Shown here piece after piece: positions 1-64,000 of a stretch of DNA of 64,000 bases (positions within the stretch are counted from its first letter, which is position 1; every line of letters starts with the position of its first letter). The position numbers and the translations under genes are program-made. Source of the stretch: Blepharisma stoltei ATCC 30299 (Eukaryota > Protista > Ciliophora). The DNA lies in the NCBI GenBank assembly GCA_965603825.1, contig CBFDEM010000004.1:62001-126000 (forward strand), written 5' to 3'. The notes beneath the pieces are model-generated. The model ran no database searches. It had not been told where the DNA came from and worked only from the letters and a program-made list of their open reading frames with translations.

Positions 1-2025
1 ATTTGTCTCGATTTTTCGATATCATAAATAATCTGTTTATAATATGATGCTAAAAGAACCAAGGATTCTTTTGAATTAGGAAATTTTATGCATATTTGGC
101 TATATTTCGTATTTAAATTAGAAATACTTTTGTTTATGGAATTCAAGTCTGTTTTTAGCTTTTTTAAGCTTGGTTTAGCTAGGGTAATCTCGTTTCAAAA
201 TTTAAATAAATTGATACATAATTGTTTATCTGCTTTTTTTATTATGTGAAATTGCAAAAAATAATCTGAAAACTGAGAGCTTTGAGAAGAACAAGCATTT
301 GAGATATTTTTCTTACATAAATATTCTTGATAGTTTGCTTCGAGACTAAAATCAAAAATATTTTTGGTTTTATTTAGCTTAATTTTAGCTAAAGATTCAT
401 CTTGCAATGTAAATAAGCAATAATTTGCTGCTCATATCGCTTGAAGTTTGTTTCCGTCTAGCTTTTTTTCTATATAGAAATTCTCAAATATTTGGATTAT
501 TTCGTCTTTATGCTTAGTATCATTTGAGCACAATGCATGTCTGATGCTTTTTTCTAATTCATATTGAGAATTTATTCCCAATAAAATTTTCAGTATATAG
601 TTGCTTACTTTTCTTTGAAATTTAAGTGAAAATTGAATAATAAAAATTGCTAATAGCGGCCCTAAAATAAATGCTAGTAAAGAAATAGCCAATGAATTAT
701 CCATAAGACGCCCTAAAAGAAAAATAAAGGAAGCTAAAGCAATAAAAAACAGTCTAAGAATTATAACTATATTGCAAAAAATGAATAATAAGGCAAAAGC
801 GTTAAGACTTCTTTTATTAAAGTGGCTGGGAAAATAAATGCTAAAATGTGCAAATACAATATGTGATTTTCAGCTAGGATTGCATAAGCAATTGGAAAAG
901 AAAAGCTAAATAGTAATAGATGAGCGTCAATCTTTGAATGTGCCTTTGCTTTTAATGTCTTTTTGCTTGCAGAATGTCTAATTTCGGCTAAGAATTCAAT
1001 ATAAAGTAGCATCATTGCAAATGAAATTATTATTGCAAGCATAATTGTGGTTTTTCAAAAATAATTTACTTCAAAATCAGATTAGTTTAGATTAGATTAG
1101 AACTCAATCTACGTCTTTATGACAGAAATTTTATATGCTTATCAATCAGAAGGCACAATTTCTTATTCCGCAGAGGTCATTGGGGACTCTGAATATGCTT
1201 CTTATATTTTTGCAACGAAATCCTGAAATATATTTGGGATATTCCATCTTGATTTGCCATCACCATTTTTAAATTAAAACTTTATTTATAGATGGAGTTT
1301 AAATAATGCAAAATAAAGACACCATTACAGTTTTATAATTCTAAAATTCAAACCGCCTCAGTCGAATAAGATTTTTAATATTTAAAATGCTAATTTGAAA
1401 AAATGAATTTGTCTTGTTGTCCAAAAATGTAAAGCAAAGGTTTCATTATCATTTATCAATTTTTTAATTCATATTTCCAATTAAATTGCCCCAAGGAATA
1501 GGAGTCTTAATATTTAAGATTGTAATGGTAAATCAAGATGTTGAATAGTGAAAAATATGAATCAGTGGGCGAGTCCAAAAAGGGTATAATAAAGGTACCA
1601 TTATTATTTATTAATTATTTAAATTTCTAAGAATAATAAATAAAGATAACCAATATGATCGTACTTATAAAGCTAGCATAAGTAAATATAAACAATAAAT
1701 AAAAACATTCATCAATCATTCCTAATTCTGAGCAAATACTATCAAATTTGGAGAATCCAATAACTTCTCATATAGTATTATTATTGTTTCAATTAGCAAT
1801 TGGCATATCAGGAACTCATAATAGGCTTATAGTTTGAAGGCATCATATTGTAGCCTCTATCGCTACTAAAATTTGTTGACTTACAACAGAATTTACTTGA
1901 TTGTCGTTAATATTGAAGAGCTGCCAATAAAACTCAAAAATCGAATTCTTGATTGATTTTTCTTTTTCAATTTTTCATAGCTTATGACTTGAATTTTGAG
2001 ATTTTTCGGTTTTTGCTTCAGCCAT
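1..2025 (-). pseudogene. Copy 0: TmcB/TmcC-like PAS membrane protein, 5' part only (runs off window), disrupted by a ~545-bp foreign segment
   Basis: ATG at 2025 (MAEAKTEKSQ...IEATIWCLQ...VPDMPI with UGA=W). Homology to paralog C stops at ~1628 and resumes at ~1082 (SDFEVNYFW...AEIRHS...KAHSKID...DNSL...LQAIW...DESLAKIKL). Confidence 0.8.
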
Positions 2026-2579
2026 AAAATAAAATATATATGCTGGTATTTTACCTAAATATTAAGGAAAAGTATTTTCTATAAATGATCGTGCTAATGA
2101 AATCATAACTAATAAAAATTAATTCAAAATAATGAGTGAGTTAAAATTTCTTAAGTTAAGTAAGATAAATTTTTTAATTTTATATTTTTATGGAATTATA
2201 AATAATTAAGATAGATCCCCATATTGCTTGATACTTATAGCAATACTTTAGATTGCTTATAGCTTAGAGGGAAAGCTCAAAAATACAAAATTTTTTATAC
2301 AAGAAGACATATAAAAATCATTTATATGAAGTTTATTTTTAAAAGTTAGAAAACTCAATAAAAATATAGACATCATTTTCCAAAACTTAGTTAGTTTGTC
2401 AGTGATTATATTATATTTATATACGATATGGTTAGAGATTTTTTTGTTTAAATTATTGATTATTAAAAAATAATTACTAACCATATTCTATCAGCAAATT
2501 TAATATAGATAATCTCACAGCTATCATTATTCCCTTAATATCATTTTCAGCTTGCGTTTAATTTTTTTATTTCAGATAT

Positions 2580-3612
2580 TTTGAGGCAGCGCCAATGAAA
2601 TCAAAAGGCTGAATTTTTATCGCCGACTCTTGGCAAAAATTTAAATCCGAAGCTCAGATTTCACTCGGAAAAATATTCCTGATTGCCAAAGAAACTAACT
2701 TCTGGAACTGCTAGGATACCCCTTATCAACTCTATTTTCTATTCTGAAATGAATTTAACTGATCAGAGAATACCGCACTTCAACTTCTCAACAAAAACTT
2801 ACTGGATGCACATATTTAGCACCAGCTGCTTTTTTTAAAGTTCTAGCTCTGTGAGTCAGTCAAAGAGCAAAAATAGATTCGCCTTGCCATTTTAGTTTAT
2901 ATTCTGAAAAACAAGTATTTGTCAATTTTATCTATACGCTGGTATAAAACTTATAGGCATCCATGAAATCAACCCAAAGTTGAGCATCCAGAATTCTATA
3001 GCCTTCTATATACAAGCTTTTGTTTGGGATTTTAATTTTTATTAATTCATTTCATTATTCAAAAAGAGGGATTAGGCCTAAAACTAGTAAGATAAAGGGA
3101 AATTCTGTCATTTAAAATAGTTCAACGTGTGGGCGGAGATACCTCACTCTACACATGTCTCTTCGTTGCAGCAATAGCCTATAGGACATTGTGAGCCATC
3201 TTTGCAGCCTAAGTAGGGGCTAGCTTGAATGCATAACTCTTTTAATTGTAAATTTTTACAATAGTATCCAGCATCACAGCAAGTTATATTCGCTACTTTT
3301 ATGCATCCTACTGTTTTGCTTGAGGAATTGCTCTTGATGAAAATATTCAAATTTTATATTTTGACTGGTTTTATTCTTTCCCCTGACAAATCTTCATTTG
3401 TATATAAGCCTTCCAGGTAAATTCATGCATTTACAAGACTTATATATGAAAAAGCTTGTATCACTGCGTGAATCTTTTCCTTTGCAATTCTCGAGACTTC
3501 AGCCTTGAAGCAAATATTGTTTTTGCTTTTCTATCTGCACACTCGATTCTTTTACAGTAGCCGTTTCTTAAACTGTCTACAAGAAAAGCTGTAAAAGTAG
3601 ATTAATAAACAT
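2580..3612 (-). pseudogene. Degraded Cys-rich (probably secreted/surface) protein gene
   Basis: Core ORF 3144-3350 has CCDAGYYC...C...GCKDGSQCPIGYCCNEETCVE. Flanking frames give further Cys-containing segments (GYCKRIECAD, NICFKAE) broken by frameshifts and TAA/TAG. Boundaries are approximate. Confidence 0.45.
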
Positions 3613-3954
3613 AATTTATTACAAATAGTTAATTACAAACCAGTTAGAACTATGCTTAGGCTGAGCTGATTTTCAACGCAATACTATCTGATGTATTTTG
3701 GCAATTTATTTTTTAGTATCTAAATAAAATGATTTATTAATTAAGAGTTTCTTCTATGAAAGTAAAAATAGACCTAATATGCCTTGATTATTAAAACAAC
3801 TTCGCGATTTTGAATGATATTTGAAAGTAAATTATTGCAAACATCAATTTATGCCTATTTTTATGTGTCTAATAGCTTTTCATGAACCTATTATTTGAAA
3901 TAGTTGAGCAAATTATTAATCAAAAGTCTATTCTTTGCCACTATAATAAATAAA

Positions 3955-4424
3955 ATGAGCTTCTGGAGTATTTTTCAAAATTTTAGCATTCAAAATATTT
4001 TTAAAAAGGCAGAGCTTGAATCTAATTCCAATACAAATCGAAAAAAGGATGCGATTACGAATATAAATACCATTTAGCTGTTATGAGGGAAATAAAAAAA
4101 TACAAAAAGTATGACCTGCAGAGCTTAAGTGATTCTGATATCTAAATAATCACAGAAGAGATCTATTCAATCGCGAAAGAATCTGGAAAAATGTATTTTG
4201 GATCTGATATGTTCTATGATGAATTTATGGAAATAAAGAGAGTGCTGTTATTGCAAGATAGCAGAATTAGAAAAGCACTTGATCGTCTAATTGGTGAAAA
4301 GAAAGAGATTTTTAGGTTCAAAGGGTTGTTTGAATTAGATCATCTTAGACTACTTGCTGACTCACAAGTTAACTTGGTAAGTCTTCCGCGTCTAAAAAAG
4401 CTGCATGGGAGTAGATATCCTTAA
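3955..4424 (+). pseudogene. Hypothetical protein, frameshifted and with an internal TAA
   Basis: ATG at 3955 (MSFWSIFQNF...), a frame change near 4045, TAA near 4143, then ORF 4191-4424. Coding-like composition but no recognised motif. Confidence 0.35.
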
Positions 4425-4944
4425 TATGCAATTAAAATAAAATCTAATTTCTATTGCTAATGTAAGTTTTCTATTAATTTGTTTTTAGTTTTATAATTAA
4501 CGATACTAAATACTCACTTTTAACTAATTCTACTCAAGCTTTTTCCATATCAATATATTAAATTGACTATGGATTATGCATCAAGATTTTCAATAATGCT
4601 ATTGCATGCCCATTAAATTTATGACTGATTAGTACAGATTAGGCATTAAATATATGAATCTATTAGTAAAGTTTTTATACTTTTAAACAGCAATTGAGTC
4701 TCAGGACACAAAGTTTCCAAATATCTAAATTTCTATAGATGCTTGAGTTTATAATAAATGCATTTGAATAAATATAGTGTCTTGAGGACTTCATTGATCC
4801 CGTAGGCATGTTGCAAGGCAATCCATAATGAAAAATATCTTATATTTGCTTATTCTCATCTGTCACATAAAGCGGCAATATCCTTTTTTCGTTTTATACA
4901 GAAGCTCCCCTCTGACGTCGTTGGACACCAAATATTTCTAGTCT

Positions 4945-5545
4945 TAAAAGCAAGATTAAAAATAGAAATTAACATAAATATTATTATTAGTTTTGATAAT
5001 TATGCAATAAATCTAAATATTTTTTGACCATAATTGCATAATTAAAAAATATATTTCTTTTTTGATAGATAATTGCATGATAAAATTTATTAGATTTTAT
5101 AAGTTCTAGTAAAAATTGCTGCTATTGTAATAACTATTTAAGTTAATTTCTTAACTATTTTATTAATATTCATAGGAATTTAAAATTTTGAAAGGTTGGC
5201 CATTATAGTTTAAATTATCATTTGTGTATTATCATTATAAACAAATATTTACAAATGCTTTAAGTAATATCAATTATATTTAATAATTAATAAATAAAAT
5301 TAGAATTCAGGCTTAAAAATTAGCATTATATTTCTGCTAAAAATTTTTTAAATAAATTAGCCTTTCTTAATATTTGATTAATGACTAAAGTAAAATCTGT
5401 TACATTGAAACAAAAGTTCTGATAGAGAAAAAATGAAAATCAGTGAAGAGCTCGATTTTCGAATATTTTTGCCAGCTCTTTCCTAGATATGCTTATCAAG
5501 AAAATTCTCTTCTGAAACAAAAATTAGTATTAGCAATTGAAGGTA
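4945..5545 (+). repeat. Direct partial duplicate of the upstream region and first ~55 codons of copy A (5' gene fragment starting ATG 5381)
   Basis: 4945-5545 aligns by eye to ~5835-6385 (aaagcaagattaaaaatagaaattaa ... atgactaaagtaaaatctgttacattgaaacaaaa ... tagcaattgaaggta). It has an in-frame TAG early and ends abruptly. Confidence 0.85.
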
Positions 5546-6219
5546 TGCCATTGAGCTGATACAAGTAACAAAAATATTTTGTTTAAAGAATTCAACCAAT
5601 CTATTTTAGTACCAAAATATCTTTAGGCAAATTTTAGCAAAAAACTACTCTTATAGTGTCAAATTAAAATTGAAGGAAGTTGTTTGAGAAATAACATTAA
5701 AGTAAACTAATTATTATGAAATTAATCTCTATATTTCAATATTCTTAACAAAATTTACTTTGAGACGAGATTATTATAAATCTATTAAAAATTTTGAATT
5801 TTCAAATAGTATGCTTTTTATACAACTCGCCTTAAAAAAGCAAGATTAAAAATAGAAATTAATGTAAAAATTATTAGTAATTTGATATTTTTGCAATAAA
5901 TCCTAAATAATTTTTAGCCATAATTACAAATTAAAAAATATATTTCTTTTTTGGAAGATAATTACATCATAAATTTTAACTATTTAAGTTAATCTCTTAA
6001 AGTATTTTAATAATATTTATTGGAGTTTAAAATTGTGAAAAGCTAATCCATTATAGGTTTAAATTATCCTTGTGCACACTCACTCTAAATAAATATTACA
6101 ATTGCTTCAAATAATATCAATTATATTTAATATTTAATTAAATCCAGGCTTAAAAAGTAGCGATTATATTTCTGCTTAAGAATTATTAAATAAATTAGCC
6201 TCTCTTAATATATTAATTA

Positions 6220-9200
6220 ATGACTGAAGTAAAATCTGTTACATTGAAACAAAAATTCTGAAAGAGAAAAAAAGAAAAATCATTGAAGAGCTCGATTTTC
6301 GAATATTTTTGCCAGCTCTTTCCTGGAAATGCTTATCAAGAAGATTCTATTCTGAAACAAAAATTAGTATTAGCAATTGAAGGTACAATTTGGTGCCTCC
6401 AAATTATAAGTTTACTATGAGTTCCAGATCTCCCAATAAAAAATTGAAGTAAAAATAACACACTATGAAAAATCATAGGCTATTTGAAATTTGACAATGC
6501 TTGCTCTGCAGCAGGGATAATTGAGGAATGCTTTTTAGCAATTATAATATTTACTTATACAAGTTTTATAATCATTGCTATCTCTATTATTGCTATTTAC
6601 TATTCCTATAGCTTACCTTCTTATGCCTTCAAAGTTTTTCGTGGATTTATTTACATTTGAGCAAATTTTTTTTTAGTACCTACTGTTGAGCTATTATCAA
6701 TTTTTCTTAAATATAATTTTTTGCCCCATGATAAAATCTCAGAATACGACACAGATGGGCAACTATCTGATTTTTACGTAAACTTTGGATGTAAAATAGT
6801 AATTATTGTCGGATTGATGATTGGGTTTGTGATGATTTTATTCTATACTGAATTCGCAGCAGAAATTAGACATTCTGAAATTAAAACAACACTAAATGCA
6901 AAAGCGCACTCAAAGATTGATTACCATATAGCAATTTTTACTTATTTTTTCCCAATTACTTATGCAGTATTTGCAGAAAATTACATAATTTATTTACAAA
7001 TTTCAGCAATCATATTTTCGGGATTTTTGATAAAAGAAGCAATCATATTTTTGCCTTATTTTTCATATTTTGGCAATACCACCATTATTCTTAAATTATC
7101 TTGTATTGTCGTAATTTCCTTTATTTTTATTTTAGGAAGTCTCATGGACAACTCATTGGCAATTTCCATACTAGCAGTTTTTATAGTACCGTCATTAGCA
7201 ATATTTATTGTCCAATTTTCGTGCAAACTGCAAATAAAAAGCAGCAAAATCATACCTAAGGACTTAAAATGCATAGATTCTCAATATGAGCTAGAAAAAT
7301 CTGTACGACATGAAATGTGCTCAGGAAATATTGAGTATAAGGATGAAATAATCCAAATTTTTGAAAATTTTTTTATAGAGAAAAGATTAAACGGAAGCAA
7401 ACTCCAAGCTATATGGGCAGCAAATTACTGCTTTTATACGCTGAAAGATGAGTCTCTAGCTAAAATTAAACTTGCTAAAAGTAAAATATTTCTGATTCTG
7501 GCTTAGAAGCCAATTATCAAGAATATTTATGCAACAAAAATATTTCAGTAGCTTCTAATTCAAATATTAGTCAATTTTCAAACTATTTCGCAGAATTCTA
7601 TTGGGTTAAAAAGGAAGACAAAAAACTATGCGTCAGCTTATTTAATTTTTGAAACGAAATTACTTCATCAAAACCTGACCTTAAAACATTGAAAAACGAT
7701 ATGAAGGGCATAGACAGTGAAATTTTTGATTTAAATGCCAAATATAACCAATTATACATAAATTTTCCAAACTCTCGAGAGTCCTTATATCTTTATTCAT
7801 CATATACTAGCAACATCACTTATGAAATTGAAAAATCGAATTTAATTGAAGTAAAGTTAAGGGCCCTTGAAAGAAATCTGTCAAATCCTCTCAATGATTT
7901 AAATAATTTCAGCTGATTTAACGAGAGCAATGGCATCTTGATAATTTCAAACGAAACTGACAATTTTGGAGAAATCCTTTATGCCAGCCAAAAATCTGCA
8001 GAAATATTTTCTCTCCCTTTAAAAAAAATTATCAGTGACAATTTTTTTAATTTTATTGATCTTTATTATAAAGAAAAAGTCAAAGAAGAAGCCAAGCGAT
8101 TTGTTCAGTTTAGCTCAGTTTCAGAAATGGACTTAATCAAAGGCTTTTTTTAAATGTCCACAATAATTTATTAGAATGTACAGGAAAAGTGTGAGTAACA
8201 GCCATTAATAGTTTTCTCGTAGCAATACTCATATTTAAGCCTAAAGACTATACATATGAAACTGCTCTGATATCTGAAAGCGAAGAAATAATCAGCCATT
8301 CACAAAAGTTTTCTAAATTAGCCAGAAATTCTGATGATAATTTAATAGGATGCAAATTGAAACAATTATTTTTTATTTCAGATGAGTTTAACTTGAAGCC
8401 ACTCGTTCCTTACAGACTAAATCATAGCTTTAATGATGTATTTTTAATCCTATCCCACTATGAAATTTATAATATAAAAATCCCTTATGTTATGCTTATA
8501 AACGACAAAAAAGAAATTGATAAATTGGGCGGTTTAAGCTCTCCTAACCCAGAAAATGATTATTTAAGTGTTGAACATAAAAATTTGTCAGTCAATTTTG
8601 CAGAGTTAGATACTTTTAGAAGCACCAGCTCATTCCAGAGAGAAAGCCAGCCTGAAGAAGATTTAGACTCTAAAATGCTTTTATACTCAGATGAAAAGGC
8701 AACAATTTTAAAATTTCTGAATCAAGTGGCAGTGCAAAGTCACAAATATCAGTCGCTTCTTCCCAAATTAAATTTCTCACCATGGTAAATTCGTCATCAA
8801 GATCAATAAATATTCTTCATCTCGCTTTTGTGCTTTCAGTATTTTTTATATAGATTGTGACTGTTCTCGCTTTAAATATTGCAGTTTTAGCCTATGCTTT
8901 TTCCACTATAAATTTTATCAGTGACATGAGTCTTCCTATAAATATCGGAAATGCCGGAAAAAAATTTCAAAAATTAGCGCTTTTTGCACAAGTTATTTTT
9001 ATAATTTCGACTGCTCCAACCTCTACTCCCCATGCTAAGGAAATACTTGTAGGGGCTTCAGTAGAAAAATATGAAAGAGTTTTAAAAGAATTAGAAAATA
9101 TTTATTCAGGAATTATTTCAAACTCAAAAAGCTGAAACGCCTGTTCTAGTAAGAGTATTTTGGGGGACAAAAACATTTATTTATGAAGCATAGAAGAATA

Positions 9201-10418
9201 TAAATTAAGAAGAAAAGAAAATTTAATTACGGCTATCTCAATGTTCATAAAAATTGTAAAAATTATTTAGGGAAATGAATTCGAGAGGAAATTTTTTAAC
9301 TCCTCTGAATATCCATGAGACGCATATCGATTTTTATTATTTAATGGATATGGAGAAGCGCTCAATTATTGCAATAAATCGCTGATTGATATCATTGACT
9401 GCCAACAATCTATGGTAAGCGATTTTAAATCCCAAATGACTTTTTTTTTGATTTTGGGCCCTGTTGTACTTGCTGTCTGTATTTTATTAATCCTCCCATT
9501 TTATTTCTCAATTTTTAAAATTGAAAATAATCTTTGGAACAATATAAGGAAATATGCTTTTAAGAACTACTCTGAGCTAAAGCAAACAATTTTGGAACGA
9601 TTAAAAGATATCCACTCTCATTCAAAAGCTTTTTTTCTACAGAAAAGCAATCTATGGCAGCTTATTCATTCAAAAGCTACTGGAGATATGCTTGACGAAC
9701 ACTTGTTTACTTAGTAGCTGTAATATTGTTTTGCCTTATAAATACCAATTATCTATATAAAAATTGTTCACAGTATTTAGAAAATCGACCAAAAATAATA
9801 AGAGATTTAATACAGACACAAATTTTGTATACTTCTTTAGGTGTCTGGTCTACTCAGTCGGCTACAGAGATGTTTGGCTATCCATTATGAAGAGCATTTC
9901 CAATAGCATGCCCTTTTCATCATATCAAGCCAGTGATAATGGAAATTATAAACTCAATTGAAAATATGAATTTAGCATTAAGAAATAGTAACCCTTTAAA
10001 ATTGACGACTTTTTTTCTCTCAATTTATTTTATCGCAAAACTTCAGAGTACTTGTTTATGAAAATGCTGAAGAAATAGCTTCAGACTATTTTGCATTTGG
10101 ATTATATTCTGCTCAAAATTATGGGTATTTGAAAACTATATAGAGGCATTTACATTAAATACTTCTGAAGCTTGGATAGTTATTATGGAACTTCTTCAAT
10201 ATATTGATGATTTTTATAGTAGCTCTTTAGATGAGATTGATAAATACTCACAAAGCGCCATTGATAATCAAATGGCAGTTATAGCAGCAGCACTGATTAT
10301 CTTTATTTTTAGCTCATTTGCGGTTTATTTTGGATTTTATTTGCAGTTCTTCAGAAATGAAAAAAAGTATATGAGGAAAATTAATTCGATATTGAAAATT
10401 ATGCCGAGTAAAAAATAA
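6220..10418 (+). pseudogene. Copy A: full-length TmcB/TmcC-like PAS membrane protein gene with five 1-nt deletions and a 35-nt foreign patch
   Basis: ATG 6220 (MTEVKSVTLKQKFW...), TAA 10416-10418. 15-nt introns at 8839-8853 (GTATTTTTTATATAG) and 9256-9270 (GTAAAAATTATTTAG). Frameshifts relative to B near 7485, 8150, 8703, 9633 and 10117; patch at 9992-10026. Confidence 0.8.
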
Positions 10419-11033
10419 ATATATAGAAATTTGATTTAAGATCTTTAATTATAATTGATTTTTGAAATAATTATTTTATTTATAGTTTTTTGAGAAAGAA
10501 TTTATTAAGGAAGGAAAAATAAAACACCAAAATATCAAGGCTCCAAAATGAGTCATAAAAAATTTAATTAGATTAATAAAAATTTGCTATATATATGCCT
10601 TATTTTAAAAGAGAAAAATAATTTGCTGATCCAATATGGCTATTAGGTATTATAAATGATCAATATTTTAAACAAATAAGATCTCTAATTATATAGTATA
10701 TAAAGACGATATGATCGCTGACTACTACTAAGCCTTGGAAAATGATTTAATCTATATTTTTATTGGGTTTTCTATCTTTTAAAATAAATTTCATATAAAA
10801 CATTTTTATTGGACTTTTTATATGGTATTTTGAGCTATTTTTTTAAGTCATAAGCACCCCAGAGGATCATTATACGTATCAAGCAATGCATGCATATCTT
10901 AGTATAGGTGTTAATCTTAATTATTTATAATTTTAACATAAAATAAAAAAATTACTAAGGATTTTTAACTAACTAAATTAAATTAAATCAATTATAATTA
11001 AAGAGATAATCTAAATTAAATTTCTATATAAAT

Positions 11034-14000
11034 TTATTTTTTACTCGGCATAATTTTCAATATCGAATTAATTTTCCTCATATACTTTTTTTCATTTCTG
11101 AAGAACTGCAAATAAAATCCGAAATAAACTGTAAATGAGCTAAAAATAAAGATAATCAGTGCTGCTGCTATAATACTCATTTGATTATCAATGGCGCTTT
11201 GTGAGTATTTATCAATCTCATCTAAAGAGCTACTATAAAAATCATCAATATATTGAAGATGTTCCACAATAACTATCCAAAATTCAGCAGTAGAAATTGT
11301 AAATGCCTCTATATAATTGTCAAATACCCATAATTTTTGAGCAGAATATATTCCAAATGCAAAATAGTCTGAAGCTATTTCTTCAGCATTTTCATAAAAA
11401 AGTACTTTGAAGTTTTGCGATAAAATTGGTGAAAACTTACTGTTTCTTAAGGCTAAATTCGTATTTTCAATTGAGCTTATTATTCCCATTATCACTGGCT
11501 CACTATGATGAAAAGGGCATGCTATTGGAAATGTGGTTCATAATGGATAACCATACATCTCTGTAGACGATTGAGTAGACCAGACACCTAAAGAAGTATA
11601 CAAAATTTGTGTCTGTATTAAATCTCTTATTATTTCTGGTCGTTTTTCTAAATACTGCGAACAATTTTTATATAGATAATTGATGTTTATAAGGCAAAAC
11701 AGTATGACTGCTGCTAAGTAAACAAGTGTTCGTCAAGCATATCTTCAGTAGCTTTTGAATGAATAAGCTGACATAGAGTGCTTTTCTGTAGAAAAAAGAG
11801 TTTTTGAATGAGAGTGGACATTTTTTAATCGCCCTAAAATTGTTTGCTTTAGCTCAGAGTAGTTCTTAAAAGCATATTTCCTTATATTATTCCAAAGATT
11901 ATTTTCAATTTTAAAAATTGAGAAATAAAAAGGGAGGATTAATAAAATACAGATAACAAGTACAGCAGGGCCCAAAATCAAAAAAAATGTCATTTGGGAT
12001 TTAAAATCGTTTACCATAGATTGTTGGCAGTCAATGATATCAGTCAGCGCTTTATTGCAATAATGGAGCGCTTCTCCATATCCATTGAATAATAAAAATC
12101 GATATGCATCTCATGGATATTCAGAGGAGTTAAAAAATTTCCTCTCAAATTCATATCCCTAAATAATTTTTACAATTTTTATAAACATTGAGATAGTCGT
12201 GATTAAATTTTCTTTTCTTCTTAATTTTCATTCTTCTATGCTTCATAAATAAATATTTTCATCCCCCAAAATACTCCCACTAGAGCAGGCATTCCAGTCT
12301 TTTGAGTTTGAAATAATTCCTGAATAAATATTTTCTAATTCTTTTAAAGCTCTTTCATATTTTTTAGTTGAAGTAGCTAAAAGTATTTCAGTATCATGGG
12401 GATCGACAGCTTGACCACTCCCCATTAGAATAATTTGTGCAAAAAGCGCTATGTTTTGAAAATTTTTCCCTATTTTTCCGATGTTTATAGGAAGACTCAT
12501 GTCACTGATAAAATTAATAGTGGAAAAAGCATAGACTAGCACTGCAATATTTAAAGCGAGAACAGTCACAATCTATATAAAAATTACTGAAAACACAAAA
12601 GCCAGATGAAGAATATTTATTGATCTTGATGACGAATTTATCATTGTAAAAAATTTGATTTGGGAAGAAGCGACTGATATTTGTGACTTTGCACTGCCAC
12701 TTGATTCAGAAATTTTAACATTGGTTGCCCCTTTATTTGCGCATAAAAGCATTTTCAAGTCTAAATCTTCTTCAGGCTGATTTTCTCTCTGGAATGAGCT
12801 GGTGCTTCTAAAAGTATCCAATTCTGCAAAATTGACTGACAAATTTTTATGCTCAACACTTAAATAATTGTTATTTGGGCTAGGAGAGCTTAGACCACCC
12901 AATTTCTCAATTTCTTTTCTGTCGTTTATAAGCATAACATAAGGGATTTTTATATTATAGATATCATAGTGGGATAGGACTAAGAATGCATCATTAAAGT
13001 TTTGATTTAGCCTGTAAGGAACGAGTGGCTTCAAGATAAACTCATCTGAAATAAAAAATAATTGTTTCAATTTGCATCCTATTAAATTATCATCAGAATT
13101 TCTGGCTAATTTAGCAAAATTTTTAGAATGGCTAATTATTTCTTCGCTTTCAGATATCAGAGCACTTTCATATGTACACTCTTTAGGCTTAAATATGAGA
13201 ATTGCTACGAGAAAACTATTAATGGCTGTTACTCACACTTTTCCTGTACATTCTAATAAATTATTGTGGACATTTAAAAAAAAGCCTTTGATTAAGTCCA
13301 TTTCTGAAACTAAGCTAAACTGGACAAATCGCTTGGCTTCTTCTTTGACTTTTTCTTTATAATAAAGATCAATAAAATTAAAAAAATTGTCACTGATAAT
13401 GCTTTTTAAAGGGAGAGAAAATATTTCTGCAGATTTTTGGCTAGCGTAAAGAATTTCTCCAAAATTGTCAATTTCATTTGAAATTATCAAGATGCCATTG
13501 CTCTCGTTAAATCAGCTGAAAATATTTAAATCATTGATAGGATTTGATAGATTTCTTTCAAGAGCCATTAACTTTACCTCAACTAAATTCGATTTTTCAA
13601 CTTCATAAATGATGGTTTTAGCATATGATGAATAAAGATATAAAGATTCTCGAGAGGTTGGATAATTTATGAATAATTGGTTATATTTGGCATTTAAATC
13701 AAAAATTTCTCTGCCTATACCCTTCATATCGTTTTTCAATTTTTTAAGGTCAGGATTAGAAGAAGTAATCTCATTTCAAAAATTAAATAAGCTGACGCAT
13801 AGTTTTTTGTCTTCTTTTTTAACCCAATATAACTCCAGAAAATAGTTTGAAAATTGACTAATATGAGAATCAGAAGCGACTGAGATATTTTTGTTGCATA
13901 AATATTCTTGGAAATTGGCTTCTAAGCTAGAATCAGGAATATTTTTGCTCTTAACGAACTTAATTTTAGCTAGAGACTCATCTTTCAGCGTGTAAAAGCA

Positions 14001-15224
14001 GTAATTTGCTGCCCATATAGCTTGGAGTTTGCTTCCATTTAATCTTTTTTCTATAAAAAATTTTTCAAAGATTTGGATTATTTCATCTTTATACTCAATA
14101 TTTCCTGAGCACATTGCGTGTCTTACAGATTTTTCTAGCTCGTACTCAGAGTCTATGCCTTTTAAGTCTTTAGGGATATTTTTACTTTTATTTATTTGCA
14201 GTTTGTAAGAAAGTTGGACAATGAACATTGCTAATAACGGTCCCATAAAAACTGCTAGTATGGAAATTGCCAATGAGTTGTCCATGAGACTTCCTAAAAT
14301 AAAAATAAAGGAAATTATGGCAATACAAGACAATTTAAGAATAATGGTGGTATTGCCAAAATATGAAAAATAAGGCAAAAAGATGATTGCTTCTTTTATC
14401 AAAATTCCTGAAAATATGATTGCTAAAATTTGTAAATAAAGTATGTAATTTTCAGCAAGTATTGCATAAGTAATTGGGAAAAAATAAGTAAAAATTGCTA
14501 TATGGTAATCAATCCTTGAGTGTGCTTTTGCATTTAACGTTGTTTTAGTTTCAGAATGTCTAATTTCTGCTGAAAATTCAGTATAAAATAAAATCATTAC
14601 AAAACCAATCGTCAATCCGACAATAATTGCTATTTTCCATCAAAAATTTATGTAAAAATCAGATAATTGCCCATCCTTTTCGTATTCTGAGATTTTATTA
14701 TGAGGCAAAAAATTATATTTAAGAAAAAGTGATAATATCTCAACAATAGGTACAAAAATAAAATTTGCTCAAATGTAAATAAATCCACGAAAAACTTTGA
14801 AGGCTTGAGAAGGTAAGCTATAGGAATGGTAAATAACAATAACAGAAATAATAATCATTATAAAGCTGGCATAAGTAAATATTATAACTGATAAAAAGCA
14901 TTCCTCAATTATCCCTGCTGCAGAGCAAGTATTGTCAAATTTCAAATAGCCTATGATTTTTCATAGTGTGTTATTTTTACTTCAATTTTTTATTGGGAGA
15001 TCTGGAACTCATAGTAAACTTATAATTTGGAGGCACCAAATTATACCTTCAATTGTTAATACTCACTTTTGCCTCAGAATAGAATTTTCTTGATAACCAT
15101 TTCCAGGAAAGAGCTGGGAAAAAAATTCGAAAATTGAGCTTTCAACAGATCTTTCTTTTTTTCTCTTTCAAAAATTTTGTTTGAAAGCAGCATCCAGATT
15201 TGACTCAGACTTTACTTCAGCCAT
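11034..15224 (-). CDS. Copy B: TmcB/TmcC-like multi-pass PAS-domain membrane protein (~1386 aa)
   Basis: ATG 15224; track ORFs join in one frame with UGA=W. Introns 12573-12587 (GTAATTTTTATATAG) and 12159-12173. Span minus 30 nt is divisible by 3. PAS-like GILIISNEIDNFGEILYASQKSAEIF; ends INSILKIMPSKK. Confidence 0.9.
12159..12173 (-). other. 15-nt spliceosomal intron (intron 2 of family, representative)
   Basis: GTAAAAATTATTTAG. Removal joins MFIKI|GYEFER; position is conserved before a Gly codon in all copies that retain this region. Confidence 0.92.
12573..12587 (-). other. 15-nt spliceosomal intron (intron 1 of family, representative)
   Basis: GTAATTTTTATATAG: GT-AG, A at position 10, ends in an in-frame TAG. 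Removal restores HLAFVFS|IVTVLALNIAV. The same position is occupied in every full copy. Confidence 0.92.
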
Positions 15225-16387
15225 TAACAAAATATTAAGGAAAGCAAATTTATTTAAAAAATTTTCTTAGCAGAAATATATTAGCAACTTTTAAGCCTGG
15301 ATTTAAATTTAGTTGTTAATTATTCAATATTATTATATTACTTGAAACAATTGTAAATATTTATTTAGAGTGAGTGTACACAGAGGATCATTTAAACTTA
15401 TAATAGGTTAAAATTATAAAATATTAAATGAATACAAGAAAATGAACTAAATAGTTATAATTATCTTTCAAAAGGAGTTTTATTTTTTAATTATGCATTA
15501 TGACAAAAAATTATTTGGGATTTATCTAACAATCATGAAACTACTAATAATTTTTACGTTAACTTCTATTTTTAATTTTGCTTTCAATACGGGTGGCATA
15601 AAAAGTATATTATTTGAAAATTCAAAATTAATAGCTTCCAGTTAGACCTATAACAAATCTCGTCTCAAAGTAAAAATTTTGTTAAGAATATTGATACTAT
15701 AAGAGCTACATGTACTTTTTGCTAGGGAAACCCACCAAGACCCGTCTCAGAGATTTCTAACTGTTTTTAAAAATAAAGGCTGATATGGAAAGATTTTGGT
15801 AAATTGTCTCTGAGGAAATTTTTTATCAAAAAGTGGGGTGATTAATTAATCTGCCTATTAAGTAATCTGCAATTTATCTAGATTTGGGCCCATATAAAGC
15901 ATATGTTTTATGAAGAAAAGCTCGCAATTCTGCTTATTTTACAAGGATCATTACAATTTGTTATAAAGCCTTTAAATAGGGATTTATCGTTATTAATGCA
16001 TAGCTAGATTTTTGGCTATTATTTGGATGGTTATAGCTATAAATAGCATTTGTCAGTCTGCTTTATAGCATTCTATGATTATTTTAGTGTAAAAGCCTTT
16101 AAGAGTGAAAGCAATAAAGCATACCTTAATTAATATGTATTTTCTTTACTCTAAGCATAATCTTAGTAGGCTAAAAAAATTTTATCTTATAAAGGCTAAG
16201 TAATTATATCTCAATATGAGCTATAGATTTTATAAAAGAAAAATTATATTAAGCAAATTAGAATCAATCTAAAATCTTCTAGTATTTGAATATTAATTTC
16301 TTATTTATGAATTAACGCGAAATTATTTTACATTTAGTATAGGCCACCATTTAAAAAGATTTTTAATTTATTATTTTCTATTAATAA

Positions 16388-19300
16388 TTATTTACTAGGG
16401 ATAATTTTCAATATCGCATTGATTTTCTGCATATATTTTTTTTCATTTCTGAAAAACAGCAAATAAAATCCAAAATAAGCCACAAACGAGCACATAATGA
16501 AGCTAATAAGTGAGATTGTTATTATTTTCATTTGGTCATCAATGACACTTTGCGAGTATTTATCAATTTCATCTATAGCGCTGGTATAAAACTCATCTAT
16601 ATGCTGAAGGTTATCCATAAAATCAACCCAAAATTGCGGATTTGAATTTCCGTATGCGAGAGTATATATATCAAATCTTCATAATTCTTGAGCTGCATAT
16701 ACCCCAAGATCAAAATATGGGCAAACTCCATTATTATTTTCATAAAAAAGCCTTCTAAAATTATCTGACAAAATTGATGAAAACTTAGAATTTCTTAAGG
16801 CTAATTTTTTATTCTCAATGCTAATAATTGTGGAGTTTATTATGGGTGTGCTGCGAGAAAAAGGGGTTGCAAAAGGGAACTGGAGTCATAATCCAAGACC
16901 ATATGTTTCGCCAGACATTTGCTGTCCCCAAACAGCTGCAGTAGTATACAGAATCTGATTTTGTATTAAATCTTTTAATACTTCTGGCCTATCCATTAAA
17001 TATTGTGAGCATTCTTCATAAAGATAAGTCGTGTTTATCAAGCAAAACAATATAACAGCGGCTAGATATGCAAGTATTCTCCACGAATACCTCCAATAGC
17101 TTTTAAAAATATAAGGTTCCATTGAGGGGTTTTGATAAGAAAAAAGGTTTTCAGACTTAGCATGGACTTCTTTGAGTCTTTCCAAAATTGTTTGTTTAAG
17201 CTCAGAATAGCTATTAAAAGCATTTTTTCTTATATTATTTCAAAGTATATTTTCAATCTTAAAAATCGAGTAATAAAACGGGAGTATCATCAAAATGCAT
17301 GCAATAAGTACCGCAGGGCCTAATATTAGTAGAATAATCATTTGAGATTTAAATTCAATCATCATTGACTCTTGGCATTCTATGATATCAATTAATGATT
17401 GATTACAATAGTCGAGCGCCACTCCCCACCCATTAAGCAGCAAAAATCTGTACACGCTTCAAGGATTTTCTGATGGATCTGCCAGTTTCCTTTCAAATTC
17501 ATTTCCCTGAATATATTTTACATTTTTTATAAACATTGAAATTGTATCTATTAAATTTGCTTTTTCCCTTGCGGTTCAATCTTCTGTGCTTCATAAATTC
17601 ATTTTGTCTTCACCTAAAATACTTTGGCTGGAACAGGCATTTCAATTTCTGGAATTTGATATTATGCTGGAATAAACAGTCTCCAGTTCTGACAGAGCTT
17701 GTACATATTTTTCAACTGAAGCTATTATTAATAAATCGCCATTTTCAATCTGAAGTGATGGGACTATCAGCAAAATTTGTGCATAAAGTGCAATTCTTTG
17801 AAAATTTTTCCCAGCTTTTCCAATGTTAACCAGAAGATTCATATCACTTATAAATTTTATATCGGCAAAGGCATAGGCCAAAACCGCGATATTTACTGCT
17901 AAAACAGTTATAATCTGAATAAAAATTACAGAAAAAACAAAAGCGAGGTGTAAAATATTGATGGACCTAGCTGATGAATGTACCATATTGAGGAACTTGT
18001 GCTGGATAGCAGTGACTGATACTTGGGATTTTGCGTCCTGCTGGTCTGATGAATTTTTTGCATCTTCATCAGTAAAAAGATTCATTTTCGAGTCCAAGTC
18101 TTCATCTCGCTGATTTTCTTTATGATAAGAGCTGATTGTACGAAAAGTGTCACATTCTGCAAAATTTACTGATAATTTATTGGTAGCGACCTCTAGCTTT
18201 TCTTGGTCATTTTGTGCAGGTTTATTTGAATTTTGCCATTTAAATATTTCTTCACTGTCATTTATTAGGATAATATATGGAATTTTTATGTTATAAATTT
18301 CATATAATGATAGAATGAGCAAATATTCACCAAAATTTTGCTTTATATGATAAGGAAAATCCAGTTTTCATTCAAAATTTTCTGATTTAAAAAATAATTT
18401 TTTAAGCTTGCACCCTATTAAATTTTCATCAGATTTTCTTAAAATTTTCGCAAAATTTCTTGAATAACGAATTATTTCTCCAGACTCAGAAACTAATGCA
18501 AATTGATGCGAATTTTCTTTTGGCTTAAAGACAAGTATAGCTACAAGTAGGCTATTTATTGAGGTTGCTCATAATTTTCCTGTACAGTCTAATAAGTTGT
18601 TGCGGACTGTTAAAAAAAATCCCTGGCTTAAATCGATTTCTGATACTGAGCTGAACTGAATAAATTGTTTGGATTTTTCTCTGACTCTTTCTTTATAATA
18701 AGGATCAATAAAATTAAAAAAATTGTCACTAGCTATGTTTTTTAAAGGGAGCTTAAAAATTTCTGAAGATTTTGGGTTTGCAAACAGAATTTCTCCAAAA
18801 TTGCTTGGTTCATTAGAAATTACGAGAACCCCATTATTATCATTAAAATAGCTGAAATTGCTAGAATTATTGATAGGGTTTGACTGAGATCTTTCAATTG
18901 CCCTCAGCTTTACCTCAATTAAATTTGATTTTTCATACTCATAAGTGATATCTTTAGTATATGAAACATATAGAGCCAAAGATTCTCTAGAATTCGGGAA
19001 TTTAGTAAAAATCTGATGGTAATTTGAATTTAATTCAGAAATTTCGTTATTTATTCTGGATAAACTTTTTTTCAATTTAGTAAGATCAGGCTTAGTAGAT
19101 GTAATCTCATTTCAAAAATTAAATAAATTTATGCACAATTTTTGGTCTGCTTTTTTTATTGTGTGGAATTGTAAAAAATAATTTGAAAACTGAGAGCTTT
19201 GAGAAGCACAAGCTTCTAAGATATTTTTGTGGCATAAATACTCTTGATAATTAGATTCTAAGCCTGAATCAGGAATATACTTTGTTTTAGCAAGCTTAAT

Positions 19301-20560
19301 TTTGGCTAAAGATTCATCCTGTAAGGTAAAATAGCAGTAATTTGCAGCTCATATAGCTTGAAGTTTGTTTCCATTTAGCCTTTTTTCTATAAAGAAATTC
19401 TCAAATATCTTAATTATTTCATCCTTATGTGCAGTACTATTTGAGCACAATTCGTGTCTAATTGATTTTTCTAAATCATATTGGGAATTTATTTTATTCA
19501 AGTTTTCAGGTATGTCTTTATTTGGTTTTGTTTGTAACTTGATAGAAAATTGAATGATAAATACAGAAGACAAAGGTCCCAATATAATTAATAGGAGGGA
19601 AATAGCTAATGAGTTGTCCATAAGGCGCCCCAAAATAAAAATAAAGGAGAATAAAGCAATAAAACATAGTCTAAGAATAATAACTGTATTGCAAAATATC
19701 GAAAAATAAGGTAAAAGGTTTGCAGTTTCTTTGAGTAAAATCATTGAAAAAAAAATCGCTAAAATTTGTAAATAAATTATATGATCTTTAGCGAATAATG
19801 CAAAAGCAATTGGAAAAATATAAGTAAAAATTGCTATATGAGTATCAATCCTTGAATGTGCCTTTGCATTCAAATTTTTCTCTATAGCAGAATGCCTTAT
19901 TTCAGCCGAAAATTCTGTATAAAATAAATACAATATAAACCCAAATATCAATAGAAAAATAATTGTAATTTTTCATATAGAGCCGACTTCAAAATCAGCT
20001 AGCTGCTTTCCATCTTCATATTCTGAAATTTTATTTTGAGACAAAAAATTATACTTGAAGAAAAGCGAGAAAATCTCAATCGACGGAATTAAAAAAAAAA
20101 TCGATCATAAATAAAAAAGATAATATAAAATAGTAAAGACTTGAGATGGCAAGCTGTAAGAGTAATAAATAGCTATGACCAAAATAATAACACTTGTAAA
20201 GCTTGCATAAGTAAAGGAAAGTAATATAAAAAAGCACTCATCAATTATTCCTAATGCTGAGCAGGTATTATCAATTTTTATGTGTCCTATGACTTCTCAT
20301 ATGATCATATTATTTTTTCAATTAGTAATAGGCATATCAGGGACATATAGTAAGCTAATAACTTGAAGGCATCATATCGTACCCTCAATCGCTATTATCA
20401 GTTTTTGTCTTGTAACAGAATCTTCTTGATTTCTAGTCCTATTAAAGAGCCTGCAATAAAATTCAAAAATTGAGTCCTTGATTGATTTTTCTTTTTTAAA
20501 TTTTCAGAGATTTTGCCTTGAGTCTTGATTTTTGCGTGATTCAGCTTTAGGTTCAGCCAT
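16388..20560 (-). CDS. Copy C: TmcB/TmcC-like PAS membrane protein (~1380 aa)
   Basis: ATG 20560 (MAEPKAESRKNQDSRQNLW), TAA 16388. Introns 17915-17929 (GTAATTTTTATTCAG) and 17507-17521 (GTAAAATATATTCAG), both stop-free. Length consistent with one frame. Confidence 0.9.
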
Positions 20561-20746
20561 AAATGAAATATAAGATGATTAACTTGCATATTATCAAAAA
20601 TCTAAGTATTTATCATCACAACTATAAGTAATTTTAATTTAATTTGAATAGCGATAATTTTTCAATGTTGAAACAAATAAATAATTTATTGAAATTTACT
20701 GAATGTAATTATTTTTTTATTTGAACTTTTCAAAGAAAACATATAT

Positions 20747-21047
20747 TTATGGTATTGACCATTTTTGAATAAACGTGCCCATGCCTTTCTTTAACCCAGC
20801 AGCTTTTTCCTGCGCTAGCTGGTCCTCATATTCAAAGATTTTCCAACTGGTTCAAATTTTCATGAGATGGCAAATATTCCCTTCCTTTGGTTTCTGAAGA
20901 TCTTCTAGGCTTCTCCACTCTTCCACGTAAGTCTTTTTTGCCTGATTCAGAAATTCGCTTATTTTCTTTTTTCTTCAATTCCTTGGATCTTGTCTGGAAA
21001 GTTTCGTCAATATAGTTGCTGATAAGTAAATTAACTGCAGAGGACAT
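20747..21047 (-). pseudogene. Small hypothetical protein (~100 aa), apparently with one frameshift
   Basis: MSSAVNLLISNYIDETFQ..., then the alternative frame reads KISEFLNQAKKTYVEEWRSLEDLQKP...EYEDQLAQEKAAGLKKGMGTFIQKWSIP-stop. GC is higher than in the flanks; unrelated to the array family. Confidence 0.35.
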
Positions 21048-21464
21048 TATAATTTTTTGGATATGCAAGAAAAATAAAAATTATTTTGATTGAGAATGTG
21101 TTGCTGAGGTATTTTATGAGAAATTGCCAAATTTGATAAAGCTGAGAAGAAGAAATGCTAAAATATGGGGAAAATGATGATGCAATCATCTAGAAACTAT
21201 TTATATGCTAAGATTTTTCTAATAGCTATGCCTCAAGTGGGGAGTTATAAATTTGAAGCATATATAGCGAATCAATTTTTCAAAATTTCTCTATTAGCCC
21301 ACAATTCTATTTATAATAGAAAATTCAGATTTAATAATTAACTATTAGTCCTGAGAATTTATTTTTTGCAAATATATGCTCTCAAGAACCCCAGGTGTAT
21401 ATTTATGTTTAAATATTTAACTAAAATTTATGCCATAAAAAGGCTTAATATATTATGTTTTACC

Positions 21465-22567
21465 TTATTTCGGCATAACCTCTTTGTTGAGTAAACTGAA
21501 TTTGACGACCATATTATTTAAAACAGTAAGATATTTTTTTCATTTTTGTAAAAAGGTAAATAAAATCAAATATAAGCTACAAATGAACATAAAATAAAGC
21601 CAGTTAGCGAAAATGCAATAATATTTATTTGGTTGTTAATCACACTTTTTGAGTAATCGTCAATTTCAGTTACAGCGCTATTATAAAAATCAACGATATG
21701 CAGGGTATTTAATGTAAAAGTTAGTATATCAAAAGGAGCAGAAATCGTAAACGCTTAGTATACATATATTATGAAATTATCAGCAAGTACAGCATAGAAA
21801 ACCTGTAAAAATATGTAAAAACAGCTATATGAGTATCAGAATGTGAGTGCGCTTTAGCAATTATTGCCATTTTATATAGGGAATGTCTAATTTCTCCGGA
21901 AAACTGCGTATTTAACAAAATAAGAGCAAATGCAAATATCATTGAAAATATCACCCAAATTTGCCATGATAAATTAACCTCAGAGTCTTTAGAATTGTGA
22001 TTTTGGTATTCTGCAATTTTATTCTGAGGTGAAAGGTTAATAGAGGGTATAAAAAAATAATTTCCATAAGTTAAAAATACTATTGAAAATGTTCAATATA
22101 AAGCTTGGTATGCTATAAGAATAATAAATTATATCAATAAAAGCAATAATAATCAAAAAATTAGTGCAGGTAAATAAAATTGATAAAATCAGATATAGGA
22201 ATTGCCCGAGGATGGCGCAAGATAGCGCCATCCTCAGGCAATTGCTATATTCGCTAATAATCCCTAATTTTGAGCAAACATTGTCAAAGTTTAAGTAGCC
22301 TATAATCTCCCATATAGTCATATTTTTATTTCAATTGCTAATCGGCATATCTGGAAGTCACAGGAAGTTTATTATTGGAGGCATCATATAATACCTTCAA
22401 CTGTTGCTTTACCTTTTTGCCAAGGCATAGAATTTCTTTACTATTGGCTTTACTGTAGAGCTGGCAATAAACCTCGAAAATTGCATTTTTAACTGAGTTT
22501 CTGCTAGGGATTTTCCAAAAATTGTGGGAATTGCCATTTTGATAAGAATCGTTTTAGCTTCAGTCAT
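21465..22567 (-). pseudogene. Copy D: internally deleted, frameshifted family pseudogene (N-terminal TM part fused to the last ~80 codons)
   Basis: ATG 22567 with several frameshifts. WEIIGYLNFDNVCSKLG and FSGEIRHS...KAHS motifs, then at ~21715 it jumps to HIVDFYNSAVTEIDDYSKSVINNQ...KNEK...VMPK-TAA(21465). Confidence 0.85.
22194..22249. mobile_element. 54-bp TA-bounded palindromic insertion (candidate mini-MITE/IES), copy 1
   Basis: TATAG GAATTG CCCGAGGATGGCGC AAGATA GCGCCATCCTCAGG CAATTG CTATA: 25-bp stem with 2 mismatches and a 6-nt loop. Removing 54 bp and leaving one TA restores ISEYLILSI, collinear with paralogs. Confidence 0.8.
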
Positions 22568-23347
22568 AAATGAAATATATTAAAAAATAAAAGAGCATTT
22601 AAATGAAATATATATATATTATAAGCAAGCCCATCAAAGTTGCATATTAATAAATTCACAAAAAAACATTATAAAAAGTTTAACTTCTCAGACTTTAACT
22701 TTTTATTATCAGTATCATTATTTCTAATTGCCTTCACATTAATTATAATTAAAACTAGTCACTTAATTGGAAAATTAGTTATGGTTAACTAATAATTCGG
22801 AGGTATGATGACCTTTTTGCTATTTCTGAGATAGAATTTTCTTTACTCCTGGCTATATAATGGGCTCAAATTACAGTTTTTTCCTTTTTGCTTGCAATTA
22901 TGGTGAAGATAGTTCGGGCATTTCTCTTTAGCTATAAATAGAAATATTTAAAATCTAAAAAATATTAAATCAGTATTCTAAACAATATATGTAAAAAATG
23001 AAAATTATAATTAAGATTTCCAAAAGTTTTATAAGGAGACATTATTTTAATAGACCATTTATTAAGCTTCTACTCAATAAAGAGATTATAATGCCAACTC
23101 TAGAATTCTTTAGTTAAGATGTATGATATAAAGTTTACGAGGTCTTAATAATTAAACAAAACCTTATTCTTAGATTTTCGTTATTTTTGTTAAAGATCTC
23201 TATTGTTATTTATTAAGGACAATCATTAAATTAAATTTATATTTTGTAAATATACCATCTTAAAAAAATTAAAATTATTTCTTAAACAAATGATGTTAGC
23301 TTTTTTCTTAAGAATTAATTAGAATAATATTTAATATTAAATAATAG

Positions 23348-23930
23348 TTATTGAATTCCAAATTTCATATAGTCATTTGGAATTTCTTGGTCTTTTTCAT
23401 ATAAGAGATTTTTAAAATTTTTAGATAGGAGGTCTGGAGTGATTACTTAGTTTTTCTTAAGTCTAAGGTTGTACTCTCAATACTTAGCAGAATTTCGTCA
23501 ATCTTTGCTTTTGCTTTATAAAAAGGGCACATGTAGTACACCTGAGCGCATATTGGATAATTCAAATTATCTGTAAAAGACTGAATTTTTCATATTACTA
23601 AGTTAGTGTACAATATTTGCGCATGAATTAAATTTCTTATGACCTCAGGCCTATTTGATAGATATTCTGCACATTGATCATAAAGATAAAAGATATTTAT
23701 AAAGCAAAATGAAGAAAACCCTATAAACGATATAAGCATTATTCAAAAATACCGCCAATAACTTTTTAAAGTGCATGGCGTTTTATAAGATTTTTTATGA
23801 GAAAATGCAATATTCTCCTCAGAATGAAAATCCTTTAATCTATATAAAATTGTGTTTTTGAGCTTAAAAAAAGAGCCATACACATTTTTTCTGACATTGC
23901 TCCAAACATCATTTTCTATTTAAAGAAAAA
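23348..23930 (-). pseudogene. Orphan internal/3' fragment of another family copy
   Basis: Reads IENDVWSNVRKN...KSYWRYFWI...INIFYLYDQCAEYLSNRPEVIRNLIHAQILY...LLSKNFKNLLYEKD...MKFG with stops and frameshifts; it has no 5' part. Confidence 0.8.
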
Positions 23931-24029
23931 TAAATCTATAGCTTCTCTATGATCTCAATTCCCTATTTATGGTAATTTTGAATAATCATATCTCTAAAGA
24001 TTAAAATGTTAAATTTACTTTAAAAATAT

Positions 24030-27000
24030 TTAATGCGGCATGATCCTCATTACTGAATTTATTTTTTGTAAATATTTCTTTTCTCTTTTAAAAAACCTCA
24101 AATACAGCCCAAGATACATGAAAATTGAAATTATGATAAAGACGACCAGAACAATAAAAATAATATTCATCTGGTCATCAATTTTGCTTTGTGAATATTT
24201 ATCAATCTCATCAGTAAGAACATCAAAACTATCAGACGATTTTCCTAAAGTTATTAATCAATTCAGCCACAATTGAAAACCCGGGTAAGAATAAACGATA
24301 AAATACGAATCAAATTCTAAAATATTTTGGCCTGTATTTTTTCCATAAATAAAAACATCAGACAAAGCTACATTGCCATTTTCAAAATATTCATTTTTAA
24401 AATCATCTGATAAAATAGAAGAATATTTAGGCTGCCTTAAATGAGTTTTAAAAAGGCTGATTTTTGTTATGGTCTCTTGTCACACACTTTCACTATTGCT
24501 AAAAGGAATAATATTAACTAAAGCATTTGAGGCTAATAGCATATTATCTGAAAAAGCTTTAATCGTTCATACCCCTAAGCCAGTGTATACGATTTGCCCA
24601 TTTATTAGATCTCTTATTATTTCAGGTCTTTTAGATAAATAATCTGTGCATTTTTCGTAGAAATAAGTTATGTTTATGATAGAAAACGTAGAAACTAGTA
24701 AAAAATATAATGAAATTCTTCAGAGATATTTTCAATAAATATTGAATTTGTATTTTTTCTTTGTAGGACGAGCGTTATCAAGCATAATTTCAGGCTCGTA
24801 ATGGACTGTTGTAAGCCTTTCAATACTCAGCTGTGTGAGCTCAAAATAGCAGTTAAAAGTTTTGTCTCTTATATTGTTCCACAGGTTATTTTCAATTTTA
24901 ATTGTAGAATAGCAGAAAGGAATCATGCAGCAAACACATATAGCAAGCACAGCAACCCCCAAAATCAAAAAAATCAGCATTTTTGTCTTAAAATCGTCCA
25001 TGATATCCTTTTGGCATGATATAATATCATACATCGACTGATTGCTAAATTGAAAAGCTTCCCCAAAACCATTTAACTCCACAAATGACACTTCTTTAGA
25101 TATATCTTCTGAGCTGTTTAATTTTTGTAAAATTGCGTTTCCCTACATAAAATTTACATATCGAATAAACTGAGAAATCGCATTTAATAAATTTGATTTT
25201 TTCTTATAAGGCTCCCCTTCAATTTCCCATATAGAAATATGCTCATCAGTAAAAGTGCTAAGTCCTGAGCAATAGTCCCATTTATCTAATTCTTGTGTAA
25301 TATTTAAATAAAGACTTTCCACAGACATTACTTTACCAGCCAAGCCAGGGGTCATTATTTTGACAATTTGGGCTGCAAAAGGAGTCCCACTAGACGCAAC
25401 AAGGAAAATTGTGTGTGCAATAAACCCAGTAGCTTGTAAAAGTTTTGCTGTTTTTCCGACAGCTACAGGGAGATCCATATTGCTTACATAGTCTACATTA
25501 TAAATAGCATAAAATAAAACTCCTATATTTGTAGCAATAACAGATAAAATCTATATAAAGGTTACTGAAATAATAAAAGCTATATGCAAAATATTTATCG
25601 ACCTTGACGAGATTCCTATCATTTTAAAAAATCTGTATTTTGGGGAGCCTTGAGAAATTATTGATTTTTCGTCTTCTATTTTTTCTGATAAAAAGTTCTC
25701 GATGGCGTCTAAAGAATTATGAGAAATCGAGTCTTTGTGGGGGTCTAAGTTTGTTTCAGTGTCATAAATATTGTGATCTGCGATGTTTATCTCTTCATCT
25801 TCGAATGCTTTAAATAAGCTTATTTCCATTTCATTGCTTTTTGATAGGTCTTCTTCATGGCTACTGTGATGAATAAAGCCTTTTCATTTTAAAATTTCTT
25901 TAGGATCATTTATTAATAACAAGTAATAGATTTTAAACACGTGATAATCTTTATATGCTTGGACTACATACGCTCCTTTCTGAAAAGCTGGCACTGGATA
26001 AGGGACAAAATCCTGTAAATCTATGCTTTCTAGGTCAGAGAAAAGATTTTTAATAAAAAGTCCTTGCAAATCGTAACAAGTTCTGCAGGGTTTAAAGAAA
26101 TTTATGCTGTGGCAAAAAATTTCCCCATTTTCCATTATTAAAGCAATTTCGTGATTTGCAAGAATAGGCTTGAATGTCATAGACGTGACCAGGAAATTAT
26201 TAATTGAAGTAAGGTAGCATATTGCTGTGCATTCTGTTAAAATATTTGCAGGAGATATCAAAAATAGCCCTTCAGTAAGGTCTATTTCTGAGCTTGAGCC
26301 AAAATTACTCACATAATTGGCATTTTCTTTAATTTTTGTATGGTAAATTGAAGGTAGAAAATTAAGTAGGTTATTGCCAATAATAGAATGAAGAGGACAT
26401 TGTACGACTTCCCCAAATTTTTTATTTGCAAAAAATATTTCACCGAAATCGTCTTCTTCAGCTGAAGAAATCAAAATGCCATTAACTCCACTAAAATAGC
26501 TGAAATTAGAATAATCATAAGCTGCATTCCCAGCAATTTTATCAAAAGACCTTAATTTAGCTTCAAGAAGAACTGATTTTTCCATATCAAAATAAATGTT
26601 TTTTAAATATGTTGCATAAAGAGCTATAGACTCTCGTGATTTAAAAAATTTTGTAGTAAGCTGATGATAAGCTGTGTTTAAATAGGAAATCTCATGATGG
26701 ATATAGCCTAAGCCTTGGATTATTTTAGGGAGATCTGGCGTTAATGAAGTAATTTCTTCCCAAAAAGTCAATAAATTTCAGCATAGCGTTTTGTCTTCTT
26801 TTTTTATCCAATTTAAATGCTGCAAATAATTGATAAATTGTTCACATTCTGATTTATTTATTTCTAATATATTTTTATTGCATAAATATTCTTGATATTT
26901 CCCTTCAAGACTCCAGTCTGAAACTTTTTTGACTTGGCTTAACTTAATTTTAGCCAAAGATTCATCTTTTAGTGCAAAAATACAATAATTTGCAATCCAA

Positions 27001-28208
27001 ATAGCTTGAAGTCTAGATCGGAGGGTATAATTTTTTATAAAAAAAGATTGGAATATTTGAATAATTTGATCTTTGTGCTCATTATCACTTGAACATAATA
27101 CAAATCTCAGTGATTTTTCTAAGTCATATTCAGAATTAATTTCTGAAAGATTGGTAGGAATTTCTGGCTTAATTTTTGAATAAAATTTCCGTGTTAAAAA
27201 AATAGTAATTTTGATTGATGAAAGTCCTAAAATTATTGCTAAAAAAGAAATAACTAAGGAGTTATCAAGGGCGTATCCAAAAATAAAAGAAAATGATACT
27301 AAAGCTATAAATGAAAGCCGAAGAAGCTGAACGCAGTTGCAATAAATTGAAAAATAAGGTAAAAGGATCAATGTTTCTATGGATAAAAGTATTGAAATAG
27401 TTAATATAGAAAGCTGAAAATAAATGATATAATCTTCAGCAAGTATCGCATAGAAAATAGGCAAAAACCATGTAAAAAGGGCAATTTGAATATTTATTTT
27501 TGAATGCGCCCTTGCATTTATTACTTTTTTACTAATAGAGTGCCTAATCTCTCCTGAAAAGTTAGCATAACATAAAAGCAAAGGAAATGATAATATCATT
27601 GCAAAAATTATCGCAACCTCCCAATAGATATTTATTTCAAAATTTGCAAATTCGTTATGAGTTCTATATTCCCATATATGATCTTTTGGTAAAAAATTAT
27701 ACTTGAGAAATATGGAAAATAAAGTCATTGAAGGCACCATAAAAAAGATAGCCCATACATCAAAAATCCTCTTAAAAATAAGTAAAAATAGCTTCTGTAT
27801 GCTATAGGAATGATAAGTTATATAAACTAAAAGAAATACACCTAAAAACATAAAAAACACCGATAAAATAGAAAAATATAGACATTCGCTTATGACACCG
27901 AATGCTGAACATGAATAATCAAGTTTTAAGTATCCAATTATCTTCCATATTAGCATATTTTCGCTTCAATTTTCGATTTCTAGATTCGGGATTCACAGTA
28001 AAGTGACTATTTGTGAAGTTCAAATTAAAGCCTCGAGCGCTTCTTTTACCTTTAATTTGAAATCGGATTTTTCTCCAAAGGTTTTTCGAAAGTAAAGTTC
28101 GCTATAAAAGTCGAAAACAGAATTCACTATCGACTTTTCATCTGCTGCCTTCCACAGTTTTTTGCGATAGAGGGAGGATTCTTCGTGAACTACTTCAAGC
28201 TCAAGCAT
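24030..28208 (-). CDS. Copy E: TmcB/TmcC-like PAS membrane protein (~1382 aa)
   Basis: ATG 28208, TAA 24030 (MRIMPH*). Introns 25551-25565 (GTAACCTTTATATAG) and 25143-25157 (GTAAATTTTATGTAG). ORF pieces are separated only by TGA or introns. Confidence 0.9.
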
Positions 28209-29152
28209 AAATGGACAATATTAGCAAACTTTTTTTGTAGTTATAATATAAATATATAGCTAAGCCTATAACTTAATAGCTTCTTAATATTTTTAATAGC
28301 CTGATAATTAAAACTTTATGACCTGACTTATTCTTATGGCTTTGTCGGATTTAAAAATTATTTAAAAATTCTTTACTGACTTATTTTAATAGTTAATAAA
28401 AAACATTTATTATATTAAATTTCCAGAGGAAACAAAATTATTAAAGGGAAATAAAAAAATTTTGAAACTGATGGAAAATCGCTTGAGTTTTAGTTTAAAT
28501 TTTATCTATATAATGAGATTAAAAGGTATGAAATAAAAATGACTTAAAAATGAGAAAAATTTGTCGTAAGAACTATCTAATTAAAATTAAACTGAAAATT
28601 GCTAATAGTTTGATTAATTTTAATTATATAAATAAAAAAAGACAAATACTTATAAGATAAAAAAAATTTTAAGGTATAATTGAGAAAATTTAGCTCATTT
28701 GCATCATGACGATTTTGTTCTATCAGTTATAAGGTCTGATTAATTAATATTAGGCTGATTTTACTAAAATAATATAAATAGAATATAATATACGTATTAA
28801 ATCAATAAAACTAATTAATTTTCTTAATTTCAATCTCAAAAAAAGTTTTTAATATTATGCATTCATGCTTAATTATTGGGGTATCTCCAATAAAAAACTA
28901 TTGCCTAGGCTATGAAACAATTATGCAATTTTAATAAAAATGCTCTTACTTAAGCAATAATATCTAAATAGCATTAAATTAAAGGAGCCTAATATTTCTA
29001 TGCATAAAATTAGTTTTCCCAAAATGTCTTTATAGCAAGGATCTTAATGATAATAATAATAATCCCTCTTTATGCTTTTAATAAATTGCTATGCAATTTT
29101 TATTAAATTTGACTCAGAATTAAAATAATAAACTTCATATTTAAATGTCTAA

Positions 29153-29205
29153 TCAATATTATTCTCATCACCGAATCTATTTTTTGTAAATATTTCTTTT
29201 CTTTT
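29153..29205 (-). pseudogene. Micro-remnant of a family 3' end
   Basis: Reverse strand reads KEKKYLQKIDSVMRII, matching the family C-terminus (copy E: REKKYLQKINSVMRIM). Confidence 0.6.
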
Positions 29206-29632
29206 AACTTTAAAGCTCAAGCTTCAAAATTAAATTAGCATTTGCTAATTTAATTCAACTATTAGAATTGATTAATCTTTTTGCAATATCAATAAGCAGA
29301 TAAAAATTTTAATTTTTAAGAAAATTATGTTTTAAAAATTATATAACTTATATACAGCTTAATAAAAATTATTCAGAATTTAATAAAATGAACTTAAATA
29401 TTATAAGAATAGGGTTAAATATTATAGGTGCTGATAATATATTATTTGCTTTAAGTAAAATTCCATATTAAAGTTTTTATTTCGAAAAAAATTAAAAAAC
29501 TGAATATGCATCTAAGTTTGCGTGATAAAATTAGAACTATATTTCCAATGTTTAATTAATATTTTTATTTTTAATTTGTTAGCAATCTTATTTTCTTAAT
29601 CCATAATTTTAAAAAAATTATATATTCATTAA

Positions 29633-32600
29633 TTATTGTGGTATGATTTTCATTATTGAATTAATTTTTTGTAAATATTTTTTCTCCTTTCTAAAAAACG
29701 TAAAATATATTCCAAAATACATCGCAAATGAAGTTACGATAAAAACTACCAAAACGATGACAATTAAGTTCATCTCACTATTTATCAAATCTTGTGAATA
29801 ATTATCAATTTCATTAGTCAAATCATCGTATTTCTGTGATATCATTGAAGTTTCGATCACTCAATTAAGCCATACATCAATAGGCGGAGCTGAATAAACA
29901 ATGTAGTAAGCATCAAAAGTTAAAATATGTTGAGCAGGATAAACTCCAAATGCTAATTTTTCTGATGAGCTCTCATCATTTTCATAGAATTTATTAGTAA
30001 AATCTTTTGATAAAACTGGTGTGTAGCCATTATCCCTAAAGTGTATTGATAAATAATTTATTTTGGAGATTATTTCTTGCCATTCACTTTTTTGAAATGG
30101 AGAAAATCCACCTAAGACTGGGAATGAAAAGTTATCCATTAAGGCTCTAGTTGTCCAAGCCCCTAAGCTTGTAAACAAAATCTGCCCATGTATCAAATCT
30201 CTAATAATTTCAGGTCTTTTAAACAAATATTCAGCACATGTTTCATAGAGGTAAATAATATTTATTACAGAAAACACAGATACAGCAATAAAATATATAG
30301 AAATCCTCCAAAAATATTTTCAATAGCTGTTAAAATTGTAAGGCTTTTTTGAGGGATTTTTATTGTTAAGCTCAATTTCAGGGCCTCCATAAATACTTAC
30401 AAGCCGTTCAAAGCTTAATTGTCTAAGCTCGAAATAGCACTCATAAGTCCTATTTCTTACATTATTCCATAAGTTATTCTCGATTTTGACTGTAGAATAG
30501 CAAAATGGTACCATACAGCCAACACATATAAAAAATACCACAATTCCTAGTATCAAAAATGCGAGCATTTGAGACTCAAATTTGTTCATTGTGTTTTTTT
30601 GGCATGAAATAATATCATACATCGATTGGTTGCAGTATTTAAAGGCTTCTCCATATCCATTATATTCTAAAAACATCACTTCTTCAGTATAATCCTCAGA
30701 ATTTTTATATTTCTTCAAAAATTGTTTTCCCTATATAAAAAATACATTGTTGATAAACATAGAAATTGTGTTCATTAAATTGATTTTTTTCTTATAAATG
30801 CCATCATCAGTGTTCCACAAATTAATATTTTCATCGATAAAAATATCTTGGCCTAAACAATAGTTTCAGCTATTTAGGTTTGAAGTGATATCTAAATAAA
30901 GAAAGGCTAGTTCTTCTAAGGTAGAAGTGAAGCCTGTAGCTAGAGTTTCTAGAATATCTTTATAGCCTTGACTATTAGCAGAATATATTACATAAATATC
31001 TCCTGATAAGACACCAAGATACTGAAAGTAATTAGCTAAGTGGCCTAAAGTTATAGGAAGATCCATATTGCTTGCATTTTTTACGCTATAATTCGCATAA
31101 ATTAAAACTGCTATATTTGTAGCTATAACTGCTAAAATCTATATAAATCTTACTGATATAATAAAAGCGACATGCAAAATATTAATTGACCTTGACGATA
31201 TTTGTATCATTTTTAAAAATTTAGTTTGGGATGAGGATTCTGATCTTTGGGATCTTTCTTCATCAGTCCTTACTGACAGCTTGTGTTCTATAGCTCCTAA
31301 TGCATTGCTTAAAACCTGCTCATTTGACTGGATTAATTCGATTTCTGAGGCAAAATTTTTTTCATGGTGCTGGCTTTCGATGCTTCTTATTTCGTTTCCA
31401 ATTGAGGTAATATGCCTGGAGAGCCTTCGACTGCTTCTTATTATGTCATCTTCATGATTGCCATTTATAATTAAATTTTCGCCCTTTCATTTTGCAATTT
31501 CTGCATTATCATTTATTAATAGCGCGAAATGCATTTTGAACTTATTAAATTCAAAATGTGATAATACTAATATTGCTTCATTTACTGATGATAATATACG
31601 ATAAGGGGTAAAAGGATGTAAATCTAGCCCTTGCAAATTAGAAAATATTTTTTTAAGGGAAAATCCTCGCAAATCATTTGTGTATTTACTGCAAAGTCTG
31701 GGGAAATTTAGGGTGTGGCAATAAATTTCGCCGTCTTCAGATATTAAAGCTGCTTGATGATTTGCAGGTTTTAGCTTAAATACGAGAGTTGCTACAAGGA
31801 AATTGTTAATTGTGGTCATTTGGACCCTTCCTGCACATTCTAATAAGATTTTTGAAGGGGTCATTATGAAAAACCCTTCAGTTAAATCAACCTGTGAGCT
31901 CGAACCATACTCAGAAGTCCATTTCGCTTCTTCTTTAATTTTTTCATAATAGACTGAAGGGATAAAATTTGATATGTTGCTCCCTAGAATATTATGTAAA
32001 TAAATTTGTAAAATTTCTGAGGTTTTTTGATTTGCAAAAAGAATTTCGCCAAAATTAGTTTCCTCACATGAAATTATCAAAACTCCTGTTGCGCGACTAA
32101 AATAGCTGAAATTTGATAAATCATTGGCAACGTTAGTAATAATTCTGTCGAAATTTCTTATTTTGGCATCAAGCACATTTGATTTTTGTAAGTCAAAAAG
32201 AATATTTTTCGCATATGAGGAATAAAGAGATAAGGTTTCTCGGGATGCGGAAAATTTTGATGTAAGTTGGTGATAAGCTGTGCTGAGAAAGGACATTTCT
32301 GAATGTATAGAGTTTAGACCTTGAATGATTTTCTGAAGGTTTGGCTTTAATGAAGTTATTTCTTCCCAAAACCTTAATAAATTCATGCATAATTTTTTGT
32401 CTTCTTTTTTGACTTGATTTAAATGCTGAAGGTAATGTATAAATTTTTCACATTCAGATGTAGCGGCTTCTGATATGCTTTTTCTGGATAAATATTCTTG
32501 ATATTTCCCTTCAAGGTTTCAATCTGCTATATTTTTCGCGTTTTCTAGCTTAATATTAGCTAAAGATTCATCTTTTAATGTAAAAATGCAATAATTCGCT

Positions 32601-33811
32601 ATTCAAATAGCTTGAAGCTTGGATCTGAGCTTATAGTTTTCTTTATAAAATGACTGAAAAATACAGATAATTTGGTCTTTATTTTCAATATCATTTGAGC
32701 ATAATGCAGATCTAAGCGATTTTTCCAAGCTAAATTCGGAATGTATCCCTATAAAATTTTCAGGAATATTTGCATTTAATTTCAAATGCAATTTTTTGGA
32801 AAAAGAAATAATCAGTTTTACTGCTAAAATACCCAAAACTATCACTAAAAAGGAAATAATTAGTGAATTATCCAGGGCATATCCAAAAACAAAGGCAAAA
32901 GATGCCAAAACAACAAAGGCTAACCTTAGAATTTGCAGGGTATTACAAAAAAGAGAAAAGTATGGTAAAAGTATCATAAATTCAATCATTAAAAGCATTG
33001 AAATAATCATTGTAAAAACCTGATAAAAAACGATATAATCTTCAGCAAAAAGTGCCCAAAAAATCGGCAAAATTCAAGTAAAAATATAAATTTGTAGGTC
33101 TATTTTGGAGTGCGCCTTAGACTTTATTAATTTGCTACTTATTGAATGTCGAATTTCCCCTGAAAAACTTACATAAAATATAAGCTCAAAAAATGAGATT
33201 ATCATAGCAAAAATAATTGGAATTTGCCACAAAATATTAATTTCAAAATCCGAAGAGTCATTATTAGCTTTATATTCTGATACATGATTTTTGCGTGAAA
33301 AATTGTATTTGAGAAAAATGGTAAAAATAGACATAGAAGGGATCAGTAATAAGTTAACCCATAAATAGAAAATTTTTTTGAAAATAAATAGTAATCATTT
33401 TGGTAAACTATAAGAATGATAAGTAATATAAACTAAAAATACCATTCCGAAAAAAATCAGGTAAACTACCACAATTGAAAAAAATAAACATAAACTTATC
33501 ATCCCTAATTCTGAACAGGCTATATCAAGTTTTAAGTATCCAATTACTTCTCATATAATGTTATTTTCTTTCCAACTTTTTATTGGGAGATTTGGAATTC
33601 ATAATAAACTTACCATTTGTAAGCACCAAATTAAGCATTCAACTGCTTCTTTGACCTTTTGCCGAAGGATTAAATTTTCTCCAAAGACCTTTTGGAAATA
33701 AAGTTGCCTGAAAACTTCAAATGCTGAATTTACTATAGATTTTGAGGCAGTCTTCCACAGTTTTTTGCTGTACACTGAAGCTTTTTCATGAGCTACTTCA
33801 AGTTCAATCAT
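29633..33811 (-). CDS. Copy F: TmcB/TmcC-like PAS membrane protein (~1382 aa)
   Basis: ATG 33811, TAA 29633. Introns 31139-31153 (GTAAGATTTATATAG) and 30731-30745 (GTATTTTTTATATAG). Closest to copy E. Confidence 0.9.
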
Positions 33812-34148
33812 AAATGGACTGTATTAAAAGTATATATATATCAGAGCCAATATAAGAATTTATTATATAAGAATAGCTGGATTGTGTTGGTTTATAATTT
33901 TGATAATTATTTTTAAAATTTAACAATAGACAATTTTTATAACCAATTTTAAAATTATTTATTTAAAGAATTTCCATAGTTTGAAATACTGATTTTAATA
34001 ATAAATCAATTTATCAAGACTATTTAGAAATTCTTTTAAATAAGTCATGAGGAAACTGGCTATAAATTGATATAAAGGCTTTGATTAATAAACATAAATT
34101 AATTTAAAGCAATCTCAGAAGAATTATCTACCTAATAAATTTATATAT

Positions 34149-37100
34149 TTATCACGGAATAATTTTCATCATCGAATTGATCTTCTGCAAATATTCTTTT
34201 TCTTTTCTAAAAAATATAAAATATAAAGCAAAATATATGAAGATCGAGCTTGCTGCAAAAATAGAAAAAGCTGCTAAAATAATATTGACTTGGTCTTCAA
34301 TCACACTTTGGGAATAGCCATCAATCTCGTCAGCAAGCTCACCATAATTAATAGTCAATACTTCAATATTCAGTACCCAAAATAACCAGAAATCGACAAG
34401 CATATTTGAATAAGTGACCACATAGCTGTCGAATTTTATGATATCTTCAGCTGCATATGCCCCAAGATTAAAATAATATCAGCCTGATTTATTTTCACGT
34501 TTAAAGAAGCGTGTTATAAATTTTTCTGATAAAATAGGAAAATATTTGGGATCTCTTAAAACCAATTTTGAGCGCTCGAGTTTTACAACATCATTTTGGA
34601 ATGAAGATCCACTGTTCATTAAAGGATATTCATTTGGAAGATTATTTGTTAATGGAATTCCTCAATGTTCCAATTGAGAATTTGTTGCTCATATTGCCAA
34701 AGCATTTTGCAAAATTTGCCCGCGTATGATTTCTTTCATTATTTCTGGCCTATAAGATAAATAATCAGTACATTTTTCGTAAAGATAGGTGATATTTATG
34801 ATAGAAAACATTGTGACAACAATAAAATACACAAAAATTCTTCAGATGTATTTCCAATAATTTTTAAAATTAAATCGTTTTTTTGATGGATTTCCGACAA
34901 TAAGCATTATTTCAGGCTGAGAGTGAATGCATTTTAATCTCTCAACTAAGGACTGCTTTAACTCAAAATAGTGCTCATATACTTTTTTTCTTAAATTATT
35001 TCAAAGATCGCTTTCGATTTTCACAGTAGAATACCAAAATGGTATCATTGCACAAGCACATAAAGCAAGCACACCAATCCCCAGTATAAGAAGAATAAAC
35101 ATTTCTGATTTAAAATCAGACATAATTACTTTTTGGCAATCCATAACTTCATATAAAGAACTATTGCAGTACTCAAATGCTTCTCCATATCCATTTGCCA
35201 CCAAAAATGAGGCTTCTGCATTATAATCTTCTGAGTTATTATATTTTCTGACAAGCTCGTTTCCCTGAATATCCCTTACTGTTTGAACAAATTCTGATAT
35301 CATATCCAATAAATTTATTTTTTTCTTATGAGAATTCCATAATTTTATGTTTTCATCCATAAAAATTTCTTTTCCTGAGCAATAATTTCACTCATCTAAA
35401 TGAGAAGTAATATTCAAATACAAGCCTTTTAATTCAGTCATAAAAGTAATGATTTTACTTCATGTCACTTTTAATGCCTGCTGAGTATCAGAGCTTGCTC
35501 CTGGGGTAAGCGCCCAAAGCAAATGTGAGGCACAAGCAACATTTTGCATTTTTTTGCCTAATTTTCCAAGAGTTAAAGGGAGATCCATGTTTCTAATAAA
35601 TTTAATATTGGTGAAGGCGTAAAATAGCACTGCAATATTTGTGCCTAAAACTGCTATGATCTATATAAAAAATACTGCAAAAATAATGGCAACATGTAAA
35701 ATATTCATTGATCTTGCTGAGGTAGTTATCTGCCTAAGGAATCTCCTTCGGTGAGTATTTTCAGAAACTTGGGATTTTTCTTCAGAATAAGCACGGTCAG
35801 TTACTTGAGGGGATTCAACAGAGCTTGCCTGATTTAAATTCATTTCAGAATTAGCATAAATTTCTTCAATTTCTGTATACGCTTTTTTCAATATTTTACT
35901 ATTTCCTTCCGTACTTTGGTCTTTTAATGACAACTGGCTTGTCAAAATAAATTTTTCTTCTTCATTTTCCAATGGCAAATTTTTATTTTTTCACCTTTGA
36001 ATTTCATCATAATCATTTGTTAACACAGCGTAAAAGACTTTCATTTTATTTACTTGATAATAATTTAAAACCAAAATAGTTTCGGCTTCAAATCCTGATA
36101 GTCTATAAGGGACAAATCATTGCCAGCCAAATTCTGCTATTTCAGGAAATAAATTTTTGATATTTAATCCAGCCAAATTACTGTTATGATTTTTTAAAAA
36201 TTTCGGAAAATTTTCTGAGCAGCTGCAAATTTCTCCAGACTCAGAAATTGATGCGACTTGGTGTTTAGCCATTTTAGGCTTGAAAAGTAATATAGAAACC
36301 AGATGATTTTCGTGGGAGGTTATTAAAATTTTTCCAGAGCATTCTATTATAAAATGTGAGGGGAGGTTTAAAAAAAATCCTTCAGTTAGATCTATTTCTG
36401 AGCTTGAGGAAAAATGGATAATTCTGCGGATTTCTTCATTTAGTTTTTCACAATAATAAGGAGAAATGAAATTTGTTATATTGGAACCATCAATGCTATA
36501 TGAAGAAGAACGCATTATTTCACTGGCTTTTGGGTTTGAAAAAAGAATTTCACCAAAGTTTTCTTCTTCACAGGAAACTATGAAGATCCCATTAATGTCA
36601 TTAAAAAATTCAAAATTTCGGGAAAAAGAATTTATAGCAATTCTACCAAATGATCGCGATTTATTTTCTAGTAAATTTGATTTTTCCCAGTCAAAAAGAA
36701 TGTCCTTCGCATATGAAGCATAGAGATCTAAGGACTCTTTAGAGTTAAAAAATTTTGAGGTTAGCTGACTATATTTATTATTTAAAAATATCAGATTTTC
36801 TTGTAATCACATAAGATTTTTTGACAATTTTTTAATATCAGGGCTTTGTGAAATAACTTCTTCCCAAAATCTCAATAAATTTACACATAATTTTAAATCT
36901 TTCTTTTTTATCATATGTAGCTGCTGAAAATAATCAATAAACTGTGTGCTTTCGCTTCATAAGGATTCTTCAATCTTTTTATTGCACAAATATTCTTGAA
37001 AATCAGACCCTAAATTTCCTGAAATATTTTTTGCTTTGCTTAGCTTGATTTTTGATAGAGGCTCATCTTGCAATGTGAATAAGCAGTAGTTTGTTACCCA

Positions 37101-38309
37101 GAGGACTTGAAGCTTGTCACGATATAAGTATTTTTCTATGAAAAAAAGCTCGAAGAGGTAGATTATTTGGTCTTTATTTTCAGAGTCATTTCATAATAAA
37201 GAATGCCTAAGACATTTTTCTAATTTATATACAGAATTTATTCCAGATAAGCTAGCCGGTAGATTCGTTATAATTTTGCTTTGTAATTTTAAGATATATT
37301 GGTAAATGAACACAGATATCAATGGGCCTAAGATAATCGCTATTAAAATAACTAATAACGAATTATCCATTCAATTCCCTATAATAAATCCAAAAGATAC
37401 TACTGAAATAGCAAAAAATCGAAGAATCAGTGTCAAATTGCAATAGGCTGAAAAATATGGCAGAAATATTATAGTTTCTGCCATCATAATTATTGAGCTA
37501 ACCATCAAAAAGCATTGATAATAAATTATATAATCCTTTACGCTTAATACATAAAGAATTGGGGAAAAGTATGCGAAAATTGATATTTGGAAATCAATTT
37601 TCGAATGAGCCTTTGATTTCAGTATTTTTTTACTTACAGAATGCCTAATTTCACCTGAAAATTCAGTGTACAATAAAATCAAAGGAAAAGTAATAATTAT
37701 CGCAAAAATTATAGAAATTTCTAAAGCAAAATTAACCTCAAAGATCTTAGATTCATCATTGTTCGTGTACTCAGATATATTTTTTAAAGATGTAAAATTA
37801 TATTTCAAAACGACAGAATATAGCACCATAGAAGATATAAAAATCAAATTTACCCAGAACCTGAAAATCCACTTAAATAGGACAACGATAAATCTCGGTA
37901 TGCTCACCGAACGGTGAACCATAAAAACTAAAATCAATATACCTGAAAATATTATAAAATTAGCTACAATTGACAAGTATAAATATGCATCAATAATTCC
38001 TAGTTCCGAGCATATATTGTCAATTCTTAAATACCCAATAATTTCTCATAAAATCATATTATCGCTCCAATCTTTAATTGGGAGGTCTGGAAACCATAAT
38101 AAACTCATTATTTGAAAGCATCAGATTATATCTTCGATTGCTTTGCTAACTTTTTGTCTTAACATAGATATTTCTTCGTCTGCTTTATTGTGATAAAGCT
38201 GATTATAAAGTTCAAAAATCGACTGTTTGATTGTTTTTTGCTTTTTTCTTTTTCACAATCCTTTGCTGGAAGCAGATAATTGATCTATTTCAACTTCAAA
38301 GTCAAGCAT
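34149..38309 (-). CDS. Copy G: TmcB/TmcC-like PAS membrane protein (~1376 aa)
   Basis: ATG 38309 (MLDFEVEIDQ); ends CCG TGA TAA. Introns 35661-35675 (GTATTTTTTATATAG) and 35265-35279 (GTAAGGGATATTCAG). Confidence 0.88.
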
Positions 38310-38806
38310 AAATGGTTTTATAAGTGTTACTGGATAAGAAAATTTTAGCCTTAAATAGCGATTTTTGGACCTATTCAAAAATTTTAAGAAATTACTCTAT
38401 CTCCTTATTAAAATTAATCTAATTAGATAAACGATTACTTAAAGACGATAAAATACAAAAAAATAAAAAAATTGCATTTTTGGAAGTTTAAAAGTAAAAA
38501 TTTGGTAAATTTAAATTATTATATATAATTAAACAGACAAACGATAATTCCGCATATAAAAATGCTAGTAATTTATTGAATAAATTATTATCCTCAAACT
38601 TTGGCTGGTTTTTTAAATGACTTAGAAATAGATATATGAATAATGCCTTTTAAATTAATAAATAGAAATTTGTTTTAACAAACTAAAGAATATCACTTAA
38701 AACAAAAGAAGAGTATTGTTAAACTGCCGCTTCTTTTAATAATACAGCAGATTTTATATAAGAAATAAAAGTATTAATTTAATGATAAAATAAAAATTTA
38801 ATCCAT

Positions 38807-41800
38807 CTATCATGGAATAATTTTCATCATTGAATTGATCTTCTGCAAGTATTGTTTTTCTTTCCTAAAAAATATGAAATATAATGAAAAATATATGAAT
38901 ACTGAACTTATAGTAAAAACAGCAAAAGCTGCCTCTATAACTGTGACTTGATCGTCAATCACACCTTGAGAATAGCCATCAATCCCATCAGCCAGATCAC
39001 CATAATTAATAGTCAAAACTTCAATGTTTAAAGCTCAAATTAATCAGAAATCGGGAAGGTTATTTGAATAAGTAATTCAATAACTATCAAATTTTATGAT
39101 ATCTTCAGCAGCATATGCCCCATAATCAAAATAATAATGATCTGATTCGTTTTCAGATTCAAAGAAGCTTTTTTTAAAATTTTCTGATAAAATAGGTAAA
39201 TATTTGGGATCTCTTAAAACCAATTTTGAACGCTCCAGCTTTGCAAGATCATGCTGGAATGCAGATAAACTATTCATTAAAGGGTAATTAGTAGGCAGAA
39301 TATTTGTCAACGGAATCCCCCAATGCTCAAATTGAGAATTTGTCGCTCATATTGCTATAGAATTTTGTAAAATTTGACCACGTATAATTTCTTTTAATAT
39401 TTCTGGTCTATAAGATAAATAATTTGTGCATTTTTCATAGAGGTAGGTGATATTTACGATAGAAAACATTGAGACTATTATAAAATATAAGATAAGCCTT
39501 CATATAAATTTTCAATAATTTCTAAAATTGAAATGTTTTTTTGATGGATTTTCGTTACTAAGTAATATTTCAGGCAGAGAGTGAATGCATTTTAGTCTCT
39601 CCAATAAAGACTCCTTTAACTCAAAATAATGCTCATATGCTTTTTTTCTTAAATTATTTCAAAGTTCGCTTTCAATTTTCACAGTAGAATACCAAAACGG
39701 CATCATAAAGCAAAAACATAAAGCAAGAGCACCAATTCCCAAAATAAGAAAAATAAACATTTCTGATTTAAAATTAGACATAATAACTTTTTGGCAATCC
39801 AAAACTTCATATAAAGAACTATTGCAGTACTCAAATGCTTCTCCATAACCATTAGCTATTAAAAAAGAAGCTCCATCATTATAATCTTCTGAGTTATTAT
39901 ATTTTTTCACAAACTCATTTCCCTGAATATCTCTTACGGTTTGGACAAATTCTGATATCATATCCAATAAATTTATTTTCTTATTAGAATTCCATAACCT
40001 TATATTTTTATCCATAAAAATTTCTCTTCCTGAACAATAATTTCACTCTTCTAAATGAGAAGTAATATTAAGATACAATTCTTTTAAATCAGCATTATAA
40101 GTGATAATTTTATTTCATACTACCTTTAGCACCTGCTGAGTATCAGAGCTTGCTCCTGGGGTAAGTGCCCAAAGTAAATGAGGGGTGTAGGCTACATTTT
40201 GCAATTTTTTGCCTAATCTTCCAAGCGTCAAAGGAAGATCCATATTTCTAATAAAATTAATATTGGTGAAGGCGTAAAATAGCACTGCAATATTTGTGCC
40301 TAAAACTGCTATAATCTATATAAAAAATACCGCTAAAGAAATCGCTAAATGTAAAATATTAATAGATCTTGAAGACGAGGTTATTTGATGAATAAATGTC
40401 CTATGATAAGTAAATTCCGAAATTTGGGATTTTTCTTCAGTTGCTTCTACAGATTCACTTGATTTATTTAAATTCATTTCTGAATGAACATAAATTTCTT
40501 TAATTTCTGAATCTTCTTTATTTATGATACTATTGCGTTCAGTGCTTGCAGCTTTTGATGATAATTGGCTCGCCAAATAAAATTTCTCATCCTCATTTGG
40601 CGTTTTTTTATTTTTTCATCTTTGGATTTCGTCACAGTCATTTGTTATTACAGCATAAAAAACTTTCATTTTATTGACGTGATAATAACATAAAACCAAA
40701 ATAGTTTCAGTTTCGAAATCTGACAGTCTATAAGGGGCAAATCATTGTCAGGCAAAATCTGGTATTTCAGGAAATAAATTTTTAAGGTTATACCCAACTA
40801 AAGTGGTGCTATCATTTTTAAGGAATTTAGCAAAATTTTCTGAGTAACTGCAAATTTCGCCTGTTTCTGAAATTAATGCGACTTGATGTCTAGCTATTTT
40901 GGGTTTGAAAATTAAAATAGAAATAAGAGAATTATGGTGAGAGGTTATTAAAATTTTTCCAGAGCATTCTATTAGAAAATGGGAGGGCAGGATTAAAAAG
41001 AATCGTTCATTTAAGTCTATTTCTGAACAGGAGGCAAAATGAATAGTCCTACGGATCTCTTCATATATTTTTTCACAGTAGTAAGCAGGGATAAATTTTC
41101 TTATACTAGCTCCATTAATACTATAAGTATGGCACTTCATAATTTCACAAGATTTTGGGTTTGAAAAAATAATTTCACCAAAGCTTTCTTTTTCACATGA
41201 AATTATAAAAATTCCATTGATATCATTAAAAAATTCAAAATTTCGTGAATAGGAGTTGATGGTACTTTTACCAAATGACCGTGACTTGTTTTTTAATAAA
41301 TTTGATTTTTCTAAATCGAAAAGAATATCCTTCGCATATGAAGCATAAAGGTCTAAAGATTCTTTAGAATCAAAATATTTTCCTGTTAATTGGCTATATT
41401 TATTATTCAAAAATAGTAATTTTTCTTCTATCCACAAGAGTTTTTTTGACAGCTTTTTAATGTCAGGCCTTGGTGTAATTAATTCTTCTCAGAATTTCAA
41501 TAAATTGACACATAATTTTAAATCTTTCTTTTTTATAATATTTAATTGCTGAAAGTAGTCGATATACTTTGTGCTTTCACTCCTTAGAGATTCAATATTT
41601 TTATGACACAAATATTCTTGAAAATCAGATTCTAAATTTCCTGGAATATTTTTTGTTCTGTTTAGTTTAATTTTTGATAAAGATTCGTCTTGAAGTGTAA
41701 ATAAGCAATAGTTTGTAACCCATAGAATTTGGAACTTTTCGTGGTACAAATACTTTTCTATAAAGAAAATTTCGAAGAGGTAAATTATTTGGTCTTTATT

Positions 41801-42931
41801 TTCAGAATCTTCTAAGAGTAGCGATTTCCTAAGACATTTTTCTAGTTTATATACACAATTTATTCCGTCTAAACCTTTTGGAAGATTTATAATGAAGCCT
41901 TTTTGACATTTTAAAGTAAACTGATAAATGAAGACAGTTGCTACAGGTCCTAAAATAGTGACTATCAAAATAATTAATATCGAATTATCCATCCAATACC
42001 CAAAAATAAATCCAAAGGATACTACAGAAATAGCAAAAAGCTTAATAGCTAGCGCTAAATTGCAATATGTCGAAAAATACGGTAAAAATACTATAGTTTC
42101 TATTGTCAAAATTATTGAAATCATCAATAAAGCACACTGATAATAAATAATATAATCTTCGTCCAATAATACATAAAATATTGGAGAAAAGTATGATAGC
42201 ATTGCTATATGCACATCAATTTTCGAGTGAGCCTTTGAATTTAATATTTTTGTGCTTAAAGCATGATTTATTTCACCTGAAAATTCAGTATGAAATAAAA
42301 TCAAAGGAAAAGTTATGATCATTGAAAAAATTATAAAAATTTGTAGCATGGCGTTTACCTCAAAGTCTGAGGGCTCATTATCGTTCTGATATTCAGATAC
42401 TTTCCCTGAAGAACTAAAGCTATACTTCAAAAAGATGGAACACAATACCATAGATGGTATAAAAATCAAATTCGATCAGAAACTGAATATTCATTTAAAT
42501 AGTATAAATAATAATCCCGGTAAATTTAAAGAGCGATAGATAATCAAAACTGAAGCCATAATACTGAAAAATATTGTAAAATTAGCAATAATTGATAAGT
42601 ATAAGCACACATCAATAATTCCTAGCTCTGAGCATATATTGTCAAGCCTCAAGTATCCAATAATTTCCCATAGTGCCATATTTTCATCTCAGTCCTTAAT
42701 TAGAAGATTTGGAATTCATAGTAAACTTGTCATTTGAAAACATCATAATAAATCTTCTAGAGCTTTTCCAATTTTTTGTCTAGGAATTGAGCTTTCGTCA
42801 CTAGAATTATTGTGATAAAGTTGGCAGTAAAATTCGAAAATTGACTGTTTAATTGTTTTCTGCTTTTGACTCTTTCATAAAATTTTGCTGAAAGCAGACG
42901 GTTCATTCATTTCAGAATAGAGTTCAAACAT
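38807..42931 (-). CDS. Copy H: TmcB/TmcC-like PAS membrane protein (~1364 aa)
   Basis: ATG 42931 (MFELYSEMNE); ends CCA TGA TAG. Introns 40316-40330 and 39923-39937 (GTAAGAGATATTCAG). Confidence 0.88.
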
Positions 42932-42965
42932 TAATAATTTAATAGAGGTTCAATGATTAAAAAAT

Positions 42966-42983
42966 GCAGGCTTTAAAGCCTGC
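42966..42983. promoter_or_regulatory. Perfect 18-bp palindrome ~35 bp upstream of the copy H start
   Basis: GCAGGCTTTAAAGCCTGC is its own reverse complement. A regulatory role is only inferred from its position. Confidence 0.3.
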
Positions 42984-43556
42984 TTCGAACACTAGAAGAA
43001 ATAGACCATCTTTTAAGAAAGTTTTATTATAAATAAAATTAGCAAACTATTTATTGTTTGCTATTATAAATGGATCTAAAAAAAAATTTAAAAATCGATA
43101 AAGCTTTGTTTTATAGTAAAAACAATGACATATCTAAATTTTTAGAAAAAGTTTAACGAATTATTGAAAATCAAAAATTTCAAAAAAGAAATTACAAGTA
43201 TAAGAATAATTTTATTTTAATCTTTTCGATTTCGTTAATAAATCTTGAATTTATTAAAAATTATTATTCGAAATTTTTATTAAAAGCAGTCACTGAGTGT
43301 TAAAAATTCTAGGAAAATTTAAAGGATTTTATTAATTAATGCTTATCACTTGGAAAATATTCAGAAAATTAGAAATGCAAAAAAACAAGAAAAATGAATA
43401 CCAATGGATTATTTTTTGGATTTGATTCTGTTAGCATTTTTCTCTATCAGAAAGCGCATAATGTATTTATAGCTTATCCCAATTGCTATTTGATTAGAAA
43501 GGAAATAAGAAAAGAGTCACTTATTACTTATATATAAACTAGAATTATTATCCTCA

Positions 43557-46500
43557 TTAAGGAATAATTTTCATAATTGAATTGATTTTTCGCAAATAAT
43601 GTTTTTCTTTCCTAAAAAACTGAAAATATAGTAAAAAATAAATAAACCCTGAGCTCATAGCAAAAACCACAAAAGCCATTGTTATAATTTTGACTTGATC
43701 TTCAATTACACTTTGTGAATACCCATCAATCTCAATAGAAAAATCACGATAAGTTCTAGCCGATTCTTCAAGATTCACAATTCAAAATAATCAAAAATTG
43801 GTGTCTAAATTTGAATAAGTAACAGAGTAACTATCAAAATTTATGATATCTTCAGCGGCAAATGCCCCATAATCAAAATAATATCAATTTGGATCATTTT
43901 CTTGTTCAAAGAAGAGCCTTTTAAATTTTTCTGATAAAATAGGCAAATATTTATGATCCCTCAAAATCAGTCTTGAGCGTTCAACATTTTTTATGTAATT
44001 TTGAAATGTAGGCAAACTATTGACCAAAAAATACTCATTAGGAATATAATTTGCTAATGGCAATCCTCAACGCTCCAATTGAGAATTTGTTGACGCTATG
44101 GCTATTAAGTTTAAAAAAAATTGTCCACGTATAAGCTCTTTAATTATTTCTGGTCTATATGATAAATAATCTGTGCATTTTTTGTAGAGATAAGCTATAT
44201 TTATAATAGAAAACAGTGCAACGACTATAAAATATACAAAGATTCTTCAAATGTATTTTCAGTAATTTTTATAGGTAAAACTCTTATTTGAAGGATTATT
44301 TTTGCTAATTGAAATTTCATTTTGAGAATGAATGCATTTTAGTCTGTCGATTAAGGACTGTTTTAGCTCAAAATAATGCTCATATACGTTTGTCCTTAGA
44401 TTGTTTCAAAGATCACTTTCTATTTTGACAGTAGAATACCAAAATGGTATCATTATGCAAACACATAAGCCAAGAACACCAATCCCCAACATAAGAAAAA
44501 TGAAAATTTGGTCTTTGAAGCCAGACATTATTATTTTTTGGCATTCGATAATTTCAAATAAAGAACTATTGCAGTATGCAAATACTTTTCCATAACTATT
44601 AGCTGTTAAAAATAATGCTTCAGCATCATAATTTTCTGAATTGTTATACTTTCTAACAAATTCATTTCCCTAAATAATTTTTACCGTTTGTAAAAACTCT
44701 GAAATCATATCTAATAAGTTTATTTTCTTATCAGAATTCCATAGCTTTATATTGTCCTCCATAAATATTTCTTTCCCAGAACAATAATTTCACTCTTCTA
44801 CATGAGAAGTAGCATAAAGATATAGACCTTTTAATTCAATCATATAATTGATAATTTTATATCACCCTACTTTTAATATTTGCTCAACTTCAGAAGTTGC
44901 TATAGGTGTAAGCGCCCAAAGAATATGAGTAGCAAAGCCAACATTATGGATTTTATTCCCTATTTTCCCAAGGGAGATAGGGATGTCCATATTTCGTATA
45001 AAATTTATATTAGAGAAGGTATAAAATAGAACTGCAATATTTGTGCCTAGAACAGCGACAATCTATATAAAAAATACTGCTAAAATGATGGCAGCATGCA
45101 AAATATTTATTGACCTTGCCGATGTAGCTATCTGTTTATGATTTCTCAGCTGACGAGCATTTTCTGAGACCTGGGATTTTTCTTCAGAAAAAGCACGGTC
45201 AGTTCCTTGAGGTGTTTCAATTGAGAAATCTTGGTTTAAATTCATTTCAGAATTTGCATAAATATCCTCTATATCTGGATATTCTTTGTAACAAATTTAG
45301 GGAAATTTTCAGAATATCCACAAATTTCTCCAGTTTCTGATATCAATATAACTTGATGCTTGCGTTTTTTAGGCTTAAAAAGCAATATCGACATAAGATA
45401 ATTTTTATGAGAAGTTATCAAGATTTTCCCAGAGCATTCTAAAAGATAATGAGAAGGATCATTTAAAAAAAATCCTCCACTTAAATCAATTTCAGAATTA
45501 GAGGCAAAGTGGATTATTCTACGAATATCTTCATTTAAATCTTCTATATAATAAGAAGGAATAAGGCTTGCTATATTGGTCCCATCAATATTATGATTCG
45601 GAGATTTCAGGATTTCACTGGATTTTGGGTTTGAAAAAAGAATTTCTCCAAAATTTTCTTCTTCACATGAAATAACAAAAATTCCATAAATTTCATTAAA
45701 AAATTCTAAATTTTTTGAAAATGATTTTTTAGCAGTTTTACTTAACAATTGTGACTTATTTTCTAATAAGTTTGATTTTTCTCGGTCAAAAAGAATGCTT
45801 TTAGTATATGAAGCATAAAGGTCTAAAGACTCCTTGGAGTTGCAGAATTTTGTGGTCAACTGGGTAAATTTATTATCTACTATTAATAATTTTTTGTCTA
45901 TCCATAAAAGATTTTTTGAGAGTTTTACAGTATCAGGTCTTAATGAAACTACTTCTTCTCAAAATTTCAATAAATTGATGCATAATTTTAAATCTTTCTT
46001 TTTTATCATATGAAATTCTTGAAAGTATTCAATAAACTGCTTGCTTTCACTTGATAAAGATTCAATTCTTTTACTACATAAGTATTCTTGGAAATCATTT
46101 TCCAAATTTCCTGAAATATTTTTGGTTTTGCTTAACTTAATTTTAGATAGAGACTCGTCTTTTAGCGTGAATATGCAATAGTTTGTTACCCAGATAACCT
46201 GAAGCTTGTCTCGGGATAAGGAATTTTCAATGAAAAAAGTTTCGAAGAGGTAAATTATTTGATTTTTCTGCTCAGGATCATTTAATATTAGTGAATGTCT
46301 AATAACTTTTTCTAATTTATATGCAGAAATAATAGCAGATAAAGTAGTTGGAAGCCTCATAATCATATTTCTTTGCATTTTCAATACAAATTGATAAATT
46401 AGCGCAGCTGCTAATCGTCCGAAGACTATTGTATTTAAAAGTATTAATAGAGAATTGTCCATTCAGTTCCCTAAAATAAATCCAAAAGACACTAAAGAAA

Positions 46501-47455
46501 TAGCAAAAAGTCTAAGAATTAGTGTCAAATTACAATAGACCGAAAAATAAGGCCAAAAAATTAGAGATTCTATGGTCAAAATAATTGAAATAACCATCAA
46601 AAGACATTGATAATAAATAATGTAATCTTTATCAAATAACACGTAAAATATTGGGGAAAAATATGATAGCATTGCTATATGCAAATTAATTTTCGAGTGA
46701 GCCTTTGATATAAGTATTTTTTTACTTACTGAGTGCCTAATTTCACCTGAAAATTGAGTATGGAATAAAATCAATGGAAAATTAACAATCATTGCACAAA
46801 TTATTAAAATTTGTATAGTAATATTTGCCTCAAAACTTGCCGGCTCATTATTGTGCTCATATTCAGTAATTCTTTCTGCAGGCGTAAAGCTATATTTCAA
46901 AAAGATGGAATACAATACCAAAGATGGTATAAAAATCAAATTTGCCCAGAAATTGAAAATCCATTTTAATAGCAAAAAGACTCATCTTGGCAAATTAGCT
47001 GAACGATAAATCATAAAACTCAAAGTAAATATTCCAAAAAATAATACAAAATTAACCACAATTGATAAATATAAGTATAGCGCTTTCCCGAGGATGGCGC
47101 GGAATGGCGCCATCCTCGGGAAAGCGCTATATGCATCAATAATCCCAAATTCTGAGCATATATTGTCAATTCTAAAGTATCCAATAATTTCTCAAATCTC
47201 TATATTGTTTTTTCAATCTTTTATTGGAAGATTTGGAATTCATAGTAGGCTCATTATTTGAAAGCACCAAACCAAGTCTTCAATCTCTTTTCCAACCTTT
47301 TGCCAAAGCAGTGATATTTCTTCATTAGTTCCATTATGATAAAGTTGGCAGTAAAACTCAAAAACTGATTCTTTAATCGTTTTTAGCTTTTTATTCTTTC
47401 ATAATCATTGGCAGGAACCATATGATTGATTTATCCCAGCTTCAGGTATAGACAT
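43557..47455 (-). pseudogene. Copy I: family gene with a ~310-bp frameshifting internal deletion and a 54-bp palindromic insertion
   Basis: ATG 47455, TAA 43557. Introns 45063-45077 and 44670-44684. FPKFVTKN is fused out of frame to YPDIEDIYANSEM at 45280, giving TAG at 45269; span is not divisible by 3. Confidence 0.85.
47076..47131. mobile_element. 54-bp TA-bounded palindromic insertion (candidate mini-MITE/IES), copy 2
   Basis: TATAG CGCTTT CCCGAGGATGGCGC GGAATG GCGCCATCCTCGGG AAAGCG CTATA: perfect 25-bp stem, 6-nt loop, 33/56 GC. Removal restores IDAYLYLSI, the same peptide as the empty site in copy G (~37970-37995). Confidence 0.85.
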
Positions 47456-47703
47456 AAATGAAACAGATAAATGGAAATTTTAATAAAAAAACGCAATATA
47501 TGTCTATCTTAAAATATTTGCTTTTTTATTTGTGTTAAAAGATTAATAGGCAACGCTTAATTTGCAAAAAATATAAGAACTCTCGTTTGTAATATAAAAT
47601 ATAAGGTATCTTATATAAAATGAAAAGAGCTTCCGTAATGCTGTTTTTTCTTAATAAAAAATAAGGTTATGCATTATAAAAGAATAATCTATAATATATC
47701 GGA

Positions 47704-50700
47704 TTATGATGGAATAATTTCCATCATTAAATTTATTTTCTGTAAATACTGTTTTTCTCTCCTAAAAAACACGAAATATTGTGTAAAGTATATTATAATT
47801 GAGCTTGCAATAAAAAATGAAAACGCCGCTACAATGGTTTTAATCTGATCTTCAACTACACTTTGAGAATATTGGTCAATTTCATCAGTTAGTTCACTAT
47901 AATTGACAATCAATGTGTCAATATTTCTAAGCCAATTTAATCATAGCAAAATTAATTTGTTGGAATGGATGATTACATAGCTGTCAAATCTTACCAATCC
48001 TTCCGCAGCATATACTCCAAAAATAAAATATTTTGATCAAAAATCATAATGGCTTTCATAAAGTTTAGACCTAATATTTTGTGATAAAATTGGCAAGTAC
48101 TTTGGATCCCTTACCATTATTTTTGAGCGGCTAAATCTTAATATATCCTTTTGAAATGCTGCTTCACTGTTCATCAAAGGATATTCACTAGGAGTTTTAT
48201 TTACTGATAAAAGTCCTCAATTTCTGAACTGAGACTCAGTAGCTGATAACCCTATAGAATTTTCCAGCATTTGCTCATGGATTATTTCTTTTATTATTTC
48301 AGGTCTATAAGCTAAATAATCTGTGCACTTTTCATAAAGATAAGTTATATTAATTAACGAAAACATCGTAACAGCTGAAAAATATATGCAAAGCCTTCAT
48401 ATCAATCTTCAATTATTTTTGAAATTAAACTGAGAACTAGTAAAATTTCTATCATTAATTAGCATATCACGCTGATAATGGACAGATTTAAGTCTTTTTA
48501 ATAATGCCAATTTTATTTCAGGATGATAATATACTTTTTTTCTTAAATTATTTCACAAATTGCTTTCAATTTTTGCATTAGAGCACCAAAAAGGGATCAT
48601 ACAGCAAATGCATAAAATAAGTACACCAATCCCTAATACAAGTAAAATAAACATATCCCTTTTAAAGTCAAGCATAATTGATTTTTGGCAGTCCATTACT
48701 TCATATAAAGAATGGTTGCAATACTGAAAAGTGTCTCCAATTCCATTAACATACAAAAAAGAAGCTTCATATGAATAGTCTTCTGAATTATTGGCTTTTC
48801 TGATCATTTCATTTCCCTATATAATTTTTACAGTCTGAATTACTTGTGAAATCATGCCTAATAAATTTACTTTTTTATTGTGCTCTCAATTATATAGCTT
48901 TATTTTTTCATTAATAAAAATTTCTTGTCCTGAGCAATAATTTCAATTTTCTAATTGAGAAGTAACATTTAGATATATGGCTTTTAATTCAGAAATAAAA
49001 GATTCTAATCTAATTCATGACGTTGATATAGCGAGCTCAGTGCCAAAATTTTTATAATCTCCAAGCCTCCAAAGGATGCTTGAAGCTAATGATATATTTT
49101 GCAATTTTTTAGCTACTTTGCCTATTGTGATAGGAAGATCCATGTTTTTAATAAAATCTATGTTTGAATATGCGTAACATAGAACGGCAATATTTGTGCT
49201 TAAAACAGCAAAAATCTGCATAAATATTACTGATAAAATAAAAGCAATATGCAAAATATTTATTGACTGAGAAGATTTTTTCAATAATCGAAGAAATTTA
49301 TTTCTAGGTAAATTTTTGAATGGTTTGTATTTTTCTTTAGTTTCTGATCGATTGCTTTTGGCTGTTTCTGAAGATTCATTGATACTAGTTTGATTTGAAA
49401 TAATTTCAGGATTAACGCAATCTTCTTCTGAAATATGATATAGTCAGTTTTTATTTCCTTCTGAGTTTAATGATCTTATTGAGTTTAGTGATAAAGGACA
49501 GCTTATTAAGTTTGCTTTCTCTTTTTTGCATTTTTTAAGCGCCTTATTTTTATTTATTCAATCTTTGATTTCTTCATGATCATTAATTAATAATGCATGA
49601 AGTATTTTTAATCGGTTTATTTGAAAATAAGATAAAATCAAGATAGTCTGACATTCACAGTTTTTTAAATGATAAGGGATTGATAATTGCAAGTTAAAAT
49701 TTTCGAGTTCGGGAAATACATTTTTAAGACTATGTCCTTTCAAATCATCCTTAAATTTTTCTGCTGCTAAAGGAAAATCTTCGGAATAATCGAAAATTTC
49801 TCCATCCTCAGAAATCAATGCGATTTGACGATTAGTTTGCTTTTTCTGAAAAATAAATATTAAAACAAGATAATTGTCAATTGAGGTTATTATCATTTTT
49901 CCTGTGATTTCTATTAGAAAATTTGTCGGGAGTTTCAAGAAAAATCCTTCTTTTAAATCAATTTCTGAGCTTGAGCCATAATGAATAAGCCAATTAATTT
50001 CGTCTTTTAATTTTCCGCTATAGAATGAAGGAATAAAGTCCATAATGCTGCTCCCATCTGCAAATTTAATAATTTCATTAGCTTTTGTATTAGAAAAAAG
50101 AATTTCACCAAAATTTTCTTCTTCTCCTGATATTACAAAAATTCCATTTGCATCATTAAAGCAGCTAGGATTTCTTGAATAAGAACTTATAGCGCTTTTC
50201 TCATATGATTTTAATTTATTTTCAAGCAAATTAGATTTTTCTCAGTCAAAAAGTATATCTTTTGCATATGAGGCATAAAGCTCTAAAAAATCTTTAGAGT
50301 AAAAAAATTTTGCTGTCAATTGGCTGTATTGATTATTAATGGCTAATATCTTTTCATCAATCCAATTCAGTTTTTTTACCAATCATTTGAGATCAGGTTT
50401 GGACGCAGTTATTTCTTCTCAGAATTTTAATAAATTGAAACACAGTTTGTGATCTTTCTTTTTAATTAGATTTAATTGTTGAAAATAATCAATAAATTGA
50501 ACTGATTCATCTGATGAAGAATTTTGAATATTTTTATTTGATAAATATTCTTGAAAATTTGCTTCTAAATTTAATTCTGAAATATCCATGGTCTTTGTAA
50601 GCTTAACTTTGGCTAAAGACTCATCTTTTAACGTAAATAAACAGTAGTTTGCTATCCAGATACTTTCAAGTTTATTTCGGCAAAAGGGTTTTTCTATATA

Positions 50701-51867
50701 GAAAATTTCGAAGAGGTAGATTATCTGATCTTTGCTTTCAATGCTATTAGAGCATAGGGAGTATCGAAGGGACTTTTCAAGCTGATATGCTGAGTTTATT
50801 TCGGCTAAATTAACTGGAATATTTGAATTTAAATTTTTTTCTAGCTTTAGCACAAAATGAATATTTAGCAGTACGATTAGAGGTCCTAAAATAATCGCAA
50901 ATAGAATAATAAATAACGAATTATCCATTATATATCCCAGAATAAATCCAAAAGATACTAAAGAGACCCCACAAAGCCTAAGAATTTGTGCTAGATTAAA
51001 ATAAATTGAAAAATATGGTAGAAACTGCATAACTTCTACAACAATAGCTGCTGAAATAATCATCATAAAAAATTGAAAATAAATCATGTAGTTATGATCA
51101 AGACATACATAAATTACAGGAGAAAAATAAGTGAAAATTGCTAAATGCAAATCTATTTTAGAATGCGCTTTTGCTTTTAATATTTGGCAACTTACTGAGT
51201 GCCTAATTTCACCTGAAAATTCAGTGTGGAATAAAATCATTGGAAAAGCTACTATCATTGCAAAAATTAACACCAATTGTAAAGGAACATTTATTTCAAA
51301 CTCTGAAAATCCATTGTTGTTTTTATATTCTGTAATACTTTTTTCTGATATGATATTATACTTTAAAAAGATGGAAAATAAAACCATAGACGGTATAAAA
51401 ATCACATTAACCCAAAAATTGAAAATTTGTCTAAAAATGCCGAATATTGATTTTGGCAATCTAAATGAATAATATATCAGCAAAACTAAAACGAAAATAC
51501 TGGAAAAAATAATAAAAATGCTGATTATACATAAATATAGGGATTCTTTTATCATTCCAAACTCCGAAAATATATTGTCAAATCGTAAGTACCCCATGAT
51601 TTCTCATAATGTTATATGCTCATTTCAATGCTTTATTGAAAGGTTTGGAACCCATAGTAAACTTATAATTTGTAAAATTCAAATAATTCCTTCAGTTGCT
51701 TCTTTAACTTTTTGACGAAAAGAATAATTGTCTTCAAGACTTGAGCTATGATAAAGTAGGCGATAAAACTCAAAAAATGATTTTTTAATAGATTTTTCTT
51801 TTCGATTATTTCACAATCTTTGTCTTGAAGATGAGGATTCTTTAATTTCACCTGAAAAAGTTAACAT
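47704..51867 (-). CDS. Copy J: TmcB/TmcC-like PAS membrane protein (~1377 aa)
   Basis: ATG 51867 (MLTFSGEIKE), TAA 47704. Introns 49216-49230 (GTAATATTTATGCAG) and 48817-48831 (GTAAAAATTATATAG). Confidence 0.9.
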
Positions 51868-52129
51868 TTATGGATCAAAAAAACTATAATTAAAATTTTC
51901 ATAAAAATATTATTGAGTATATTAAAATCTGCATCCTAAGAATTTTAAAAACAATTTATAGAGTCTGAACCATTCCTAAGGCGAAAGTAATGGTAAAAAT
52001 TAAAAAATTGGTTAAATTAAGATATTATGCATATTAGTAATTTAAATTGCTTTTGAAGTTGTAAATTCTCGTCTTATTCATATTTAATTACTTTGAGCAT
52101 ACTCCAGGAATATTTTTGAAATAATGGAA

Positions 52130-52890
52130 TTAATTAAAATTATTCTGCATAATTTTTATCATTTGCATACTTTCTTTTTCTCTATTGAAAACCATCAGAT
52201 AGAGTAAAAATAGCATTGCCACTAAGATTAAAATCATCTCAAACGAAAAATCACCGCTGGATAAACTCATCCATGAAATTGCTATTTATAAATAAAAGCT
52301 ATAAATTTAGAATTGTATTTTAATCATATGAAAGTTTAATTCCTTTTTAAATTCTTATTTGCCTCTATCTAATAAAATTGATTGGTTTGGCTTCTATCCG
52401 AGTCTCGGTTATTCAAATTTCCTTTCTTTTAAGCTCTGATTAATTTTATCATCATTTATTGGCTTTCCAAGCTGAAATCTAAAAAGCAGCTCAACATCAG
52501 CACTTTCTTCAGCAAATAGCATTGAGGGATAGTATTTAGCCTAAAATATAGACCTGTGACTTGGACCTATAGATTCATAGTATGCAAAAGATCCTTAAAA
52601 ATAGAAATAAGATGTAAAAATCCCAAGTTTCCTATTATAGTTAATGGAATTTTGGACATCAGCTTGAATAGCAGAACTAAAAATATTGTCAGATTTAATT
52701 GGACTTGAATAAAAACACTCATAATTCAACAATCACCACAGCGCAATTTCCATAATACAGAGTCTTTATTTTTATAAAGCCATCCTATATTTATAGAAAT
52801 TTTTACTTGAAAAAAACCCATCGTAACTGAAATTAGGGCTAAAGAAAGGAATTCAGAAAACAGATAAAAACTTCATTTATATTCTATTAA
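52130..52890 (-). pseudogene. Possible decayed unrelated gene
   Basis: Higher-complexity sequence with protein-like stretches (YSSPIKSDNIFSSAIQADVQ..., AKYYPSMLFAEESADVELLFRFQLGKP...) interrupted by many TAA/TAG; no recognised motif. Confidence 0.25.
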
Positions 52891-53083
52891 CACACAAAAG
52901 TAAAAATTTAAATACTCATATACTTGCAAAATATCAAGAAGGGGAAAAAAGAATTAATATAACTATAAGTATAAACAATAAGCTGAGCTTTTATTAAAAA
53001 ATTGGCATTCCTATAATAATTTAAAAATATTGCAAGATTATCATTAATTTTTAGACTAAAAATTATTATAGCCTTTGTGCAAA

Positions 53084-56000
53084 CTACGGAATGATCTTCA
53101 TAATTGAATTGATTTTTTGTAGATATTGCTTTTCTTTTCTGAAAAACACATAGTAAAATGAAAAATAAATAGTTACAGATGTAATTATAAAAAGTATAAA
53201 TGCTCACACAATAATTGCAACTTGTGCGTCAATCACTTTTTGAGAGTCACTATCCATTTCATTTGCAAGCTCATCATAGCTTGTATTAAGATAAACAATA
53301 CCAAATATCCAATTAACCCAAAAATCAGTTATTATATTTGAAAATGCAACCAAATAGCCATCCTGCAATAATACTTCTTCAGCAGAGTATGAGCCAAAAG
53401 TTAAATAATTCGTGTAAACCTGATAATTATTTTCATACAATTTTTTTTTAAAATCATCTGACAAAATAGGTGAGTATTTTGGATTTCTTAATAATTTTTT
53501 GGAATCTTCAAGATCTGATAAGGTTTCTTGAAATTCAATTATAGGATCTACAAAAGGATATGACTGGAGGTATTTGTTTAATGGCGGAAATCCTCAATTA
53601 TGGAATAAAAGCTCTGATGATCATATAGCAAAAGTATTTTGCAATATTTTTGTGCGGATAAGCTCTTTCATCATTTCAGGTCTATATGACAAATAATTTG
53701 TGCATTTTTCATAAAGATAAGTAATATTTACAATAGAAAATGCTGTTACTATGATAAAATAAATGCAAATTCTTCAGATATACTTTCAGGAATTTCTGAA
53801 ATTAAATCGTTTTTTTGAATGATTTCGATTAGAAATGAAAATTTCAGACTGAGAATGAACAAATCGGAGCCTTTCTAAGAGCCCATTCCTTAGCTCTGCA
53901 TGATTATCATAAACTTTTCTTCTTAAATTACCCCAAAAATCATTTTCGATTTGTATAGTAGATCAGCAAAATGGTATCATAATGCACACACATAAAGCGA
54001 GAACGCCGATTCCTAATATGAGCAGAAAAAACATGTCGTATTTAAAACCAGAGTTTATTGATTTTTGGCACTCCATTATTTCATATAGCGAAGTATTACA
54101 GTATTCAAATCCTATTCCATAGCCATTTATTACTATAAAGTTTAATTCAGTTTTATAGTCTTCTGAGTTATTATATTTTCTTGCCATATCATATCCCTAC
54201 ATAAAAATTACATATTGAACAGATTTTGAAAGCATATCTAATAAATTCATTTTTTTTATTTTTCCTGAATCCCACAAATCAATGCTTTCATCAGTCAAAA
54301 TGCTTCGACTTGAACAATAATTCCATTTCGGCAAATTAGAAGTAATATAGAGTAAAGAAGCTTTTAAGCTATCCACTGAAGAAGGGAACCCAGACCATGT
54401 TAAAAATAAGGGAAAAGCAGTTTCCAAACTCCCATAATTAGAAAGCGCCCAAATTATTTGTGCACCGTATGCTACTTTTTGCAGCTTTGCCTCTGCTTCT
54501 GCTAGGGCGATAGGAAGCTCCATATTTCTTATAAGCTCAATACTGGAGGACGCATAAAATAAAACCGCAATATTCGTGCTCAGCACAGCAATAATCTATT
54601 TAAAAAATACTGATAAAATAAAAGCAATATGTAAAATATTAATTGATCTTGAAGAGGTTGACAGCATTTGGAAATATTTTTTTTGTCGAGAATGCTCAGA
54701 AATTTGTGATTTTTCTTCTGAAAGTTTGTCTGAAAAACGATTTTCTGCTAATTCAGGGATGCCATTATTAAAGCTAGGCTGGTTCAAATTCATTTCAGAG
54801 TTAATTATTTGGTCATAGGAATTTTGATAATATCCTTGAAATTCTTGATTTTTAGGGCTTAATAGGTTTGAGTCGTAATTTGCAGCTTGTCTTTCATCTT
54901 TTTCATCAAAAAAATGATTTGGATGGTTTTTATGCTTCCAAATTTCGAGTTCTGTTTCATCATTAATAAGAAATACGTAATATATTTGGGCATTGTAGAC
55001 TTTTATATAGTTTTTTATTAGAATTGTTTCTTTTTCAAAATTAGGCAAATGATAAGGGATAAAGAATTTTACATCATTAATCCCTACTCCAGGAAATAAA
55101 TTTTTAATATTGCAGCCTTGCAAGTTATCGTTAAATTTTCTGGCAAATTTTGGAAAATTTTCTGAGTAGCATAAGATTTCTCCATTTTCACTTGTTAATG
55201 CAGCTTCCCGTCTAGCGTTTCTTCGCTGAAAATTTAATATAATAACAGCACAATTATCAATTGAAGTTAATGTAGCTTTTCCTATACACTCTATTAAATG
55301 CATGCCTGGAATATTTAAAAAAAATCCTTTACTTAAGTCTATTTCTGAGCTAGAGCTAAAATGAATTGCCCACTTTACTTCTTCTTTTATTTTTTCAGAA
55401 TAATAAGCATGAATAAAATTCATTATATTACTGCCTTCAATGTTTATTATTGAAGATTTCATAATTTCTGCTGCTTTTAGATTTGAAAATATAATTTTAC
55501 CAAAATTGTTTTCATCTCCAGAAATTACTAAAATTCCATTAGAATATCTAAAATAGCTGAACTTTTTAGAATCAAAATTTATGGCACTTAGTCCTCTAAG
55601 CTTATTTTCTAGTAAATTTGATTTTTCAAAGTCATAAAGAACATCTTTTGCATATGAAGCATGGAGCGCTAAGATTTCTTTTGAGTCTAAAAATTTTGTG
55701 GTTAATTCACTGTACTGATTATTAAGAAGTAAAATCCTTTTATAAAGTCAGTTCAATTTTATTGTCAATCCTTTTAAATCAGGCTTAAGAGAAATTAATT
55801 CTTCTCAAAAATTCAATAAATTGACACATAATTTTTCATCCTTCTTTTTTATTATGTTTAAATGATAAAAATAGCTTATAAATTGTGTCTTTTCATTAAA
55901 TAAAGAATTTTGAATATTTTTATTACATAAAAATTCCTGAAATTCAGCTTCTAAATTTCATTTAGAAATACTTTGCGATTTGCTTAGTTTTAATTTTGCT

Positions 56001-57253
56001 AATGATTTGTCTTTTAGTGTAAATAAACAATAATTTGTAGCTCAGGCAACTTGAAGCTTGTCTCCATGGAAAAAGTGTTCTGTAAAGAAGGTTTCAAATA
56101 GATAAATAATATGATCTTTATGCTCTATGTCGTTGCCACACAAAAAATTTCTCAAAGATTTTTCTAGCTGATACTGAGAATTTATTCCTGCCAAGCCTGC
56201 TGGAGGATTGCTTGAGGTGCTATTTAATTTGAGTTTCCGAGTGTATTGAATCACAAATAAAGCTGATAATGGGCCTAAAACAATTGCTGATAAAATCGTA
56301 AATAGGGCATTATCCATTATTATACCCAAAATAAATCCAAATGATATTACAATAATAATAAAAAGCTGGAGAATCAGTATAAAATTGCAATAAAATGAAA
56401 AATATGGTAAAAGCTTCATAATTTCAAAAATTATAATTATTGAAAAAGCCATCATAGCAATTTGAAAATAAATCATATAATCATCATCAAACAATATATA
56501 AAATATTGACGAAAAATATGTGAAAAACGCTATATGAGCATCAATTTTTGAATGTGCTTTTGATTTTACTATTTTACTGCTCACAGAATGTCTTATTTCG
56601 CCTGAAAATTCAGCATGAAAAATAATTAAAGGAAAATTTATAATTATTGAAAGTATGATCAAAAGTTTTAAAATAAAGGTAATCTTAAAATCTGATGTAT
56701 CGCTGCTATTTTCGTACTCAGTAGCATTATAGTCTGACAGAAAGTTGTATTTCAGAAAAATGGTAAATAAAACCACTGAAGGGATAAAAAATATTGCTAT
56801 TCATATATTTAAAAATCATTTAAGTGCAATAAATAATATTTTTGGCAAACTCACAGATCGATGATAGTCAGCAATTGTACACACAAGAATAGTTAATGAA
56901 ATCATTAAAGTAATTGAAATCGCTAGATATAAGTATTCATAAAAATTTCCGAATGCTGAGCAAATATTGTCAAGCCTTATGTATCCAACAATTTTTCATA
57001 ATGTCATATAGTCTTTTCAATCTGTAATTGGGAGATTTGGGGTTCACATTAGGCTTGCCATTTGAAGACTCCAAATTATGCTATGAATTGCCCTTTCAAC
57101 TTTTTGCCAATTGTCAGATCTTTCTTCCATAGCCTTATTGTGATAAATTTGGCTATATACCTCAAATATTGAAGCTTTTATACTCCTCCTTTCTTTTTTA
57201 GCTCAAAAGCCTTTATTTGAAGACTCCATAAATTCACCTTCATATGTAAGCAT
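53084..57253 (-). CDS. Copy K: TmcB/TmcC-like PAS membrane protein (~1379 aa)
   Basis: ATG 57253 (MLTYEGEFME), TAG 53084 (MKIIP*). Introns 54596-54610 (GTATTTTTTAAATAG) and 54197-54211 (GTAATTTTTATGTAG). Confidence 0.9.
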
Positions 57254-57584
57254 TAGTGCAATATAAAATATTATATTTATGAAATTATGGGCTTAATACT
57301 TTAGTTGGTTTACTACGCCATTTAATTTATATCCAGCTAAAAGGGTAATTAGGTTTTAATTTCAAATTACCAAAAAAATACAATTTTAAAAATTTATCTA
57401 TATAATCTATCACTTTTCACCTATCACGCCTATAGCAAAATTAGGCTATAATAGATTATTTCAGCTCTATAGCTCTAATACCAATTATTGTTTTCAACCC
57501 TCAATTCCCTAATTATTTTTTCTTTCAGGATAGTAAAAATTATCATAATTATTTTATTTTTATTATACTCTAAAACTAAAAGTC

Positions 57585-60500
57585 TTACACTGGCATAATA
57601 CTCATCATTGAATTAATTTTCTGTAAATATTTCTTCTCACTCTTGAAAAATACAAAACAAAGCGCAAAATATATAATAATTGAGATTACGGCAAAAATAA
57701 AAAATGCTGCAACAATAAGATTTAACTGGCCCTCAATCACGCTTTGAGAATAACTATCAGCTTCACTAATAAAAGTTTCATAATTTGTTCTTAAAAATGT
57801 GAGATTTAAAACTCAATTTCAATATGTATCACCTTTAGATAAGTCTATATTTGCAATCATATAACTAGTATTTATTATTTCTTCCTCAGCTGCATATGCG
57901 CCATAATCTCAATAATTAAAATACGGTAGGGATTGCCTATCATTTTCATAATAAATTGTTTGGAAATTATTTGATAAAATTGGCTGATATTTCGGACTTC
58001 TTAATAATACTATCGAATCACGAAGTTCTGATATAGAATCTTGGAAAATTGTTAAGCTATTTTGGTAATTATGTATATTAAGCAAGTCATTCAATGGAAA
58101 ACCTATAACGTCATATTGTAAATTTGATGCTGAAATTGCAAGGGTATTTATAAGAATCTTTGTGCGGATTAGTTCTAGGAGGACTTCTGGTCTATATGCT
58201 AAATAATTTGTGCAGTTTTCATAAAGGTATATAATATTAATTACGGAAAATGCTATAACGGCTATAAAATATATGAAAAATCTTCATATAAATTTCCAAT
58301 AATTTTTGAAGTTGAATATTAATCTGGATGGTATTCTATTACTATATAAAAATTCATGATAAGAATGGACGCTTCTTAGCCTTTCTAAAAGTGCCTGCTT
58401 CATTTCTGAATAATTTCGAACAGCTTTTTTTCTCAAATTATTCCAAAAATCGTTTTCAATTTTAATCACAGAATAGCAAAATGGAACCATAAAGAAAAAG
58501 CATAGGCCAAGGACTCCTATCCCCATAATAAGAAGTAATAATATTTCTGATTTAAAATCAAGCATTAAAGATTTTTGGCACTCAATTACTTCATATAGCG
58601 AGGAATTGCAATATTGAAATCCATCTCCATAGCCATTCATCATCAAAAACTTTACCTCGTTTGAAAAATCGTCAGAATTATTAAATTTACTTATTAAGTC
58701 GGATCCCTAAATGATTTTTACTTTCTGAATAGACTGGGATAGCATATTTAATAAGCTTTCTTTTTTTATTTGGCCTGAATCTCATACATTAATGCGCTTA
58801 TCAGTCAAAATTGTTTGACTTGAGCAATAATTTCATTTTGTTAAACTAGAAGTAATATCCAAATAAATGTCTTTTAATTCTTTTACGTACGCTGGTGTTG
58901 CGCTTCAAAATCCTAATAAATATGGATCCGATTTAGAGTTGCTATAAGAATTTTGTACTCAGAGTACTTGTGCAATATAAGCAACGCATTGCAATCTTGA
59001 CTCTGCTTTTGCTATAGCCATAGGAAAATCCATATTCTTTATAAAATTGATATTCGAAAAAGCATAAAATAGGACAATGATATTTGTGCTTAGAACAGCT
59101 ATAATCTATATAAATATTACTGATAAAATAAAAGCAAAGTGCAAAATATTTATGGACCTAGAAGCAATTACTAGCATTTTAAAAAATTTTTTTTTGCTTA
59201 GAAATTGCGATCTAGCATCTGATGATTTACTGACAGAATTATTTTCATGGTAAACTAAAGAGACATTAGAGTTTGAATGAATTAATTTCATTTCTGATTT
59301 TAAAGGTTTTTCGTCAGATATTTCATAGGTTTTTAAAGATTTTCCTTGGTTTAACGAATTATTATATGCTGCTTCTTTTTCTTTCTTAATATTATAGGAA
59401 TTTTCATTTTTTCATCTTGGTATTCCTTCATGGTCATTTCTTAGTATAGCATAAAAAACCTTAAATTTATAAATATCTATATGAGATGCTACAAGAGTTG
59501 CTTGGCTATTTTGCGATTGAAAAATTATTTCTGCACCATATCTTCCGATTTCAGTAAATACATCCTTAATATTGCAGTCTATTAAATTTTCATTATATAT
59601 TCCAGCTAACTCAGAAAAATTTTCTGTTCAGCACAAAATTTCTCCACTATCTGTTAAAAGTGCTGCCTGATGTCTTATTTGCTTTATTTGGAAGTTTAAT
59701 ATAAAACAAATATTATTATCAATTGATGTAATTACAGCTTTTCCTTTACATTCAATTAAATATCTTCCAGGAATACTCAAAAAAAAGCCTTTACTAAATT
59801 CTATTTGAGAGCTTGAACCATAATGAATAAGCCACTTTAATTCTTGCTTTAGACTTTTCCAATAATAGGTATGAATGAAATCCATTATATTGCTCTCTTC
59901 CAAACTAAAAATAGAATTTTTCATAATTTCAGCAGCTCTTGGATTAGCAAATAAAATATGACCAAAACTATCAGGCTCGCCTGATATTATTAAAATTCCA
60001 CTAGACTCATTAAAAAAGCTGAGTTTTTTTAATTCAGCATTTGCACTATTTAGATTGTTTAGCCCTCTTAATTTATTTTCTAGTAAATTTGACTTTTCGT
60101 AATCATAAATAATATCATTTGAATACGAAGTATACAGTGTTAAGCATTCTCGAGAGCCCGGAAACTCCATTGCTAGCTTTATGTATTGATTGTTAAGGTA
60201 TAAAATCATCTCGTTAATCCATTCCAATCTCTTTTTTAATCCATTAAGATCAGGCCTAGATGAAGTCAATTCTTCCCAAAAATTCAATAAATGTGTGCAT
60301 AATTTTGCATCTTTATTTTTTATCAAATTTAGTTGCTGGTAATAATTAATAAAAATTAAGCTCTCATTTGAAGAAGATTCGTTGATATTTTTATTGCATA
60401 TACCTAATATAGCTGATGCTAATAGGTATTCTTGAAAGTCTGCCTCTAAATTTCAGCTTGAAATAGTTTTGGCTTTGCTTAGCTTGACTTTTGCTAATGG

Positions 60501-61727
60501 CCCGTCTTTTAGAGTATATAAGCAGTAATTTGCTACCCAAATAATTTGAAATTTACCTCTATTATTATTTTTTATAATGAATTTTTCAAAGATTTGAATT
60601 ATTTCATCTTTATGCTCAGTATCTTTTAGGCATAGCCAATATCTTAGTTTTTTCTCTAGCTCGTATTCAGAATTTATTTCTTTCAAATCCGCTAAATCAG
60701 CCAAATTTATTTGTTTTTGGAGTTTTATAGTTAATTGCACTAAAATTGCTGCTGATATTGGTCCTAAAATAGCTGCTATAAAAATAATAAGCAATGAGTT
60801 ATTCATTATATACCCTAAGACAAATCCAAAAGAAAATATAGCAACAGTAAAAAGCTTGAGATTTTGCATTAGGTTGTAATAAAGAGAAAAATAAGGCAAA
60901 AGCATTTCAGATTCTGCGACTATAATTATTGAAACAATCATCATAAAAAATTGAAAATAAATAATATAGCTTTCATTAAATAAAGTAAAAAATATTGGCA
61001 AAAAATAAGTAAAAATTGCAATATGACAATCAATTTTTGAATGAGCTTTTGCTTTTATAGTTTTAGTGCTTTCAGAGTGTCTAATTTCACTTGTAAATTG
61101 ATTATAAAAATAAAGCAAAGGGAAGTTTGTTATTAATGCTAGAACAATTGTAAACTGTAGCCCAGGGCTTATTTCAAAGTCTTCTTGATTATTTTCTTTG
61201 TATTCTGATATATATTTTTGAGGTCAAATATTATACTTTAAAAATATGGAATAGATAGCCATGGAAGGTATTAAAAAGAAAATCAGCCAAAAGTTGAAAA
61301 ATAATCTTAATATACCAAATAATTTTGCAACACTTAAAGAACAATAAATACAAATAGCTAGGCAAGTCATGCTAACACCAAGCATGAAAGTAATTGTAAA
61401 TGATAAATATAAGCATTCTCTCATCGTGCCCAGCTGAGAGCATATATTATCAAGCCTAAAAATTCCAATGGCATTTCATACTATCATATTTTCTTCTCAA
61501 TTTTCAATTGAGAGATTTGAAGTTCATAAAAAGCTTATTACTTGAAGGCATCAAATTATGCTTCATAATGCTTCAGTAACTTTTAACTTGAGTATTGACT
61601 TTTCTTCTAAAGCTTCCTGATGATACAATCGACTGTATATTCTGAATATCAAAAGTTTTAAAGCATTTCCTCTAATTTTCAATTCGGAAGAAAAGGGTTC
61701 ACGTATATCAACTTTATGCCCAGACAT
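57585..61727 (-). CDS. Copy L: TmcB/TmcC-like PAS membrane protein (~1370 aa) with an in-frame 24-bp insertion
   Basis: ATG 61727 (MSGHKVDIRE), TAA 57585 (MSIMPV*). Introns 59106-59120 and 58707-58721 (GTAAAAATCATTTAG). The QEYL-CNK motif is interrupted by LASAILGI. Confidence 0.87.
60399..60429. repeat. 24-bp TA-bounded insertion forming an imperfect hairpin
   Basis: gcaTA-tacctaatatagctgatgctaaTA-ggtattc. ATACCTA (60400-06) pairs with TAGGTAT (60423-29), with inner TAGC/GCTA. Absent from the other paralogs. Confidence 0.75.
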
Positions 61728-62684
61728 TATGGAGAAAAAGTAGCGATAGAAATTTAATTTTTTTTTATAAAAATTTTTGATAAGCTTATTGAGAAATTTT
61801 TATCTAGTTATATAACTGAGAAATTTGGTTTAATATAATTTAATTATATTGACACAAAATAATGGAAATACTGATCATTAGAATGAAATGGACTATTATA
61901 ATTCATTTTGTTAAGCCCAACAAGGCCTATTTAAATTAACTCTCCACGTCTATTTCATTTAGCAAATAGTTCGTAGCTTTTCTTTATAATCCCAAGATTC
62001 CAAAAAGCGGTTGTTGTTAATTATGATCATATAAATGTTTATAATAAAAAAATATTGGAAAATTTATTTTGCAAATTTTTTATGTTTACAATGCTGCCCA
62101 AAGCATGGATGTGCAAGGCATGTTGAAAATACCTCCATATGTGAAAAATTATAATTTGTGCAAGAAAGATATTTTCTTACCCCTGATCATTCTTTTTGAA
62201 GAATTCTAGCAAATATTATTAAGCCATTCTAGTATTAAGCATTCGCCGAAGTTACTTTCTCAATAAGTAGTCGTCAAAATAATTCCTTGCTAAATCATAT
62301 ATAATGTTTTTAAATATTTTCTTTCCTCGAAGGATTAATTAGCCAAAGACAAGCTGCAGATACTGATTTTTGAATGCAATAATTTGTGTTTATTTTCTTC
62401 TGATTAAAAATTTTATAAAAATTAAATATAAAAAATCCTTAATTTGGTTTTCACTATTTGATTCTAATTTTTATAGTCTTACTCATTGAGCTGGTTTCCA
62501 AACTATATATTTCTATAATGATTAATTATCGTCATCTGAGATAAAATTTAATCAGAGTATAAATTAAAAGCTTAAATTTTTTTACTTTAAAGCAATCAAT
62601 CCAAAAATGCATTTTTCATATAATTCACTACCATATTTTTAGAAAACTTATATAAAGAATTATTATTTATTATTCTAAGTAGCA

Positions 62685-64000
62685 TTATGCTGGCATAAAT
62701 TTCATCATTGAGTTTATTCTCTGCAAATACTGCTTTTCATTTTTGAAAAATAAGAAATAAAGCATAAAATATATCAAAATCGATGAGATAAGATAAGAAA
62801 CATATAAAATGCTCCAACTATAATGTTTACTTGATCCTCAATAACGCTGTGAGAATAAGTATCAATTTCACTTATATATTTATCATAATTATTTCGAGAA
62901 AGTGTAATGTTGTATACTCAATTTCTATATGTATCTTCACCAGTTACATCAAAATCTGCAATGAGATATCCAGAATTTATTAATTCTTGTTCAGCGGAAT
63001 ATGCACCATAATCTAAATAGTGTGTATATGGTTGGCCATCACTTTCATAAATCATTTTTTCGTAATTGTTTGATAGAATTGGTCGATATTTAGGATTTCT
63101 TAATATTAATTTCGCATCTTTAAGCCATGATATAGAATTTTGGAATGTCTCTTGGTTATTAGGATAATTATGCATACTCATCAAATAATTTAATGGAAAA
63201 CCTACAACATCATATTGTAAATCTGTTGTTGCAATAATAAAGGCATTTAAAACTATTTTGGTACCAATTAGTTCTCGAATTACTTCAGGCCTATAAGCTA
63301 AATAATTTGTGCAATTTTCATAAAGATAAGTAATGTTAATTAAAGAAAATGCTTCAACCATCATAAAATATATAAAAATTCTTCATATATACTTTCAATA
63401 ATTTTTGAAGTTAACTATTGTCTTCGATGGGCTTTTATTACTAATGAGAATTTCAGGTTCAGAATAAACACTTTTTAGCCTTCCTAAAAGTGAATGTTTC
63501 AATTCAGAATAATTTTGAAATGCTTTTTTTCTTAAATTATTCCAAAGATCGTTTTCAATTTTAATTAAAGAATAGCCAAATGGGACCATAAAACAAAGGC
63601 ATAAGCTAAGAACTCAGATCCCCAGTATAAGAAGTGCAAGCATTTCTGATTTAAAATCAAGCATCAATGACTTTTGACAATTCATTACTTCATATAACGA
63701 ACTATTAATATATTGAAATCCATCTCCATAGCCATTCATCATCAAAAATTTAACCCCATTTGTATAATCTTCAGCGTTATTATACTTATTTATTAAATCA
63801 TATCCCTATATAATTTATACTTTTTGGGCTGATTGAGCCAACATATCCAATAAACTTTCTTTTTTTGCATGCCCAGAGTCCCATACATTAATATTCTTTT
63901 CAGTCAAAATTTTTTTGCTTGAGCAATAGTTTCATCTCGATGAACCAGCAGCAATATCCATATAAATGTCTCTTATATCATCTATATGTCCTGGTAATAA
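62685..64000 (-). CDS. Copy M: 3' part of a family gene (5' end outside window); a 5-bp duplication frameshifts the last TM helix
   Basis: Family motifs (NGYGDGFQY, YLYENCTNYLAYRPEV, NSMMKFMPA-TAA 62685). Intron 63806-63820 (GTATAAATTATATAG). AGATAAGATAAG at 62786-62797 shifts the frame to a stop at 62714. Confidence 0.8.

What the first reader, a model, noticed from the sequence alone, without database searches (positions are those of the whole stretch)
22194..22249. GC-rich 54-bp hairpin element inserted in frame at a TA in copy D
Seen: TATAG-N6-CCCGAGGATGGCGC-N6 loop-GCGCCATCCTC(A)GG-N6'-CTATA, flanked by a duplicated TA, 3n long and stop-free (adds 18 codons, YSNCLRMALSCAILGQFL). It has the same length, core and homologous codon as the element at 47076, but different outer arms and loop. 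Two stem mismatches suggest an older, decaying copy.
Basis: seen in the sequence. Interest (0 to 1): 0.8.

Follow-up and report, generated by a model that had tools for sequence, protein, structure and literature searches.

The report
Tiny palindromic transposon in a pseudogene
This hairpin is one of at least 54 tiny palindromic jumping-DNA insertions that stay in the working (somatic) genome of the ciliate Blepharisma; this copy sits in an already broken gene, so it adds nothing to a protein, but a second, different copy landed independently on the same codon of a distant sister gene.

Summary
The hairpin is real: 25-bp arms, 6-nt loop, duplicated TA, +54 bp against paralogs. Both junctions lie in public DNA contigs without differences; no 54-nt skip was listed. 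The genome matches Blepharisma stoltei's somatic genome (inferred). The element belongs to a family of at least 54 dispersed copies, five subfamilies, all 53-54 bp, depleted from open frames (7/44). Its ends resemble published IES ends, but it is shorter than the smallest IES class (64-66 bp). A germline-type library holds far more of the core, plus a longer relative absent from the assembly. Best reading: a non-autonomous TA-targeting mini-MITE too short to be excised.
Two first-reader inferences fail. The host is a pseudogene that stops at codon 53, before the insert, and 3n length is not a family rule. The copy is young, 1 nt from another copy that shares one 'mismatch'. Confirmed and unexplained: the 47076 element (another subfamily) hit the same codon in a paralog of a different clade; rough chance 0.001-0.01. 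The scan found this family before on other DNA.

The parts
22194..22249 (.). Mini palindromic element, subfamily B, with both TA copies (54-bp insertion)
22194..22218 (.). Left arm (25 nt); end fits the published TAT-AG-NNN-TTT IES end at 7 of 8 fixed positions
22219..22224 (.). 6-nt loop, subfamily-B type
22225..22249 (.). Right arm (25 nt); 22244 mismatch shared with copies L018 and L028, 22236 mismatch also seen in L017
22211..22232 (.). Central hairpin core GATGGCGC-N5/6-GCGCCATC, conserved in all five subfamilies
21764..22567 (-). Host copy D: truncated, frameshifted pseudogene of a TmcB-like/PAS membrane-protein family (about 60 paralogs); stop at codon 53
47076..47131 (.). Sister element, subfamily A (one of 9 identical copies), at the homologous codon of copy I
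43557..47455 (-). Host copy I (ends approximate); has a deletion of about 305 nt with frameshift near 45285 relative to copy G, so probably also defective
37984..37985 (-). Empty homologous TA in copy G, a close relative of copy I
56934..56935 (-). Empty homologous TA in copy K
21307..21324 (.). 18-nt stretch at which run X5 carries about 547 extra bases absent from the assembly; marks X5 as a germline-type library
   Evidence: table 8 (record 17)

Best explanation
A young copy of a non-autonomous, cut-and-paste mini-transposon (mini-MITE) of Blepharisma stoltei. Shown: it inserts at TA and duplicates it; it occurs at 54 or more unrelated sites; it is present in somatic-type and germline-type DNA at this site; copies avoid open frames. 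Inferred: a Tc1/mariner-type (TA-targeting) transposase moves it in the germline; it is the minimal form (IES-like ends plus conserved central hairpin) of longer palindromic germline elements; at 53-54 bp it is below the smallest class the IES excisase removes (64-66 bp), so it passes into the soma and survives mainly in intergenic DNA and redundant or dead paralogs such as copy D. The D and I insertions are independent hits on one codon, probably a favoured target within a tolerant gene array; why that TA is favoured is not shown.
For: Copy number and dispersal: 33 exact core matches against 0 in the control, 45 with diverged copies, 9 more in two further subfamilies. Nine identical subfamily-A copies and arm asymmetries shared among unlinked B copies indicate copying as a unit. 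TA duplication against empty paralogs. 7 of 44 sites in long open frames, against 33% of TA sites elsewhere in the same loci and 74% in 8 other loci; true IESs are about 70% intragenic. Arm ends match TAT-AG-NNN-TTT at 7-8 of 8 positions in 64 of 88 arms (consensus). IES classes start at 64-66 bp. No depth drop or 54-nt skip listed. Summed depth on the core relative to single copy: about 80x in X2, about 2,800x in X5; loose ends at 22199-22200 in X5 and X12 show a longer repeat sharing the core, not found in the assembly. D and I lie in different well-supported clades; one clade rejected, p-AU 7.75e-45.
Against: No autonomous partner or transposase was found; the arms do not resemble the published Bogo or BstTc1 terminal repeats. 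The centre is better conserved than the subterminal arms, unusual for a MITE. All read data are contigs: rare excision is invisible and summed depth is not a copy number. The length of the longer relative was not determined. The measured target preference is weak (leave-one-out median percentile 0.84; D site 0.99, I site 0.79) and does not by itself explain the double hit.
Confidence: 0.7

Rival explanations
1. Each short copy arose in place by collapse of a longer palindromic germline element (for example a 153- or 228-bp MITIES) that had inserted at that TA; the short form itself does not move.
For: A longer germline-type repeat shares the central core (table 7; absent from the assembly). 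Long palindromes are deletion-prone (general knowledge). Changes on both arms occur (5 pairs), so arm-to-arm correction could make a collapse symmetric.
Against: Nine identical A copies and one narrow length across five subfamilies need many identical collapses. The germline-type contig at this site already has short arms (records 17, 18). X5 has many more different flanks joined exactly at the terminal TA than X2 (78 against 14 among rows shown), as expected if the short form is itself abundant.
Confidence: 0.12
2. An ordinary short IES that is partly excised and was kept in the assembly.
For: TA ends that resemble IES ends; the authors describe retention as a continuum; contigs cannot show rare excision.
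Against: No skip and even depth in X2 (122.5 and 132.1 on the two sides); strong depletion from open frames, the opposite of IESs; no IES class below 64 bp.
Confidence: 0.07
3. The same-codon pair reflects one insertion spread by ectopic gene conversion or homing between paralogs, with later replacement of the element.
For: Chance of a second copy at a homologous TA is small (3.5e-5 to 2.6e-4 per site before corrections). D's three closest paralogs have TGC, not TA, at the codon.
Against: The two elements differ at 12 of 56 positions and each has near-identical kin elsewhere. D's flanks stay closer to its own relatives than to I (15 nt upstream: 0.93 to L055, 0.73 to I), so no conversion tract is visible.
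Confidence: 0.07
4. A host cis-acting hairpin or a selected 18-residue peptide insert.
For: Conserved GC-rich centre; three A copies lie in frame in long open frames.
Against: This host is dead and not seen in RNA; sites share no position relative to genes; 53-bp subfamilies and stop-introducing copies exist; no Rfam match.
Confidence: 0.03
5. Library adapter or assembly artefact.
For: Hairpin shape, GC-rich in an AT-rich genome.
Against: Present in DNA runs of two studies and in a diverged strain-like run; five subfamilies; precise TA duplication. It does not resemble common adapters (from memory, not tested against a vector library).
Confidence: 0.01

Closest known systems
Blepharisma MITIES: BogoMITE and the palindromic IES families rnd-1_family-87 (about 153 bp) and rnd-1_family-160 (about 228 bp) (Seah et al., PMC9942856; bioRxiv 10.1101/2022.05.02.489906)
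   Same: Non-coding, palindromic, repeated, TA-bounded; ends fit the consensus given for the 153/174-bp classes; a longer germline relative shares the core.
   Different: 53-54 bp, below all IES classes; kept in the soma; depleted from genes. Not mentioned in the main texts or supplements searched. Identity of the longer relative with a named family could not be tested.
Stowaway-type (Tc1/mariner-derived) MITEs (own knowledge)
   Same: TA duplication, inverted repeats, no coding, uniform length, bursts of near-identical copies.
   Different: Shorter than typical; arms meet at a 5-6-nt loop; centre more conserved than subterminal arms; no partner transposase found.
Paramecium mobile IESs such as FAM_2183, FAM_78, FAM_670 (Sellis et al., PMC8354472)
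   Same: Short non-autonomous TA-bounded mobile families (32-765 bp); two same-site FAM_2183 insertions among 1,973 were noted as unexpected.
   Different: Those are excised and mostly intragenic, and their same-site cases were nested in IESs; here the copies stay in the soma and the same-site pair lies in paralogous coding sequence.
Rickettsia palindromic elements (own knowledge; one search gave only general papers)
   Same: Palindromes that can sit in frame in genes.
   Different: Bacterial, longer, found in expressed proteins; this copy is in a pseudogene and the family avoids open frames.

Membership tests
MITE (Tc1/mariner type) | Terminal inverted repeats | tested here: met
   25-bp arms
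MITE (Tc1/mariner type) | TA target-site duplication against an empty site | tested here: met
   +54 bp against 15 paralogs; empty TA in copies G and K. No empty allele of D itself was seen.
MITE (Tc1/mariner type) | Short, non-coding, uniform length, many dispersed copies | tested here: met
   At least 54 copies of 51-54 bp; flanks non-homologous except D/I among the 45 fetched
MITE (Tc1/mariner type) | Autonomous element with the same ends | tested here: inconclusive
MITE (Tc1/mariner type) | Presence/absence polymorphism or shown transposition | tested here: inconclusive
   Run X12 contigs break at 22256 and do not span the site
IES / MITIES of Blepharisma | TA-bounded, IES-like ends | tested here: met
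   64 of 88 arms match 7-8 of 8 consensus positions
IES / MITIES of Blepharisma | Germline-limited: excised from the somatic genome | tested here: not met
   In the somatic assembly and in X2 contigs at full depth; no 54-nt skip listed. Rare excision not excluded.
IES / MITIES of Blepharisma | Length within IES classes (64 bp and up) | tested here: not met
   54 bp; smallest class 64-66
IES / MITIES of Blepharisma | Mostly intragenic (about 70%) | tested here: not met
   7 of 44 in long open frames
Introner / spliceosomal intron | GT...AG ends; host introns are 15-16 nt | tested here: not met
   Ends are TA...TA; the gene family's real introns are 15-nt GTA...TAG
In-frame palindromic peptide inserts (RPE-like) | Translated within an intact protein | tested here: not met
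   Host stops at codon 53; no RNA contig. Open for copies L010 and L032.

The most novel reading that the evidence does not exclude
The 53-54-bp unit (IES-like ends plus an invariant central hairpin at a fixed distance) is the minimal mobile core of Blepharisma's palindromic germline elements. It moves by a mechanism that reads the central hairpin, possibly using the host's own excisase or a domesticated transposase, and re-inserts at favoured TA cut sites, which would explain two subfamilies on one codon and three subfamilies within 50 kb. It would be a mobile element that escapes DNA elimination by size.
Probability: 0.2. Interest if true: 0.8.

Novelty: new variant of a known kind. Interest (0 to 1): 0.52.

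Why it matters
If right, the family marks the lower size limit of programmed DNA elimination in Blepharisma with natural substrates: IES-like ends, but 10 bp (one helical turn) shorter than the smallest excised class. It shows the cost of not being excised (purged from genes, unlike IESs), which bears on the debate over whether elimination shields mobile DNA from selection. It also offers a simple test of the looped-excisase model: short against long versions of one element. This particular copy has no effect on a protein; its own value is the independent same-codon hit, which points to a target preference.

Tried and rejected
Exact core pattern in metagenome, prokaryotic-genome and viral collections: 0 hits each. 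Rfam: only a chance match outside the element. Two patterns for the longer relative in the assembly: 0 hits at up to 3 mismatches. A loose arm pattern was too unspecific. TATA (4-bp) duplication rejected: it would give +52, and the alignments show +54. Shared descent of the D and I inserts rejected by the tree. An ancestral TA-bounded IES at this codon is unlikely: 11 of 16 paralogs have TGC/TGT. '228 = 54 + a 174-bp IES in the loop TA' was considered: subfamily A has no TA in its loop, and no loose ends at the loop were among the rows shown; not strictly excluded for this copy, since no X5 contig shown spans 22220-22221. A paralog 88% like D seen in X2 is most likely the C64 copy (L055/L056), not an empty allele of D. 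State of the site in the second strain-like run (X12) could not be read. Literature search for same-site MITE insertions in paralogs gave nothing relevant.

Full report
Source. The window's genome has 41,464,486 bases in 64 contigs. Its genes read through TGA as tryptophan and carry 15-nt GTA...TAG introns. This matches the published somatic (MAC) genome of Blepharisma stoltei ATCC 30299: 41 Mb, UGA = Trp, 15-16-nt introns (PMC9942806). The name is inferred; the tools do not give it.

Observation. The element at 22194-22249 is as described: two 25-nt arms, a 6-nt loop, TA at both ends and two unpaired positions. It folds at -26.6 kcal/mol, z -6.85. Against 15 paralogs it is exactly 54 bp extra, so the duplicated target is TA. 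The 18 codons are stop-free in the historical frame. Contigs of run X2 cover 19900-22221 and 22214-25400 without differences, at depth 122.5 and 132.1; contigs of run X5 cover 21307-22219 and 22222-22630 without differences. No joint skipping 54 nt is listed for any run; two joints were not shown and contigs drop rare variants.

Family. The core occurs 33 times exactly, against 0 for the control. Looser searches gave 45 copies, and two further subfamilies added nine: at least 54. Subfamily A has nine identical copies, among them 47076. Subfamily B (about 32, including this copy) varies mainly at arm positions 5-6. Subfamilies C, D and E have a 5-nt loop and are 53 bp. All keep TATA ends and the centre GATGGCGC-N5/6-GCGCCATC at the same distance, while the subterminal arms differ. 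Five pairs change on both sides, which suggests arm-to-arm correction; the rows are related, so this is not proof of a folded structure. The exact core was not found in metagenome, prokaryotic or viral collections and is not in Rfam.

Age of this copy. It differs by one base from C43:542802 (L018) and by two from C56:61871 (L028); all three share the G.G mismatch. The other mismatch recurs in L017. In X5 the contig on the right starts at 22222, three flank bases out, which suggests that other molecules share this right arm with both mismatches (inference from k-mer branching). Fourteen of 37 full-length copies have two mismatches. The copy is young and not decayed.

Host gene. The window is a tandem array of a membrane-protein family with weak TmcB (26.2 bits, cut-off 27) and PAS matches, about 60 copies genome-wide. 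Copy D is a 5' fragment of about 280 codons with at least five frameshifts; from its ATG at 22567 the frame stops at codon 53, before the insert. No contig of the putative RNA run X8 lies on 21188-24315, while the neighbours are covered (one shallow run, so weak evidence). The added codons are therefore not translated from the native start. Across the family, only 7 of 44 sites lie in long open frames, against 33% of other TA sites in the same loci and 74% in eight unrelated loci. Of those 7, three are in frame without a stop and four introduce a stop. Depletion from genes is what selection should do to an insert that is not removed from the soma; real IESs are about 70% intragenic.

Relation to IESs. 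The arm ends match the consensus published for the 153- and 174-bp IES classes at 7-8 of 8 positions in 64 of 88 arms. The smallest IES class is 64-66 bp, and the authors propose that the excisase cannot work on very short loops. 53-54 bp is about one helical turn below that class. Run X5 behaves as a germline library: one contig carries about 547 extra bases at 21307-21324 and runs on into the left arm of the element (record 17). So the germline allele has the short arm too. Summed depth at 22216 is about 80 single-copy equivalents in X2 and about 2,800 in X5; overlap of short contigs can inflate this up to about 31-fold, so it indicates more copies, probably hundreds, not a number. Loose ends at 22199-22200 in X5 and X12 show a conserved sequence in place of the terminal five bases: a longer repeat shares the centre. 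It was not found in the assembly. The papers describe palindromic IES families of about 153 and 228 bp as possible MITIES but do not mention this short somatic form in the texts searched.

The same-codon pair. The D and I inserts interrupt the same codon. It is TGC/TGT in 11 of 16 paralogs, TCC in one, and TAY in D, I, G and K; G and K are empty. D and I fall on opposite sides of well-supported branches, and holding them together is rejected (p-AU 7.75e-45). Each element has near-identical kin elsewhere, and D's flanks show no conversion tract from I. Two independent insertions are the simplest reading. With about 3.7 million TA sites and 3-22 homologous TAs, the raw chance is 3.5e-5 to 2.6e-4. 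Allowing for the weak T-rich preference around the target, for exclusion from intact genes, and for having looked at all copies raises this to roughly 0.001-0.01 (my estimate). Copy I has a deletion of about 305 nt with a frameshift, so both hosts are probably dispensable. A third subfamily (E) sits about 2 kb before the window (C4:59928), so three subfamilies lie within 50 kb. Pairs within 35 kb are mildly in excess genome-wide (5 against 1.67, P 0.03). A favoured site in a tolerant array is likely; its cause is not shown. A precedent is two same-site FAM_2183 copies among 1,973 in Paramecium (PMC8354472).

Mechanism. Shown: TA duplication, dispersal, presence in both genome types at this site, depletion from genes, a longer germline-type relative. 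Inferred: germline transposition by a TA-targeting transposase acting in trans; failure of excision because of size; survival where selection is weak. Not found: the transposase. It works like a Tc1/mariner-type MITE and meets the structural tests for one. It is not an IES or MITIES, since excision, length and gene distribution were tested and not met.

Verdict. A real, young copy of a mini-MITE family that appears undescribed in the literature searched and that this scan has already reported from other DNA. The independent same-codon insertion is what this locus adds. New variant of a known kind; interest 0.52.

Noticed in passing
window 21307-21324: Run X5 carries about 547 extra bases here, bounded by an 18-nt overlap: a germline-limited insert with an unusually long direct repeat (IES or retroelement-type duplication).
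   Followed up: partly
window 45281-45287 (copy I): Deletion of about 305 nt with frameshift relative to copy G; the host of the 47076 element is probably defective too.
   Followed up: partly
window 12573, 25551, 31139, 35661, 40316, 45063, 54596, 59106 and 12159, 25143, 30731, 44670, 48817, 54197, 58707: Two 15-nt GTA...TAG introns conserved in position across the array; they look like in-frame stops. Copy C (16388-20578) has one unbroken 1,396-codon frame.
   Followed up: partly
G000:C4:59928-59948: A subfamily-E palindrome (53 bp) about 2 kb before the window, upstream of another paralog of the same array; a B copy (L037) lies about 350 nt upstream of a paralog on C46.
   Followed up: partly
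G000:C6:294305, C15:86423, C17:110061, C18:267946, C20:818975, C35:599277, C43:325871: Subfamily D: seven 53-bp copies with the same centre and loop; flanks not read.
   Followed up: partly
L010:1487-1542 and L032:1487-1542: Subfamily-A copies in frame inside long open frames (at least 465+496 and 192+496 codons): candidates for a translated 18-residue insert.
   Followed up: partly
L015, L020, L022, L027 (each 1487-1542): Copies that put a stop into a long open frame: genes broken in the soma unless the element is removed.
   Followed up: partly
G000:C22:103368 and 105693: An A copy and a B copy only 2.3 kb apart.
   Followed up: no
window 22256-23094, run X12: The likely ortholog of D in the diverged run lacks the 22374 frameshift and four nearby changes, so part of D's decay may postdate the strain split; X12 also has at least five contigs with a right-arm variant seen once in the assembly.
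   Followed up: partly
G000:C4:135496-135603: A paralog whose match to the query stops at residue 37, near the homologous codon; possibly truncated or interrupted. Could not be fetched.
   Followed up: no
window 20709-21080 (-): A small ORF (123 codons, code 4) between copies C and D, covered by an RNA-type contig (20736-21042).
   Followed up: no

Follow-up and report, generated by a model that had tools for sequence, protein, structure and literature searches.

Genome editing in ciliates is usually seen as a process that clears transposon-derived DNA from the soma, and in Blepharisma MITEs have been proposed as a main source of IESs. Stowaway-like MITEs, which derive from Tc1-mariner transposons, are short, non-coding elements with TIRs and a TA target-site duplication; they are dispersed, polymorphic and depleted from coding sequence. 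In Paramecium, IES ends follow the consensus TA-YAG, and mobile IESs, reportedly described by Sellis et al. in 2021 and related in this form by a citing preprint, are said to be homologous elements at non-homologous sites. Rickettsia palindromic elements (RPEs) are bacterial, selfish palindromes of 100-150 bp that can sit in frame inside genes. Foldback transposons extend over hundreds to thousands of base pairs and contain sub-repeats, and parvoviral terminal repeats undergo a hairpin flip-flop.

For Blepharisma, the published IES lengths show a first peak at 65 bp and a periodicity of 10-11 bp (PMC9942856 and its SI), and, according to the authors, the excisase is unable to work on loops that are very short (PMC9942856). 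IES classes of ~153 and ~174 bp carry the end signature TATAgnnnTTT, with one class being largely a palindromic repeat family (PMC9942856). The somatic genome of B. stoltei ATCC 30299 has been published with a size of 41 Mbp in 64 telomere-to-telomere contigs and with UGA read as Trp (PMC9942806). In the portions covered here, the two genome papers and their SI describe BogoMITE, BstTc1, palindromic IESs of ~153 and 230 bp, and somatic LINE-like repeats (PMC9942856, PMC9942806).

The window, that is, the whole stretch of 64,000 nucleotides of B. stoltei DNA analysed here, contains at positions 47076-47131 a short palindrome that combines features of several of these systems. With Stowaway-like MITEs it shares its shortness, the absence of coding sequence, TIRs, a TA duplication, many dispersed copies, polymorphism, and depletion from coding sequence. 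Unlike these MITEs, its 52-bp body consists of nothing but two arms and a 5-6-nt loop, and conservation is confined to the 4-5-bp tips and the centre instead of extending over the whole TIR. Comparison of this short, multi-copy, non-coding, TIR-bearing element with empty sites (the orthologous site in the public run X8, the sites in paralogues, and an 18-aa gap in related proteins) reveals the TA duplication. The likeness to the ~153- and ~174-bp IES classes, judged by their published descriptions, comprises the same organism, TA-type boundaries, a palindromic architecture and, for subfamily A, the signature TATAgnnnTTT, which the subfamily A end TATAGCGCTTT matches; those families are, however, confined to the germline, have lengths of 153 bp or more and are excised, whereas the present copies measure 53-54 bp and are somatic. 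Measured against Blepharisma IESs as a whole, the element has ends of the TA/TAT type but is present in the soma and is shorter than ~65 bp. Paramecium mobile IESs likewise begin with TA followed by YAG (here TA-TAG) and occur as homologous elements at non-homologous sites, but they are removed from the soma, and these stay. As with RPEs, in-frame palindromes add a peptide to their hosts (P0121 and a Cys-rich protein on C61); RPEs are nevertheless bacterial, longer and of another mechanism, and the in-frame copies here form a minority that survived selection. The near-total inverted repeat and the occurrence of both loop orientations (L044/L050 and L012/L014) may be likened to foldback and parvoviral repeats, although the element is far smaller than foldback elements and has no sub-repeats, and the rolling hairpin serves as an analogy only.

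This is a real, recently active and apparently undescribed family of palindromic micro-MITEs of the Blepharisma somatic genome. A 54-bp somatic palindrome is absent from the covered text of the two Blepharisma genome papers and their SI, and the element termini and core have no occurrences in the SI appendix of PMC9942856, a search that an entry listed under a RepeatModeler name would escape.

The palindrome and its family

The element at 47076-47131 belongs to subfamily A. These coordinates include both flanking TA dinucleotides and carry no strand; the body spans 47078-47129 (52 bp), and the net insertion amounts to 54 bp. Structurally, it is composed of a left arm (47076-47100, plus strand) with a TATA tip, a variable middle and the GATGGCGC core, the loop GGAATG (47101-47106, plus strand), which reads CATTCC in oppositely oriented copies, and a right arm (47107-47131, plus strand) that is the exact reverse complement of the left one. 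The two 25-nt arms are 100% complementary around the 6-nt loop, and the full sequence reads TATAGCGCTTTCCCGAGGATGGCGC-GGAATG-GCGCCATCCTCGGGAAAGCGCTATA. Folded as single-stranded DNA, it reaches -33.6 kcal/mol, with z = -11.6 relative to shuffles. Its GC content is 58.9% over 56 bp, compared to 27.8% for the whole window, and the core CCGAGGATGGCGC occurs four times in the window against 0.08 expected occurrences. The minus-strand host frame runs through the element as YSAFPRMAPFRAILGKAL and is free of stops in the TGA=Trp code. Sequence, arms and frame are thus in agreement with the initial annotation, which had described a perfect 25-bp stem, a 6-nt loop, 59% GC and an open host frame. The second copy of the window (22194-22249, no strand assigned) is a subfamily B element with the loop AAGATA and arms that are 92% complementary. 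One change in its right arm (CCTCAGG) is private, and its asymmetric tip (GGA/GCA) also occurs in L018. An intron identity was considered for the element and rejected, as it has no GT..AG and a deposited gene model reads across an element copy.

The somatic assembly (41.46 Mb, 64 contigs) was searched with a pattern search, a covariance model built from 42 copies, and a core search. Together, these searches recovered at least 55 copies of 55-56 bp each, located on 36 contigs and falling into six subfamilies. These searches, of which the covariance-model scan had been proposed in the initial annotation, extend the family well beyond the two copies known at that point, and the many dispersed copies bear out its description as TA-bounded, MITE- or IES-like palindromes. 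It had also been envisaged that only two copies might exist, derived from one insertion spread by conversion; this fails on the number of copies and on the window pair itself, whose members belong to different subfamilies. Flanks are unrelated among copies, the sole homologous-flank pair being the two window copies at 47076 and 22194. At least 50 of 53 copies have TA/TATA ends, and arm mismatches affect 94 of 1325 arm positions in these 53 copies.

Subfamily A comprises nine somatic copies with the loop GGAATG and arms that are identical throughout, while subfamily B is the largest, with ~30 somatic copies, the loop AAGATA or AAAATA, and a pairwise difference of ~9%. The remaining subfamilies have 5-nt loops and add 53 bp to their hosts: C (four somatic copies, loop ATTGA), D (three somatic copies, loop GCAAT), E (four somatic copies, loop GCAAT) and F (two somatic copies, loop GGAAT, one of which is L044). 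As in A, the copies of D show zero divergence. Every subfamily keeps the TATA tips and the centre GATGGCGC-N5-6-GCGCCATC. Between these conserved parts, arm positions 5-17 differ wholly between subfamilies with complementarity kept, as in CCCGAG/CTCGGG, CCTGGT/ACCAGG, CCTATA/TATAGG and CAGGTA/TACCTG. Furthermore, on both sides of subfamily A elements, the outer arm resembles that of D and the inner arm that of B.

Among the 29 distinct sequences, both-side changes occur at 12 of the 25 pairs, and 93.7% of cells are paired. The number of both-side-changed cells is 66, compared to 18 +/- 3.5 in shuffles (none of 500 shuffles reaches 66) and at most 14 in slid controls. The covariation of the arms, first noticed between two copies, is therefore stronger than it had seemed and runs through all six subfamilies.

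An autonomous transposon sharing these termini, which the initial annotation had suggested looking for, was not found in the somatic genome, and neither were solo termini or a longer element with these ends. The published TIRs of Bogo and BstTc1, CTCCCCCCCCCCCTCCGTGAGCG (TSD TAA) and GTACCCCCCCCCTCGTTTG (TSD TATA), are unlike the element terminus TAGCGCTTTCCCGAGG. Several candidate relatives were rejected. Two exact 13-mers on C18 and C39, taken as possible solo termini, run on into unrelated sequence, with ~0.65 such matches expected by chance. On C2 and C50, what looked like solo arms proved to be full copies that have decayed. Matches to the core with a 6-nt loop on 11 metagenome contigs (45-68% GC) are chance palindromes without TATAG tips or family arms. 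A derivation of the element from a longer palindromic IES cut at internal TAs was likewise discarded, since no TA is present in the loops of A, C, D, E and F.

Host genes, target sites and reading frame

On its minus strand, the window (positions 1-64000) carries at least 13 paralogues of a ~1400-aa multi-pass membrane protein, which form a tandem array. Long ORFs appear in the window only when TGA is read as Trp, and the top matches at the protein level are annotated B. stoltei proteins. For the protein family of the array, no Pfam domain scores above threshold, and a match to TmcB-TPR is weak and sub-threshold. Several members of the array are split or broken, and an intact ORF of 1396 aa lies at 16391-20578. 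The host of the A copy (43560-47479, minus strand) is a pseudogene paralogue of this protein, in which residues 1-710 and 813-1388 lie in different frames; ~100 codons are missing, and the frame shifts near 45285. The host of the B copy (21533-22550, minus strand) is a decayed paralogue remnant with several frameshifts and a large internal deletion, lacking residues ~250-1280. These frame changes and missing codons confirm that both hosts are broken genes.

In the alignment of the paralogues, the A copy (47076) and the B copy (22194) occupy the identical TA of a homologous codon, in two paralogues with an identity of ~70%. At this codon, most paralogues have TG or TC. Two have TA but are unfilled, namely an intact paralogue (gcaTAttta, 37984-37985, minus strand) and another member of the array (56934-56935, minus strand). 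The initial annotation had placed both copies at one Tyr codon, had noted that most paralogues are without TA there, and had listed two Tyr copies as empty; all three statements hold. Given a target of TA only, the chance of a double insertion into the same TA is ~4e-5 genome-wide and ~9e-4 when three copies in this 66-kb array are taken as given. The coincidence is real and improbable under a TA-only target. Clustering of elements is mild, with 5 pairs within 25 kb against 1.8 expected (p = 0.04), and a pseudogene-rich array that tolerates insertions explains this clustering but not the exact shared site. Both filled sites have GGGATTATT-N6-TA and, downstream, TTTATCAATT, whereas the two empty-TA paralogues differ there. 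L044, a subfamily F copy with a net insertion of 53 bp (G000:C4:59911-59965; L044:1501-1555), lies 2 kb upstream of the window, at a different site within the C-terminal region of a further paralogue from this array, which brings three family members within 50 kb.

Across 53 reconstructed sites, the symmetrised target logo consists of TA within a weak A.TA.T, with at most 0.14 bits elsewhere, and shows no extended target motif. Together with the single homologous-flank pair, this logo speaks against the site selectivity that had been attributed to the element. As a separate observation, ATTGATAA is found upstream of three sites (L002, L003 and L009).

Most copies lie outside long ORFs. Sites within an ORF of at least 200 aa account for 17%, compared to 39% of control TA sites taken from the same loci (p = 4e-4). 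Among the copies in long ORFs, frame-0 read-through occurs at L003 (the window copy at 47076), L010, L032 and L034. At L015 (a TPR protein), L020 (an ankyrin protein), L022 (an rve-type integrase) and L027, the TAG of the element itself stands in the host frame, with ORFs of ~300-320 aa. The in-frame position, at first considered a trait of the element, is contradicted by these four copies and by the 53 bp that subfamilies C-F add. In-frame copies are those passed by selection.

The subfamily A copy L010 (G000:C22:103368-103423; L010:1487-1542) is exonised. The deposited AAA-ATPase-like protein P0121 (1013 aa, PF09820) includes the C22 element at 100% identity at residues ~417-434, and two B. 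stoltei paralogues, P0001 and P0002, are without exactly those 18 residues, which fall in a poorly conserved linker. The deposited P0121 model has no intron at this position, which indirectly suggests that splicing does not remove the element. A subfamily B copy, L011, lies 2.3 kb from L010. In L032, of subfamily A (G000:C61:81733-81788; L032:1487-1542), the ORF of a Cys-rich repeat protein of at least 706 aa is read through at a Tyr codon and yields the same 18-aa peptide. L022, of subfamily B (G000:C50:398278-398333; L022:1487-1542), splits the ORF of an rve-type integrase directly before the IDLF motif, with TAG in frame; a 58-aa fragment of this ORF matches rve with E = 3e-6. L022 represents a somatic case of a mobile element inserted into a retroelement-like gene.

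Age, somatic residence and length

Contigs of four public runs were compared with window positions 42300-48200. The contigs of X8, which carries the same species label and stems from the somatic-genome study, are 4-5% diverged in this region, with the nearest paralogue being 76% identical; X8 is probably the second sequenced strain, HT-IV. An X8 contig of 2121 bp covers 45617-47075 and 47130-47790 with 95-96% identity. At the joint 47075->47130, it skips 54 bp from TA to TA, and the orthologous empty site reads ..AAG-TA-TGC.. in this run. The empty site implies a TA target duplication, a net insertion of 54 bp and a presence/absence polymorphism between strains, and thereby verifies the length and the duplicated TA of the initial annotation.

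The 47076 copy is identical to the eight other copies of subfamily A. Taken together, nine identical copies and the empty site in X8 indicate that the 47076 copy inserted recently, at a time when its host gene was already broken. It had been suggested that an ancestral IES occupied this site and was excised from functional copies and retained in dead ones. This suggestion finds no support, as the identity of the A copies and the absence from the orthologous X8 locus mark the element as young.

With a probability of roughly 70%, we interpret the element as a non-autonomous, nearly all-palindromic MITE, consisting of a 52-bp body and the duplicated TA, that inserted recently and is too short for IES excision. 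We postulate that a trans-acting transposase would cut at the TATA(G/C) tips and recognise the hairpin tip GATGGCGC-N5-6-GCGCCATC. At 53-54 bp, the element would lie one helical turn below the smallest excisable IES class (65 bp), so that copies in soma-destined DNA would enter the macronucleus. Somatic survival would be expected only where insertions are harmless, such as in intergenic DNA, dead paralogues and tolerant protein linkers. A frame-0 copy in a linker would add 18 residues (YSAFPRMA..AILGKAL). From the published length distribution, we infer that the element combines IES-like ends with a length below that of excision. In X6 (84 Mb of contigs, from the project of the germline study), the element bin amounts to ~19,550 compared to ~55 for the flanks; these values add up the depths of contigs and do not represent copy numbers. 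By the same contig-depth sums, the ratio of element bin to flanks is ~7-fold in X3 and ~3-fold in X8. A total of 175 X6 contigs map to the region, and many unrelated flanks enter at the element boundaries. If X6 is germline-enriched, as we infer, most copies would presumably be germline-limited and nested in longer IESs.

As an alternative, which we consider unlikely, the element could be an excisable germline IES that is kept in the soma by scan-RNA-type protection from the maternal macronucleus. Its TA-bounded, TATAG-like ends resemble those of Blepharisma and Paramecium IESs, and IES retention forms a continuum according to the published Blepharisma paper. The polymorphism is a precise 54-bp gap from TA to TA, and the empty site of X8 could alternatively reflect somatic excision in that strain, not germline absence. 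Moreover, many more copies appear in X6. Retention of an excisable IES is disfavoured, however, by the contigs of X3 and X6, in which no empty form of the 47076 site occurs, and by the published lengths, which start at ~65 bp with a 54-bp class absent. Copies whose TAG is in frame have remained in ORFs without being excised, and nine identical copies at unrelated sites would require transposition in any case. At other positions of the region (window 43088-43284, 43522, 43892 and 45259), the X6 contigs show breaks, non-matching extensions or, at 45259, a 30-bp omission that is absent from the other runs; these features are consistent with germline-specific insertions (IESs) or with variants of that library.

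The shared TA could in principle be accounted for by a single ancestral insertion before the duplication of the paralogues, followed by precise losses elsewhere and, at 47076, by its replacement with an A copy through element-templated repair. The low chance of ~1e-3 for two copies at exactly one TA in paralogues favours such a history, and the common tips and core could prime templated repair. We nonetheless regard it as quite improbable: the X8 orthologue is empty, the element is missing from at least 11 further paralogues, of which two have an intact TA, and eight dispersed copies match the A copy without a difference although the paralogues are only ~70% identical. Many precise losses plus a replacement would be needed.

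The strong covariation and the very stable hairpin would also be expected of a host-functional structure under base-pairing selection, for example a regulatory DNA cruciform, a transcription terminator or the precursor of a hairpin small RNA. The Rfam search gave generic hairpin matches only, with the best at 32.9 bits compared to a gathering score of 79. Weak matches to miRNA-precursor models are among the sub-threshold ones, but scores range from 17 to 33 bits against gathering scores of 65-160. Copies lie in pseudogenes, intergenic DNA and ORFs on either strand, the element at 47076 is polymorphic between strains, and resident copies decay asymmetrically, as described below. The putative RNA run X9 provides four low-depth contigs of ~155 nt at the window region, none of which covers the element. 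Consequently, a host function has very little probability. An adapter or assembly artefact, which the initial annotation had also envisaged and to which the hairpin shape and contigs breaking at the palindrome centre might point, can be dismissed, because each of 55 sites has flanks of its own and a TA duplication, the element recurs in contigs of several runs that stem from two studies, X8 lacks it precisely, a deposited protein model includes it, and X3 contigs from a different study, despite their break at the palindrome centre, confirm both element junctions and thus exclude an artefact of long-read assembly.

A young and still polymorphic MITE family is thus resident in the somatic genome of a ciliate, and an annotated protein includes one of its copies. 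Because the elements fall short of the smallest excised IES class by one helical turn, they offer a direct way to study how small the substrates of the excisase can be and what becomes of mobile elements outside that limit. If the escape by size is wrong, the family would be one more MITE, which is useful for annotation. It forms part of several gene models or interrupts them.

Symmetry of the arms

In the inner arm of true B copies, 12 private changes affect one arm, compared to one symmetric change. These one-arm changes indicate that resident copies decay like neutral DNA and that symmetry belongs to the copying of the element, not to its upkeep in place. Selection at resident sites would not account for the symmetry, given that copies there decay in only one arm at a time. 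The orientation of the loop is independent of asymmetric arms: between L044 and L050, the arms are identical but the loops read ATTCC and GGAAT, respectively, and the same holds for L012 compared to L014/L015. Such flip-flop loops imply an inversion between the arms or a hairpin intermediate. Overall, the symmetry fits two models equally: in the first, arms convert or recombine with each other or a fold-back intermediate forms during transposition; in the second, symmetric masters alone can transpose. In the mechanism proposed here, complementarity would be restored or required in each copying round, either through a fold-back or hairpin intermediate or through arm-to-arm conversion. With compensated arms in six subfamilies and asymmetric decay of resident copies, the family constitutes a natural data set on palindrome symmetry.

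A more far-reaching interpretation, which we put forward as speculative and with the odds clearly against it, is a class of fold-back micro-transposons. In this class, one arm would template the other in each copying round, the hairpin tip would be recognised, the length would stay just under the geometric limit of the PiggyBac-derived excisase, and an unrecognised structural or homology-guided target choice would underlie the same-TA hit. Templating between the arms would explain the symmetry of young copies, the modular and symmetric arm swaps, and the loop flip-flop. If true, this would be the first described ciliate element that evades editing by its smallness and colonises the soma, even its exons.

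A recurrent change was observed in two B copies, L002 and L017, in which CTCGGG has independently become CTCAGG in the right arm; a CpG-type transition hotspot may be responsible.
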